Assembly: GCA_046294875.1 (NCBI GenBank)
Contig: JBKBNZ010000001.1
Coordinates: 1 to 47,942 of the forward strand
Origin: Aquificaceae bacterium
GTDB taxonomy: Bacteria > Aquificota > Aquificia > Aquificales > Aquificaceae
Direction of reading: 5' to 3'
DNA: 47,942 bases
In this document: piece after piece, positions 1 to 47,942 of the stretch
Layout of the letters: the number at the start of each line of letters is the position of its first letter
How positions within the stretch are numbered: the first letter of the stretch is position 1
Notes under the pieces: model-generated
The model's database searches: none
The model's input: only the letters and a program-made list of their open reading frames with translations
What the model was told of the DNA's origin: nothing
Translations under genes and position numbers: made by a program

Positions 1-346
1 GCATGACAAGGTCGTTTAAGATAAGATGTTTTTCATAGGGAGTCTGTGCCAATTCAAGGGCTAATAAATACAGTCTTTCTGAGTCTTGATGCTTCCCGTC
101 AAGGAGGGCAGTTTGGGCAAGGGTTCCGAGCAGGGTGGCTTTTGTGTATCCGGGGTTCTGAACTTCTCCTGTATCAAAGTGCTTTGCCCTTAAGGGAAAT
201 CGCATATCCTTTATGGTTTTCAAGGAAAAATAGTATTTAATAAGCCTTTGGTCTTCTACAGGAAGCCTTTCATACCAATCCCAAAGGTCAAGGGCTTTTA
301 ATATACCACCCTTTTCCCTAAATACGCGGAAAATCTTACCAATCAT
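1..346 (-). CDS. hypothetical protein, possibly TPR-like helical; runs off the left edge of the window (partial)
   Basis: Manual translation from ATG at 346, overlapping the panD stop: [29 protein letters not shown]...[26 protein letters not shown], open to position 1. Confidence 0.75.
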
Positions 347-734
347 AAGTAGGCCCAACGCCTTCTATGATGCTTTCTCTTTTTATTTCTCTTATTTGGT
401 TGTATTCATCCACATATACCAATGCAGGTTTAAAATCCCTTAATTCCTTCTCATCAAAAAGGGCATAAGAGGCTATTATTATGATATCTCCTTCCATACC
501 AAGCCTTGCAGCAGCGCCGTTTAGCCTTACTTCACCCGAATACCTTGGAGCCGGTATTACATAGGTGGAAAACCTCGCACCGTTGTTTACGTTATAGACT
601 TCAACCTTTTCAAAGGGATAAAGGTTTGCCGCCTCCATCAAAGCTGTATCAAGGGAAAGACTTCCTTCATAGTGCAGTTCCGCACCCGTTATCTTAGCCC
701 TGTGTATTTTAGACTTTAACATAAACCTCTGCAT
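336..734 (-). CDS. panD: aspartate 1-decarboxylase
   Basis: [17 protein letters not shown] self-cleavage site, [15 protein letters not shown]. Start moved to ATG 734, which has a GGAGG SD at 740-744. Confidence 0.97.
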
Positions 735-868
735 TTCTACCTCCACATATAGAGATTTAAAAATATAATCCAAAGTTTATACTTTCGCTACCAGATTTCT
801 ATCTTTTTCCGTAAAGGTGGTTCATGAGCCGCCTTCACAAAGGGATGTTTATAATACTTTTCAAGAGG

Positions 869-1081
869 ATGAAAGGAAAGGATTTTTTAGCGCTAAACGT
901 AGGACTTAACTTGGTGGGAGGCATAATAGCGGGGCTTTTGGTGGGGTATGCCTTTGATAAGTGGTTTATGGAGGGTATCTTTGGGTGGAGAACCTTCCCC
1001 TTTGGACTTCTCTTTTTCTTTTTTATTGGCATAATATCGGGCTTCCTTAACGCTTTTAGGGATTTGAAGAGAATTGGATGA
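869..1081 (+). CDS. AtpZ/AtpI family small membrane protein (ATP synthase protein I-like)
   Basis: Two TM helices with G-x3-G-Y-x2-D-K-W and G-I-I-S-G-F-x-N pattern. Start ATG 869 follows GAGG. Confidence 0.8.
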   Translation: MKGKDFLALNVGLNLVGGIIAGLLVGYAFDKWFMEGIFGWRTFPFGLLFFFFIGIISGFLNAFRDLKRIG

Positions 1082-1454
1082 TCCTTTCTCTTATCTCCTC
1101 TGGTATTGACACTATCTTCCCCCCTTTTACCACGCAGTGCTTTGTAAAGCCCTTCGCCCTTAAAAGGCTTGAAGAGGTCAAAAGGTATTCAAAGGAAAAG
1201 GTAAAGCGGTCTATATGGGAAAGGTTTAAGCTTATGGTAAATTCCTCATCGTAATACAAGGGCTTGAAAAAATGGCAAGAAGCACTAAGTAAAACCACCT
1301 CATGCCCCTTTTCTCTTAACTTGGAATAGGGAAAGCCAAGAAAGCGAAGGAGCTCCCCCCTAGCTTCCTCAAAGTATTTAAAGTAGTTAGAATGATGCAC
1401 TATGCCTTGGGCATCCGTTTCATAAAACTGAACACGCCTACCATAAGAAAACAC
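1056..1454 (-). CDS. acyl-CoA thioesterase, YbgC/4HBT hot-dog family
   Basis: RVQFYETDAQGIVHHSNYFKYFEEAR signature. Confidence 0.92.
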   Translation of the reverse strand: MFSYGRRVQFYETDAQGIVHHSNYFKYFEEARGELLRFLGFPYSKLREKGHEVVLLSASCHFFKPLYYDEEFTISLNLSHIDRFTFSFEYLLTSSSLLRAKGFTKHCVVKGGKIVSIPEEIRERIIQFSSNP

Positions 1455-1463
1455 AGATATATT

Positions 1464-2282
1464 TTATCCGAACCTACCCGTTATATAGTCCTCTGTAAGC
1501 TTCTGGTCTGGCTTGGTAAAGATCTTTTCCGTAGGTCCAAACTCTACAAGCTCCCCAAGGTACATAAAGGCTGTATAGTCGGAGATCCTTGCAGCTTGTT
1601 GCATGTTGTGAGTAACAATGACTATGGTTACCCTGTTTCTTAGCTCTACTATTAGATCCTCTATCTTTGAGGTGGATATGGGGTCAAGGGCAGAGGTGGG
1701 TTCGTCAAAGAGGAGTACTTCGGGCTCCACCGCTATTGCCCTTGCTATACAAAGCCTTTGCTGTTGTCCGCCGGAGAGGGAGTAGGCGTTGGTGTTTAGC
1801 CTGTCTTTTACCTCATCCCAAAGGGCTGCACCCCTTAACGCCTTCTCCACAGCCTCATCCAAAAGCTTTTTATCCTTTATACCCCTTATTTTAAGGCCAT
1901 AGGCTACGTTTTCATAAATACTCTTTGGAAAGGGGTTAGGCTTTTGAAAGACCATGCCTATTTTCATGCGCACGCTTAGGGGATCTGTCTTTTTGTCTAT
2001 TAGGTTTATGCCTTCTGGATACATTGTTATCTGCCCTTCGTACCTGGCACCCGGATAAAGGTCGTGCATGCGGTTGAAGGCTCTAAGAAGTGTAGTCTTT
2101 CCACAGCCAGAGGGACCTATTATGGCGGTTACTTTCTTCTCGTATATGGGGAAGTTTATATCTTTAAGGGCTTGGTAGCTTCCGTAGTAGAAGTTGAAGT
2201 TCTTAACCTCTATCTTTGTGTTTGAAGATTCTGAACTACGCATCACCTTCCTCTCTTCTAACATTTTAGCAGAGTTTACCAT
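1464..2282 (-). CDS. pstB: phosphate ABC transporter ATP-binding protein
   Basis: [31 protein letters not shown]-terminal DYITGRFG. An alternative start at ATG 2243 has a better SD. Confidence 0.97.
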
Positions 2283-3196
2283 TGGTACTTCCTCCTTACC
2301 TTAAACCTAAGGTAGAAAGCTATGGAGTTCATAAGAAAGGCAAGCACTAAAAGTATAAAGCCCGCCGCTGCGGCGTTTGTATGGAAGGCTTCTTGGGGTC
2401 TTGAAACCCAGTTAAACATCTGGATGGGTAGAACGGTGAAGGGGGACTTTAGCATACCTATAAAATCTTGCCAAGGAGCAGGGGGCAAAAAGGCTATAAA
2501 GGTTAAGGCTCCTATGGTTATAAGGGGTGCCGTTTCTCCTATGGCCCTGGAGGCAGCTATTATGAGCCCTGTAAGTATACCACCGGCCGAGTAGGGTAAT
2601 ATATGATGAAGAAGGGTTTCCCATCTTGTGGCTCCAAGGGCGTAGGCTGCCTCTCTAATAGACCTTGGTATACGCCTTATAGACTCACGGGTTGCTACCA
2701 CCACCACGGGTATCATCAAAAGACCCAAAGTAAGCCCTGCGGTTAAAATACTCTCGCCAAACTCCAATCTATAGACAAAAACGCCCAAGGCCAAAAGACC
2801 GTAAACTATGGAAGGAACCGCCGCAAGGTTTGAGATATTCGCCTCAATTATCCTTGCTATCTTTCCCTTTCCACCATACTCCTCTAAGTATATACCCGCT
2901 GGAATACCAAGGACAACAGCCCAGAAGATGGCACCAGCCATGACGTATAGAGTACCAACCCATGCGGAAAGTATGCCTGCCTTTTCGGGAAAACGGGAGG
3001 GGTAGGATTTGTAAAAATTTGGATCCGTTATCCTAACCCAGCCGTCTATCAAAAGGTCTAAACTTACCGCAAAGAGAAAGGTAAGCACAAAAAAGGTGGC
3101 AACAAGCCCCACTATTTCAAAGACCTTATCCCTTAGCCTTACACCCCTTGTGTAGCTTTGGATATCAAACTCTTTCAACCTTTCCTGTAGCTCCAT
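2276..3196 (-). CDS. pstA: phosphate ABC transporter permease PstA
   Basis: [23 protein letters not shown] loop, [10 protein letters not shown], operon position. Confidence 0.95.
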
Positions 3197-3197
3197 G

Positions 3198-4121
3198 TTA
3201 GTACCCTACCATTTTGGATTTTAGATAGACGGATATGGAGTTAAATACCAAGGTTATTACGAACAAAACCATACCTACGGCAAAGATAGAGAGGTATTCA
3301 AAGGAGTTAAAGGGTAGATCTCCAAGGGCCACCTGCACTATATAACCCGTTATGGTCTGTACAGGCTCCAGGGGGTTTGCGGTTATTTGGGGATACATTC
3401 CCGCAGCCACCGCTATCACCATAGTTTCCCCTATTGCACGAGAAAAACCCAAAAGGTAGGCGGCCAATATACCAGATTTTGCTGCAGGTAAAACCACGAA
3501 GAGAGCCGTTCTTAACTTGGAAGCTCCCATAGCATAAGAGGCCTCTCTAAGGTACTGGGGTACACCTTTTAGAGAATCTTCCACCATGGAAGCCATAAAG
3601 GGAAGGATCATTACTCCTATAACTATGCCCGGTGAGAGGGCGTTCATACCCTCCATTTCTAAACCAAATAGGGAAAAGAACCTTTGAAGAAGAGGTGTTA
3701 CGACCAAAAGGGCAAAGTATCCATAGACCACCGTGGGCACGGCCTCAAGAAAATCAAGCCAAGGCTTTACCAACTCTCTTACTTTCCAACTGGCGTACTC
3801 GCTTAGGTATATGGCTACCGCCAAACCCAAGGGAATAGATACAAGCATAGATATGCCCGCTATCATAAAGGTGCCATTAAGAAGAGGCCATATGCCTATC
3901 TGTTTATTGGCAAAGGTGGGTGTCCATTCCTTTTCTGTGAAGAACCTAATTAAAGAGGTGGGGAAGCCACCCCCTTCGGGGTGGGTAAAGAACTTGATGG
4001 TGTCCGCCATAAGAACCCAGATAATGGCGGCGGTCACCAGTATGGAAACCGCCCCCATAAGCATAAGGAATATGTAAACAGCTACGTCAATGGCCTTTTT
4101 TGTTCCAAGGGATAGGGTCAT
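3198..4121 (-). CDS. pstC: phosphate ABC transporter permease PstC
   Basis: [31 protein letters not shown]. Confidence 0.95.
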   Translation of the reverse strand: MTLSLGTKKAIDVAVYIFLMLMGAVSILVTAAIIWVLMADTIKFFTHPEGGGFPTSLIRFFTEKEWTPTFANKQIGIWPLLNGTFMIAGISMLVSIPLGLAVAIYLSEYASWKVRELVKPWLDFLEAVPTVVYGYFALLVVTPLLQRFFSLFGLEMEGMNALSPGIVIGVMILPFMASMVEDSLKGVPQYLREASYAMGASKLRTALFVVLPAAKSGILAAYLLGFSRAIGETMVIAVAAGMYPQITANPLEPVQTITGYIVQVALGDLPFNSFEYLSIFAVGMVLFVITLVFNSISVYLKSKMVGY

Positions 4122-5119
4122 TGCTTTGCCTCTCTCTTGAGAAGATCTTCTATCTTAAGTCCTACCTCTGGCTCACCGCCAAAGACAGTGCCCTTTACAC
4201 CCTTTTTAAAGCGCTCCATAGCCATTTCGTATGCCTTGTTGGGCAATGGTATGTAGCCCACCTGCCTAGATATTTTTGCTGCGTTTTTGAGGTAGAACTC
4301 TACGAATTCCTTAACCTCGGGCCTTTCCATAGATTTTGCGTTCACGTATATAAAGAGTGGTCTGGAAAGGGGTTGATATTCGCCAGACTTGACCGTTTGC
4401 AAGTTTGGTTCTACGCACTTGCCCGTTTTTGGATTCTTTATAGCTATGGCTTTTATCTTGTCTTTGTTTTCTTCCACGTAGGCAAGTCCAAAGAAGCAAA
4501 GGGCTCCCCTGTTCCTTTGGGCAAACTGTACCAATACATTGTCGTCCTCAGAAGCGGTGAAGTCTCCTCTGGAGGACTTTGCCTTTCCAACTATAGCTTC
4601 GGTAAAGTAGTCAAAGGTACCAGAGTCCGAACCAGCTCCACAGAGCTTTATTTCTTCCTTTGGCCATTTGGGGTCAAAGTCAGACCACATGAACTTTTTA
4701 CCTTGAGATTCGGGCTTCCATATTTCCCTTAGCTGTTCCACCGTCATACATTTAGCCCAGTTGTTCCTTTTGTTTACCACCACAGCCAAGCCGTCGTAGG
4801 CAACGGGAAGCTCTACGTACTCCACTCCGTTCTTCCTGCACTCTTCCATTTCCTTGGAAAGTATAGGCCTGGAGGCGTTGGATATGTCTGTTTCTCCTCT
4901 GCAGAACTTCTTAAAGCCACCACCGGTACCGGATATACCCACCGTGACCTTTACCTGACCTCTTTTTGCCTTTTGAAACTCCTCAGCAACACCCTCGGTG
5001 ACGGGATAGACGGTGGAAGAGCCGTCAATCCTGATGATCTGCTGTGCCTTTGCAGGCACGGACATTAGAGCTATGGTGCCCATGGAAAGGACTGCTGTTT
5101 TTAGCATCCTTTTCTTCAT
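4118..5119 (-). CDS. pstS: phosphate ABC transporter substrate-binding protein (PstS/SphX type)
   Basis: Signal peptide, [46 protein letters not shown]. Confidence 0.96.
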
Positions 5120-5154
5120 TTTACCACCTCCTATAAGGATTTTGCTATAAGTTT

Positions 5155-5182
5155 ACACAGGAATTGTTAAGATTTCGTTAAG
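5155..5182 (-). promoter_or_regulatory. putative Pho box (11-bp periodic direct repeat CTTAAC-N5-CTTAAC) upstream of pstS
   Basis: + strand GTTAAG at 5166-5171 and 5177-5182, the 11-bp period typical of OmpR/PhoB-family sites, 50-60 nt upstream of pstS. Confidence 0.6.
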
Positions 5183-5202
5183 AAGTCCTATTTTTATACT
5201 CT

Positions 5203-6750
5203 ATGGAAGAGGTGCTTTTTGAAAAGGGTATAAAACACACAGCCCACGGACTTAACTTCTACATGAGCTACTTTGATGATATAGCCAAGCTTTTGCCCCG
5301 TGAAGATTACTGCTTTGTAGTTGGAGGATGGGTAAGGGATAGGATCTTGGGCGAGCCCGTAGGCTACCATATAGATGTAGACCTGTTGGTCACCTGCGAC
5401 CCGACGCAGACAGCAAAAAAGCTGGCGGAAAAAATAGGAGGCTCTTATTTTGAGTTTGAGAAAAAGGGGCTTTTTATAAAAAGACCAACCATAGCCACGG
5501 TGGTTATAAGACTTCCACCCTATAAGTACCGCTTTGACTTTGCAAAGATAGAGGGGAAAGACCTTGAAAAGGCTCTAATAGAGGACCTTCTTTCAAGGGA
5601 TTTTACCGCAAACGCCATGGCGGTTAGCCTTGATGACCTTTTGAGTATAGGAGCAAAGCAAACCATAATCTATGACCCCACCCATGGAATAGAGGACCTG
5701 GAACAAGGACTATTAAGACCTGTATCTTTGAAAAACCTCCAGGAGGACCCTGTGAGAATCCTTAGGGGCTTCCGTCTTGCGGTGGAAAAGGATTTAAACC
5801 TTACAGAGGATTTTTATGAGTTTGTGAGAAAAAAGGGAAGCCTTCTTAAAAAGGCACCCGCAGAGAGGATAACCCTTGAGCTTTTCAAAATCCTAAGGGC
5901 AAAAGACAGCCATAAGGTACTTAGAGACCTCTACAAACACCATTTGCTGCAGGTTCTCTTTCCAGACACAGAAAGATGGAAAGAGATAAAAGACCAAGGA
6001 GAACACCACATATACTCCCTTGAGGAACACGTCTTTAAGGTTATTCAAGCCTTGGAAAGGGTCTTGGAGGAAAGGGACATATACCTGCCTGCTGACCTTT
6101 TAAAAGACTTGGGGAAAATGGAAGTTTATGGAGAGTTTTCCGATATAGAACTTTTAAAGCTTTCTGCCCTCTTTCATGATATAGCAAAGCCTCACACCTT
6201 TGAGATAAAAAATGGAAAGATAACCTTTTATAACCACAACAAGGTAGGAGCCCAGTTAGTAAGCCAGTATGGGAAAACCTACAAGTGGGGCGAGTCTGCC
6301 ACAAAGTTCGTAAGCAAGCTGGTAGAAGAGCACCTAAGACCTTTTTACCTAAGGGAAGCCCTTTCAAAAGGACAGCTTACCGACCGCGGAAAAGGCAACT
6401 TCTGGAAAGAGTGCGGAGATATTGCACCCCATCTTTTCCTCCATGCCATCGCCGATGCCATAGGAAGTGGTGATACAGAGGAGGAAATAAGGGAACTTTT
6501 AAAGACCATCCACGACCTTATAAGCTACAAAAGGGAAAGACTTTCCAAGGTACCTATAAGATCCTTGCTAAAAGGAGATGAAATAATGCAGACCTTGGGA
6601 ATAGGACAAGGACCCCTTGTAGGTAGGATAAAGAAAGCTTTGGAAGAAGCCCAGATGGAGGGCAAAGTAAATACAAAAGAAGAAGCCATAGAGTTTGTGA
6701 AAAACTACTACGAAAACTATATAAGGGAACATAGGTTGGGTGAGAATTGA
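5203..6750 (+). CDS. tRNA nucleotidyltransferase with HD domain, most like the Aquifex-type CC-adding enzyme
   Basis: VGGWVRD...[30 protein letters not shown] motif (LFHDIAKP). The 515-aa length and N-terminus ([12 protein letters not shown]) resemble the A. aeolicus CC-adding enzyme as I recall it. Confidence 0.9.
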
Positions 6751-6833
6751 TAGTTGGGATATCTGCGCGCCTTATTGTATACGCCCAGTATAATGGTATT
6801 ATAATATTCTTATAAACTAAAGGAGGTGAAAAA

Positions 6834-7040
6834 ATGACCATGGATAGGGCTTTAAGGCTGACTTCTGGAGGGGTGTTATTACTTGTCTTTTTAATAGGCA
6901 TACTACCCTCCGACGTTCACTGGTTTTGGAAGTTGTTTATAGTTTTTATGGCTATAAACCAAATACAGTCCGCCTTTACGGGATGGTGCCCTGTGATAAG
7001 CCTTTATAGGAAGATCGGTGTAAGGGAATGCGAGTGTTAA
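6834..7040 (+). CDS. DUF2892 / YgaP-like small membrane protein
   Basis: MDRALRL...QSAFTGWCP motif, two TM helices, strong SD AAGGAGG. Confidence 0.88.
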   Translation: MTMDRALRLTSGGVLLLVFLIGILPSDVHWFWKLFIVFMAINQIQSAFTGWCPVISLYRKIGVRECEC

Positions 7041-7324
7041 TCGGTTTCTAACTCTATCTCGCAGCCTTCCCTTTCTATTACCAACTGACAGGTGAGCCTT
7101 CTGTTTTCCTCGTACTCCCCTATTCTCCAAAGGGTTTCTTCCTCTTGCTCCGAGGGCTCTGCCAAGCATTCAAGCCCCTTCAGTACCGTGCAGACACAAA
7201 CGCCACATTGACCATCGGTACAACCAAACTCCACGCCAGCCTTTTCTATCTCGTGATGGTATTCTCCAAACTTTTCACCAGCGGGTATGTCAAGAACCTT
7301 TTTGTTTATCTTAACCTTAGCCAT
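7037..7324 (-). CDS. 2Fe-2S ferredoxin
   Basis: FGCTDGQCGVC...RRLTCQ (C-x4-C-x2-C...C). Confidence 0.93.
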   Translation of the reverse strand: MAKVKINKKVLDIPAGEKFGEYHHEIEKAGVEFGCTDGQCGVCVCTVLKGLECLAEPSEQEEETLWRIGEYEENRRLTCQLVIEREGCEIELETD

Positions 7325-7349
7325 GGTGTATATTTTATTGCAAAGCCCT

Positions 7350-7910
7350 TTAAAAGCCTTGACTTAGCTCAACTATTTTACAAAAACCACCATGAACTCT
7401 ACCCAAAGGCTTTAGAGTGTTTAAATCCAATCCCTCCGCTCCGGCAAGCACAACTCTGCCAAAGATTAGGTCGTAGTCAAAAAGCTCTTCGTGTTTTAAA
7501 AGCTTGCATTCAAGCCATGCCTTTACCTTGTCTATGCGGGGCACCTTAACCTTATAACAGGGTACTGGCTTAAGTCCAGTTTTTTCAAACTCGCTGATCT
7601 CTGGCGGAAAGGCCTCCGAGGAGATAACCACTTGCCTTAGAAATTCCTCGGAAACAAAGTTTATAACAAACTCATTAGTGTTTAGTATATTCCTTGAGGT
7701 GTCCTTCCTTTCTCCCTTTTCCCTTTTGCTGATGGAGATAAGCACAATAGGGGGCTCATCGCACACCACATTGTAAAAGCTAAAGGGGGCAAGGTTTAAA
7801 ACTCCCTCCGTGCTTATGGTGGATACCCAAGCTATAGGCCTTGGAACAACGAGGCTTGTTAATACTTCATAAGGGTCAAAACCTTGGGGGTTTTCCATAT
7901 CAAAGATCAT
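7350..7910 (-). CDS. flavin reductase family protein (DIM6/NTAB)
   Basis: VVPRPIAWVST, NLAPFSF, KDTSRNI, EFVIN, LECKL. Confidence 0.92.
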   Translation of the reverse strand: MIFDMENPQGFDPYEVLTSLVVPRPIAWVSTISTEGVLNLAPFSFYNVVCDEPPIVLISISKREKGERKDTSRNILNTNEFVINFVSEEFLRQVVISSEAFPPEISEFEKTGLKPVPCYKVKVPRIDKVKAWLECKLLKHEELFDYDLIFGRVVLAGAEGLDLNTLKPLGRVHGGFCKIVELSQGF

Positions 7911-8568
7911 TTCTTAACCTCTCTATTTCTTTCTTTATATTTTCTATAATTTCCTCGTTAAATATCTCCTTTTTATCTCCTTTTTTTATGGAAAAAACTA
8001 TAAAGACTTCTCCTCCCATTGCCTTTTTAAACTTTTCATGAGATTTTTCGTGCACTTGCCGCCACTTATATAAATCTGCTGTATGCTTATAGCTTATAGG
8101 CTTTATCTGTATTCCTATGAACTTACTGTTAACTTCTATGTAGAAATCTACGTTATATAACCTATCCCACTCATCGGGTGCAGGTTTTATCTTCACACCA
8201 AGAAGCTTTTCAAGTTTATCATATATAGTATTTATCTCCGTCTTATAACCACTAAAGGTTCGCTCTATCACCAGTTCCTTTATATAGTTTATACAATCCT
8301 CTTCTGTTATACCACGGATTTCAAATTGTATGACTTCTGTTATTTTTGTGTATAGGTTTCTTCCTAAATTTTCAAGATACTCTTCTCCATTCAGCCCAAT
8401 TCCTTCCTTTTTAAGTTTTTCTGTAAGCTTTTTGTAATAGTAATTTTTCCACTCTTCTAAACTCTTCGGCGAGGCTTCGCGGACCCACTCTGCCACAGGA
8501 CCCACATATTTTTTCTTATTATATCCCCATCTATTCGTTGCTATGTTTAATATCCATTCCTTTGCCAT
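7900..8568 (-). CDS. type II restriction endonuclease, MjaI-like family
   Basis: PD-(D/E)xK-like core (WDRLYNVDFYI...IGIQIKP), coupled downstream of a DNA methylase, AT-rich. Confidence 0.8.
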   Translation of the reverse strand: MAKEWILNIATNRWGYNKKKYVGPVAEWVREASPKSLEEWKNYYYKKLTEKLKKEGIGLNGEEYLENLGRNLYTKITEVIQFEIRGITEEDCINYIKELVIERTFSGYKTEINTIYDKLEKLLGVKIKPAPDEWDRLYNVDFYIEVNSKFIGIQIKPISYKHTADLYKWRQVHEKSHEKFKKAMGGEVFIVFSIKKGDKKEIFNEEIIENIKKEIERLRNDL

Positions 8569-9793
8569 TATCCATCTCCTTCCAAAGTCTAATAAATTTT
8601 TCCCTATAAGCGTGGTTTTCCTCTAAATCTGGCAAAGCTAATGTTGCCTTTAAAAGATAAGCGTTAATAAACAACTTGTTTTTTAAATAAACGTAAGCTT
8701 TAACTGTATCCATATCAATTAATCTACAACTTTTCAAAAAGACTTCTTTTCCCATAAGGTGATTTTTTAAATATTCCATTGTCCTTTCCTTATCAACGAC
8801 CCTAATACCTAAAAACTTCACCCTCAGGCCTGTGTTTGTTTCAAGAGTTTCTTCGTCAAGTACTTTGATAACCTTGTATAGGTCATCTTTTTTAACCTTA
8901 AACTTACTTGGTTCTATCAAAGGTCTGGCGTCCATTATCTTTGGCACATAGTCATGGATTACTTGGTTATTAACCAAATCATTTTTTCTTTCAATGATTT
9001 CAACATTCTTTTCCTGTCCTACCTTTGAAATGATCAAATTGAGAAAATTTTTATTTATTTCGTAGCCTATTGCGTTTCTACCTAATTGCAAGGCAACCTT
9101 CATAGTAGTTCCACTGCCAAGGAAAGGATCAAGTACCGTATCCCCCACAAAGGAAAACATTTTTATCAATCTTTTAGGCAGCTCTTCTGGGAACATAGCC
9201 TCATGGTTTAGTTTCTTAGCTCCAGCAAAGCGCCAATGGCCAGAAAAGTATTCCTTCCACTCTTCTTTTGTTAGTTTTGAGGCTTCTTTTATGTGTTTTT
9301 CAACTTTTTTATTTCTGCCGGGCTTTTTAAATATAAGTATAAACTCATAGTCTATTTCCACTATACCGTTAGGCGGATAAGGGAAAGAACCCATTATGTT
9401 TGCTCCACCAGTTGTATTCATGGTGGTTTTTTTCTGCCATATTATAGAACCCATATAATCAAAACCAAGACTTTCACATTGAACTATTACTTCTGCATGT
9501 ATAGGAACTACCTTGTATCTTCCATAAAGTACAGACCTTGAAAACTGATCGCCCACGTTTATACAAAGTCTTCCCCCTTCTCTTAAAACTCTATAGCACT
9601 CCTTCCATACCATATAAAGGTCTTTAAGATATTCGTGAAGCCCCTGCCCATAGCCTATTTGACCTTTGACCCCGTAATCTTTTATATGCCAATAAGGTGG
9701 CGAAGTTACAATAAGGTCTATTTCACCATCACCTATCTCTTGCATAGACCTGCTATCTCCTATTATTAGCTTTGCGTAAGGTTTTGCTTGCAT
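8531..9793 (-). CDS. site-specific DNA methyltransferase (beta class, probably N4-cytosine) with C-terminal SNase-like domain
   Basis: Motif IV TSPPY precedes motif I DPFLGSGTT, plus HEAMFPEELPKRLI. An extra ~110-aa C-terminal region has a thermonuclease-like pattern. Confidence 0.92.
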   Translation of the reverse strand: MQAKPYAKLIIGDSRSMQEIGDGEIDLIVTSPPYWHIKDYGVKGQIGYGQGLHEYLKDLYMVWKECYRVLREGGRLCINVGDQFSRSVLYGRYKVVPIHAEVIVQCESLGFDYMGSIIWQKKTTMNTTGGANIMGSFPYPPNGIVEIDYEFILIFKKPGRNKKVEKHIKEASKLTKEEWKEYFSGHWRFAGAKKLNHEAMFPEELPKRLIKMFSFVGDTVLDPFLGSGTTMKVALQLGRNAIGYEINKNFLNLIISKVGQEKNVEIIERKNDLVNNQVIHDYVPKIMDARPLIEPSKFKVKKDDLYKVIKVLDEETLETNTGLRVKFLGIRVVDKERTMEYLKNHLMGKEVFLKSCRLIDMDTVKAYVYLKNKLFINAYLLKATLALPDLEENHAYREKFIRLWKEMDNGKGMDIKHSNE

Positions 9794-9823
9794 GTATTAG
9801 TATATTGTAAAATAAACTTCCCC

Positions 9824-10375
9824 ATGAGGCTTTTATCCTTGGATACATCCTTTTCCTTTATAAACCTTAGCCTTATAGAGGATGGTAGAGTAGTCTTACA
9901 CTACTACGAGGATTCAAACAAAAAGACCCTTGAGCATATACCCACCTTATTAACAAGGCTAAACCTAAGGGCTGAGGATATGGACGCCTTTGCCGTGTCT
10001 TTGGGCGTGGGCTATTTGACCTCTTTGAGAATAGGTACAACCTTTATGAAAACCTTGGCGTATATGACCCAAAAGCCCATAGTAGGCTATGAGAACCTTT
10101 ATATAATGTGCCAGTTTTTAAAACCTGCCAGAAGATGCGCTTTGAGGGTAAGCAGTAATATTTTCCTTAGGGACTGTCAGGAGGACAAGATAGATATATT
10201 AAAGGATATGGGGGGTTTGGAGGTTGTGGGATTGAGTTCGCAGGGCTTGGGAGATCTGGAGTTTTTTCCCTTTTCCCTGTATGGTGGCCTGTGGGCTTAT
10301 AAAAAACTGAAAGAGGGATACAAGGGGGATAACCCCCTTACCTTGGAACCCCTATATCTAAAGCCTCCTGCTTGA
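9824..10375 (+). CDS. tsaB: tRNA t6A biosynthesis protein TsaB
   Basis: MRLLSLDTS, AVSLGVGYLTSLRIG (variant of GPGSFTGLRIG), C-terminal LEPLYLK. Start set at ATG 9824. Confidence 0.85.
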   Translation: MRLLSLDTSFSFINLSLIEDGRVVLHYYEDSNKKTLEHIPTLLTRLNLRAEDMDAFAVSLGVGYLTSLRIGTTFMKTLAYMTQKPIVGYENLYIMCQFLKPARRCALRVSSNIFLRDCQEDKIDILKDMGGLEVVGLSSQGLGDLEFFPFSLYGGLWAYKKLKEGYKGDNPLTLEPLYLKPPA

Positions 10376-11479
10376 AAGGGAGTATAGGAAAAGGCCAAGG
10401 ATGGGAAATATAAGCATAAGTAGGGTGGAAAGTTTATAGTTGCCCCCTGTGGCATAAAGGAAAAAAGACCATGCAAAAAGCCCAAAGCTTGAAGCTATCC
10501 TTTCGCTAAGGGAGTAAAAGGAGAACCTAAGGGCTATATCACCCTTTGCAAACTTCTCTATGAGAAGAACTCTTGAGATAGTCCAAAGGTGGGACAGGGA
10601 AAAGCCCGCCAAAAGCCCAACCAATATTACCAAACCCTTTGGAACCATGTATAAAGACAGCAAAAGGGCACTCCAAAGGAAAAAACCAAAGGGAAAAAGT
10701 CTATCTGCGGACAGTTTGTCGGTTAGCTTGCCCCAAAGGATTCCACCAAAAACTCCACCAAAAGCAGAAAAACCTATAATCCTATAAACCTCCTCCTTGC
10801 CAAATCCATAAACATCCCTAAGGTAGATTCCCATCATGGCTATCAAAGTATGGGCAAGCTCCATAAGCAAAAGCATAGAAACAAGCACCAACAGAAAGCT
10901 TTTATCTTTTAAGACCTCTTTAAGGTTTACCTTTTGCCTCTCCAAAGGCTCGGTAAGAAAGATAAAAGAGGGTATACAAAAAAGGAAGAAAATAAGGGCA
11001 AGCCATAGAAAGGCATAGGGTAGGTTTAGCTTTGGTGCTAAAAGGATCAGGGCAAAGGCAGACCCCATATATCCAAAAGCCACACCAAAACCGGAGGCAA
11101 AACCCCTTTTATCAAAAGACCTTAAAAGGGAGTTGTAGAAGATAAGGGCTTGTTGGTGGAAGAGAGCAAGAATTAGGTAGAGGAAAAAGTTCAAGTCCAC
11201 CCTATCAAAGGTAAAAAAAAGGAAAAGACAAAGAAGTACCATTGAAAGGCTAAAAAAAACAAACAAGGGCTTTCTCAAAGCCTTTTGGTCTGCCACCTTG
11301 CTTATCTGCAAGGCAATTAGAAAGGAAAGCAAAAAGGTAAAGCCATAAAAAAAGGAATAGGTTTTCACTTCTATATGCTGGGTTATGTATAAGGGATAAA
11401 GGGTAGAAAAAAGGAGAGCGCCCAGTATGGTCTCCCCAGCATCGTACAGGGCAAAGGAAAAAAGCCTAAGCCTTTTCAC
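10358..11479 (-). CDS. MFS transporter (UMF1-like)
   Basis: About 12 hydrophobic segments. FALYDAG, FYNSLL, GFASGFGVAFGYMGS, GKLTDKL motifs. Confidence 0.85.
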   Translation of the reverse strand: MKRLRLFSFALYDAGETILGALLFSTLYPLYITQHIEVKTYSFFYGFTFLLSFLIALQISKVADQKALRKPLFVFFSLSMVLLCLFLFFTFDRVDLNFFLYLILALFHQQALIFYNSLLRSFDKRGFASGFGVAFGYMGSAFALILLAPKLNLPYAFLWLALIFFLFCIPSFIFLTEPLERQKVNLKEVLKDKSFLLVLVSMLLLMELAHTLIAMMGIYLRDVYGFGKEEVYRIIGFSAFGGVFGGILWGKLTDKLSADRLFPFGFFLWSALLLSLYMVPKGLVILVGLLAGFSLSHLWTISRVLLIEKFAKGDIALRFSFYSLSERIASSFGLFAWSFFLYATGGNYKLSTLLMLIFPILGLFLYSLSSRRL

Positions 11480-14400
11480 CTTGTGGTTCTACTTCACACA
11501 CATCGGATATGCCATAAGGGTCTCTTTTACATTGCTCTATGGGGATGACCTTTCTAAAGCCTTCTGAAAAGGATCGCCAGTTTTCAAGTATGTGTTTAGC
11601 CCATGGGCTCTGTGTATATTTAAAGTGCTTTTCTATCAACCTTTTTAGCTCCTCTTCTTCTTCCTCCCTTAGCCCCCTTACAATCACATACTCTGCGTTT
11701 ATCTTGCGGTCTATATCCCTATCAAGCACATAAGAATAGCCCCCCGTCATACCGGCTCCAAAGTTTACACCCACAGGACCAAGCACCACCACTATACCGC
11801 CCGTCATATATTCACAACAATGCATGCCTGTACCTTCTACGACTGCAATAGCTCCACTGTTTCTTACCGCAAACCTCTCTCCAGCCCTTCCCTTTACGTA
11901 CATTTCTCCACCCGTGGCACCGTAAAGACAAGTATTACCTACTACCACATGATTATGGTTATCCTCCAAGTCCTTAGGACTTATAACTATCCTACCACCA
12001 TACATACCCTTACCCACATAGTCGTTGGCGTCACCTATAAGAGTCAAAGACATGCCTTTGTGGTTAAAAGCTCCAAAGCTTTGTCCTGCGGTACCCCTAA
12101 AGACCAAGTTTATAGTATCCTCTGGTAAGCCTTCATCCCTATACCTTACCGCTATATGGTAGGCAAGTCTTGTAGGCACGCTTCTATCTATGTTTCTTAT
12201 TGTGTATTCTCCATAGAACCTTTCGCCCCTTTCTATGTATGGCAGAACATCTTCCTCCAACCTCTTTGCCAACTCACTCCTTCTTGGATTATCGTTCCTC
12301 TCTTGGAGACATCTTAAAGACATGCCCTTTGGATAGTCCTCTCTTAGGAACTCTTCAAGTTTTACCCTCTTTGAGCCCGGTAAGTGGTCGTAGGTTTTTA
12401 TCTCAATTAGATCCCTCCTACCTATAATCTCATCAAGAGACCTTACGCCCATCTCTGCCAATATTTCCCTTACCTCTTGCGCCACCGCTTTAAAGTAAGC
12501 CATCACGTTTTCCACTTTACCCTTGAACTTTTCCCTATACTTGGGGTCTTGGGTGGCAACGCCCGTAGGGCATTGATTTGTATGGCAAAGCCTTGCCATT
12601 ACACAACCTTCCGCTATCATAGCCGCTGTGCCAAAACCAAACTCTTCCGCTCCAAGGAGCGCTCCTATGATAACGTCTTTGCCTGTCCTCATACCACCAT
12701 CTACCCTTAGGCGCACCTTGTCCCTAAGGCCGTTTTCCATCAAGACCCTTTGAGTTTCCGAAAGGCCGATTTCCCAGTAGTTTCCTGCGTTCTTTATAGA
12801 AGAGTAGGGGCTTGCTCCCGTTCCACCCTCTGTACCACTTATTTGAACTATGTCCGCATAAGCCTTTGCCACACCTGCTGCCACTGTACCCACCCCCGTT
12901 TCTGCCACAAGCTTGACACACACCTTTGCCCGTGGGTTTGACTCTTTCAGGTCGTTTATAAGCTGGGCAAGGTCTTCTATGGAGTATATGTCGTGGTGGG
13001 GCGGTGGAGATATAAGGGTTATGCCCGGTTGGGAGTGTCTTAGCTTTGCTATATATTCATTTACCTTTTTACCGGGAAGTTGCCCGCCTTCGCCGGGCTT
13101 GGCACCTTGGGCTATCTTTATTTCAATATCCTTTGCGCTGGCAAGGTAGGTGGGCGTAACACCAAAGCGCCCGGAAGCAACCTGTTTTATCGCAGAGTTT
13201 TTAATCGTCCAGTATCTCTCTGGGTCTTCCCCGCCTTCTCCCGAGTTGCTCTTCATTCCAAGTCTGTTGCAAGCCTCCGCTATTACCTCGTGAGCTTCTG
13301 GTGAAAGGGCCCCCAAAGACATACCCCCTGTCACAAACCTTTGAAGTATCTTTTCTATAGGTTCTACCTCTTCAAGGGGCAGGGGCTTTTCTGCTTTTTT
13401 GTAGTCCAAAAGGTGTCTTATAAAGGTGGGGTGTTCCTGATTGGCTATTTTGGAAAATTCCTTGTAGTCTTTATAGTCTTTTGTTTCCAAAAACCTGTGT
13501 AGGGCTCTTATTACAAAGGGAGACCATGCGTGGTACTGTCCCCCCTTCCTAAACTTCATATCGCCACCATAATCAAGTTGTGGATTTTCTACCTCAAAGC
13601 CTGCATCGTGCCTTGCAAGTATGCTTTCTTGTATTTCAAAGATGCCATCTGCCTCAAGGGTGACTGGAGTGCCTGGGAAGTATTCTTCCACAAAGTCCTT
13701 GTTTAGACATACCGTATCAAAGATCCTTGCTCCCTGGTAGGAGTTTAGGGTAGATATGCCCATCTTAGACATGATCTTTAAAAGGCCATCTTCCAAAGCC
13801 TTCTTGTAGTTGAAAAGAGCCTTTTCATAAGGCACTTTAATTTCTCCCTTTTGGCATAGCTCGTAGATAAGCTCGTACATAAGGTAAGGATATATGGCGG
13901 AAGCACCATAGCCTATAAGGCAAGCCATATGATGTGTATCCCTAGCCTCTCCCGTTTCTACCACTAGGGATACCCTGTTGGCAAAACCTCTTTCAGAAAG
14001 CCATTTAAAAACCGCAGACACGGCCAAAAGGCTCGGTACGGCAAGTCTGTACTTGGATATATTCCTGTCGGAAAGCACTATTATGTTAGCTCCTTCTTTT
14101 ACCGCTTCCTCTACCCTTCTACAGACTATTTCCACTCCAAGCCTAAGGTCGCATATGCTTATGCCCTCGTACATGGCATCGTAAAGGATATCGGTTATCC
14201 TCCTTTCGCCAGCAAGGTCTTGAAGTTCCACCACACAATAGCTTCTTTCTTTTGGATAGGTCATAGGCACCCATGCCACTTTGAATTCCTTTTGATCCAT
14301 TAAAGCTTTAAACTGGTAGGGCAAAAGTATGGGGCTGTCTATTTGAAGCCTTTTGGCATGCCCTTCCTCTTCCTTCAAAAAGTTCCTTTTGTGTCCGAGG

Positions 14401-15965
14401 TTCATCTTCAAAGACATAACTGCCCTTTCTCTTATGGGGTCTATGGGCGGGTTTGTAACTTGGGCAAACCTTTGCTTGAAGTATCTAAAAAGAAGTACAG
14501 GCTTTTCGGAAAGGGGCGGTATGGGAGTATCGTCTCCCATAGAAAAGGTTATTTCCTTCCCTTCTTCTGCCATAGGAGCCAGCACATGCTTTATCTCTTC
14601 CTGAGTGTATCCAAAGGCTACCAACTTCCTGATTCTATCTTTGTCCTCTTCTGGTTTTGGTATGGTGTAGTCCTTTATTATTCTGTTTAGCCTCAAAAGG
14701 TGCTTTTCAAGCCACTCTCCATAAGGTTTTTGAGAGGAAAGCTCCTTTAGTATCTCATCGGTTTCTTTAATTTGACCCTTTGAAAGGTCTACTACCAAAG
14801 TATCACCCGGTCCAAGCCTACCCTTTTTGAGAACCCTCTTTTCTCCAAACTCTACCATACCCACCTCTGAACCAAGGACAAGGATGCCATCCTCCGTGAG
14901 TATATAGCGAGCTGGCCTTAGTCCATTTCTATCAAGGTGGGCCCCTATCTTCTTACCATCGGTAAAGGCTATACTTGCAGGACCATCCCACGGCTTCATA
15001 AGGAGAGATTGGTATTCAAAAAAGTCCTTAACCTCTTTGCTAAGCCAGGGCACACCCTCCCATGCGAAGGGAATAAGCATGTTTATGGCATGTTCTGGGC
15101 TATAGCCCACAAGGACAAGAAGCTCAAAAACCCTATCTAAAGAAGCAGAATCGCTCTCCTCGTAAGAAACAAGAGGCCTTATGAGCTTTATGTTTTCTCC
15201 AAAAAGCTCGTGCTGCAGTTCGTGTTCTATAGCCCTCATCCAATTTCTATTGCCCAGTATGGTGTTTATCTCTCCGTTGTGAGCTAAATATCTAAAGGGT
15301 TGGGCAAGCTTCCAGTTGGGAAAAGTGTTCGTAGAATACCTCTGATGGAAAAGACAAAAGGCAGACTCTATCCTTCCATCCTTAAGCTCGGGATAAAAAA
15401 CATCCAGCTGGGGAGCAACCAACATACCCTTATAAACCATCACCCTCGTAGAAAGGGAAGCCACATAAACCTTATCCTTTATCTTCCTATCGGTTTCTAT
15501 TCGCCTCCTAAGAAGATAGAGCTCTATATTCCTTCTTTCCTCTTCACAGTTTTTTGCGTCCAGAAGAAGATGGAAGATCTTAGGCATCACCTTAAGAGCA
15601 GACTCTCCAACTGCCTCTTTATTTATAGGTACTTCCCTCCATCCTACCAGAGCAAAACAAGACCTTTTAACATACTCCTCTATCTGCGGCCTTACATCCT
15701 CGTATAGAAAAAGGACACCAAGCGCCAAGTTGTCCAAAGAGGAGATATGAAAGCCCTCTCTTTCTATGTAATCTCCAAAGAATCTTTTGGGTATCTGTAT
15801 GAGTATGCCTGCACCATCACCCGTTTTACCATCGCCACCTACCGCACCCCTATGGGTAAGATTTTTAACAGCCTCTATACCCCATTGCACAATCTGATGG
15901 CTCTTTTGTCCTTTTATATTACATACAAAACCCACACCGCAGGAATCGTACTCCAAAAGCTCCAT
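11466..15965 (-). CDS. gltB: glutamate synthase large subunit (likely ferredoxin-dependent GltS type)
   Basis: CGVGF Ntn-amidotransferase start, HQRYSTNT, SNSGEGGE, QGAKPGEGGQLPG, 3Fe-4S motif CVMARLCHTNQC, GXGXG domain. Start ATG 15965 follows GAGG. Confidence 0.97.
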   Translation of the reverse strand: MELLEYDSCGVGFVCNIKGQKSHQIVQWGIEAVKNLTHRGAVGGDGKTGDGAGILIQIPKRFFGDYIEREGFHISSLDNLALGVLFLYEDVRPQIEEYVKRSCFALVGWREVPINKEAVGESALKVMPKIFHLLLDAKNCEEERRNIELYLLRRRIETDRKIKDKVYVASLSTRVMVYKGMLVAPQLDVFYPELKDGRIESAFCLFHQRYSTNTFPNWKLAQPFRYLAHNGEINTILGNRNWMRAIEHELQHELFGENIKLIRPLVSYEESDSASLDRVFELLVLVGYSPEHAINMLIPFAWEGVPWLSKEVKDFFEYQSLLMKPWDGPASIAFTDGKKIGAHLDRNGLRPARYILTEDGILVLGSEVGMVEFGEKRVLKKGRLGPGDTLVVDLSKGQIKETDEILKELSSQKPYGEWLEKHLLRLNRIIKDYTIPKPEEDKDRIRKLVAFGYTQEEIKHVLAPMAEEGKEITFSMGDDTPIPPLSEKPVLLFRYFKQRFAQVTNPPIDPIRERAVMSLKMNLGHKRNFLKEEEGHAKRLQIDSPILLPYQFKALMDQKEFKVAWVPMTYPKERSYCVVELQDLAGERRITDILYDAMYEGISICDLRLGVEIVCRRVEEAVKEGANIIVLSDRNISKYRLAVPSLLAVSAVFKWLSERGFANRVSLVVETGEARDTHHMACLIGYGASAIYPYLMYELIYELCQKGEIKVPYEKALFNYKKALEDGLLKIMSKMGISTLNSYQGARIFDTVCLNKDFVEEYFPGTPVTLEADGIFEIQESILARHDAGFEVENPQLDYGGDMKFRKGGQYHAWSPFVIRALHRFLETKDYKDYKEFSKIANQEHPTFIRHLLDYKKAEKPLPLEEVEPIEKILQRFVTGGMSLGALSPEAHEVIAEACNRLGMKSNSGEGGEDPERYWTIKNSAIKQVASGRFGVTPTYLASAKDIEIKIAQGAKPGEGGQLPGKKVNEYIAKLRHSQPGITLISPPPHHDIYSIEDLAQLINDLKESNPRAKVCVKLVAETGVGTVAAGVAKAYADIVQISGTEGGTGASPYSSIKNAGNYWEIGLSETQRVLMENGLRDKVRLRVDGGMRTGKDVIIGALLGAEEFGFGTAAMIAEGCVMARLCHTNQCPTGVATQDPKYREKFKGKVENVMAYFKAVAQEVREILAEMGVRSLDEIIGRRDLIEIKTYDHLPGSKRVKLEEFLREDYPKGMSLRCLQERNDNPRRSELAKRLEEDVLPYIERGERFYGEYTIRNIDRSVPTRLAYHIAVRYRDEGLPEDTINLVFRGTAGQSFGAFNHKGMSLTLIGDANDYVGKGMYGGRIVISPKDLEDNHNHVVVGNTCLYGATGGEMYVKGRAGERFAVRNSGAIAVVEGTGMHCCEYMTGGIVVVLGPVGVNFGAGMTGGYSYVLDRDIDRKINAEYVIVRGLREEEEEELKRLIEKHFKYTQSPWAKHILENWRSFSEGFRKVIPIEQCKRDPYGISDVCEVEPQGEKA

Positions 15966-16089
15966 CTTTTCACCTCTCAAAAAAGGTTAAATGGTCTAAT
16001 ATTTTAATATAGTATAAGGCACGCCTTATAGGTTAGAAAACCGTTACCTAAGGTTATTTCTTTGCTTAGTTGCATTGTTACTAAATCCT

Positions 16090-16151
16090 CTGGGTGAGAA
16101 ATTCTCTCGCAGGAGCGGTTCGAGAGTTGCCCGATTATAAGCCCTTAATTT
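16090..16151 (+). repeat. dispersed intergenic repeat, copy A (CTGGGTGAGAAATT family)
   Basis: 14-mer 16090-16103 is the exact reverse complement of 31765-31778. 11-mer 16141-16151 is the exact reverse complement of 25936-25946. Confidence 0.55.
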
Positions 16152-16202
16152 GAGTAATGCTATGCTATAATATTAGTATTAAATCTCAATAAGGAGTGAG
16201 CT

Positions 16203-16907
16203 ATGAAAAGGCTTTTCCTTTTGTTTTCCCTGTTTCCCTTTTCTCTCACCTTTGCTGGTAAAAAGGCTCTTTACTGGGACGATACGGAAACCTTAGGAAA
16301 AGGTAGATATCAAATAGAAAACTACTTTTTTTACACCAAAACTAAGGAAGATTCAAAGGGCAGCTATATCTTCAACTTCACCTATGGGCTAAAGCCAAAG
16401 GTTGATATAGCGGTGAACGTTCCCTTTGGGTATTTGAAAGCCTATGGAAACACCTACTCTGATATGGAGGATCCCTCCTTTGAGTTGAAGTATAAGTTTT
16501 ACGAGAGAAAGGATTTAAGCTTTGCTATAAAGCCCTTTATAAGCGTGCCCGTTAACAAAAACAGCAGGTTTAGTGAGGGTAATATAAGCTACGGATTAAC
16601 CCTTGTGTCTCAAGTGGATCACGATAAAATAACCTTCTATTCCAACTCCTCCTACATGGTTCATAAAAACAGACCCATTGGCGAAAGGGAGTTTTTTCAA
16701 TCCCTTTCTCTTGAGTACGCCATTACTAACGAGTTTAGCTTTATATCTTCTTTTTATTTAAGCGCCTACAAAAAGACGGAAAGGGGCGGAGTCTTTGGCA
16801 TAGGCTACAGTAAGGGAAAGGTGGAGGTGGGAGTTGGCGTGGGTAAAACCTTTACTTCAAAAAATAGGTATAACCTATACGGTGGCTTAACATACAGGTT
16901 TTTCTAA
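16203..16907 (+). CDS. outer-membrane beta-barrel protein (COG4313/SphA-like putative channel)
   Basis: Signal peptide, DDTETLGKG N-terminal motif, alternating aromatic beta strands, C-terminal YRFF. Confidence 0.8.
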   Translation: MKRLFLLFSLFPFSLTFAGKKALYWDDTETLGKGRYQIENYFFYTKTKEDSKGSYIFNFTYGLKPKVDIAVNVPFGYLKAYGNTYSDMEDPSFELKYKFYERKDLSFAIKPFISVPVNKNSRFSEGNISYGLTLVSQVDHDKITFYSNSSYMVHKNRPIGEREFFQSLSLEYAITNEFSFISSFYLSAYKKTERGGVFGIGYSKGKVEVGVGVGKTFTSKNRYNLYGGLTYRFF

Positions 16908-17440
16908 AAGCCACCCATGCCCCAAAGGCCTTTGTTGTTTTCTCTTGCGTATTTCTGGGCAGCTAAGAATCTGTCTTGATACTTAACATTAGGCGGTATA
17001 GTATACACCTGTGCGTAGCCTTCCTTTATTAAGACCTCGTTTAACATCCTTCCATCCGATAGCCACGCATAAGCTAAAAGCCTTCCATATTTATCCGTCC
17101 TTTGCACGTCAAACTCAAGATAGACCACTTCTTCCTTTGGCAAAAGCTTTTTGGTGAATTCTGCAGAAAGTTTTCCCATTTTTACTATTTCTTCAACAGA
17201 CTTCCCACTTTTTTCTGCATCTCTTCTTGCCTTTTCATTGGCCTTGCTCTCTGGCGTATCCACCCCTATAAGCCTAACCCTTACCTCTTCCCCGTTGTTA
17301 AGAGTACAGCGAAAGGTATCACCATCCACCACACGGACTACCTTACAAGGTACCCTATCCTCCACAGGCTCACTTTTTTGAGGCGAAACACCGCAGGACA
17401 ACAAAAAAGCCAGCAGAAAAAGTATAAAGCTTAACCTCAT
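16904..17440 (-). CDS. thermonuclease (SNase) family lipoprotein
   Basis: Lipobox LLSC. VVDGDT, VRLIGVDTPE, DKYGRLLAY, ARENNKGLW catalytic motifs intact. Confidence 0.95.
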   Translation of the reverse strand: MRLSFILFLLAFLLSCGVSPQKSEPVEDRVPCKVVRVVDGDTFRCTLNNGEEVRVRLIGVDTPESKANEKARRDAEKSGKSVEEIVKMGKLSAEFTKKLLPKEEVVYLEFDVQRTDKYGRLLAYAWLSDGRMLNEVLIKEGYAQVYTIPPNVKYQDRFLAAQKYARENNKGLWGMGGF

Positions 17441-17461
17441 GTGTTATATTTTAACATAGCC

Positions 17462-17974
17462 ATGGAAAGAAATCTTTGGGAAGAAGCCCTTGTGGAAGAG
17501 GTTATATATTTAATAGCCCATCTTGCCCATGCAGAACAGCATCTTATGGAGCTGGAGGGAGAAACAAAGCTTCAGGACCTTGTTATCTACATTGATGAAC
17601 TAAGGAATAGGAGAAAAAGCGTTGGTAATTTACTCTTTTCTATCCTTGAGATCTCGGCAGAAGGTGGTGGAGAGTTCAGAAGTAAGGTGGAAAGTCTTTG
17701 GTGTGTGTTAAAGCACCTTTCTATGGCCTTGGTACATTGCGATGAATCTGCAGAAAAGGTGATAAGGAGGATGGATTGTGCTTTGGCTAAAGGGGACGAA
17801 GAAATTGCAAAGAAGCTAAGCGAAAAGCTAAAAGATCTGTACGAACTTCGCCAATCTTTAAGAAATTCTATAAGAGAGCTTCTTTTTGACGTTTCAAAGA
17901 AGCTTGTAAAAGCACCAGCGGTTAGATGCAGAGAAGACCTGTGTATTTTGGAAGGAGAAAAGGATGGCCTATAA
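17462..17974 (+). CDS. hypothetical helical protein with duplicated H-L-x2-A-x2-H-x2-E motif
   Basis: Long ORF with normal codon usage overlapping the ubiD-family start. Start set at ATG 17462. Confidence 0.8.
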   Translation: MERNLWEEALVEEVIYLIAHLAHAEQHLMELEGETKLQDLVIYIDELRNRRKSVGNLLFSILEISAEGGGEFRSKVESLWCVLKHLSMALVHCDESAEKVIRRMDCALAKGDEEIAKKLSEKLKDLYELRQSLRNSIRELLFDVSKKLVKAPAVRCREDLCILEGEKDGL

Positions 17975-19418
17975 AGACCTTAGAGATTTTTTGAAAAAGC
18001 TTGAAAAGGAAGGAGAGCTTATAAGGATAAAGGAAGAGCTTTCTCCCATCCTTGAGATAACGGAGATAACCGACAGAGTATGCAAGATGCCCAAAGGTGG
18101 AAAGGCTTTACTTTTTGAGAAGGTAAAGGACTATTACTCTCCCGTTCTTACAAACCTTTTGGGCTCGGAAAGAAGAATAAAAGAAGCCCTTGGCTATGAA
18201 AACCTTGAAGATATAGGTTGGAAGCTTTATAAACTACTAAGGCCAGAGATTCCCCATACTTTTCTTGATAAGTTAAAAAGATTGCCCGAACTTAAAAAGC
18301 TAAACGATTCCCTCCCAAGGACTGTAAAGGATGGCCCTATAAGGGAGAACATAAAAAGGGAAAAGATAGATATCTTGGAATTTCCCATACTTCAATGTTG
18401 GCCAGAGGATGGAGGAAGGTACATAACTTTTGGGCAAACTATAACAAAAGACCCAGAAAGCGGCATAAGAAACGTGGGTCTTTACCGCATTCAAGTTTTA
18501 TCTCCCACAGAGCTTGCCCTCCACTGGCAAATACACAAAGATGGAAACCATCATTATTGGAAGGCAAAAAGGCTTGGCAAAAGGTTAGAAGTAGCCATAG
18601 CCATAGGTGGAGATCCTGTACTTTCTTATGTAGCCTCTGCACCTTTGCCACCGGAGGTAGACGAATACCTTTTTGCAGGGCTTATAAGGGAAGAGGGCGT
18701 GGAGCTTATAAAGGGCATAACCGTTGATTTGGAATATCCAGCCCATGCGGAGATAGTAATAGAGGGCTACGTAGACCCAGAAGAACCCTTGGTAGATGAA
18801 GGACCTTTTGGAGATCATACAGGCTTTTACACGCCCGTTGATAAGTATCCAAAGATGCATATAACCGCCATACTACACAGAAACAACCCCATATACCTTG
18901 TCACCATAGTAGGAAAGCCGCCCCAAGAGGACAAATACATAGGCTGGGCTACAGAAAGGATCTTTTTACCTCTTATCAAGTTTAACCTGCCAGAGGTGGT
19001 AGACTACCACTTGCCCGCAGAGGGCTGTTTCCATAACTTTTGCTTTGTTTCCATAAAGAAAAGGTACCCTGGACATGCCTTTAAGGTAGCTTATGCCCTG
19101 TTGGGCTTGGGATTGATGTCTTTAACTAAGCATGTGGTGGTCTTTGACCATGATATAGATGTCCATGACTTTGGACAGGTACTGTGGGCTTGGGGCAACA
19201 ACGTAGACCCTTCGAGGGATGTGCTTATTCTAAAAGGTCCTATAGATGTTTTAGACCACAGCACCAACGAGGTAGGCTTTGGTGGAAAGATGGTAATAGA
19301 CGCTACAAGCAAGTGGAAACAGGAGGGATATCTCAGAGAATGGCCAAAGGTCATAGAGATGTCAAAGGAGGTTAAAGAAAAAATTGACAAAATATGGGAG
19401 AAGCTGGGGATAAGGTAA
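17964..19418 (+). CDS. ubiD: UbiD-family decarboxylase (menaquinone/futalosine-pathway type)
   Basis: YKDLRDFLKKLE, RNVGLYR, EGPFGDHTGFY, GKPPQED, DVLDHS, GGKMVIDAT. Confidence 0.93.
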   Translation: MAYKDLRDFLKKLEKEGELIRIKEELSPILEITEITDRVCKMPKGGKALLFEKVKDYYSPVLTNLLGSERRIKEALGYENLEDIGWKLYKLLRPEIPHTFLDKLKRLPELKKLNDSLPRTVKDGPIRENIKREKIDILEFPILQCWPEDGGRYITFGQTITKDPESGIRNVGLYRIQVLSPTELALHWQIHKDGNHHYWKAKRLGKRLEVAIAIGGDPVLSYVASAPLPPEVDEYLFAGLIREEGVELIKGITVDLEYPAHAEIVIEGYVDPEEPLVDEGPFGDHTGFYTPVDKYPKMHITAILHRNNPIYLVTIVGKPPQEDKYIGWATERIFLPLIKFNLPEVVDYHLPAEGCFHNFCFVSIKKRYPGHAFKVAYALLGLGLMSLTKHVVVFDHDIDVHDFGQVLWAWGNNVDPSRDVLILKGPIDVLDHSTNEVGFGGKMVIDATSKWKQEGYLREWPKVIEMSKEVKEKIDKIWEKLGIR

Positions 19419-19606
19419 AGCCTTTTTTAAGGCAGAATTTTTACATACTGAGTTTATGTGGTTCATATAGGCTCGTTTCCATAGATAACATTAAGGATGA
19501 GCAAAGGAGATTCCAAGGGGAGCTAAAGCCTGCTTTGGTGCTAAAGGTATGGACGAGGCTTGAGGACAACGCTTTGCACGTAGCCTTTTGGTCTCAAAAG
19601 TGCCTC

Positions 19607-21703
19607 TCACTCAGGGTAATGTTTTACCTTGTATATCACTATGTGGGGAAAATAGTCGTAGACAATATCAAAGTATCTTTTATCATATTTTCTGAGGAAA
19701 TACATATTCAAAAGCATACTCTCATCAAAGGGAGGCTTATAGAAAAGGATAGATACCCTTCCATCTTTGCGGCTTGTTATAAACACCGTATATCCTTGTG
19801 GATTTTTACTTATCTGTGATAGCTTAGAGGATTTTTCATCATAAAGGTAAATGTTCTTTATTTCTATTATGATATTATCAGTTCTTAAAAGTCCCTTGTT
19901 GAGGTCTATGGTTAGTTTGTAAGGAGCCTGGCACTCAAAAAGGTTGTCCTCTTTTAAAAGACAGACAGGCCTTATTATTTCTCCAAATGTTCCTTCCTTT
20001 TTCTTAAAATCGTAGCTTCCAAAGTAGTATATCCATCCAAACTTATTAATCATATCCCTTGTTATTACCCAATATACAGGCACTTCTATGGGCTTTGCAA
20101 AGTATCCTGTGGAAACTTTATTAACCACATCCTCCGCAGATAGGCCATCAGTCATAAGTTTGTAAAGGCCTGTAAGCCCATAGTTGATAACAAAGGAGGT
20201 TATAAGCCATCCTTCTCTTGGGTCTGAGGTGGAAAAGGATTTGGCAACGAAGTAGGTTTTTGGGCTTGCCTGTGATCCCCCATCATGTATGGTTGCCCTT
20301 CTTGAATAGTATTCAAAAACGTAACCATAATCCCACCAAGTCCAAATTACAGAGTTTGCAGGGGTGTTCTTTCTGATCCATTCCATGCCTTTGACTATGG
20401 GAGCATCAATTATTGGGCTGTAAAAACCCTTATTTACAAGGGTTTGCCCGTACAAAACCGTAAAGAAAAGCAGAGAGCCTACAACAGTGATGGCTAAACT
20501 TTGTTTGTGTTCTTCCTTGTACTGTCCAAGCTTTGGTAGAAGCTTTCCAAAAACAAAATATATGATATAGGCCAAGCCCATACCTACAAAGGGTGCAAGA
20601 TACATAGAGAACCTATTGCCAGAAGAGAAAGCCAAAAGGCCTATCCCAAAGAAAGGCAAAAGGAAAAGGGTATTTCTTAAAGAGAATATGAAAAATAAAA
20701 AAGCTCCGAAAAGCCCCAAAAGGCCAATTTCCTTACTTGCTATTATACCAGCAAACACTTGATTAAAAGAGAATCTTTGAAGCTCAGAGATGGATATAAA
20801 GATGTTGGGAAAATCCTTAAAGAGTATATCTATGGATGTAATAGGCTTTGTTTTAAAAACAAGCCATGAAACTTGTTCAAATAAATGTAAAGGTCCTACA
20901 TATATATACCAAATCTGTGGCAATAAGAGAATTGCCAAGAGGAAAAAACTATTTTCATCAAAAAGCTTTCCCTTTCTATATGCCTCCCAAAGAAACAAAA
21001 CAAAAAAAGTCAATAAAAGAACAAAGTTTAGATTAGCATGTCCGTACCAAAAATAGTAAAGCAGCAAAAACAAACTCGCCAAGCTTATCCATATATAAGG
21101 CTTTTTACCTTTTGGATCTTCTCTCCAACTTTCAAAAAACCTATAGAAAAAGTAAGCAATGAAAAAGGGAAGAGTAAGGTTAAGCATATCATGGTCTAAC
21201 CTTGCAAGATAACTTCTTGCTACGTATATGGGAGCAGAAACGGCCAAAAGACCACCCAATAGCCCTACAAAGGGGAGCCTTAGTCTGTTAAAGTACAAAA
21301 ACAGAGGTATGGCTGGGCTTACAGCTAATATGGGAACTAAGTAAAAGGCAAGCTGAGGAATACTTTTACCTGTTAAAGCATGAAGCCAAGAGAAAAGATA
21401 GCTGGGACCAGCTCCATACATGGAATAGGATGGGTAAAGCCTTTCCTTTTCCGATAATTTGGCGTTGATGTTATTGTCGGGGAAAAAGCGCAGAGGGTCT
21501 GGTTGTCCCTGCTTGAATTTACCCTCTCTTATTTCTTCTGCCATGCGTGTAAAGTAATAGGAATCTGCTTCCGTGTATAAGGGGTCTCCTTTGTAAAAGA
21601 ATATCTCTTCCCTCTCTTTCCACTTTGGGATGTCTTTATATCTAAGGTATACACCGAAAAGGAGGGTTAAAAGTAATAGAAGGTAAAGATATGCTGTTTT
21701 CAT
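19607..21703 (-). CDS. STT3/PglB/AglB-family oligosaccharyltransferase
   Basis: Multi-TM N-terminal half with EADSYY, DHD and ISISEL motifs. Soluble domain with WWDYG, HDGGSQ and MINKFGWI. Confidence 0.9.
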   Translation of the reverse strand: MKTAYLYLLLLLTLLFGVYLRYKDIPKWKEREEIFFYKGDPLYTEADSYYFTRMAEEIREGKFKQGQPDPLRFFPDNNINAKLSEKERLYPSYSMYGAGPSYLFSWLHALTGKSIPQLAFYLVPILAVSPAIPLFLYFNRLRLPFVGLLGGLLAVSAPIYVARSYLARLDHDMLNLTLPFFIAYFFYRFFESWREDPKGKKPYIWISLASLFLLLYYFWYGHANLNFVLLLTFFVLFLWEAYRKGKLFDENSFFLLAILLLPQIWYIYVGPLHLFEQVSWLVFKTKPITSIDILFKDFPNIFISISELQRFSFNQVFAGIIASKEIGLLGLFGAFLFFIFSLRNTLFLLPFFGIGLLAFSSGNRFSMYLAPFVGMGLAYIIYFVFGKLLPKLGQYKEEHKQSLAITVVGSLLFFTVLYGQTLVNKGFYSPIIDAPIVKGMEWIRKNTPANSVIWTWWDYGYVFEYYSRRATIHDGGSQASPKTYFVAKSFSTSDPREGWLITSFVINYGLTGLYKLMTDGLSAEDVVNKVSTGYFAKPIEVPVYWVITRDMINKFGWIYYFGSYDFKKKEGTFGEIIRPVCLLKEDNLFECQAPYKLTIDLNKGLLRTDNIIIEIKNIYLYDEKSSKLSQISKNPQGYTVFITSRKDGRVSILFYKPPFDESMLLNMYFLRKYDKRYFDIVYDYFPHIVIYKVKHYPE

Positions 21704-21749
21704 AGGCAGGTATTATAATACATGACAAAAGGCATGTTATAATCTTTCT

Positions 21750-22199
21750 ATGCTTGATGTAAGGGAAATTATGGAAATACTCCCCCATAGGTATCCTATC
21801 CTTCTGGTGGATAAGATCCTTGAGATGGAGGAGGGGAAAAGGATAGTGGGTGTAAAGAATGTTTCTGTAAATGAGCCCGTTTTTCAGGGACATTTTCCTA
21901 ATTTTCCTCTTATGCCAGGTGTTTATATCCTTGAAGCTATGGCTCAAGTTGGCGGCATATTAATGATAAAGTCCTTGGGTTTAGAGATAGGCAAGTATGC
22001 TATAGTCTTTGCAGGTATTGACGAGGCAAGGTTTAAAAGGCCTGTGTATCCGGGCGACCAGCTATTTATGGAGCTTGAGGTTATATCTCTTAAGAAAAGC
22101 CTTTCAAAGATGAAAGGAACGGCAAAAGTAGGAGGGGAGGTGGTTGCTTCGGCGATCCTTTATGCGGCAGCAAGGGAGCTAAAAGATTTAAAAAGGTAG
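21750..22199 (+). CDS. fabZ: 3-hydroxyacyl-ACP dehydratase
   Basis: [29 protein letters not shown]. Confidence 0.97.
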
Positions 22200-22200
22200 A

Positions 22201-23274
22201 TTATTTAAGAATAAGATGCTTTAAAAAACTAAGCCACCCTTTCCAATAAAGCTCTTTGTAGCCCTTTTCTCCCAGCAAAACCTTATAGAAACTCCTAAGG
22301 GCATAATCCTTTCCCATCCTGTAGGCAACCCTTTGAAACCTATAGGCTATGTCCCCTATCTTCTTTGCTTTGTTTAGCTCCTCTATCAAAGGTTTTAGAA
22401 GTCTTCTGTAGGCTTTTATAGGCTCATTGGAATCTTCCAAAAGGGCCTGTGAAAGAATTCTTCCTGCCCATAGGGCGTAATAGATGCCTTCTCCTAAAAG
22501 GGGGTCTGTCATGCCTGCCGCATCGCCAAGGAGAACTATTCTGCCCCTTCCCAAAAAGGGCTCCTTATCTGGAAAGGGTATATGCCAGCCTTTGGGATGT
22601 TTATACTTTATGCCCTTTAAAAGGGAGTACTCTTTTAATATTTTTAAAAGGTTTTCTTCTCCTGTGGTGGTAACGCCCACGCTTATGCCTTCTCCGTGAG
22701 GAAAAACCCAAAGGTATCCCCTTTTTACCCAGCCTATCTCTATGAGCACTTCTTGCTTTAAGTCTCCTTCTGTGAAGAACTCAAGGCTTTTAAAGCCCTT
22801 TGGCTTATAGCCTAAAAGCCTTGCCACCTTTGAGTGGGCTCCATCGGCGCCTACGATAAAGTCTGCCATAAGCGTCCCTTTGGAGGTATAAACCTTGTAA
22901 GATTCCTTTTCCCTTTCAAAGCCAAAAAATTCCGCCTGCATTAGCTCTGTGCCCGCTTCCACAGATTTTTTTACCAAGAAATAGTCAAAGTCTTTTCTAT
23001 CCACTATGTAAGCCACTTCTTTCTCTGCAGGCACATGGTAATCTTCAAGACCTTTATAACCAAGCCTGCCACCCCTTATGGTGTTTAGAATAAGCCTCTC
23101 GTAGCCCTTCGGGAGAAGTTTTAAAGTCCTCGCCGATAGGCACCCCGCGCAAAGTTTAAACCTTGGCAAGGATTCCTTTTCTAAAAGAGCTACTTTAAAG
23201 CCAGCATTTGACAGGTGATAGCTTGCGCTGGCGCCGGCAGGACCACCCCCCACAACCACCGCTTGGTACTTCAA
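22201..23274 (-). CDS. geranylgeranyl reductase family FAD-dependent oxidoreductase
   Basis: VVGGGPAG, PRFKLCAG, GADGAHS, GYLWVFP, GDAAGMTDPLLGEGIYYA. TTG start. Confidence 0.9.
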   Translation of the reverse strand: MKYQAVVVGGGPAGASASYHLSNAGFKVALLEKESLPRFKLCAGCLSARTLKLLPKGYERLILNTIRGGRLGYKGLEDYHVPAEKEVAYIVDRKDFDYFLVKKSVEAGTELMQAEFFGFEREKESYKVYTSKGTLMADFIVGADGAHSKVARLLGYKPKGFKSLEFFTEGDLKQEVLIEIGWVKRGYLWVFPHGEGISVGVTTTGEENLLKILKEYSLLKGIKYKHPKGWHIPFPDKEPFLGRGRIVLLGDAAGMTDPLLGEGIYYALWAGRILSQALLEDSNEPIKAYRRLLKPLIEELNKAKKIGDIAYRFQRVAYRMGKDYALRSFYKVLLGEKGYKELYWKGWLSFLKHLILK

Positions 23275-23275
23275 C

Positions 23276-24199
23276 TTAAAACCTCAAAAGGCTAGCTCCC
23301 CAAGTTAGCCCCCCACCCATGGCGGTAAGGAGGATAAGGTCTCCCCTTTTTAGCCTTCCCTCTTGCTTGGCTTCGTAAAGAGCTATGGGTATAGAAGCTG
23401 CGCTGGTATTTCCATATTTGTGAATGTTAGAATAGACCTTTTCCATAGGTATGTTTAACTTTTCCGCCAAGGCTTGCATTATCCTTATGTTTGCCTGATG
23501 GGGAACTACAAGGTCTATATCTTCCATGGAAACTCCTGCTCTTTTTATAACCTCTTCGCAAACTTCTGCCATAGAGCGCACTGCCAACTTAAAAAGCTCT
23601 TTACCCTTCATTTTAAGGTATCCGCACCTTTCCGCATAAAGGATGTCCCAATAGTCACCATCAGACCTCATAACCGAAGCCAAAAGCTCACCCTCTCCTT
23701 CTGATAAAACTACCGCACCTGCACCATCTCCAAAAAGCACACAGGTAGCCCTGTCAGTCCAATCTACTATCTGGGATAGTTTTTCCGCACCCACAAGCAA
23801 TACCTTTTTTGCCTTGTTGGAAAGAAGCATGGAGCTTGCAATTTCAAGGCCATAAAGAAAACCACTACAGGCGGCGGATATATCAAAGGCAAAGGATCTA
23901 TGGCATCCAAGCCTTGCCTGTAAAAGACAAGCGCTTGCAGGAAAAGAAAGGTCTGGAGTTAAGGTGGCAAGGATTATAAGGTCGACCTCTTCGGGCTTTG
24001 TGTTTGACTCCTCAAGTGCCATCAAGCTTGCTTTGTATGCCATATCTACAAGGCTTTCTTCATTGGCTATCCTTCTTTCCTTTATGCCCGTACGCGTTGT
24101 GATCCATTCGTCGCTAGTATCCACCATTTTTTCAAGGTCAAAGTTGGTTAATACTTTTTGCGGCACATAATAGCCTATACCCTGTATACACACACCCAT
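23276..24199 (-). CDS. fabH: beta-ketoacyl-ACP synthase III
   Basis: DTSDEWITTRTGI, AACSGF, HQANIRI, GNTSAAS. Confidence 0.97.
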   Translation of the reverse strand: MGVCIQGIGYYVPQKVLTNFDLEKMVDTSDEWITTRTGIKERRIANEESLVDMAYKASLMALEESNTKPEEVDLIILATLTPDLSFPASACLLQARLGCHRSFAFDISAACSGFLYGLEIASSMLLSNKAKKVLLVGAEKLSQIVDWTDRATCVLFGDGAGAVVLSEGEGELLASVMRSDGDYWDILYAERCGYLKMKGKELFKLAVRSMAEVCEEVIKRAGVSMEDIDLVVPHQANIRIMQALAEKLNIPMEKVYSNIHKYGNTSAASIPIALYEAKQEGRLKRGDLILLTAMGGGLTWGASLLRF

Positions 24200-25206
24200 C
24201 AGGCCTTTACCTCTTGAGGGAAAAGCTTTTTAAGGTTTTCTGAAAGCCTTTCGTTAAAGTGATGAGTCAAAAATTCGTTAGCAACCCTGATAGCATTCTT
24301 TATAGCCTTTGCGTTTGCCCTCCCATGGGTTATTATGACAGGTTTTTTTGCTCCTAAAAGGGGTATGCCACCGTACTCGGCAAAGTCTGCCTTTTTCTTG
24401 AAATTGTTCAAAGCGGGCTTCATAAGTAAGGCACCTATCTTTGCCAAAAAGCTCTTTTGAACCTCCTCCTTTATCATTTGTATTACGGCAAAGCCAAGGC
24501 TTTCACTTGCCTTTAGTATAACATTACCCACAAAGCCGTCGCACACTATCACATCAAAGGTACCGGCGTATATATCTCTACCTTCTGCGTTACCTTTAAA
24601 ATTCAACCTGCTTGCCTTTAAAAGGGGATAGGTTTCTTTTACAAGCTCATTGCCCTTTCCTTCCTCCTCTCCTATGCTTAAGATACCTACCCTTGGGTTC
24701 TTTATGTTTAATATCTCCTCTGCGTAGGTATGCCCTATCACTGCAAAGTGTAAAAGATGCCTTGGCTTACAATCCACGTTTGCACCCACGTCAAGAAGCA
24801 CCGTTTTACCCTTTGGATTTGGAAGAGCGACGCCTATGGCAGGCCTTTCAAGCTCTTCAATGGAGCCTATGATAAACTTTCCCACTGTTAAGACTGCTCC
24901 TGTGTTGCCCGCAGAAACAAGGCCATCTGCCAAACCTTCCCTTACAAGCTTGCCAGCCAAGTACAAGGATGAGTTCTTTCTTTTAAGGACATTAGAGGGC
25001 GCCTCGTTCATCTGGATATTTTCCGGGGCGTGCACTATTTGCAACTCTTTATTGAAGCCTTCCCTCTTTAGTATATCCCTAATCTTCTTCTCATCACCTA
25101 CAAGAAGACTTTCAATCCCAAGCTCTTTATAAGCTAATATGCAACCTTTAACTATCTCTTCCGGGGCGTAATCGCCCCCCATACAATCTACCGCTATCCT
25201 TGTCAT
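24199..25206 (-). CDS. plsX: phosphate acyltransferase
   Basis: [33 protein letters not shown]. Start ATG 25206 overlaps the rpmF stop. Confidence 0.96.
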
Positions 25207-25388
25207 GAAGTTTTTATTACTTCTTTGCCCTTGTAATACCCACAGTAGGGACAAGCCCTATGAGGCATCATCAACTCTCCGCAGTTGGGACAAGTAGCCA
25301 AAGCTAAACTGCTTAGCTTAGAGAAGAAGTTTTGAGCTCTCCTTTGGTCTCTTCTCCACTTTGAAGTTTTCCTTTTTGGAACAGCCAT
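25203..25388 (-). CDS. rpmF: 50S ribosomal protein L32
   Basis: [15 protein letters not shown]...[10 protein letters not shown] zinc ribbon. SD GGAGG. Confidence 0.97.
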
Positions 25389-25423
25389 ATCTATCGCCTC
25401 CACGCATTTATTAGGAATTTCTA

Positions 25424-25909
25424 TTATAGCATATTCGCCTTCTTAAGCAGGTCTCCAAGGGTTGTAGCCTTCTTCTCTATATTTTCCACTTCTCCCCTAC
25501 AATGGGGGCTACACAAGGGTTTGGTGGGTATGCTTAGGATTATCTGTTCCCTTAAAAGGTTTGTTAAATCAAAGGCCTCTTCATTCTCGTAAAAGGAAAC
25601 GTTCAGGTCGCCGGGCTTTAGATAGACCACATCCTTTGTGGGATAGGCTTCTATTCTTATGTTTTCCACCTTTCCTATGTCCTTGTTGTAAAGGGTCAGG
25701 CATCTACTACATTGTAAAACCACATAACCCTCTATCTCCATATGAACCATATAGCCACCCTTTTCCCTTGTTATCTCCACGTATAGATTTATAGGCTCCA
25801 CTATCTCTCCCAAGTCTGGTGGTAGTTTAATGTCTTCTGGCTTGAAGGTATAGCCTTGAGCAAACCTTTTCCTATTTTTGAATATTTCCTTTAGGTTTAA
25901 CACTACCAT
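25424..25909 (-). CDS. yceD: DUF177/YceD family protein
   Basis: CSRCL and P[11 protein letters not shown] motifs, upstream of rpmF. Confidence 0.9.
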
Positions 25910-25926
25910 AATGCTTTAAAATATAA

Positions 25927-26019
25927 GCCCTTGAGAAATTAAGGGCAGGAGTATTTTAGCCTATTAGGGAAAACAGGGTCGATGGATTGCTTGCCATATA
26001 CAATTTCTCGCACGGCGGA
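25927..26019. repeat. dispersed intergenic repeat, copy B (bounded by inverted GAGAAATT/AATTTCTC)
   Basis: GAGAAATT 25933-25940 and AATTTCTC 26002-26009. Shares two blocks with copy A. Confidence 0.45.
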
Positions 26020-26044
26020 CGAAGACTAAATTATCCTATCTAAG

Positions 26045-27172
26045 ATGGATTGGATGGAAAAGCTTTTAGAGGAGCTAAAGGTAAAAAGCTTATACAGAGA
26101 ACGGAGGCTAAGAGAGGATCTTTTAGACTTTTGTTCCAACGATTACTTGGCTCTAAAAGACCATCCGGAAGTGGTGGAAGAGGCTATAAGGGCTCTTAAA
26201 GAGATAGGTTTAGGTAGCGGTGCTTCTCAGCTGGTTTCTGGATACACCAAGTACCACATGGATTTAGAGGAAGCGCTGGCGGATTTTAAAGGTGTTCCCC
26301 GTTGTGTTCTCTTTGGTTCAGGCTATCTTGCCAACCTTTCCCTTGCTAACTTGGTGGGAGAAGAAGACCTTATCCTAAGTGATGAATTAAACCATGCAAG
26401 CTTAATAGATGGTTGTAGATTATCTAAAGCAAAGGTTTTTATTTTTAAACATAGGGATTACCAGCACTTGGAAGAGCTTTTAAAAAAGCATAGGAGAAAT
26501 TACAGAAGATGCCTTATAGTAAGCGACTCAGTTTTTAGCATGGATGGAGACATAGCCCATATACCCACTTTGAAAGGGCTTGCCAAGGCTTACGATTGCA
26601 TGCTTTACTTGGATGAAGCTCATGCTACGGGCGTTTTGGGACAAGAGGGGAGGGGAAGCTTGGAAGAATTTAAAGAAAATTGGGAAGATTATATGATAAT
26701 CATGGGTACTCTTTCAAAGGCTATCGGCTCTTATGGAGCCTTTGTATGCGGCTCAGAAGTGCTTTGTCAATACCTTGTCAACAAGGCAAGAAGCCTTATC
26801 TTTTCTACTTCTTTGCCACCACCTGTCTGTGCCGGTGCCAAAAGGGCCTTGGAGATCATCAAAGAAAATCCAAGCATGGTGGCCAAGCTAAGAGACTTAT
26901 CAAGGAAAATCTACGAAAAAATAGCCCGTATAGGGCTTGAGGTTTCCTTTCATGGCACTTCCATAATTCCCATAATGGTTTATCGGGAAGAGAGGGCTAT
27001 AAATATTAGAGAAAGGCTTTTGGAAAAGGGTATATTTTTACAGGCCATAAGGTATCCCACGGTGCCCCTTGGCAAAGCAAGGTTAAGATTAACAGCAAGC
27101 TTAAGGTACAAGCAAGAAGATATAGAGAGTCTTACTGAGGCGCTTAAGGAGGCTATTACATATACGGCCTGA
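26045..27172 (+). CDS. bioF: 8-amino-7-oxononanoate synthase
   Basis: FCSNDYL, GSGASQLVSG, SDELNHASLIDG, DEAHATG, GTLSKAIG, RYPTVP. Confidence 0.94.
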   Translation: MDWMEKLLEELKVKSLYRERRLREDLLDFCSNDYLALKDHPEVVEEAIRALKEIGLGSGASQLVSGYTKYHMDLEEALADFKGVPRCVLFGSGYLANLSLANLVGEEDLILSDELNHASLIDGCRLSKAKVFIFKHRDYQHLEELLKKHRRNYRRCLIVSDSVFSMDGDIAHIPTLKGLAKAYDCMLYLDEAHATGVLGQEGRGSLEEFKENWEDYMIIMGTLSKAIGSYGAFVCGSEVLCQYLVNKARSLIFSTSLPPPVCAGAKRALEIIKENPSMVAKLRDLSRKIYEKIARIGLEVSFHGTSIIPIMVYREERAINIRERLLEKGIFLQAIRYPTVPLGKARLRLTASLRYKQEDIESLTEALKEAITYTA

Positions 27173-27228
27173 GGTAAAGGTGGAAAAAGGCCTTAAATAA
27201 GCTTGGCTTGTGGCATAAATTTATATTT

Positions 27229-28170
27229 ATGATAGCTACCGAAAAATTGCCCTATTATTCATTAAAGGATTATCTGAAGGAAAGGTACGGTAGGCGTGTG
27301 CAAAAGATAACGGTAGCACTTCCTTTTACCTGCCCCAACATAGACGGTACAAAGGCTGTTGGTGGATGCACCTACTGTTTTTCTGGCACAAGGCCTGCTC
27401 ATTTGGAGCCCTATATACCCTTACGCCAGCAGATAGAAGAGGGCATAAGGAGGGCGAAAGACCGATATGGAAAGAATATTCTTTTTTTCATATACTACCA
27501 ATCTTATTCAAATACCTATGGAGATTATCAATTCCTAAGGTCTGTTTACCATACCGCCCTTGAGTTTGACGAGGTGGTAGGTATAGACGTGGGGACAAGG
27601 CCAGACTGTGCTCCCGAATGGGTCCTTGACCTGCTTGAAGACTACGTCCAAAGGGGCCTTGAGGTATGGATAGAGTATGGTCTTCAGAGCGCCAATTTTA
27701 AAACTTTGAGGTTTATAAACAGAGCTCATGGCGTATCCGATTTTGTGGACGCAGTCCTCAGGACAAAAAGGAGGAGCCTAAAAGTATGCGCTCATATAAT
27801 CCTTGGTTTGCCCTATGAGGACAAGGAAGATATGATAGAAACGGGTAAGCTTCTTGCAAGCCTGCCAATAGATGGTGTTAAAATCCATCCACTGCATATA
27901 ATAAAAAACACTAAAATGGCAGAGCAGTACCTTAGGGGAGAGTTTAGAGTCTTAAGCCTTGAAGAGTATGCAAGCCATGTGGCGGATATATTAGAGATAC
28001 TTCCAAGTAATATGGTTATACACCGATTGACAGGAGAAGTAGAGCCAGAAAGGCTTATAGCCCCCGAGTATTGTACCTATTCTAAAAAACAAGAGGTTTT
28101 AAAGGCTATAATAGAAGAGATGAAAAAAAGAGGAAGCTATCAAGGCTGTAAGGCACCTTTTAACCTATGA
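27229..28170 (+). CDS. radical SAM protein, TIGR01212/YhcC family
   Basis: FTCPNIDGT...GGCTYC, YQSYSNTY, GTRPDC, GLQSAN, HIILGLP, KIHPLH. Start set at ATG 27229. Confidence 0.92.
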   Translation: MIATEKLPYYSLKDYLKERYGRRVQKITVALPFTCPNIDGTKAVGGCTYCFSGTRPAHLEPYIPLRQQIEEGIRRAKDRYGKNILFFIYYQSYSNTYGDYQFLRSVYHTALEFDEVVGIDVGTRPDCAPEWVLDLLEDYVQRGLEVWIEYGLQSANFKTLRFINRAHGVSDFVDAVLRTKRRSLKVCAHIILGLPYEDKEDMIETGKLLASLPIDGVKIHPLHIIKNTKMAEQYLRGEFRVLSLEEYASHVADILEILPSNMVIHRLTGEVEPERLIAPEYCTYSKKQEVLKAIIEEMKKRGSYQGCKAPFNL

Positions 28171-29357
28171 AGAAACATCATTGGGCTCTGGTATCCCTTA
28201 GCATAAACCTTTTGCAGGCTTTCCTAAAGTTTGTGGGCGGTCTTTTAACGGGTAGCCTTTCTATGGTAGGTGAGGCGGTTCATTCCCTTTCCGACTCCTT
28301 TGCTTCCGTAGTTGCCTTTATTATCATAAAGCTGTCCGACAAGAGGGTGAAAAAATTTCCCTACGGTCTTTATAGGCTGGAAAACCTTGGTTCTATAATC
28401 ATAGCCTTTTTTCTTCTTTTAGCAGCCTATGAGATAGGCAAAAGGGCTTTCAGCAAGGAGGTAATTATAAAGGAAGAATATTTGGGCATTGGGTTGGCCG
28501 TGGTTATATTTTCCCTTTTTAGCTCTTTGAGCCTTTCCTTTCTTGAAAGGCGAGCGGGGAAAAAACTAAACTCTCCTACCTTGATAGCAGACTCTTATCA
28601 TACTCTTACAGATGCCTTCGGCTCTTCTTTGGTACTTCTTAGCTTTATAAGTGCCTATATGGGTTATCAGTTGGATAGGTACTTTGCTCTTGGGGTTGCC
28701 CTTCTTATAAGCTATACCGCTTTTCATATTCTCTGGAGAGAGGTTTCTGTGCTTCTTGACGTTTCTGCAGACGAGAAGACTCTTCAAAAGATCAGAGAGG
28801 TGCTTTTGTCCTTTCCCGAAGTAAGGGAGATTAAGGGACTTTTTGTAAGGGCTTCTGGTGGTAAGCTTTTTGCAGATGTGGTTTTAGCCTTGGAGGGTAG
28901 AGATTTTATAAGAATACACCAGCTGGTAGACCAAATAGAGGAAAGGCTAAAAGAAGAGATAAATAACCTTGATATGGTCTTTATCCATTACGAGCCAGTG
29001 GATGGAGGGGGTATAAGGGTGGGTGTCCTTTTAAACGAAAAGGGAGAAGTAAGCGAACGCTTTGAAGCTTCAAAGGAACTTCTTATCTTTGGACCGTCTC
29101 CTGAAAGGCTATATATACCGGAGGGAGAGGCTGCTTTGTCGGAGCTTGTAAGGGAAAAGGGACTTTCTGTGGTTGTTTGCGGCCATCATCCCATATCTTC
29201 CATCGCAAAAGGTATTCTTAGTCAGGCAAACGTCTTTGTGTGGGAGACAGAGGAAAAGAATCCTTACAAGGCCCTAAAGGAAGTGGTTTATAATCTATCT
29301 GATGTCAAAGATCCTAATAAAAAAGGTGAGGGTGATAGACCCCTCTCAAGGCCTTGA
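28167..29357 (+). CDS. cation diffusion facilitator with C-terminal NifB/NifX-like domain
   Basis: EAVHSLSD, FPYGLYRLE, ADSYHTLTD, dimerisation domain ending IHYEP, ~110-aa extra C-terminal domain. Confidence 0.88.
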   Translation: MKKHHWALVSLSINLLQAFLKFVGGLLTGSLSMVGEAVHSLSDSFASVVAFIIIKLSDKRVKKFPYGLYRLENLGSIIIAFFLLLAAYEIGKRAFSKEVIIKEEYLGIGLAVVIFSLFSSLSLSFLERRAGKKLNSPTLIADSYHTLTDAFGSSLVLLSFISAYMGYQLDRYFALGVALLISYTAFHILWREVSVLLDVSADEKTLQKIREVLLSFPEVREIKGLFVRASGGKLFADVVLALEGRDFIRIHQLVDQIEERLKEEINNLDMVFIHYEPVDGGGIRVGVLLNEKGEVSERFEASKELLIFGPSPERLYIPEGEAALSELVREKGLSVVVCGHHPISSIAKGILSQANVFVWETEEKNPYKALKEVVYNLSDVKDPNKKGEGDRPLSRP

Positions 29358-30576
29358 CGGTACAAAGGACATACTCATAGAAAAGAAACATATAAAAGCC
29401 ATAGGGGATGATCTTTTTGAATCAGAAGCTCAGATAATAGAGGGAAAAGGGCTTGTAGCCTGCCCCTCTTTCGTGGATATTCATGTCCATCTAAGAGATC
29501 CCGGGCAAGAATACAAAGAAGACCTTCAAAGCGGTATGAAGTGTGCCGTCGCCGGAGGTTATACAGCCCTTGTATGCATGCCTAACACAAAGCCACCAAT
29601 AGACTCTCCCGAGGTTGCCCAATATATAGTTAGAAAGTCCGAGGATATAGGCCTATGTAGAGTTTTCCCCTCTTCTGCCATTACAAAGGGTAGAAAAGGG
29701 CAAGAGCTTGTGGATTTTTACGCCATGAAGAGGGCTGGCTGCGTTGCCTTTACCGATGATGGAGCGCCTCTTATGGATTCAAGACTTATGGAAAGGGCTT
29801 TGGAGCTTACAAGCCAGATAGGAAGCTTTGTAATGAACCACTGCGAGGATGATAAGATCGCCCAAGGGCATATAAACGAAGGATACGTAAGCTCCCTACT
29901 TGGTATAGACGGAAGGCATGCAAGCGCAGAGGATATTTTAGTGGCTCGTGATTGTATCCTTGCGTACCATACAGGAGGGCACATACATATACAACATCTA
30001 AGCAGTGCCCTTAGCGTGGATATAATAAGGTTTTTCAAAGATAAAGGGGCAAAGATTACCTGCGAGGTAAATCCCTACCATCTTATCTTTACGGAAGAAG
30101 AGATATTCAATTCTTATTCCAACGCAAAGGTGAACCCACCTTTAAGGGATAAAAAGCACCAAAGTCTTCTCCTTGAAGCTCTAAAGGATGGTACCATAGA
30201 CTGTATAGCCACAGACCATGCACCCCATGCCCTTTGGGAAAAAAGTTCCTTGGAAAAGGCTATGCCTGGTATGATAGGGTTGCAGGTAGCCCTTCCCATG
30301 ATGCTTAAGTTGGTAAGGGAAGGATACATAAGTCTTATGAGAATGGTGGAGCTTATGTCTTGCAAGCCTGCAAGAATCTTGGGGCTTGAGGATCATGGTA
30401 GTATAAAGCAAGGGTCGAAGGCAAACCTTACCCTTTTTGACCCAGAAAAGGAATGGATACTAAACGAAGAGTCAAACCTCTCCAAATCAAAAAACACTCC
30501 CCTTTGGAATAAAAGACTAAAAGGCAAAGCAATATACACCATATTTGAAGGAAGGGTGGTATACATAGATGTTTAA
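29302..30576 (+). CDS. pyrC: dihydroorotase
   Basis: DIHVHLRDPG, MPNTKP, AFTDDG, HCED, KVNPPLR, ATDHAPH. Confidence 0.96.
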   Translation: MSKILIKKVRVIDPSQGLDGTKDILIEKKHIKAIGDDLFESEAQIIEGKGLVACPSFVDIHVHLRDPGQEYKEDLQSGMKCAVAGGYTALVCMPNTKPPIDSPEVAQYIVRKSEDIGLCRVFPSSAITKGRKGQELVDFYAMKRAGCVAFTDDGAPLMDSRLMERALELTSQIGSFVMNHCEDDKIAQGHINEGYVSSLLGIDGRHASAEDILVARDCILAYHTGGHIHIQHLSSALSVDIIRFFKDKGAKITCEVNPYHLIFTEEEIFNSYSNAKVNPPLRDKKHQSLLLEALKDGTIDCIATDHAPHALWEKSSLEKAMPGMIGLQVALPMMLKLVREGYISLMRMVELMSCKPARILGLEDHGSIKQGSKANLTLFDPEKEWILNEESNLSKSKNTPLWNKRLKGKAIYTIFEGRVVYIDV

Positions 30577-31420
30577 AAGGGTTGCCATAGTAGGCGTAGG
30601 TTTTATGGGAGGCTCCTTTGCCCTCGCATGCAAAGAGGCTATTGAGTGCCAAGTGTTTGGCATTGATATAAACCCAAAGGCTATAGAGAGGGCTAAGGAA
30701 TTAAAGGTTATAGAAGAGGGTTCTATCCGTATGGAAAAGTTAAGGGAGTTTGAACCAGAATTGGTGGTTATAGCCACTCCCGTTAAAAGCTTTGAAGGTA
30801 TAGGAAAAGCCCTTGCGGAGGTTATTGACAATAGATGCATAGTTTCCGACCTTGGTTCTGTAAAGGGTAGGCTTGTATATATTATGGAGGACATACTGGG
30901 GGGCAGGTTTGTGGGAGGACATCCCATAGCGGGGACAGAAAAGGCAGGAGTGGAAAATGCTATAAAAGGCCTTTTTAAGGGCAAAAGGTTTATACTGACT
31001 CCTACACGAAATACAGACCCCTATGCAAAGGAAAAAATAAGGATTTTATGGGAAAACTTGGGGTCTTTGGTGGAGGAAATGGATCCGTACCTTCATGATT
31101 TTATCTTTGGTGCGGTCTCCCATCTTCCCCATGCAGTAGCCTTTGCCCTAATGGAGACCATAGGAAGGCTTAGCAAAGAGGTCAACCTTTTTAAATATCC
31201 TGGCGGTGGCTTTAAAGACTTTACAAGAATAGCAGCCTCAGACCCAATAATGTGGCGTGATATATTCCTTGAAAACAAAGAGGAAGTATTAAAATCCATA
31301 AACGCCTTTGAGGAATCCTTAAAAAGATTAAAGGAGCTTATAAAAGAGGAAAATGTAAAGGAACTCCAAGAATATCTTTCTGTGGCGAGCCAAAAAAGAA
31401 GGGCCCTTGAAGAAAACTAA
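30569..31420 (+). CDS. tyrA: prephenate dehydrogenase
   Basis: GVGFMGGS, DLGSVK, GGHPIAGTE, SHLPH, GFKDFTRIAASDP. Confidence 0.95.
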   Translation: MFKRVAIVGVGFMGGSFALACKEAIECQVFGIDINPKAIERAKELKVIEEGSIRMEKLREFEPELVVIATPVKSFEGIGKALAEVIDNRCIVSDLGSVKGRLVYIMEDILGGRFVGGHPIAGTEKAGVENAIKGLFKGKRFILTPTRNTDPYAKEKIRILWENLGSLVEEMDPYLHDFIFGAVSHLPHAVAFALMETIGRLSKEVNLFKYPGGGFKDFTRIAASDPIMWRDIFLENKEEVLKSINAFEESLKRLKELIKEENVKELQEYLSVASQKRRALEEN

Positions 31421-31686
31421 TGGCCTTTACTTCCACAAAGGTATTTTACTCCCTTCTGAGTTTTTGCCCAGTGTTTTGTTCCAGCCTTTACCTCCAACAT
31501 ATCCCCTTCCTTTAGGTGATAGATGCCTTCCTCTGTACCTATGGTAATCTCTCCTTCAAGGACGAGCCTTACCTCATCTTCGGGATGGGTATGCCAATCG
31601 TAGTAGGTGCCCGGTGGATCGTACCAAACATAAAAACCTTTATAGCCCTTCTCCCTTAGTATCTCTTCTGCTTTTTTCCTGTCCAT
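31417..31686 (-). CDS. cupin domain protein
   Basis: WHTHPEDE...GDMLEVKAGTKH cupin metal motifs. Confidence 0.88.
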   Translation of the reverse strand: MDRKKAEEILREKGYKGFYVWYDPPGTYYDWHTHPEDEVRLVLEGEITIGTEEGIYHLKEGDMLEVKAGTKHWAKTQKGVKYLCGSKGH

Positions 31687-31702
31687 AGTTTTTATAGTTT
31701 AT

Positions 31703-31782
31703 AAGAAATCTTTCTGTAGTGGGCTTGAACTACCAAAACTTTTGGGTAAATAAGTTTTACGAACAATTTCTCACCCAGCGCA
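31703..31782 (-). repeat. dispersed intergenic repeat, copy C
   Basis: AATTTCTCACCCAG 31765-31778 is identical (inverted) to copy A. GGGCTT at 31721-31726 is also shared. Confidence 0.55.
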
Positions 31783-31803
31783 AACTGGTTTATAATTTTT
31801 ACC

Positions 31804-32136
31804 ATGTACTACCTTCTTCTTACCCTGTTTGTAATAATAGCCCTCTTGTTAATTGTGGTGGTGCTTATGCAAAGGGGTGGTGGCGATGTTGGGAGTGCTT
31901 TTGGAGGTATGGGTCAAGGTGTTTTTGGCCCCGGTGGTGTGGATACCATCCTTACAAAGATAACCTACTGGTTCGGTTTCTCTCTTATGACTTTGGCCAT
32001 ACTTTTGGCCCTTACCCATCCCTCCAAAAAAGGATCTCTTATAAAGGATGAAGGTAAAAGAGCTCCTCAAACAGAACAAAGCATCCCTCAAGGACAAAAT
32101 CCTCCTGCTGGCACACCTACTCAAAATAAACCATAA
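31804..32136 (+). CDS. secG: preprotein translocase subunit SecG
   Basis: LLIVVVLMQRG, G-S-A-F-G-G, LTKITYW, two TM helices. Confidence 0.93.
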   Translation: MYYLLLTLFVIIALLLIVVVLMQRGGGDVGSAFGGMGQGVFGPGGVDTILTKITYWFGFSLMTLAILLALTHPSKKGSLIKDEGKRAPQTEQSIPQGQNPPAGTPTQNKP

Positions 32137-32860
32137 AGAACTTTACCTTTTGGACGACCTTGAGGTGCCAAAAGCAGTAGAAGAAGCCTACCTGCAAGGC
32201 TTAAAAAAAATGGCACAAGGCTATCCTCTTCAGTATATCCTTGGTGAGTGGGAGTTTTATGGAAAAAGCTTTTACGTTCAGGAAGATGTTTTAATACCAA
32301 GGCCAGAAACGGAAATATTGGTGGAAGAGATTTTAAAAAGGCTTCCCAAAAGGGTAGGACTCAAGGGTCTTGAAATAGGTATTGGTAGTGGATGTATAAG
32401 CATAACTTTGTTGCTACATAATCAAGGGCTCAGGATGTTTGCCAACGATATAAACATAAAGGCTCTAAGACTGGCAAGAAAGAACGCAAAGAGGCACCAT
32501 GTAGAGGATAGGCTTTTTCTGTTTGCCGGAGACCTCTTTGAAGCTTTAAAGCCCTATCCCTTTGACTTTATCCTTTCAAACCCCCCATACATACCCATAG
32601 AAAAATGGGAAAGCCTGCCCTTGGGTGTGAAGATAGAGGGTTATACTTCTCTTGTAGGCGGTATGAAAGGCTGGGAGTTTTATCTTAGAATAAGTGAGCG
32701 TATGGAAAATTATCTTAGTCCCGATGGCTTTTTTGCCTTTGAGATAGGGCACGACCAGGGTATGGTTGTTAGGAATATATTTGAAGAAAAGGGCTATAAA
32801 GTAGAGGTTATAAAGGACTACGCAAGCCAAGACAGGGTGGTGGTAGGATGGAGATCGTAG
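32048..32860 (+). CDS. prmC: release factor glutamine methyltransferase
   Basis: YPLQYILG, LIPRPETE, EIGIGSGCI, SNPPYI, EIGHDQ. Confidence 0.95.
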   Translation: MKVKELLKQNKASLKDKILLLAHLLKINHKELYLLDDLEVPKAVEEAYLQGLKKMAQGYPLQYILGEWEFYGKSFYVQEDVLIPRPETEILVEEILKRLPKRVGLKGLEIGIGSGCISITLLLHNQGLRMFANDINIKALRLARKNAKRHHVEDRLFLFAGDLFEALKPYPFDFILSNPPYIPIEKWESLPLGVKIEGYTSLVGGMKGWEFYLRISERMENYLSPDGFFAFEIGHDQGMVVRNIFEEKGYKVEVIKDYASQDRVVVGWRS

Positions 32861-34080
32861 GCTTTCTTCTGGGAACCTTTTTCTTTATCCTGTTGGAGGC
32901 TTTTTTTGCAGGGTCAGAGATAGCTCTTGTTAGCGTGGATAAGGGAAGGGTTTTAAACCTATACAAAAGGACAAGAAGGGAATTCCTCTTAGACTTTCAC
33001 CAAAATCCAGAAGAATACATAACCCTGACAATGTTGGGCTATACCATAAGCATAGTCTTTGCATCCACCTTTTACACCCTTGCGGTAATACAGCTTTCAG
33101 AGTATTTTCCTTACATAAAAGGCTTTGAAGTTTTATTCTCTTCCAGCTTAGTTATCTTCACCCTTCTCCTTGGCGAGATACTTCCCAAAAGCTTTTTTCA
33201 GAAGGAGGCAGAAAGGCTACTCTTCCCATCCCTGTGGCTCCTTAGTAGGATAAAAACCTTTACCAAGCCTGTCTTGAGCTTATCAACTTTTCTTAGCAGG
33301 TCTATTACCAACCTCTTAAAGGACAAATACCAAGAAAAACTAAGTAAAGAAGACCTAATAAGGCTTATGGAAGAGGTGGCATCAAGGGAAGAGAACCTGC
33401 AAATAGCCTTTAGAATACTTACCTTAAAAGACCTTTTTATAACGGAGGAGGTAAAGCCCTTAAGAGAGGTGGTTATGGTAGAAGAGGGCACACCCCTTGA
33501 CCAAACCCTTAGGATCATGCAGGAAAGTGGCTACAGAAGATTGCCCGTGTATAGGAACAGGGTAGACCAGATAATAGGCTATGTAGACCTTTTTGACCTC
33601 ATACAGAACAAGCATGCCAAGTTTATTAGGGAGCTTATAAGGCCTATACACTACTTTTCCGAGTTTACCACTATAAAAAGAGCCTTTGAGGTCTTTATGA
33701 AAAGCAAAGAACAGATGGGGGTTGTGGTAGACGAAAGGGGCAACCTTTTGGGGATAATAACCTGGGATGACATACAGGGTTATATTATGGGTGGCCTTTG
33801 GGAGGAAGGTATAGATGAGGAAGAAGAAATAGTTGAGATAGAAAAGGGTAGGTGGATAGTAGACGGCAGCATAGAAAAGGAAAAGTTTGAGAGGCTTCTA
33901 AGCTTGGAACTTCCCGAAGGTCCATACACTACCCTTGGTGGCTTTTTGTGTTTCTATAATGGAGATATCCCAGAAAGGGGCAAGGTTATAGAGTACAAGA
34001 ATTACACCTTTAAGGTACTTCAGAGGGACGAAAGAAGGATAATAAAAATCATGGTGGAAAGCCATGTACAAGAGGAGTAA
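32848..34080 (+). CDS. HlyC/CorC (CNNM) family membrane protein with CBS domains
   Basis: FFAGSEIAL, GEILPK, GYRRLPVY, VVDERG, YTTLGG. Confidence 0.9.
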   Translation: MEIVGFLLGTFFFILLEAFFAGSEIALVSVDKGRVLNLYKRTRREFLLDFHQNPEEYITLTMLGYTISIVFASTFYTLAVIQLSEYFPYIKGFEVLFSSSLVIFTLLLGEILPKSFFQKEAERLLFPSLWLLSRIKTFTKPVLSLSTFLSRSITNLLKDKYQEKLSKEDLIRLMEEVASREENLQIAFRILTLKDLFITEEVKPLREVVMVEEGTPLDQTLRIMQESGYRRLPVYRNRVDQIIGYVDLFDLIQNKHAKFIRELIRPIHYFSEFTTIKRAFEVFMKSKEQMGVVVDERGNLLGIITWDDIQGYIMGGLWEEGIDEEEEIVEIEKGRWIVDGSIEKEKFERLLSLELPEGPYTTLGGFLCFYNGDIPERGKVIEYKNYTFKVLQRDERRIIKIMVESHVQEE

Positions 34081-34741
34081 AAGTCTAAAAGATATGCCCC
34101 AAGACCTAAAGCCAAGGGAAAAGATGTTAAACTTGGGAGCACAGAAGCTTTCCAATGAAGAACTTTTGGCTATCCTTTTGGGTTCTGGCACGAAGGGCAT
34201 GGACGTGCTTACCCTTTCGGAAAGGATCCTAAAGGTAGGATGGGATGAGCTTTACAAGTTATCACCCCAAGAGTTGGCAAAAAGGTTTAAGGGTATTGGT
34301 ATTGCAAAGGCTTGCCAGATAAAGGCTTTGGTTGAGCTTGCCAAGAGGATAGGCGAGCCCTACGATGGAATAGTTATAAACAATCCTGAGGAGGTGTATA
34401 GATTTGTAAGGGATAAGGTGGATGAAAGGAAAGAATATTTGATCTCCCTTTACCTTAGTCCTACCAACAGGCTTATATCCTTTGAAGTTATAGCCATAGG
34501 AAGGATGAACGCCCTTTATGCAGAACCCAAAGAAATACTGTACCATGCCATAAAAACATCCTGCTATAGCATTATCCTCGTACATAACCATCCCAAAGGA
34601 GACCTAAAACCCTCAAAGGAAGACGTGGAATTTACCCATAGGGTGAAAAACTCCTGCCACCTTTTGGGCTTTGAACTTATAGACCATTTGATAATAAACA
34701 GCAAGGGCTACTTTTCTATGAGAAGGGAGGGCTATCTTTGA
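34064..34741 (+). CDS. radC: RadC family JAB-domain protein
   Basis: PREKM, ELLAILLGSG, HhH GIGIAKA, HNHPKG...PSKED, DHLII. Confidence 0.93.
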   Translation: MYKRSKSLKDMPQDLKPREKMLNLGAQKLSNEELLAILLGSGTKGMDVLTLSERILKVGWDELYKLSPQELAKRFKGIGIAKACQIKALVELAKRIGEPYDGIVINNPEEVYRFVRDKVDERKEYLISLYLSPTNRLISFEVIAIGRMNALYAEPKEILYHAIKTSCYSIILVHNHPKGDLKPSKEDVEFTHRVKNSCHLLGFELIDHLIINSKGYFSMRREGYL

Positions 34742-35379
34742 TAGGGATCTTCCAATTTTTTGGGCTTGCAAAGGATGAGTGCCTTTCTTGTGGTTCAAAG
34801 TTTTTTGGAAAAGACCAAGGGTTTATATGCGATGAGTGTTTAAAAAGCATAAAGCCATACCATCCCATGGACTACAGCCACAGGCTAAGCTATGTATTTT
34901 CCTACAGAATATATGGACTTTATGAAGGTCCTTTAAAACACCTTATCCATGCCATAAAGTTTGAAAACTCCAAAGGCCTTGCCCTGCTTTTAGGCAGGAT
35001 AATAAGGGAACATCTATGGGAATATATGGAGGAGATAGAGCCCGACCTTATAACCTTTCCTCCCTTGAACCTAAGAAGGTTCTGGAACAGGGGCTTTAAC
35101 CATGTGGAAAATATATTAAAGGGGGCAGAAGTACCCTGTATTTCCCTTTTTAAAAGGCAGGATATGGCTCCACCCCTTGCAAGGCTTGGCAAAGAAGAAA
35201 GAGCAAAGGCTGTAATGGGATACAAGGTGAAAGAGGGTTTTGTTGATTTCATTGAGGATAAAAGAATACTTATAGTGGATGACCTTTTAACCACAGGCTC
35301 CACCATTCAAAGACTTTCCTACCTTTTGCTATCCTTGGGAGCAAGGGAAGTACACGCCTACTTCGTGGCAAAGGGATGA
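34738..35379 (+). CDS. comF: ComF family amidophosphoribosyltransferase-like protein
   Basis: CLSC...CDEC zinc finger, RGFNH, IVDDLLTTGST. Confidence 0.9.
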   Translation: MIGIFQFFGLAKDECLSCGSKFFGKDQGFICDECLKSIKPYHPMDYSHRLSYVFSYRIYGLYEGPLKHLIHAIKFENSKGLALLLGRIIREHLWEYMEEIEPDLITFPPLNLRRFWNRGFNHVENILKGAEVPCISLFKRQDMAPPLARLGKEERAKAVMGYKVKEGFVDFIEDKRILIVDDLLTTGSTIQRLSYLLLSLGAREVHAYFVAKG

Positions 35380-35381
35380 AA

Positions 35382-35615
35382 TCAAAGCCTGAAGGGTATG
35401 CTTATATGAAGCTCCTCAAGATCTTCCTTCTTCCTTTTCAAATCCACTTCAATGTTTTCCACTTCAAGCTGGGGATACTTGGAAAAGACCGATATTAAGT
35501 CTTCTTTTAATCTGTCAACAAAATTGGGAGGAAGCCCTTTCCTTTCGTAGGTAAGTACCATGGTAAGCCTCTTTTTAGCTTCCTCTTTGCTGCTACCTTG
35601 GTTAAAAATAAACAT
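35382..35615 (-). CDS. minE: cell division topological specificity factor
   Basis: SKEEAKKRL...ER, downstream of minD. ATG 35615 with GGAG SD. Confidence 0.92.
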   Translation of the reverse strand: MFIFNQGSSKEEAKKRLTMVLTYERKGLPPNFVDRLKEDLISVFSKYPQLEVENIEVDLKRKKEDLEELHISIPFRL

Positions 35616-35617
35616 GT

Positions 35618-36406
35618 TCAACTCCCGAGCAATTTCTCCAATAGGCCCTTCCTTTCTCCATACCTTACCATGGGAACATCTTCCCCCTCTATCCTCCTTG
35701 CCATATCCGTCATTGCCTTTGAGGCGTCATAACTCATATCCAAAACTATGGGCTCGCCTCTGTTGGTAAAATCCACAAGCTTGGGCTCTTCTGGTATTAT
35801 GCCTATGGGCTGCACCTTGAGTATATCCACGATGTCTTCTACCGATAACATCTCTCCCTTTTTAACACTGTCCCACCTTATCCTGTTTATGACAAGGTAG
35901 TGTTCCCTTTTTCCCATGTTTTCCAGAAGGCCTATGACCCTATCCGCATCCCTTATGGAGGATACGTCGGGATTTACCACCACAAGGGCTACGTCCGCAG
36001 GAAGACAGGCAATTTGAAAACCACGCTCTATTCCTGCAGGAGAGTCTATAAAGATGTAGTCAAACTCTCCAGAAGCTTTAACTCTTTCCACAAGGTCTAC
36101 CCACTTGTCCTTGTCTATGGCATCTTTGTTTTTGGTTTGGTTTGCGGGCAAAAGCCAAAGGCTTAGACCCCTTTTGTCTTTTACCAAGGCTTTGGAAAAC
36201 TCTGCTCTGCCCTCCAAAACATCCAGCACGTCATAAACTATGCGATTCTCAAGTCCCAATACCATGTCAAGGTTTCTAAGTCCAATGTCTGCGTCCAAGG
36301 CAAGAACCTTTCTACCAGCCCTCGCCAAAGCTATACCTAAATTGGCAACGATGGTAGTTTTACCTACCCCACCCTTTCCTGAAGTGACCACATAAACCTT
36401 ACTCAT
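35618..36406 (-). CDS. minD: septum site-determining ATPase
   Basis: TSGKGGVGKTT, DIGLRNLD, DSPAGIE, DADRVIG, C-terminal amphipathic helix. Confidence 0.97.
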   Translation of the reverse strand: MSKVYVVTSGKGGVGKTTIVANLGIALARAGRKVLALDADIGLRNLDMVLGLENRIVYDVLDVLEGRAEFSKALVKDKRGLSLWLLPANQTKNKDAIDKDKWVDLVERVKASGEFDYIFIDSPAGIERGFQIACLPADVALVVVNPDVSSIRDADRVIGLLENMGKREHYLVINRIRWDSVKKGEMLSVEDIVDILKVQPIGIIPEEPKLVDFTNRGEPIVLDMSYDASKAMTDMARRIEGEDVPMVRYGERKGLLEKLLGS

Positions 36407-36982
36407 CTATACCCTCTCAAGTATTATAGTACCATCTTCAACCTTTGCCACTTCGGGGTATCCAGGGGATTTTCTTTCCACCTCATTCATTATGGCGACC
36501 CTTCTTCCTATCCTTATCTGCTGGGGTTCCATATCAAGAGCTACCACTACTGCACTTTCATCCCCAAGAGCCCCCGCTATAGCAATTCCTCTAAGTTTAC
36601 CCATTATTATAATATTACCCGTTGCTATTACCTGCGCATCCTTGTTAACATTCCCAAGCACCAAAATGTCTCCGTTATATTCTACCCTTTGTCCAGAGCG
36701 AAGATGCTTTTGAACTATAAGTAGCCTATCCCTCTTTGATTCTTTTATACCTTCCCAGCTTAGCCTTTCTACACTTTTTATATTTCTGTCTGCAATGGCC
36801 TTTTCTATTTTTTCAATCTCTTCCTTCTTTAAAAGTCCTTTGTCGTCTATAAGAACATAGCTACCCTCAAAAAGTTTGGAAGAGACCTTTCTCTTTATCT
36901 CTTCCACAAGGGCATCTATATCTTCCCTCTCTTTTATCTCTATAAGCAGTACAGGAAGAGTTATTCCCTTTATCTCCACCAT
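36407..36982 (-). CDS. minC: septum site-determining protein
   Basis: LRSGQ, GNVN...A-G-N-I, GKLRGIAIAG, PQQIRIG. Confidence 0.94.
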   Translation of the reverse strand: MVEIKGITLPVLLIEIKEREDIDALVEEIKRKVSSKLFEGSYVLIDDKGLLKKEEIEKIEKAIADRNIKSVERLSWEGIKESKRDRLLIVQKHLRSGQRVEYNGDILVLGNVNKDAQVIATGNIIIMGKLRGIAIAGALGDESAVVVALDMEPQQIRIGRRVAIMNEVERKSPGYPEVAKVEDGTIILERV

Positions 36983-36992
36983 ATCTTTTCTT

Positions 36993-37068
36993 TGGCTCCG
37001 GGGGAGGGACTCGAACCCCCAACCTGACGGTTAACAGCCGCCTGCTCTGCCCGTTGAGCTACCCCGGA
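36993..37068 (-). tRNA. tRNA-Asn (GTT), CCA encoded
   Basis: TCCGGGGTAGCTCAACGGGCAGAGCAGGCGGCT-GTT-AACCGTCAGGTTGGGGGTTCGAGTCCCTCCCCCGGAGCCA: 76 nt cloverleaf with U1-A72 pair. Confidence 0.98.
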
Positions 37069-37120
37069 TACTAAAATATATTATAACAACTTTTTTGCTT
37101 TGTGTATACTTTTATATGCA

Positions 37121-38260
37121 GTGCTGAAGTATTGGGATAAATGGATTTTATTTGGTCTTTTTGGGCTTTTTTTGATAGGAGAAGCTATGCTTGTAAGTAT
37201 TAATGCGGTACCTCGCTTCGTTGATTCTTATTCTAACCTTTCTTTATACAGAAAGCCCCTTATCCAGCTTGCGGTCTTTGTATTGGGCTTTTTTGTTGCA
37301 AGCCTTTTGGCAAGGATAGACTATAGAAGTCTTATTAGAGGCGCTTTACCTTATCTTATAAACTTAGTAGCTATTCTAAGCCTAATTTTAGTGGTTATAA
37401 AGAAGATCATCTCGGGAAAATCTGTAGACCGATGGCTTTTGGGTGGTAGCGTGCAACCTTTAGAGTTTGCAAAGATATCCCTTGTTATATTCTTGTCTTA
37501 CTATATAGTAAAAAAGGGAAATCTAAGGCAATGGAGACATCTTTTATGGGCTCTCTTTTTCCCAGTGGCTATGGCTTTTCTTCTTTTATTGCAACCCGAC
37601 AAGGGTGGAGCTGTGTTTATCCTGCTTATGACTGCCCTTATGGTCTATGTAGGTGGTGTTCCAAAAAGGGTTTATTTAATAGTTATACCCATTTTATTCC
37701 TTTTTATCTACTACATACTTACCTCAAAGGGCTATGTGGCGGAAAGACTTTCCGCATGGAAAGATCCATTCTTTGACCCGGAAGACAGTGGATACCAGAT
37801 TCTTCAATCCTTGTACGCCCTTGCAAGGGGTGGGCTTATGGGAGTGGGAATAGGGCAGGGACTTCAAAAGATGGGGCCTTTACCGGTTTCTGATACGGAC
37901 TTTGTGATAGCGGTGATAGGGGAGGAGATGGGCTTTGTGGGTGTCTTTTTGGTGGTTGTCCTTTACTGCATACTCATAGGTAGGCTTCTTTGGTATTCCT
38001 TAAAAACTTCTGAACCTATGGAAAAGCTTTTGCTCTTTGGTATAGCCTTTAACTTTGCCCTTTCTTTCCTTTGGAACTTGGCTATGGTTTCTAATTTAAT
38101 ACCTCCAAAGGGTATAGCCTTGCCCTTTGTAAGCTATGGTGCTTCCAACCTTTTTGCATCCCTTTTGTTCTTGGGAATCGCCCAATCGGTGATAAATCAG
38201 ATAAACCACTTAAGCTTTTCTAAAACCTCTTTTGCCTCCACGGAGTTTAAACAGGCATAG
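37121..38260 (+). CDS. ftsW: SEDS family peptidoglycan glycosyltransferase (FtsW/RodA)
   Basis: RWL, VQPLEFAK, LQPDKG, GYQILQS, DTDFVIAVIGEEMG, GIALPFVSYG. Start probably GTG 37121. Confidence 0.88.
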   Translation: MLKYWDKWILFGLFGLFLIGEAMLVSINAVPRFVDSYSNLSLYRKPLIQLAVFVLGFFVASLLARIDYRSLIRGALPYLINLVAILSLILVVIKKIISGKSVDRWLLGGSVQPLEFAKISLVIFLSYYIVKKGNLRQWRHLLWALFFPVAMAFLLLLQPDKGGAVFILLMTALMVYVGGVPKRVYLIVIPILFLFIYYILTSKGYVAERLSAWKDPFFDPEDSGYQILQSLYALARGGLMGVGIGQGLQKMGPLPVSDTDFVIAVIGEEMGFVGVFLVVVLYCILIGRLLWYSLKTSEPMEKLLLFGIAFNFALSFLWNLAMVSNLIPPKGIALPFVSYGASNLFASLLFLGIAQSVINQINHLSFSKTSFASTEFKQA

Positions 38261-39138
38261 GTGCCCGTTTTACACCTTTTTGGGTTCGGAGAGCAAGGAG
38301 AGCAGGGCAAATCTGGTTTTAGGTGATCACCTATCAAAGGATAAAAGCCATAATGGGGAGATGTGGCAGTGTATATGCTTATGGCAGGAACTCTAAAGGC
38401 GTTGGCTATGTGTATGGGAGAAGAGTCACAGGCTACCACTGCCTTTGAAAGGCTTATTATTGCCATAAGCTCTCGCAGGCTTGTTTTCCCTACAAGGTTT
38501 ATAACTTTTTGTAGCTGTTTTGATCTCTCTATGTCTCTTTCTGTTCCTACCACAACCACGGGCAAAGGCAGGTTTTCTACAAGTTCCCTCCAACCATCAA
38601 GGTACCATTCCTTCAGTCTAAAGTTGGAAAAGGGGGCTATCACAAGAAATTCTTTTGGTAAGTTAAACCTCTTAACTACCTTCTCTTTTTCCTCCTCTTC
38701 CACGAAAAGGATAGGCATCCTTTGAAGAACCTTTATACCTATGGGTCTTAAAAGTTCCAAGTTTCGGTCTACTTCGTGCTTATGCCATTGGTGTTTTACT
38801 CTATGGGTATAAAGCCAAGGCATCTCAGACCTGTCAAAGCCTATTCGTGTAGGTATGCCTGAAGCGTAAAGGATTAGAGCGGTCCTAAAAGAGATATGAG
38901 GGCTTATAGCTATTTGGTACTTTCCCCTTCTTAGTCTTTTGACCATATCAAAGCTTTCCCTTATGCCCTTGTCAAAGGGTATCAATTCCACATCAAAGCC
39001 CTTTAACAGGTCTTTTATAAAACTTCTACCTACAAAGGATATATAAGAAGAGGGGAAGTTCTCTTTTATGGTTCTGATAAGGGGGGTGGCAAGGACCACG
39101 TCCCCCAAATAGGCAGTTTGCCAAATAAGTATTTTCAT
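38197..39138 (-). CDS. glycosyltransferase family 9 (LPS heptosyltransferase-like)
   Basis: AYLGDVVLATP, RIGF, NLVGKTSL, DSSPIHIA, CSPC. Confidence 0.9.
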   Translation of the reverse strand: MKILIWQTAYLGDVVLATPLIRTIKENFPSSYISFVGRSFIKDLLKGFDVELIPFDKGIRESFDMVKRLRRGKYQIAISPHISFRTALILYASGIPTRIGFDRSEMPWLYTHRVKHQWHKHEVDRNLELLRPIGIKVLQRMPILFVEEEEKEKVVKRFNLPKEFLVIAPFSNFRLKEWYLDGWRELVENLPLPVVVVGTERDIERSKQLQKVINLVGKTSLRELMAIISLSKAVVACDSSPIHIANAFRVPAISIYTATSPHYGFYPLIGDHLKPDLPCSPCSPNPKRCKTGTYACLNSVEAKEVLEKLKWFI

Positions 39139-39563
39139 CTAATGCCAGATATGCTGGCTATCTTCCACCTTTTCTCATCCTTTATCACTATAAAGGTGAA
39201 AACCTTTTCCATACCTTGCTTGTCTATGATCTTTACTATTACCTCTGCATGCTTATCGTCTATCTTGTTTGCGTCCAAGACCTTTACCTTCTTTATGTTT
39301 TCTCCCATGGAGGAAAGCACGCAGGCTAAAACTTCCGAGGGCTTCATCTCTGTAAGCTGTATGGGTAGCTTAAGGTCTTGTACCAAGGCATCCCTAAAGG
39401 GTGGGTAAAGGAGCTTTACTGCCTCCTTGCCCTCTTCGTCCCTTATCCTTTCAATGAACTCTTTTACCGTTTTCCTTGCGGACGCTTCTGGGCTTTCTCC
39501 ACAGGCCCTGAAAACAAAAAAGGCTGCAAGAACAAGGGCTATTAGGATAAGCACCTTTTTCAT
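39135..39563 (-). CDS. exported hypothetical protein (NTF2/DUF4878-like pattern)
   Basis: N-terminal signal/TM, SPEASARKTVKEF, C-terminal WKI strand. Strong SD GAGGAGG. Confidence 0.75.
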   Translation of the reverse strand: MKKVLILIALVLAAFFVFRACGESPEASARKTVKEFIERIRDEEGKEAVKLLYPPFRDALVQDLKLPIQLTEMKPSEVLACVLSSMGENIKKVKVLDANKIDDKHAEVIVKIIDKQGMEKVFTFIVIKDEKRWKIASISGIR

Positions 39564-40987
39564 AGCTTTACCTCCTCTATTAGAAATCTATGGATTGACT
39601 TGGCAGCTTTTCTCCCCTCTGCCAAAGCTCTTACCACCGTATCTCCACCGTTTACCGCATCCCCACCTGCAAAGAGCCCTTTGATAGAGGTTCTAAAATT
39701 CTCATCCACCTTAAGGGTACCCCATTTGGTAAGCTCAAGCCCAGGAATATCCCTATAAGCTATAGGGTTAGCCTTCTGGCCTATGGCGAAGATGACAGAA
39801 TCGCACTCTATTATATGGTCTGAGCCTTCCACAGGCACAGGTCTTGGTCTTCCACTTTCGTCAAGCTCACCAAGGGCCATTTTTATACATTTTAAGCCTA
39901 TCACCTTACCTTTATCATCACCAAGTATCTCAACGGGTTGGGTAAGCCAATGGATCACAGCACCTTCTTCCCGTATGTGGTCCCATTCTTCTTGTCTGGC
40001 GGAAGAGGTTTCTCTCGTCCTTCTATACACCACATGGGTCTCTATGCCAAGCCTTATGGCACTTATAGCACAATCCACTGCGGTAAAACCACCGCCTATT
40101 ATAACCGTTTTCCTTCCAAGGTCTATTGGCATGGCGCTTTTTGGAAAAAGGTCTGCTCTGTAAAAGCCTACCCTTGTAAGCACCTCTATGGCGGAATAAA
40201 CGCCCTTTAAATGGTCTCCCTTTATACCAAGGCTTCCCCTTCCAGCCCCTACGCCAAGAAAGACTGCATGATAGTCTTGCAAGAGTTTAGAAAGTTTAAC
40301 AGTTTCACCTACCACGTAACCAAAGAAAAACTTCACCCCCAGCTCTTTTAACTCTTTTATGTGCCAATCTAATATATCCCTTGGTAGCCTTGCGTGGGGT
40401 ATGCCGTAGGCCATAACACCGCCCGGCTTTGGGAGGGCTTCAAAGACATGCACTTGGTGTCCCAAAAGGGCCAAATCGTAAGCACAGGCAAGCCCTGCGG
40501 GACCAGCACCCACAACCGCCACCTTATAGCCTGTAGGCTTTGCCCTTTCCTTTTCAATCTTTATACCGGAGATCCTTACAAAATCCCCTACAAACTTTTC
40601 AAGGGCGCCTATACTTACAGGAAGCCCCTTATTTCTTTTCCCCCTTACCGTGTCGTAGTACAGAATACAGGAACCTTCACACTGCCTTTCCTGAGGGCAT
40701 ATCCTACCGCATATAGAGGGAAAGGGGTCTGCTTCTATTATCTTTTTGTAAGCTCCTATTAGGTCTCCCTCTATGATCCTTTTTATAAAGCCGGGGATAT
40801 CCACGCCTATGGGACAACCCTTTATGCACCTTTGGTCTGCATCTTTACAAAAAAGACACCTTTGGGCTTCGTCAAGGGCAAGGGGAACCGAATAGCCAAA
40901 GGCATACTCCCTAAAGCTTTTTGCTCTTAGGGAGGCTTCCATAAGGGGCTCGGGATTCCTATCTTCATACCTTATACGTTTAGCCAT
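39560..40987 (-). CDS. GltD/SudA/NfnB-like FAD- and Fe-S-dependent NADPH oxidoreductase
   Basis: RCLFC, CIKGCP, CGRICPQERQCEGSC, GAGPAGL, YGIP, GGGFTAVDC, YRR, AGGDAVNG. Confidence 0.9.
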   Translation of the reverse strand: MAKRIRYEDRNPEPLMEASLRAKSFREYAFGYSVPLALDEAQRCLFCKDADQRCIKGCPIGVDIPGFIKRIIEGDLIGAYKKIIEADPFPSICGRICPQERQCEGSCILYYDTVRGKRNKGLPVSIGALEKFVGDFVRISGIKIEKERAKPTGYKVAVVGAGPAGLACAYDLALLGHQVHVFEALPKPGGVMAYGIPHARLPRDILDWHIKELKELGVKFFFGYVVGETVKLSKLLQDYHAVFLGVGAGRGSLGIKGDHLKGVYSAIEVLTRVGFYRADLFPKSAMPIDLGRKTVIIGGGFTAVDCAISAIRLGIETHVVYRRTRETSSARQEEWDHIREEGAVIHWLTQPVEILGDDKGKVIGLKCIKMALGELDESGRPRPVPVEGSDHIIECDSVIFAIGQKANPIAYRDIPGLELTKWGTLKVDENFRTSIKGLFAGGDAVNGGDTVVRALAEGRKAAKSIHRFLIEEVKL

Positions 40988-41075
40988 TAGTAGATAATTA
41001 TATGCGGAAGTTTTAAGAATTTGAATATGCCTTGACTAATCCAAAAACTTATATAATTTATAGTGGAGGTAAGGT

Positions 41076-41285
41076 ATGTTTATGGAAAAGAATACTAACA
41101 TACAGGACGAATACATAGAGGAGCTAAAAAGGAAAGGCGCCACTGTGACCGTGTTTCTTACAAGAGGTACAAGAATAGTGGGCAAGGTATTAGACCATGA
41201 TAGGTATACTATCCTTTTAGATGTGGAAGGTGAGCCAAATCTTATATACAAACATGCCATAAGCACCATAGTACAAGGGGGTTAA
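41076..41285 (+). CDS. hfq: RNA chaperone Hfq (divergent)
   Basis: NIQD, V-FL-x2-G, LIYKHAISTI Sm2 motif, upstream of hflX. SD GGAGG. Confidence 0.9.
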   Translation: MFMEKNTNIQDEYIEELKRKGATVTVFLTRGTRIVGKVLDHDRYTILLDVEGEPNLIYKHAISTIVQGG

Positions 41286-42385
41286 TGAAGAGCATAATCG
41301 TAAGCCTTTTTGAAGACAAGCAAGAAGGAAGGGAGTCCCTTGAAGAGTTAAAAGAACTTCTAAAGGCTATAGATGGCCGATGTTTGGGCTATATTACTCA
41401 AAAAAGAAGTCAACCAGACCCCAAGTACTACGTAGGAGCGGGTAAGGTTGAAGAAATAAGGCAAGTGGCGGAAGGCACCGGCGCAGAAGCTGTTATTTTT
41501 GACGCCTTTCTTAGCCCCTCTCAGGTAGCAAACCTTGAAAGGGCGATAGGCAAAAGGATAATAGACCGTGCAGACCTTGTGCTTGAGATCTTCTCACGAA
41601 GGGTAAGGTCAAAGACAGCAAAGCTTCAGGTGGAGTTGGCAAAGCTTACCTACGAGCTTCCAAGGCTGTACGGAAGGGGTAAGGAGCTTTCAAGACTTGG
41701 TGGTGGTGTGGGTACAAGGGGTCCCGGTGAGCAAGAGGCAGAGATAAGAAGGAGGTGGATAAAAAAGAGAATACAACAGATAAAACAGGAGCTTGAAGAC
41801 ATAAAAAGGCAAAGGAGAGAGCAAAGGAAAAGAAGAGAGAGCGCAGTAGATATAAAGGTGGTCAAAATAGCCCTTGTAGGTTATACTAACGTAGGAAAGT
41901 CAAGCCTTTTGAGGCTTTTAACGGGTAGAGAAACCTTTATAGCAGACATGCCCTTTGCCACTTTGGATACAAAAACCTCCGCCAAGTTCCTATTTCCCGA
42001 CATAAAAATTCTCATAACAGATACGGTGGGCTTTATAAGAAAGCTACCGCCAGAGCTAATAGAATCCTTCAAGGCAACCTTGGAAGAGGTACAAGAGGCA
42101 GACCTGCTTTTGCATGTGATAGATATATCCGATAAAAACTGGCTTGAAAAGGTCAAGGTGGTAAAGGAGATCCTAAAAGACCTTTCCGCAGATGAGAAGC
42201 CTGTTATATACGTTTTTAACAAGGTGGACAAGATGGTAGAAAAGGAAGAAGACATTAAATACCTAACGGAGCCCGCCTTTATGGAGGGCAAGGCGGTGGT
42301 AATATCGGTGGTAAAGGGTTGGGGTATTGGGGAGCTTTTGGAAGCCATAAGGGAAAAGGTAGAAGAACTTCAAGGAGTTGGCTAA
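41285..42385 (+). CDS. hflX: GTPase HflX
   Basis: KLQVELA, GTRGPGE, GYTNVGKS, FATLD, DTVGFI, NKVD. Confidence 0.96.
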   Translation: MKSIIVSLFEDKQEGRESLEELKELLKAIDGRCLGYITQKRSQPDPKYYVGAGKVEEIRQVAEGTGAEAVIFDAFLSPSQVANLERAIGKRIIDRADLVLEIFSRRVRSKTAKLQVELAKLTYELPRLYGRGKELSRLGGGVGTRGPGEQEAEIRRRWIKKRIQQIKQELEDIKRQRREQRKRRESAVDIKVVKIALVGYTNVGKSSLLRLLTGRETFIADMPFATLDTKTSAKFLFPDIKILITDTVGFIRKLPPELIESFKATLEEVQEADLLLHVIDISDKNWLEKVKVVKEILKDLSADEKPVIYVFNKVDKMVEKEEDIKYLTEPAFMEGKAVVISVVKGWGIGELLEAIREKVEELQGVG

Positions 42386-43671
42386 TGAAAAAACATCTTG
42401 TAATACTGGGTGCCCAATGGGGCGATGAAGGAAAGGGGAAGATAGTAGACCTTTTGTCTGCCAACTTTGATGTGGTGGTAAGATACCAAGGTGGTAGCAA
42501 CGCAGGGCATACAGTGGTAGTAAAGGGAGAAAAGTTTATCCTTCACCTTTTGCCTACGGGCATTCTTCACCAGCACACCATAGGCGTAGTGGCTCAGGGT
42601 ATGGTGGTAGACCTTGAACTTTTGGTAAGGGAAATAGAAGACCTTGAAGGTAAAGGGTTAAGGGTTTGGGATAGGGTCTTTGTAAGCGATAGGGCTCACC
42701 TTGTAATGCCTTATCATAAGGTCCTTGACTCTCTTTTTGAAAGGAAGGGGAAGATAGGCACCACCTTGAGGGGTATAGGTCCCTCCTATATGTTTAAGTA
42801 CGGAAGAAAGGGCCTTAGGGTCTGCGACCTTGAGGACAAGGATAGAGCTTACCAGATCATGAAGGACAACATGGAGTTTGTACAAAGCCTTTGTGAGAAG
42901 GTGTATTGTGAAAATCATTCTCTTGACCTTGAGGAAACCTTTGAAAAGACTATGGAAAATTACAAAAAGATAAGGGATAGAGTGATAGATACCACACGGT
43001 GGCTTTTAAACTTTGAAGGAAGAGTGCTTTTTGAGGGGGCTCAAGGCACCATGCTGGACGTGGATATGGGCACCTATCCTTATGTAACCTCCTCCAACGC
43101 CTCCGCTTTGGGCTTGTCCTCTGGTACGGGACTGCCTCCTAAATACTTCTCGGAGGCAAGCTTTTGGGCTGTGTCAAAGGCCTATACTACAAGGGTGGGT
43201 GAAGGTCCCTTTCCCACGGAGTTAAAAGACGAATTGGGAGAAAGGCTAAGGGAAAAGGGTGGAGAGTACGGAGCAACCACCGGAAGGCCAAGAAGGTGTG
43301 GATGGCTTGACCTACCAGCTTTAAAGCATGCCGTGGATATAAACGGCTTGGACGCCCTTATCATCACCAAGCTTGACGTTTTAGATAGCTTTGAGGAGAT
43401 AAAGGTGTGTGTGGCTTATGAGTATGAGGAAAAGACCTTTGATTATTTCCCAGCAAGCTTAAGCCTTTTGGAGAGGTTAAAGCCCGTGTATAAAAGCTTT
43501 AAAGGATGGCTAAAGGACACAAAGGGTGCAAAAAGCCTATCCCAACTTCCAAAAGAAGCCCTTGACTATATAGATTTTATACAAGACTATTTAGGTGTGC
43601 CCATTGTAATGTTATCCACAGGTCCCCAAAGGGATGAGTTTTTCTGGTTGGAGGCCCAAAGCTTGGTTTAG
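42385..43671 (+). CDS. purA: adenylosuccinate synthetase
   Basis: QWGDEGKGK, GGSNAGHT, EGAQG, GTYPYVTSS, GATTGRPRRCGW. Start ATG 42385 overlaps the hflX stop. Confidence 0.98.
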   Translation: MKKHLVILGAQWGDEGKGKIVDLLSANFDVVVRYQGGSNAGHTVVVKGEKFILHLLPTGILHQHTIGVVAQGMVVDLELLVREIEDLEGKGLRVWDRVFVSDRAHLVMPYHKVLDSLFERKGKIGTTLRGIGPSYMFKYGRKGLRVCDLEDKDRAYQIMKDNMEFVQSLCEKVYCENHSLDLEETFEKTMENYKKIRDRVIDTTRWLLNFEGRVLFEGAQGTMLDVDMGTYPYVTSSNASALGLSSGTGLPPKYFSEASFWAVSKAYTTRVGEGPFPTELKDELGERLREKGGEYGATTGRPRRCGWLDLPALKHAVDINGLDALIITKLDVLDSFEEIKVCVAYEYEEKTFDYFPASLSLLERLKPVYKSFKGWLKDTKGAKSLSQLPKEALDYIDFIQDYLGVPIVMLSTGPQRDEFFWLEAQSLV

Positions 43672-43672
43672 G

Positions 43673-44419
43673 TCAAGGGCTGTTGAACCTTCCAAAAGCC
43701 AGTTTATAGAGAAAGACAAATATACCTGCAAGAGAGTGTAGGAAGCTTATAGCGTAACCTGTGGGCAGATCAAAAAGAAAGGAAAAGCTTACCGCCAAAA
43801 GGTTTATAAAAGAGCCAAAAACCCAAGCAAAAGCAAGCCCCCTTCCCAAAAGCAAAGAAACCAACGCGGGAGAAACCAAAAGGGAAAAAACCACCAAAAC
43901 GCCCACCAACTTTACAGAACTGGCAAGGGTAAAAGAAAAAAGCACGAAGAAGGCAAGGTCTTGAAAAAAGCCTTTAAGGTATTTTCTGAGATAAAGTAAA
44001 AGGCCTATAAGGCTGTAGGTGAGGGCAGTACTTATAACTTCTTGCTTTTCCACAAAGAGGATGTCGCTGGCGGTTATCTTTTTTAGCTCCTCCATGCCAA
44101 AAGCAGAAAAGGACAGGATAAGCACGGTTAAAGAAAAGCCAAGGGAGTACAAAAGACCTATAAAGGCTTCTGTATATTCCTTTATCCTCTGAGATAGGGC
44201 GATAAGAAGACTTGCCAAAAGGGCAAAGCTAAGGGAAAAAAGGTAAATATACTTCCCATGAAAGAAAAGAAGAGAGAGGGCTATACCCACTCCGGAAAAT
44301 TGAGCTACCGCAATGTCGGTAAAGATGATTCCCCTTTTTACTATCTCCCTTCCAAAGTAGGCATGGATGCCAACCAACACCACAGAAAGCAAAAGACTTT
44401 TAACAAAAAGGTCTATCAC
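43673..44419 (-). CDS. metal (Zn/Mn/Ni/Co) ABC-type permease, ZnuB/ABC-3 family
   Basis: Highly hydrophobic. HAYFG...RGIIFTDIAVAQ, EAFIGLLY, VKLVGVLVVFSLLVSPA. Confidence 0.88.
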   Translation of the reverse strand: MIDLFVKSLLLSVVLVGIHAYFGREIVKRGIIFTDIAVAQFSGVGIALSLLFFHGKYIYLFSLSFALLASLLIALSQRIKEYTEAFIGLLYSLGFSLTVLILSFSAFGMEELKKITASDILFVEKQEVISTALTYSLIGLLLYLRKYLKGFFQDLAFFVLFSFTLASSVKLVGVLVVFSLLVSPALVSLLLGRGLAFAWVFGSFINLLAVSFSFLFDLPTGYAISFLHSLAGIFVFLYKLAFGRFNSP

Positions 44420-45288
44420 TGGGAAAGCCTCCTTAGGATTTCGTCAAAAAGGTCAAAGAGGTTTTTTACACCTTCTACGCCCACATCGTGAGGAAGGACA
44501 ATAGCCCTTGCACCTATGACCTTGGCAAAATTGTTTGCAGGTTTTGGGTCTCTAAAAACCTCATAAACCACAAACTTGGCTCCTTTGGCTACTTTTGATA
44601 TTTCTTCTAAATGTCTGGCGGTGGGTGGTATACCAGGAAGGGGTTCCAAGGTGCCCACCACTTGTATGCCATAGCGTTTAAAAAGGTAATCGTAGGTTTT
44701 GTGATATTGTACCACCTTTAGGCCCCTTAGCTTAGAAAAACCCTCATCCCACTCCTTTAGCTTTTGATCCCACTTCTTTAAAAAGTCTTCAAGCCTTGAG
44801 GTGTAATATCCACAGTTTGTCTGGTCTAATTCGCACATCCTTTCCTTTATAGCCTTTGCCAATATGGGTATGTGGTGAGGGTTTAGATGATAATGAGGGT
44901 TGCCCTCTGGATGTACGTCGCCCATCTCCCTTGAAACTATAGCGGGCTTATCTATCAGATCTATAAAGTTTGAAAGGTCCAAAAAGCCTTTTCTACCGGG
45001 CTGTATTTTAGGGTTGTTGGATTGCTGTATCAAGGGTGGCAGAAAGCCTATTTCAAGACTTGCTCCATTTATAATAAGCAGGTCGGCGTTTCTGAGCCTT
45101 GCTATGTGGGAAGGCCTTGGCACCACAAAGTGAAAGTCCTCTGTGGGCTTTGCTATAACATAAAGGCTTATCTTTTCCCCTCCCACCTCCTTTGCCAACT
45201 CACCTATCCAAGGGTAGGTGGCAGCAACTCTAAGCTGGGCAAAGGAAATGGAAAGGCTAAGAAGTAGTAACATCATTAACTTTTTCAT
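44416..45288 (-). CDS. metal ABC transporter substrate-binding protein (ZnuA/TroA cluster A-I)
   Basis: Signal peptide, DFHFVVPRPS, GDVHPEGNPHY, YHKTYDY, EPLPGIPPTARH. Confidence 0.93.
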   Translation of the reverse strand: MKKLMMLLLLSLSISFAQLRVAATYPWIGELAKEVGGEKISLYVIAKPTEDFHFVVPRPSHIARLRNADLLIINGASLEIGFLPPLIQQSNNPKIQPGRKGFLDLSNFIDLIDKPAIVSREMGDVHPEGNPHYHLNPHHIPILAKAIKERMCELDQTNCGYYTSRLEDFLKKWDQKLKEWDEGFSKLRGLKVVQYHKTYDYLFKRYGIQVVGTLEPLPGIPPTARHLEEISKVAKGAKFVVYEVFRDPKPANNFAKVIGARAIVLPHDVGVEGVKNLFDLFDEILRRLSQ

Positions 45289-45454
45289 GTCTTTTCCTCC
45301 TTAAAAGTTTTTTTGTGCCTATGTAAAGGGCAAGTCCCACCACGCTGGCGGATGATCCAAGGCAGGCAGGACATTGGCCGCATCCACAAGAAAGCATATA
45401 AAGAAAGCCCCCCGAGGAGGGCAAAAGGGGCAAAAGTTTGTATATGCCCTTCAT
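45257..45454 (-). CDS. small Cys-rich membrane protein (CGCGQCPAC)
   Basis: Fills the gap between porin and binding-protein genes. Strong SD GAGGAGG, C-x-C-x2-C-x2-C cluster, hydrophobic segment, basic tail. Confidence 0.65.
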   Translation of the reverse strand: MKGIYKLLPLLPSSGGFLYMLSCGCGQCPACLGSSASVVGLALYIGTKKLLRRKRHEKVNDVTTS

Positions 45455-45464
45455 ACCTTCCTCC

Positions 45465-46850
45465 TCAGAAGGGATGGGCTCCGTGAGCTCCTATGGCAAA
45501 GGTAAATTGGAGTATCACCTCGTTTATGGTTTTTCTTTTTCCTTTTTCATAATAGGCTCTGTTTTGGCCTGCCTGCAACCTTATGCGGGAAAACTCGGTA
45601 GGGTTGTATTCCACCATGGCATAGTAGGCGGGTAGGTTCTTGGGAAGATTTTTATCGGTTATATCATTTTTGTTGATGAGGTTGTACTGGATTCCTGCCC
45701 TCCACCTTTGGTCAAGCCTTGCCACCAGCTGGGTATAAAAACCGCCCTGTTTTTTTCTGATATTTTCAGTTTCAAGGGTACTTCCATCTAACTCATACTT
45801 TGTACCCTTTTGGTCTCTGTATATATACTCTCCTTGGAAGGCTATGTACTTTGTGGCATCAAGGGAGTATCTGGCTGTTAGGTCAAAGCCGTAAAGCTTG
45901 GTCTTTCCTGCAAAGGCATGCTCTTCATGGTCTATCCTTGTCTTCCCTTGGGCATAAGAAAACCCCGTAAGCACGGAAAGGTTACCTATGTCAAAGGATG
46001 TTTTTACAAAGCCCACGTAAAGGTTGGGCTTGCGAGTTTCTGGCACTTTTACACCGCCTATCTCAAAGCCATCTATTCCAAAGCTCTGTTCGTTTTCTCC
46101 TTGCAACACTTCCGCACCAAGCAGAAGGTAAAAGGGCGTTGGGGCAAGCCAGTTTATCTGGATTCCCTTTTCTGTAAGGCCTTCGCCAAGGAAAACCTTA
46201 TAGATAAGGGGCTGGTTGGCAAAGTCCCAAGTATGGGGGTGTTGGGCGTTTAACCTTCCAAAGCCGCTTCTAAACTTTCCTACCTTTAGCTGGAAGCCAA
46301 AGGGCAGGCCTCGGGTAACCGCATAAGCCTCTTCTACCTCCGCACCTTCTTCTGTAAAGGGTATGGTGGCATAAAGGTCAAAGTACGGGTCTACGGGAGC
46401 ATAGAAGTACAGCTCTGCGTAGTTCAGGTTAAAGCCCCTTTTCTCGTTTAACTCACCATGTCCGTGTCCATGTCCGTTTTCGTGTTTGTGATAAAGGCCG
46501 GGAATTTTAAGGTGGCTAAACTCTTCATCCTTTATATTTCTTCCCACAAGGGATGTATCCACTATGAGGGATATGTCGGGTAAAAAGGCGGTTTGTCTAA
46601 AGGTACCAATCTGCATAGCCTTAAGCCTTTCATCAAACTTAGACCTTAGCTGAAGGCTTCTGTCCATGGGTTGGCTCTTTTGAGCTTCTTCCTTTACTTG
46701 CTCTTTTTGGGCTTTTTCTAAGCTTTGTATCTTCTTTTCAAGCTCTTGTATAAGCTTTCTTTGTTCCTCAAGCTGACGTTTTAGGTCTTCAAGGCTTTCT
46801 TGGGCAAAGGAAAGGCTAAATATTCCTAAAAGAAGGGCAATTTTCCTCAT
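45465..46850 (-). CDS. His-rich outer-membrane beta-barrel metal channel/receptor
   Basis: Signal peptide, N-terminal coiled coil, PDISL, HKHENGHGHGH loop, VEEAY, GRLNAQHPH, EFSRIRLQ, C-terminal GAHGAHPF. Confidence 0.85.
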   Translation of the reverse strand: MRKIALLLGIFSLSFAQESLEDLKRQLEEQRKLIQELEKKIQSLEKAQKEQVKEEAQKSQPMDRSLQLRSKFDERLKAMQIGTFRQTAFLPDISLIVDTSLVGRNIKDEEFSHLKIPGLYHKHENGHGHGHGELNEKRGFNLNYAELYFYAPVDPYFDLYATIPFTEEGAEVEEAYAVTRGLPFGFQLKVGKFRSGFGRLNAQHPHTWDFANQPLIYKVFLGEGLTEKGIQINWLAPTPFYLLLGAEVLQGENEQSFGIDGFEIGGVKVPETRKPNLYVGFVKTSFDIGNLSVLTGFSYAQGKTRIDHEEHAFAGKTKLYGFDLTARYSLDATKYIAFQGEYIYRDQKGTKYELDGSTLETENIRKKQGGFYTQLVARLDQRWRAGIQYNLINKNDITDKNLPKNLPAYYAMVEYNPTEFSRIRLQAGQNRAYYEKGKRKTINEVILQFTFAIGAHGAHPF

Positions 46851-46861
46851 CTTTATACCTC

Positions 46862-47200
46862 CTATAGTGTTATTACTTGTTCTACGCCAAGCTGTTTTGC
46901 TTTGCCGTATAGGTTAGGAAAGCATCCTATGGTGGCGCCTTCCACCAATTTGTCTGCTATGTTCCTCTCATAACAACATTGATCGCATCCCATCAAAAAG
47001 CCTATCTTTCCCTCTTTTAAAAGCTTTGAAAGCCTTTCTCCTATGGGATTTCCCTTTACAAGCACGTAGTTGTTGTCCAAGAGAAAAAACATACCAATCA
47101 CCTCAACAGGGTGAGCGTCGTTTTCAAGCTGGGGAAGTATCATCCTCCCCAGTATGTAACTGGCGGAGTTAGGACTGCTAAATATGTATAAAACCTTCAT
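46862..47200 (-). CDS. DsrE-fold protein (SaoD-like)
   Basis: MKVLYIF, YILGRMILPQLE, GMFF-x2-DN, CDQC, GCFP, VITL end. ATG 47200 with GGAGG SD 8 nt upstream. Confidence 0.8.
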   Translation of the reverse strand: MKVLYIFSSPNSASYILGRMILPQLENDAHPVEVIGMFFLLDNNYVLVKGNPIGERLSKLLKEGKIGFLMGCDQCCYERNIADKLVEGATIGCFPNLYGKAKQLGVEQVITL

Positions 47201-47203
47201 GGC

Positions 47204-47264
47204 AAACACCTCCTGTAGTTTTTTGAGAAAAAAGTCCGTAGCTTTTAGGCTACAGGAGGCGCTC
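47204..47264 (-). promoter_or_regulatory. SD-sequestering helix / translational attenuator
   Basis: Minus-strand GAGCGCCUCCUGUAG (47264-47250, RAPPV codons) pairs over 15 bp (3 G-U) with CUACAGGAGGUGUUU (47218-47204, contains the SD). Confidence 0.8.
47228..47257 (-). terminator. intrinsic terminator-like hairpin overlapping the leader stop codon
   Basis: Minus strand UCC(U)GUAGC-cuaaaa-GCUACGGA followed by C-UUUUUU. Confidence 0.55.
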
Positions 47265-47511
47265 GGTTGTGGGTGGTCTTTGGTAGGGGTTTATAAAAAG
47301 GCTGATGGGGTTTTTGGGTTTTTTCTACACAAAGGTAAAAAAAGGAGATTTTGAGAGAGATTTTGGCAGAGGGTTTGTCTATTTGGCTATGCTGTAATAT
47401 ACATAAGGAGCAGTCTATGTGTAGCTGGAGGTCTTCGTGATGGTGCTCTGCATGGGCAAAATCCACAAACAGGAGCAGAAGGCCTACCAGCAGGTGAAAA
47501 AGCCGCCTCAT
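47245..47511 (-). CDS. DUF2946/CruR-like exported leader peptide with His/CxxC sensor and C-terminal RAPP arrest motif
   Basis: Signal peptide ending AHA, EHHHEDLQLHIDCSLC, Pro/Lys-rich linker, terminal HNRAPPVA, first ORF of a metal-uptake operon. Confidence 0.85.
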   Translation of the reverse strand: MRRLFHLLVGLLLLFVDFAHAEHHHEDLQLHIDCSLCILQHSQIDKPSAKISLKISFFYLCVEKTQKPHQPFYKPLPKTTHNRAPPVA

Positions 47512-47528
47512 TATGAGATCTAATTTTA

Positions 47529-47732
47529 TTATTTTTTCGGATTTAAATCAAGCTTTCCTTTTAAAATCCCCATGCCACCAAAGAGAATACCAAAGCCCAA
47601 AAGCATAAGAGTTTGTGGCTCTTCAATCCTTATGATCCTATACCTGTCTTCTTGTGTAAAGGGTACTTCTTTGGATGTTGATATACCATAGAAGCTTAGC
47701 AGTGCTATTACTAACAAAAACAGCTTTCTATT
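47529..47732 (-). pseudogene. remnant of a signal peptide + coiled-coil + TM gene family (KEVPFTQEDR...LMLxGFGILFGGMGIL)
   Basis: Signal-like RKLFLLVIALL with no start codon (AAT AGA in place of ATG AGA). Very short spacer before the TM segment and an abrupt end. Confidence 0.5.
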
Positions 47733-47942
47733 GGGAGGTTCTTGAACCACCCTACAAGAACAATATGCGACCGGTGCTTTATGACCTAACCTGTGAGAAT
47801 AGCCCAACGATTGTCCCGTTAAAAAAAACATTGGACGAAATTTAACCATGTAGTTGTAAAAGCAATCCGTGAATTGTCCAGAAAATCATTAGGTGATCCT
47901 TGAAACCTCTACAAGGGGGTTTTTCACTCGGCGTATGAAGTT

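What the first reader, a model, noticed from the sequence alone, without database searches (positions are those of the whole stretch)
47198..47265. Dual RNA switch written into the RAPP codons: terminator plus SD-sequestering helix
Seen on the mRNA: CGA GCG CCU CCU GUA GCC UAA aagcuacggacuuuuuucucaaaaaa CUACAGGAGGUGUUU gcc AUG. The segment encoding R-A-P-P-V can pair in two ways. (i) With GCUACGGA, giving a hairpin followed by C-U6 (terminator-like, 47257-47228). (ii) Over 15 bp with CUACAGGAGGUGUUU, burying the GGAGG SD of the next gene. A ribosome stalled on RAPP would cover this shared 5' arm and block both structures. Established: SecM and MifM expose a downstream SD this way. Inference: stalling = ON (read-through and translation), metal-triggered release = OFF at both levels. 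I am not aware of this two-layer arrangement being described for a metal-uptake operon in this lineage.
Basis: partly seen in the sequence, partly recalled or inferred. Interest (0 to 1): 0.88.

Follow-up and report, generated by a model that had tools for sequence, protein, structure and literature searches.

The report
Stall-site codons hide next gene's start
In hot-spring bacteria, the last codons of a small histidine- and cysteine-bearing leader gene are complementary to the next gene's ribosome-binding site, a pairing kept and co-varying in relatives, so a ribosome stalled there would likely switch on a probable zinc-uptake operon; the proposed second switch, a transcription terminator, is not conserved and is likely incidental.

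Summary
Both pairings exist on paper, but only one holds up. The RAPP codons of an 88-aa His/CxxC leader form a 16-bp helix with the next gene's SD (-24 kcal/mol). The SD pairs with this arm in 49 of 57 Aquificales loci, the first Pro codon is CCU in 51 of 57, and the flanks co-vary across genera. The terminator-like hairpin is weak (-9.6 at 37 C, about -3 at 70 C). It reaches -8 in only 1-2 of 57 loci and is degraded in the two nearest species. Its geometry (stop codon in the loop, 32 nt from stall site to U-tract) could not tell a stalled from a released ribosome. Verdict: a CruR/CutF-like (DUF2946-like) arrest leader with a SecM/CutF-type translational switch before a porin + ZnuA/ZnuB-type operon. 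Arrest, metal and direction are inferred. The dual switch is not supported. This scan found similar RAPP/anti-SD leaders before, on other DNA.

The parts
47523..47551 (-). sigma70-like promoter (TTGATT-17-TAAAAT), -10 box ending 11 nt before the leader ATG; no SD before the leader, so probably a near-leaderless mRNA
   Evidence: a -10-like box ends 7-13 nt before the ATG in 34 of 54 leaders with a start assigned, SD-like word in 1 of 54, against 74 of 1229 crudely called genes of this genome
47245..47511 (-). 88-aa leader ORF: hydrophobic N-terminus, HxH-D...H-x2-CxxC, 45 residues, RAPP, two residues, stop
   Evidence: invariant H23 H25 D27 H31 C34 C37 R83 P85 P86 in 44 aligned leaders
47401..47445 (-). 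His/Cys cluster H23-C37, predicted metal site
   Evidence: invariant columns; metal binding inferred
47266..47421 (-). C-rich, G-poor coding stretch (49 C, 12 G in 156 nt), rut-like or simply kept free of pairing
47250..47265 (-). 5' arm of the anti-SD helix = codons R-A-P-P-V (RAPP 47265-47254; predicted stall with P85 in the P site, 47259-47257)
   Evidence: stall position by analogy with ApdA/ApdP and CruR
47228..47255 (-). terminator-like hairpin (47255-47236, stop codon in its loop) and U6 (47233-47228); present here, not conserved
47219..47224 (-). A6 tract just 5' of the SD arm; probable single-stranded landing site
   Evidence: A5 or longer in 53 of 57 spacers against 22 of 83 other spacers of this genome; function inferred
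47203..47218 (-). 3' arm of the anti-SD helix containing the SD GGAGG (47213-47209)
46862..47200 (-). SaoD/DsrE-related protein, first regulated gene here; absent from most relatives, where the porin follows the leader directly
   Evidence: NCBIfam NF040732 146 bits (cut-off 169) and NF040913 143 bits (cut-off 152)
45465..46850 (-). outer-membrane beta-barrel/porin-like protein
   Evidence: no relevant Pfam or NCBIfam family; Atlas look-alikes at 0.97-0.98 include clusters auto-named outer-membrane beta-barrel and zinc-regulated TonB-dependent receptor
45257..45454 (-). 65-aa Cys-containing ORF of unknown function
   Evidence: no family
44416..45288 (-). ZnuA-family metal-binding protein
   Evidence: PF01297 E 4e-40; best NCBIfam AztC, under cut-off; best PDB matches are Mn-binding PsaA-type proteins
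43673..44419 (-). ABC-3 (ZnuB-type) permease
   Evidence: PF00950 E 4.5e-13

Best explanation
The R-A-P-P-V codons of the 88-aa leader pair over 16 bp with the next gene's SD region in folding predictions, with co-variation across Aquificales, and likely act as a translational switch: a ribosome predicted to stall at RAPP would hold the helix open, and release of the stall, likely triggered by metal (probably zinc) binding to the nascent His/CxxC site, would let the helix close and shut off the porin/ZnuAB-type operon. Shown: the complementarity, its conservation and compensation, the fixed CxxC-RAPP spacing, and the importer-type genes downstream. Inferred: arrest on Aquificota ribosomes, the metal, and the direction. 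The terminator-like hairpin is most likely a local, lineage-restricted fold that is not the regulatory decision point.
For: SD paired with the RAPP arm at p>=0.99 in 49 of 57 loci, in two families and 13 genera. First Pro codon CCU in 51 of 57, against 36% of other Pro codons in the same leaders and 24% of first codons of PP pairs in this genome. Cognate arms pair at -22.1 kcal/mol on average against -16.7 with arms of other genera; one-locus-per-genus permutation p<=0.001 in all 200 draws. Within families the exact p has a median of 0.0012 (max 0.18) and 0.0014 (max 0.007). Four or five pair types occur at the three positions just 3' of the Pro codons (offsets +6 to +8); 92% of cells pair and 0 of 500 shuffles reach the covariation score on 14 loci. 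Masking a P-site footprint (up to +15) cuts the energy needed to open the RBS from 20.8 to 7.5 kcal/mol at 37 C and from 10.2 to 3.1 at 70 C; the drop is 5 or more in 44 of 57 loci at 37 C. CxxC-to-RAPP spacing is 45 in 40 of 56 and 44-47 in all 56; CruR has 45. RAPP arrest with Pro-Pro in the P and A sites is shown for CruR, ApdA and ApdP. Aquificota are classed as having runaway transcription, which suits translational control. The two Fur-family proteins of this 96%-complete genome match PerR and Fur best, not Zur.
Against: No expression, arrest or metal data. In 8 of 57 loci the SD pairing is weaker (0.11-0.82), and three sister loci with CCA-CCA codons have largely lost it. In 9 of 57 loci the modelled stall lowers RBS opening energy by less than 3 kcal/mol at 37 C. 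Mean per-base SD accessibility in the stalled model is only 0.41-0.60 here. RAPP codons are C-rich by necessity, so part of the core pairing comes free. The binding protein's best PDB matches are Mn proteins, so zinc is not certain. CutF shows that the same family can run with the opposite sign.
Confidence: 0.7

Rival explanations
1. Dual switch: release of the stall lets an intrinsic terminator form and also buries the SD.
For: The hairpin + U6 is in the sequence and is rare in spacer shuffles (2 of 5000) and in coding windows (1 of 1500 with U6). It is the lowest-energy fold of the transcript until the SD arm is made. A weaker version persists in a five-species subclade (U4 tracts, -3.6 to -4.7). 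On 14 loci that I picked for closeness or U-tracts, 54% of cells pair (4 of 500 shuffles as high; covariation 29 of 500). One other genus has a strong, differently built hairpin before U7 (-9.9, -4.5).
Against: -8 or better in 1-2 of 57 loci; 23 of 57 have no U-rich tail at all. About -3 kcal/mol at 65-70 C. The stop codon lies in the hairpin loop and the P85 codon is 32 nt from the termination point, less than the 34 nt of the collided E. coli expressome. So while RNA polymerase is on the U-tract a ribosome cannot have passed RAPP and left: a stalled and a non-stalling ribosome both cover the arm, and a late ribosome covers it in neither case. In E. coli a terminator 5 bp after a stop fell from about 90% to under 10% efficiency through translation alone. 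Under runaway transcription the polymerase would not wait for the ribosome. 0 of 120 convergent gene ends here carry a U6 site at -8 or better (crude gene calls).
Confidence: 0.08
2. There is a second, transcriptional layer, but it is Rho-dependent as in CruR (C-rich leader = rut site) or a constitutive leaky stop that sets the leader-to-operon mRNA ratio.
For: rho is present. The last 78 nt of the leader have 31 C and 7 G, more skewed than all 1266 called gene ends; C exceeds G there in 55 of 57 loci. Synonymous choice adds to the skew in 19 of 20 relatives (mean z 1.2) and here at p 0.06 and 0.008 for the two 26-codon blocks. CruR is controlled this way.
Against: Most of the skew follows from amino-acid content, and 22 of 1266 genes have an equally skewed 78-nt window somewhere. 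G-poverty would also be selected simply to keep the C-rich arm free. Ribosome shielding of a rut site needs coupling, which is doubtful in this phylum. Any untranslated downstream gene could also suffer ordinary polarity without a dedicated site.
Confidence: 0.15
3. Same helix, opposite sign (CutF type): metal binding prolongs the stall and turns the operon on.
For: CutF stalls in the presence of Cu and opens an SD-shielding stem-loop; this leader also has a hydrophobic export-like N-terminus.
Against: The downstream genes are importer-type, for which induction by metal makes little sense. The motif is RAPP with CruR's spacing, not CutF's PPP.
Confidence: 0.07
4. The leader monitors export or envelope redox state (SecM-like, or through a CxxC disulfide) rather than a metal.
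For: RAPP peptides were first found as monitors of Sec/YidC; the N-terminus is hydrophobic; the first gene here is a Cys-rich DsrE-like protein.
Against: Three invariant His plus an Asp beside the CxxC, metal-importer genes downstream in most loci, and no Sec/YidC gene downstream.
Confidence: 0.06

Closest known systems
CruR (Bp2923, DUF2946/PF11162) of Bordetella pertussis (PMC9426467; arrest shown in PMC12992588)
   Same: Exported-type uORF with CxxC, 45 residues, then C-terminal RAPP, heading an outer-membrane uptake operon; C>G stretch in the 3' coding part; stall = ON logic (inferred here).
   Different: CruR acts through Rho-dependent termination over a 162-nt spacer and senses Cu. Here the spacer is 44 nt, the conserved element is an anti-SD helix made of the Pro codons, three invariant His precede the CxxC, and the operon is ZnuA/ZnuB-type. 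This leader does not hit PF11162.
CutF of Rhodobacter capsulatus (PMC9973294; bioRxiv 10.1101/2025.02.05.636593)
   Same: Metal-motif uORF whose stalled ribosome opens a stem-loop shielding the next SD.
   Different: CutF has CxxxC and PPP, is EF-P-sensitive, is induced by Cu and controls a detoxifying oxidase; its stem-loop is described as intergenic. Here the 5' arm is the arrest codons themselves and the target is an importer.
SecM-secA, MifM-yidC2, VemP and uDF_RQH-secDF2 (PMC10987492, PMC7897499)
   Same: A stalled ribosome disrupts an SD-sequestering stem-loop; RAPP-like arrest motif.
   Different: They monitor protein localization and control Sec/YidC genes; no metal motif. For ApcA, ApdA and ApdP no SD-sequestering hairpin was predicted.
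Ribosome-mediated transcription attenuators (trp, pyrBI; recalled, not looked up)
   Same: A hairpin + U-tract near the end of a leader ORF.
   Different: No antiterminator, no conservation, and a stop codon inside the hairpin loop, which leaves no ribosome position that discriminates stalled from released.

Membership tests
DUF2946 / CruR | Match to Pfam PF11162 | tested here: not met
   This leader: no family. 7 of 44 aligned orthologs hit PF11162 weakly, best E 4e-4. Nearest Atlas cluster with a family is DUF2946 at 0.92.
DUF2946 / CruR | CxxC motif | tested here: met
   C34, C37 invariant in 44 of 44 aligned
DUF2946 / CruR | C-terminal RAPP motif | tested here: met
   R83-A-P85-P86, two residues before the stop; R, P, P invariant, second position A, S or G
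DUF2946 / CruR | CxxC-RAPP spacing of 45 +/- 1-2 residues | tested here: met
   45 here; 44-47 in 56 of 56; CruR value
DUF2946 / CruR | N-terminal export signal | tested here: inconclusive
   Hydrophobic stretch of about 20 residues seen; no signal-peptide predictor was run
DUF2946 / CruR | Heads a copper-homeostasis operon | tested here: not met
   Downstream genes are porin-like, ZnuA and ABC-3
DUF2946 / CruR | Rho-dependent termination after stall release | not testable with these tools
   rho present and C>G stretch are only compatible
CutF-like proteins (Ozturk 2023 rule set) | <150 aa, PP within the last 15 residues, same-strand gene within 1000 nt, Cys/His motif | tested here: met
   88 aa, PP at 85-86, 44-nt gap; rules read
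SecM/CutF-type translational switch | Stem that sequesters the downstream SD and overlaps the stalled ribosome's footprint | tested here: met
   (prediction and covariation, not probing)
RAPP arrest peptides | Demonstrated translation arrest | not testable with these tools
   needs toeprinting or in vitro translation
Regulated intrinsic terminator (attenuator) | Conserved stable hairpin followed by a U-tract | tested here: not met
   1-2 of 57 loci at -8 or better; about -3 kcal/mol at 65-70 C
Regulated intrinsic terminator (attenuator) | Ribosome position can discriminate the two states while RNA polymerase is at the U-tract | tested here: not met
   32 nt from P85 codon to termination point, stop codon in the loop, against 34 nt in the collided E. 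coli expressome; argument by geometry from another species
Regulated intrinsic terminator (attenuator) | RNA 3' end at the U-tract | not testable with these tools
   no RNA run was listed

The most novel reading that the evidence does not exclude
Aquificota use a zinc-sensing nascent peptide in place of a Zur repressor. A near-leaderless, constitutively made His3/Cys2 leader stalls at RAPP when zinc is short, and its two Pro codons double as the anti-SD, so one 6-nt word encodes both the arrest and the RNA switch. This would be a post-transcriptional zinc sensor of a kind not found in the papers I searched.
Probability: 0.35. Interest if true: 0.72.

Novelty: new variant of a known kind. Interest (0 to 1): 0.45.

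Why it matters
Metal-sensing arrest leaders have been tested only for copper (CruR, CutF), and the CruR paper notes that no riboswitch is known for Cu or Zn. This family gives a compact 88-aa, 45-nt-spacer candidate for a zinc (or Mn) version, with a covariation-supported RNA readout and exact compensatory mutations to test, in thermophiles with stable ribosomes. It also addresses a question left open in PMC12992588: how RAPP arrest is passed on to downstream genes. The negative result matters too: the 'two-layer' terminator is not a general feature.

Tried and rejected
RNA runs: none was listed for window:45400-47942, so expression and 3' ends were not examined. Rfam: no match at E<=1 in 43000-47942. 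Metagenome search with the leader gave only 3 loci, none from the closest subclade, so the hairpin could not be sampled more densely. One search placed the hairpin one column off; one search is the correct count. Other RAPP-like ORF ends in this genome: five printed by the scan, only this one a credible His/CxxC leader. Four of 46 fetched porin-upstream regions gave no RAPP-stop leader and were left out of the 57: two with a broken leader frame, one with RSPP and a distant stop, one with no leader; three of 18 SaoD loci also had none. Porin matches whose 5' end ran off a contig were not fetched. Two of the 57 loci come from one assembly. A U-tract/A-tract pair in many spacers (28 of 57) was considered as a conserved element, but the U-tract rate equals background and the A-tract alone explains it. 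A tandem-duplication origin of the hairpin's 3' arm (it resembles the start of the SD arm) was noticed by eye and not tested. Gene calls for the genome-wide controls were crude longest-ORF calls, so those rates are approximate. No structure prediction or complex prediction was run. Supplements were not read: the CutF-like lists of PMC9973294 and the RAPP datasets of PMC12992588 may already include these Aquificota leaders.

Full report
What is there. On the - strand an 88-codon ORF (47511-47245) ends in ...NRAPPVA*. After 44 nt come a SaoD/DsrE-related gene, a porin-like gene, a 65-aa ORF, a ZnuA-family binding protein and an ABC-3 permease. The closest named relatives of the porin gene are Aquificaceae, titled Hydrogenobacter, Thermocrinis and Pampinifervens. 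I therefore call the genome's order Aquificales; that these grow at 60-80 C is recalled.

Observation. Both pairings can be drawn. The anti-SD helix has 16 contiguous pairs (47265-47250 with 47218-47203), -24.4 kcal/mol at 37 C and -10.1 at 70 C. The terminator-like hairpin has 7 bp (47255-47249 with 47242-47236), -9.6 at 37 C and about -3 at 65-70 C, followed by AC-U6. The long helix is far beyond chance: 0 of 200 shuffles, best of 120 comparable junctions in the genome, 0 of 20000 random end/RBS pairs, and 7 of 20000 synonymous recodings. The hairpin is ambiguous: 30 of 200 dinucleotide shuffles fold as well, yet hairpin plus tract appears in only 2 of 5000 spacer shuffles and 1 of 1500 coding windows.

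Relatives. A SaoD search of 61 genomes (17 with a match) and a porin search of 148 genomes (66 with a match) led to 18 + 46 loci. 57 carry the leader with R(A/S/G)PP near a stop. In 44 aligned leaders H23, H25, D27, H31, C34, C37, R83, P85 and P86 are invariant. The CxxC-RAPP spacing is 45 in 40 of 56 and 44-47 in all, the value reported for CruR. Formal membership of DUF2946 is not met by this protein; 7 of 44 orthologs hit it weakly. SaoD is an optional first gene; usually the porin follows the leader directly.

The anti-SD helix is conserved and compensated. The SD pairs with the RAPP arm at p>=0.99 in 49 of 57 loci. The first Pro codon is CCU in 51 of 57, against 36% CCU at other Pro codons of the same leaders. 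The codons after RAPP vary freely, and the bases 5' of the SD change with them (for example G-C 20, U-A 7, C-G 4 at the first position after the Pro codons). Own arms pair better than arms of other genera (-22.1 against -16.7; p<=0.001 in 200 of 200 one-per-genus draws). This also holds within each family (median exact p about 0.001; worst draws 0.18 and 0.007). Against this: 8 loci pair more weakly, and three sister loci with CCA-CCA have nearly lost the helix. Masking a ribosome footprint at P85 lowers the RBS opening energy from 20.8 to 7.5 kcal/mol (37 C) and from 10.2 to 3.1 (70 C); the drop is 5 or more in 44 of 57 loci and under 3 in 9 (37 C). An A5+ tract precedes the SD arm in 53 of 57 spacers against 22 of 83 background spacers.

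The terminator is not conserved. One scan finds a U-rich tail in 34 of 57 spacers and a hairpin at -8 or better in 2; a stricter scan finds 1, this genome. The two nearest species by leader tree have U4 and -3.7/-4.2, and there the small hairpin folds as an inner stem inside the anti-SD helix rather than competing with it. U-tracts occur in 13 of 37 same-family spacers and 28 of 83 other spacers of this genome. On 14 hand-picked loci the hairpin register pairs in 54% of cells against 92% for the anti-SD helix; the 54% exceeds most shuffles (4 of 500), so a weak residual fold in one subclade is not excluded. Canonical terminators are also scarce at gene ends here: sites at -8 or better in 18 of 378 convergent ends against 16 of 400 coding windows, and 0 of 120 with U6 among long genes; the gene calls are crude.

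The terminator could not read the switch. The stop codon sits in the hairpin loop and the P85 codon is 32 nt from the termination point. In E. coli the collided expressome has 34 nt between P site and polymerase active site (passages of bioRxiv 2020.03.01.971028). While polymerase is on the U-tract the lead ribosome can at most have reached RAPP. Stalled or not, it covers the 5' arm; if it lags, the hairpin forms whatever the metal. In E. coli translation alone suppressed a terminator 5 bp after a stop (section of PMC4824070). Aquificota are classed, at phylum level and by prediction, as runaway transcribers (passage of PMC13323073). That classification allows terminators close to stop codons, but makes them blind to the ribosome. 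This is inference from other species.

A Rho layer is possible. rho is present. The leader's last 78 nt have 31 C and 7 G, the most skewed of 1266 called gene ends, and C>G holds in 55 of 57 loci. Amino-acid content explains most of it; synonymous choice adds a little in 19 of 20 relatives, and 22 of 1266 genes have an equally skewed window somewhere. It may be a rut site as in cruR, or may simply keep the C-rich arm free.

Which metal. For zinc: ZnuA and ABC-3 families, AztC as best NCBIfam match, an Atlas cluster auto-named zinc-regulated receptor, and CobW-type GTPase genes next to the operon in two loci of one genus among 29 neighbours scanned. Non-SAO SaoD homologs are reported beside AztC/AztD-type genes (passage of bioRxiv 2022.07.06.499078). 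The genome's two Fur-family proteins match PerR and Fur best, all under cut-off. Against: the best PDB matches of the binding protein are Mn proteins. Direction (stall = ON, metal = OFF) follows from importer logic and CruR and is untested.

Wider range. Of 48 porin loci outside Aquificota, 24 have a CxxC-(42-46)-RAPP-like leader upstream. There the first Pro codon is mostly CCG (16 of 24), and the SD more often pairs with the codons after RAPP or the stop region. A terminator-like site at -8 or better occurs in 2 of the 21 with a start assigned. Use of the Pro codons themselves as anti-SD thus looks like an Aquificota trait, shared by one Campylobacterales locus.

Literature seen. PMC9426467: abstract, passages, Discussion. 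PMC9973294: abstract, passages, three Results sections. bioRxiv 2025.02.05.636593: abstract, Discussion. PMC10987492, PMC10951233, PMC7897499: passages. PMC12992588: abstract, passages, one section; 'Aquific', 'zinc' and 'stem-loop' do not occur in its main text. Searches listed no paper on a zinc-linked RAPP leader or on this operon in Aquificota; supplements were not read. This scan's earlier notes describe similar RAPP/anti-SD leaders before zinc-type operons in other genomes; none matched this sequence and none listed paired RAPP with an intrinsic terminator.

Verdict. Observation confirmed; interpretation half right. This is a new variant of the CruR/CutF kind with a well-supported translational switch. 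The dual terminator layer is not supported. Interest 0.45.

Noticed in passing
window 47511-47551 (-) and orthologous leaders: The leader has no SD; a -10-like box ends 7-13 nt before its ATG in 34 of 54 leaders (74 of 1229 genes genome-wide), suggesting near-leaderless mRNAs. In several relatives the leader's ATG instead overlaps or closely follows the stop of a housekeeping gene (fabZ-like, NADH dehydrogenase subunit, hemN-like).
   Followed up: partly
window 43673-44419 and 42319-43671: The operon has no ABC ATPase gene: the permease ends 1 nt from a convergent gene that looks like purA (recognised by eye, not scanned), leaving no room for a terminator.
   Followed up: no
L019, L020, L048 (genus g11): Three sister loci keep RAPP and the His/CxxC motif but use CCA-CCA and have largely lost SD pairing; natural controls for the switch. 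One has a CobW-type GTPase gene just upstream of the leader.
   Followed up: partly
L015, L046 (genus g6): The saoD-porin operon is present without any RAPP leader; in L046 it follows a SecD-like gene.
   Followed up: no
L040, L051, L058: Leaders with a truncated or shifted frame, or RSPP with a stop far downstream; may be assembly errors or decay.
   Followed up: no
window 45407-45422 (-): A GC-rich hairpin followed by a U-rich tail lies inside the 65-aa ORF between the porin and ZnuA genes; could step expression down within the operon.
   Followed up: no
window 45257-45454 (-); L070:8998-9954 (-): A 65-aa Cys-containing ORF without family sits between porin and ZnuA in this genus; one relative has an extra 319-aa protein without Pfam family there.
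   Followed up: no
window 47529-47849 (-): The 106-aa ORF upstream of the leader ends in a PEP-CTERM-like tail (recognised by eye; no family hit).
   Followed up: no
G000 genome: Coding strands are 55% purine and 103 of 189 crudely called convergent gene pairs overlap; strong hairpin+U terminators are scarce.
   Followed up: partly
L140, L143-L145, L147, L149 (Rhodocyclales-titled records): CxxC-45-RAPP leaders before the same porin family share a conserved multi-stem spacer in which the stop-codon region pairs with the SD.
   Followed up: no

What the first reader, a model, noticed from the sequence alone, without database searches (positions are those of the whole stretch)
47245..47511. Candidate metal-sensing ribosome-arrest leader peptide (signal peptide - HHH/CxxC - linker - RAPP)
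Seen: 88 aa with a Sec signal ending A-H-A (19-21), then EHHHEDLQLHIDCSLC (C34, C37), a ~45-residue linker and R83-A-P-P86 two codons before the stop. Established: RAPP/RAGP motifs stall ribosomes (ApdA/ApdP, SecM-like), and the DUF2946 uORF CruR (CxxC + RAPP) mediates copper control of a TonB-dependent transporter in Bordetella. Inference: the linker lets the His/Cys site reach the translocon or periplasm while RAPP sits in the peptidyl transferase centre, so metal binding releases the stall and shuts off uptake. The cargo genes point to Zn/Ni/Co rather than Cu. The predicted mature N-terminus E-H-H would also be an ATCUN-type Ni/Cu site, which is relevant for a hydrogenase-dependent organism. 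This would extend the mechanism to a deep-branching thermophile and possibly a new metal.
Basis: partly seen in the sequence, partly recalled or inferred. Interest (0 to 1): 0.87.

Follow-up and report, generated by a model that had tools for sequence, protein, structure and literature searches.

The report
Ribosome-stalling leader gating zinc-type import
A small conserved leader gene in hot-spring bacteria ends in a known ribosome-stalling motif whose codons are predicted to pair with and hide the start signal of a metal-import operon, so it likely switches uptake, probably of zinc, on when the metal is scarce, much as known copper-sensing leader peptides do.

Summary
The 88-aa ORF is real and as described. 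Homologs occur in 63 of 178 Aquificota genomes. 62 of 64 copies end in RAPP, RSPP or RGPP, 44-47 residues after CxxC, the spacing of CruR and CutF. The conserved metal site is HxHxDx3HxDCxxC. The signal-cleavage site, and so the ATCUN idea, is not conserved (11 of 60).

The Pro-Pro codons (CCT CCT in 46 of 62; about 8 of 58 expected) form an anti-Shine-Dalgarno helix with the next gene's AGGAGG, and the flanks show compensatory changes. A stalled ribosome would therefore unmask the ribosome-binding site. Homologs outside Aquificales mostly lack this helix.

The cargo is a SaoD-like protein, a porin, a three-His ZnuA-type binding protein and a permease. The homologous Vibrio operon has Zur boxes instead of a leader, so zinc is likeliest.

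It works like CruR/CutF but fails the DUF2946 Pfam cut-off. Stalling and metal sensing are untested. This scan reported similar zinc-type RAPP leaders, including the anti-SD idea, on other DNA.

Verdict: new variant of a known kind.

The parts
47523..47551 (-). Promoter-like site TTGATT-17-TAAAAT, ending 11 nt before the uORF ATG; the uORF is probably near-leaderless
   Evidence: 9 of 12 match; 6 such sites found vs 5.0 in shuffles, so weak alone. In homologs a -10 hexamer lies 5-14 nt before the ATG in 38 of 61 and an SD in 2 of 61; genome control 141 and 245 of 652
47245..47511 (-). 88-aa leader peptide (uORF): hydrophobic N-terminus, His/Asp/Cys site, linker of fixed length, RAPP
47449..47511 (-). 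Signal peptide or signal anchor, residues 1-21; cleavage site not conserved
   Evidence: hydrophobic core in 60 of 60, AxA in 11 of 60
47401..47445 (-). Putative metal site H23-x-H25-x-D27-x3-H31-x-D33-C34-x2-C37
   Evidence: H23, H25, D27, H31, C34, C37 invariant and D33 nearly invariant in 58 sequences; full motif in 60 of 62 and in 95 of 136 distant representatives
47254..47265 (-). RAPP arrest motif (codons CGA GCG CCT CCT)
   Evidence: R[AGS]PP in 62 of 64 copies: RAPP 43, RSPP 16, RGPP 3
47250..47264 (-). 5' arm of the regulatory helix (anti-Shine-Dalgarno; core CCTCCT = Pro85-Pro86 codons, 47259-47254)
   Evidence: fold -29.3 kcal/mol, z -3.78, 0 of 200 shuffles as good; covariation
47204..47218 (-). 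3' arm of the helix, containing the SD AGGAGG (47214-47209) of the first cargo gene
   Evidence: SD unpaired probability 0.001-0.006 when free, 0.47-0.66 with a ribosome-sized mask over the Pro codons (37-80 C)
46862..47200 (-). SaoD/DsrE-like protein, 112 aa from the ATG at 47200; an optional first cargo gene
   Evidence: NF040732 145.9 bits and NF040913 143.2 bits, both under their cut-offs of 169 and 152; first gene behind the leader in 19 of 62 loci
45465..46850 (-). His-rich outer-membrane beta-barrel (omr-type); porin-like fold, not a TonB-dependent receptor
   Evidence: [quoted passage not shown]
44416..45288 (-). ZnuA-family substrate-binding protein with three His ligands (H53, H132, H196)
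   Evidence: PF01297 E 3.9e-40; H196 aligns with the Glu of the Mn-binding PsaA motif TSEGAF
43673..44419 (-). ABC-3 (ZnuB-like) permease; no ATPase gene next to it
   Evidence: PF00950 E 4.5e-13

Best explanation
[quoted passage not shown] Shown here: the ORF, its motifs, the fixed spacing, the complementarity and its compensatory changes, and the import-type cargo. Inferred step 1: when metal is scarce the ribosome stalls with Pro85 in the P site and Pro86 in the A site, as measured for CruR. It sits on the CCUCCU arm, frees AGGAGG, and the import genes are translated. Inferred step 2: when metal is plentiful it binds the nascent HxHxDx3HxDCxxC segment, 48-62 residues from the P site, outside the tunnel or at the periplasmic mouth of SecY. 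Folding or pulling then releases the stall, the ribosome terminates two codons later, and the helix closes over the SD. Inferred step 3: the untranslated, C-rich and G-poor message is probably then cut short by Rho, which would spread the shut-off to genes with their own SD. My odds per step: real peptide-coding uORF 0.97, arrest 0.9, control through the anti-SD helix 0.85, metal sensing 0.8, zinc given metal about 0.7.
For: Peptide-level selection on RAPP: all six Arg codons are used, and Ser codons of both boxes. Distant homologs keep Pro-Pro with 15 different codon pairs. Spacing is 44-47 in 61 of 61 complete Aquificales copies and 42-47 in 119 of 136 distant representatives, against 45 in CruR (PMC9426467) and CutF (bioRxiv 10.1101/2022.11.11.516240). 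The linker sequence is free (top-residue share 0.31 vs 0.93 for RAPP). RNA-level selection: CCT CCT in 46 of 62, against 7.8 of 58 expected from neighbouring genes and 4% of Pro-Pro pairs in the own genome; 5-6 of the 6 Pro-Pro bases pair with the RBS zone in 56 of 62. Flank positions form 136 of 248 Watson-Crick pairs in register vs 61-82 when slid by 1-3. One-per-genus resampling over 14 genera gave 30.7 vs 18.0, with the null reaching the observed value in 0.16% of draws; within-genus permutation reached it in 1 of 5000. All four pair types occur at three flank positions. The helix is kept in front of three different first genes: saoD-like 19, omr 38, TonB receptor 5. Zinc: three-His binding protein. 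The homologous omr-znuA2-znuB2 operon of Vibrio campbellii (27-35% identity) has two GTTA-N5-TAAC Zur-type boxes upstream, a pattern found in 1 of 61 Aquificales leaders. An operon of the same names in V. parahaemolyticus is induced 283-1034-fold by zinc limitation (PMC9817125, table passage). Rho is present. C minus G in the last 78 nt of the uORF is 24, higher than at any of 707 other gene ends.
Against: No experiment: stalling, metal binding and regulation are all inferred, and RAPP needs upstream context to arrest. The helix is not perfect everywhere: 3 of 62 loci pair none of the Pro-Pro bases with the RBS zone, three related copies use CCA CCA, and outside Aquificales 43 of 45 pair none (start sites there were picked roughly). 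With the SaoD-like gene in first place, as here, the helix controls that gene directly, and omr has its own strong SD, so control of the import genes needs coupling or polarity, which is unshown. The closest solved relatives of the binding protein by score are Mn-binding PsaA chains. The link from the V. campbellii locus to the tested V. parahaemolyticus genes rests on names and gene order, not on a sequence comparison. Kin are not independent, so the covariation figures overstate somewhat. Part of the C excess comes from Pro, His and Thr codons.
Confidence: 0.6

Rival explanations
1. Same switch, different metal: the leader senses Ni, Co, Mn, Fe or Cu.
For: CxxC is the copper site of CruR (PMC9426467). 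His-only CutF-like clusters lie before HupE/UreJ Ni/Co genes (bioRxiv 10.1101/2022.11.11.516240, passage). The top PDB sequence hits of the binding protein are Mn-type. The TonB receptor behind 5 copies has no assignable substrate. The genome has a second ZnuA-family gene.
Against: The binding protein has His, not Glu, at the third ligand. The Vibrio counterpart carries Zur-type boxes. No copper genes appear among the recurring downstream families. The ATCUN-creating cleavage site holds in only 11 of 60.
Confidence: 0.2
2. The output is mainly transcriptional, as for CruR: release of the stall exposes a rut site for Rho (or lets a terminator hairpin form), and the anti-SD helix is secondary.
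For: C exceeds G in the last 78 nt in 60 of 62 Aquificales copies and 46 of 46 outside copies. Rho is present. Outside Aquificales the helix is missing. A terminator-like hairpin covers 47255-47236 here.
Against: Codon choice and flank covariation show selection on the helix. The intergenic distance is short, 39-68 nt in 59 of 62, against 162 nt for cruR. The terminator-like hairpin is found in only 1 of 62 loci, or 3 of 62 with longer loops allowed.
Confidence: 0.12
3. The leader does not sense metal but monitors secretion or thiol redox (SecM/ApdA-like pulling, or a C34-C37 disulfide), and the cargo is incidental.
For: Hydrophobic N-terminus in 60 of 60. RAPP leaders are known secretion monitors (PMC10987492, passages), and some lie before thioredoxin/DsbA genes (PMC12992588, passages). 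The optional first gene is a Cys-containing DsrE-like protein.
Against: Three His and one Asp are as invariant as the cysteines. The cargo is metal import in all lineages examined, and no sec or yidC gene is among the recurring downstream families.
Confidence: 0.06
4. It is a small secreted metal-binding protein, and Pro-Pro is a by-product of an RNA hairpin; no stalling occurs.
For: CCTCCT is an anti-SD whatever the frame; no direct evidence of arrest.
Against: Arg is kept through six codons. Pro-Pro is kept where no helix exists. The linker is fixed in length but not in sequence. RAPP-like motifs are strongly avoided in ordinary proteins (PMC12992588, passages).
Confidence: 0.02

Closest known systems
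CruR (Bp2923, DUF2946/PF11162) of Bordetella pertussis (PMC9426467, parts 1-4 of 7 read; arrest and toeprint in PMC12992588, passages)
   Same: First gene of a metal-import operon; export signal, CxxC, 45-residue spacer, RAPP a few residues before the stop; C>G bubble at the 3' end; predicted logic: stall = ON, metal releases = OFF.
   Different: 88 vs 145 aa; extra invariant His/Asp cluster; no PF11162 hit over the cut-off; 44-nt rather than 162-nt intergenic region; output through an anti-SD helix; cargo zinc-type, not copper-type; CruR does not need its signal peptide (untested here).
CutF of Rhodobacter capsulatus (bioRxiv 10.1101/2022.11.11.516240, passages; 10.1101/2025.02.05.636593, abstract and introduction)
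   Same: Sec signal, Cys metal site 45 residues before a proline-rich stall motif, and a stem-loop that hides the next gene's ribosome-binding site and is opened by the stalled ribosome.
   Different: CutF has CxxxC and is stalled BY copper to induce a detoxifying oxidase. Here the cargo is import, so the sign is predicted to be opposite. In cutF-cutO the stem-loop is described as separating the two genes; here the arrest codons are themselves the anti-SD arm.
SecM/secA and ApdA/ApdP-type RAPP/RAGP monitors (PMC10987492, passages)
   Same: Signal peptide plus C-terminal RAPP-like arrest motif; the stalled ribosome unmasks a sequestered SD.
   Different: They sense translocation force and control sec or yidC genes; they have no His/Cys site at a fixed distance.
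[quoted passage not shown] 4B source table of PMC12992588
   Same: Same pairing of a His/CxxC-RAPP uORF with an omr-named gene: 9 of the 26 rows containing 'zinc' in the part of the file held; one uORF there is annotated DUF2946.
   Different: The word 'zinc' does not occur in that paper's main text, so no zinc-sensing claim or test is made there; no RNA helix analysis seen in the passages read.
DUF2607/ZrgD (PF10795), first gene of the Zur-repressed zrg zinc operon of Vibrio (PMC9817125, passages)
   Same: Small first gene of a zinc-uptake operon; weak similarity, 5 of 58 homologs hit PF10795, best E 0.0065; neighbouring Atlas cluster at 0.91.
   Different: Described as of unknown function and under Zur control; its sequence was not examined here.

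Membership tests
DUF2946 (PF11162; CruR/CutF family) | Score over the Pfam gathering cut-off (23.7 bits) | tested here: not met
   No hit for the peptide at E<=1; 0 of 178 genomes over the cut-off, best 19.3 bits; 9 of 58 homologs hit weakly, best E 4.3e-4
DUF2946 (PF11162; CruR/CutF family) | CxxC motif | tested here: met
   C34/C37 invariant in 58 sequences
DUF2946 (PF11162; CruR/CutF family) | C-terminal RAPP motif | tested here: met
   R[AGS]PP in 62 of 64 copies
DUF2946 (PF11162; CruR/CutF family) | CxxC-RAPP spacing of about 45 residues | tested here: met
   45 here; 44-47 in 61 of 61 complete copies
DUF2946 (PF11162; CruR/CutF family) | N-terminal export signal | tested here: inconclusive
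   Hydrophobic core in 60 of 60, K/R in the first 6 residues in 54 of 60, cleavage site not conserved; no predictor available
CutF-like proteins (rule set of bioRxiv 10.1101/2022.11.11.516240) | Under 150 aa, PP within the last 15 residues, same-strand downstream gene within 1,000 nt | tested here: met
   88 aa, PP at 85-86, next gene 44 nt downstream
CruR-type copper-responsive uORF | Heads copper-homeostasis genes | tested here: not met
   Cargo is omr porin, ZnuA-family binding protein, ABC-3 permease, or a TonB receptor with ExbBD-TonB
CruR-type copper-responsive uORF | Metal-dependent release of arrest | not testable with these tools
   needs a reporter or toeprint
CruR-type copper-responsive uORF | Rho-dependent termination behind the uORF | tested here: inconclusive
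   Rho gene present and C>G bubble present, but function untested and a covarying anti-SD helix exists
RAPP ribosome-arrest peptides (ApdA/ApdP/SecM-like) | Elongation arrest with the two prolines in the P and A sites | not testable with these tools
   motif and position fit; no ribosome data available
RAPP ribosome-arrest peptides (ApdA/ApdP/SecM-like) | Stall site overlaps a structure that hides the downstream SD | tested here: met
   (prediction plus covariation)
ATCUN motif | Free N-terminus with His at position 3 after signal cleavage | tested here: inconclusive
   Possible in this copy if cleavage is after A21, but AxA is present in only 11 of 60 homologs
DUF2607 (PF10795, ZrgD) | Pfam match | tested here: not met
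   No hit for the peptide; 5 of 58 homologs hit weakly, best E 0.0065

The most novel reading that the evidence does not exclude
Across Aquificales, including the cultured Aquifex aeolicus, a near-leaderless 88-codon gene is the main zinc sensor of a porin-ZnuA2-ZnuB2 importer, doing the job that Zur boxes do for the same operon in Vibrio. Its two arrest-site proline codons encode the stall and are at the same time the anti-Shine-Dalgarno arm, so one hexamer is under both peptide and RNA selection. The same leader family appears to use Rho-type output in other phyla. This would be a zinc-sensing arrest peptide with a portable sensor and a lineage-specific output.
Probability: 0.45. Interest if true: 0.72.

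Novelty: new variant of a known kind. Interest (0 to 1): 0.52.

Why it matters
In the papers found, metal sensing by a nascent arrest peptide has been shown for copper only (CruR, CutF), and the CruR paper notes that no riboswitch is known for Cu or Zn. A compact 88-aa leader with an invariant His3-Asp-Cys2 site and a 65-nt RNA switch is a small system in which to test three open points: whether this mechanism extends to zinc, which ligands set the metal specificity, and whether sensing happens in the cytoplasm or at the periplasmic mouth of SecY. The covarying helix gives exact synonymous mutations that separate the RNA role of the Pro-Pro codons from the peptide role. The general class, and RAPP leaders in front of omr-named genes, are already in print or in published source tables, which caps the surprise.

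Tried and rejected
Searches that found nothing:
- Pfam and NCBIfam give no meaningful hit for the peptide.
- PF11162 finds no match in the own genome and none over the cut-off in 178 genomes.
- No PDB relative of the leader profile or of the TonB receptor found behind five copies.
- No Rfam family in 43500-47942, so no known riboswitch.
- No RNA holder was listed for the stretch; this is no evidence on expression.
- Look-ups of earlier scan notes by sequence and by place showed nothing.

Runs that did not work:
- A single-sequence fold of the outer-membrane protein failed (pLDDT 35); the alignment-based fold worked.
- The leader alignment was too divergent to scan genome contigs directly, so distant loci were reached through the outer-membrane protein, which finds only leaders in front of that gene.
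- In one search the SD was misregistered in 4 loci; searches use corrected registers.

Ideas rejected:
- A conserved intrinsic terminator (1-3 of 62).
- A Zur/Fur box at the leader (1 and 0 of 61). The second pattern is a recalled consensus and Aquificales operators are unknown, so this is weak. Two Fur-family genes exist and were not assigned.
- The outer-membrane protein as a TonB-dependent receptor (porin folds).
- The 106-aa ORF at 47529-47849 as part of the system: it overlaps the promoter-like site and was not assigned.

Literature: seven searches found no paper testing zinc sensing by a RAPP leader or describing the Aquificales case; the library lacks most subscription papers. Supplements: for PMC12992588, file 8 was cut, file 10 was not searched, four files were too large, and the table has no organism names, so Aquificota members may be listed there unseen. 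For PMC9973294 only 8,054 characters were held, with no hit.

Full report
Observation. The minus-strand ORF 47511-47245 encodes the 88-residue peptide as described: hydrophobic N-terminus, A19-H20-A21, E22-HHH-E-D-x3-H31-x-D33-C34-x2-C37, 45 residues, R83-A-P-P86, V, A, stop. Downstream on the same strand lie a SaoD/DsrE-like gene (ATG at 47200), a 461-aa His-rich protein, a ZnuA-family binding protein and an ABC-3 permease. Among 9,460 open frames of 50 aa or more in the genome, three end in R[AGS]PP and only this one has this layout. Homologs named by their sources are from Aquificaceae.

Conservation. A 10-sequence profile found 64 places in 63 of 178 genomes of the phylum: 41 of 89 other genomes of the own family, 21 of 50 of a second family, and none in three other families. 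I examined all 64. Sixty-two have R[AGS]PP in the extracted frame (43 RAPP, 16 RSPP, 3 RGPP); two are broken before it (L021, L070), and one more is cut by a contig end. In the 61 complete copies the CxxC-RAPP distance is 44-47. In 58 aligned copies only H23, H25, D27, H31, C34, C37, R83, P85 and P86 are invariant; the linker is free in sequence. Of 136 distant representatives, 135 have CxxC and 119 an RxPP-type end, at spacing 42-47. Arginine is encoded by all six codons, so the motif is selected as peptide.

The RNA switch. [quoted passage not shown] Since AGGAGG is the ordinary SD, I tested whether the pairing is selected. (a) Codon choice: CCT CCT in 46 of 62 copies, against 7.8 of 58 expected from neighbouring genes, 24 of 591 Pro-Pro pairs in the genome, and 36% CCT at other prolines of the same leaders. 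(b) Flanks: the four bases after Pro-Pro pair Watson-Crick with the four before the SD in 136 of 248 cells, against 61-82 when slid by 1-3 positions. One-per-genus resampling gave 30.7 vs 18.0 (null at or above observed in 0.16%), and nine different perfectly complementary trinucleotide pairs occur. Within-genus permutation reached the observed value once in 5000, and the third base of the Ala/Ser codon switches from A-U (42 copies) to U-A (6 copies in 2 genera) together with the base after the SD. Relatedness inflates these figures, but the slid and within-genus controls limit that. (c) The helix persists before three different first genes: saoD-like 19, outer-membrane protein 38, TonB receptor with ExbB-ExbD-TonB 5. 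(d) Masking a ribosome-sized stretch around Pro85 raises the SD's unpaired probability from 0.006 or less to 0.47-0.66 at 37-80 C. Exceptions: 3 of 62 loci show no Pro-Pro pairing to the RBS zone and 3 more pair only 2-4 bases. A terminator-like hairpin in this genome is not conserved. The leader itself usually lacks an SD (2 of 61) and often has a -10 hexamer 5-14 nt before its ATG (38 of 61; control 141 of 652), so it is probably near-leaderless, or coupled to an upstream stop (16 of 61).

Beyond Aquificales. Of 79 loci found with the outer-membrane protein (best 80 of 572 kept), I examined 57 not titled as Aquificales plus three others. Forty-six of the 57 have an upstream xAPP-ending ORF, mostly with CxxC at 44-46 (Campylobacterota, Nitrospirota, Chlorobiaceae, Ignavibacteriae and others). 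There CCT CCT occurs in 9 of 46, and 43 of 45 show no pairing to the RBS zone, while C exceeds G at the 3' end in 46 of 46 (start sites there are rough). So the sensor is widespread and the anti-SD output is, in this sample, an Aquificales trait. This also serves as a negative control for the folding test. A C>G bubble is present in Aquificales too (60 of 62; here more extreme than at 707 other gene ends) and Rho is encoded, so polarity may add to the translational switch. That would be needed here, since omr has its own SD overlapping the saoD stop.

Which metal. The 461-aa protein folds as a porin-like barrel. It is 27% identical to a Vibrio campbellii protein heading an omr-znuA2-znuB2 operon; the other two genes are 35% and 30% identical. 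[quoted passage not shown] The Vibrio operon has two GTTA-N5-TAAC boxes upstream (motif from PMC4176598, passages), and the ORF list shows no leader gene there. Genes of the same names in V. parahaemolyticus are in the Zur regulon and strongly induced by zinc limitation (PMC9817125, passages); a ZnuA-subfamily protein of that species supports growth under zinc depletion through conserved histidines (PMC3794297, passages). I did not compare those sequences directly. The window's binding protein has His196 where Mn-binding PsaA has Glu; the rule that three His mark zinc binders is from PMC3794297 and my recall. SaoD homologs outside the SAO system are reported to sit beside metal-import ABC genes such as AztC (bioRxiv 10.1101/2022.07.06.499078, passages). 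Zinc is therefore the best guess, not a result. Nothing pointed to nickel.

Mechanism. With Pro85 in the P site, as toeprinted for CruR (PMC12992588, passage), C37 is 48 and H23 62 residues from the peptidyl transferase centre. CruR, however, regulates without its signal peptide (PMC9426467), so cytoplasmic sensing is equally open. Because the cargo is import and the stalled state opens the SD, metal should release the stall (the CruR sign), while the output resembles CutF and SecM (an SD hidden in a stem-loop).

Membership and novelty. It works like CruR/CutF and meets their motif, spacing and position rules, but fails the PF11162 cut-off and lacks copper cargo. I file it as a DUF2946-like leader, not a member; the Atlas places it nearest to unnamed clusters, then DUF2946 and DUF2607 clusters. 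RAPP leaders before TonB-type and metal genes are published as a class, and 9 rows of a source table pair such leaders with omr-named genes. My searches found no test of zinc sensing and no account of the Aquificales helix. An identical copy of one homolog is on record for Aquifex aeolicus (WP_164930817.1). Earlier notes of this scan describe zinc-type RAPP leaders, some with the same anti-SD reading, in other genomes. I read them after finding and testing the helix; they are unchecked and not counted as support.

Verdict. Observation confirmed; interpretation partly supported and extended by a covarying anti-SD switch. New variant of a known kind; interest 0.52.

Noticed in passing
window 45257-45454 (-): 65-aa ORF between the porin and binding-protein genes with CGCGxCPAC followed by a hydrophobic stretch; found by tblastn in 12 other loci of the 61 searched, all from the window's genus; no Pfam or NCBIfam hit. 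Possibly a small Cys-rich metal-binding membrane peptide.
   Followed up: partly
window 47236-47255 (-): Intrinsic-terminator-like hairpin plus U-run over the leader's last codons and stop; competes with the anti-SD helix in this genome but is not conserved.
   Followed up: yes
L112:3200-4010: An Aquificaceae locus where saoD-omr follows what looks like the end of a secD gene (recognised by eye) with no leader ORF between them: an apparent natural loss of the leader.
   Followed up: partly
L078, L087-L090: In one genus the leader, with its helix, heads a 790-aa TonB-dependent receptor with ExbB, ExbD and TonB instead of the porin operon; substrate unknown.
   Followed up: partly
L092:2507-2863, L134, L141, L156: Leaders of the same operon in Sulfurovum and one other record with HAPP, TAPP or LAPP and a much longer CxxC spacing (69-70 where counted), which break the 45-residue rule.
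   Followed up: no
window 43673-46850: The importer has a binding protein and a permease but no adjacent ABC ATPase gene, here or among the recurring families downstream in relatives; the protein annotated elsewhere as a TonB-dependent receptor folds as a porin.
   Followed up: partly
L121, L122: omr homologs in gammaproteobacterial records lack the leader; in L122 the upstream sequence looks like the end of a Fur-family gene (seen by eye), suggesting repressor control instead.
   Followed up: no
window 47529-47849 (-): 106-aa ORF directly upstream of the leader, overlapping its promoter-like site; similar ORFs in two close relatives; weak PEP-CTERM hit under the cut-off; real start and function unclear.
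   Followed up: no
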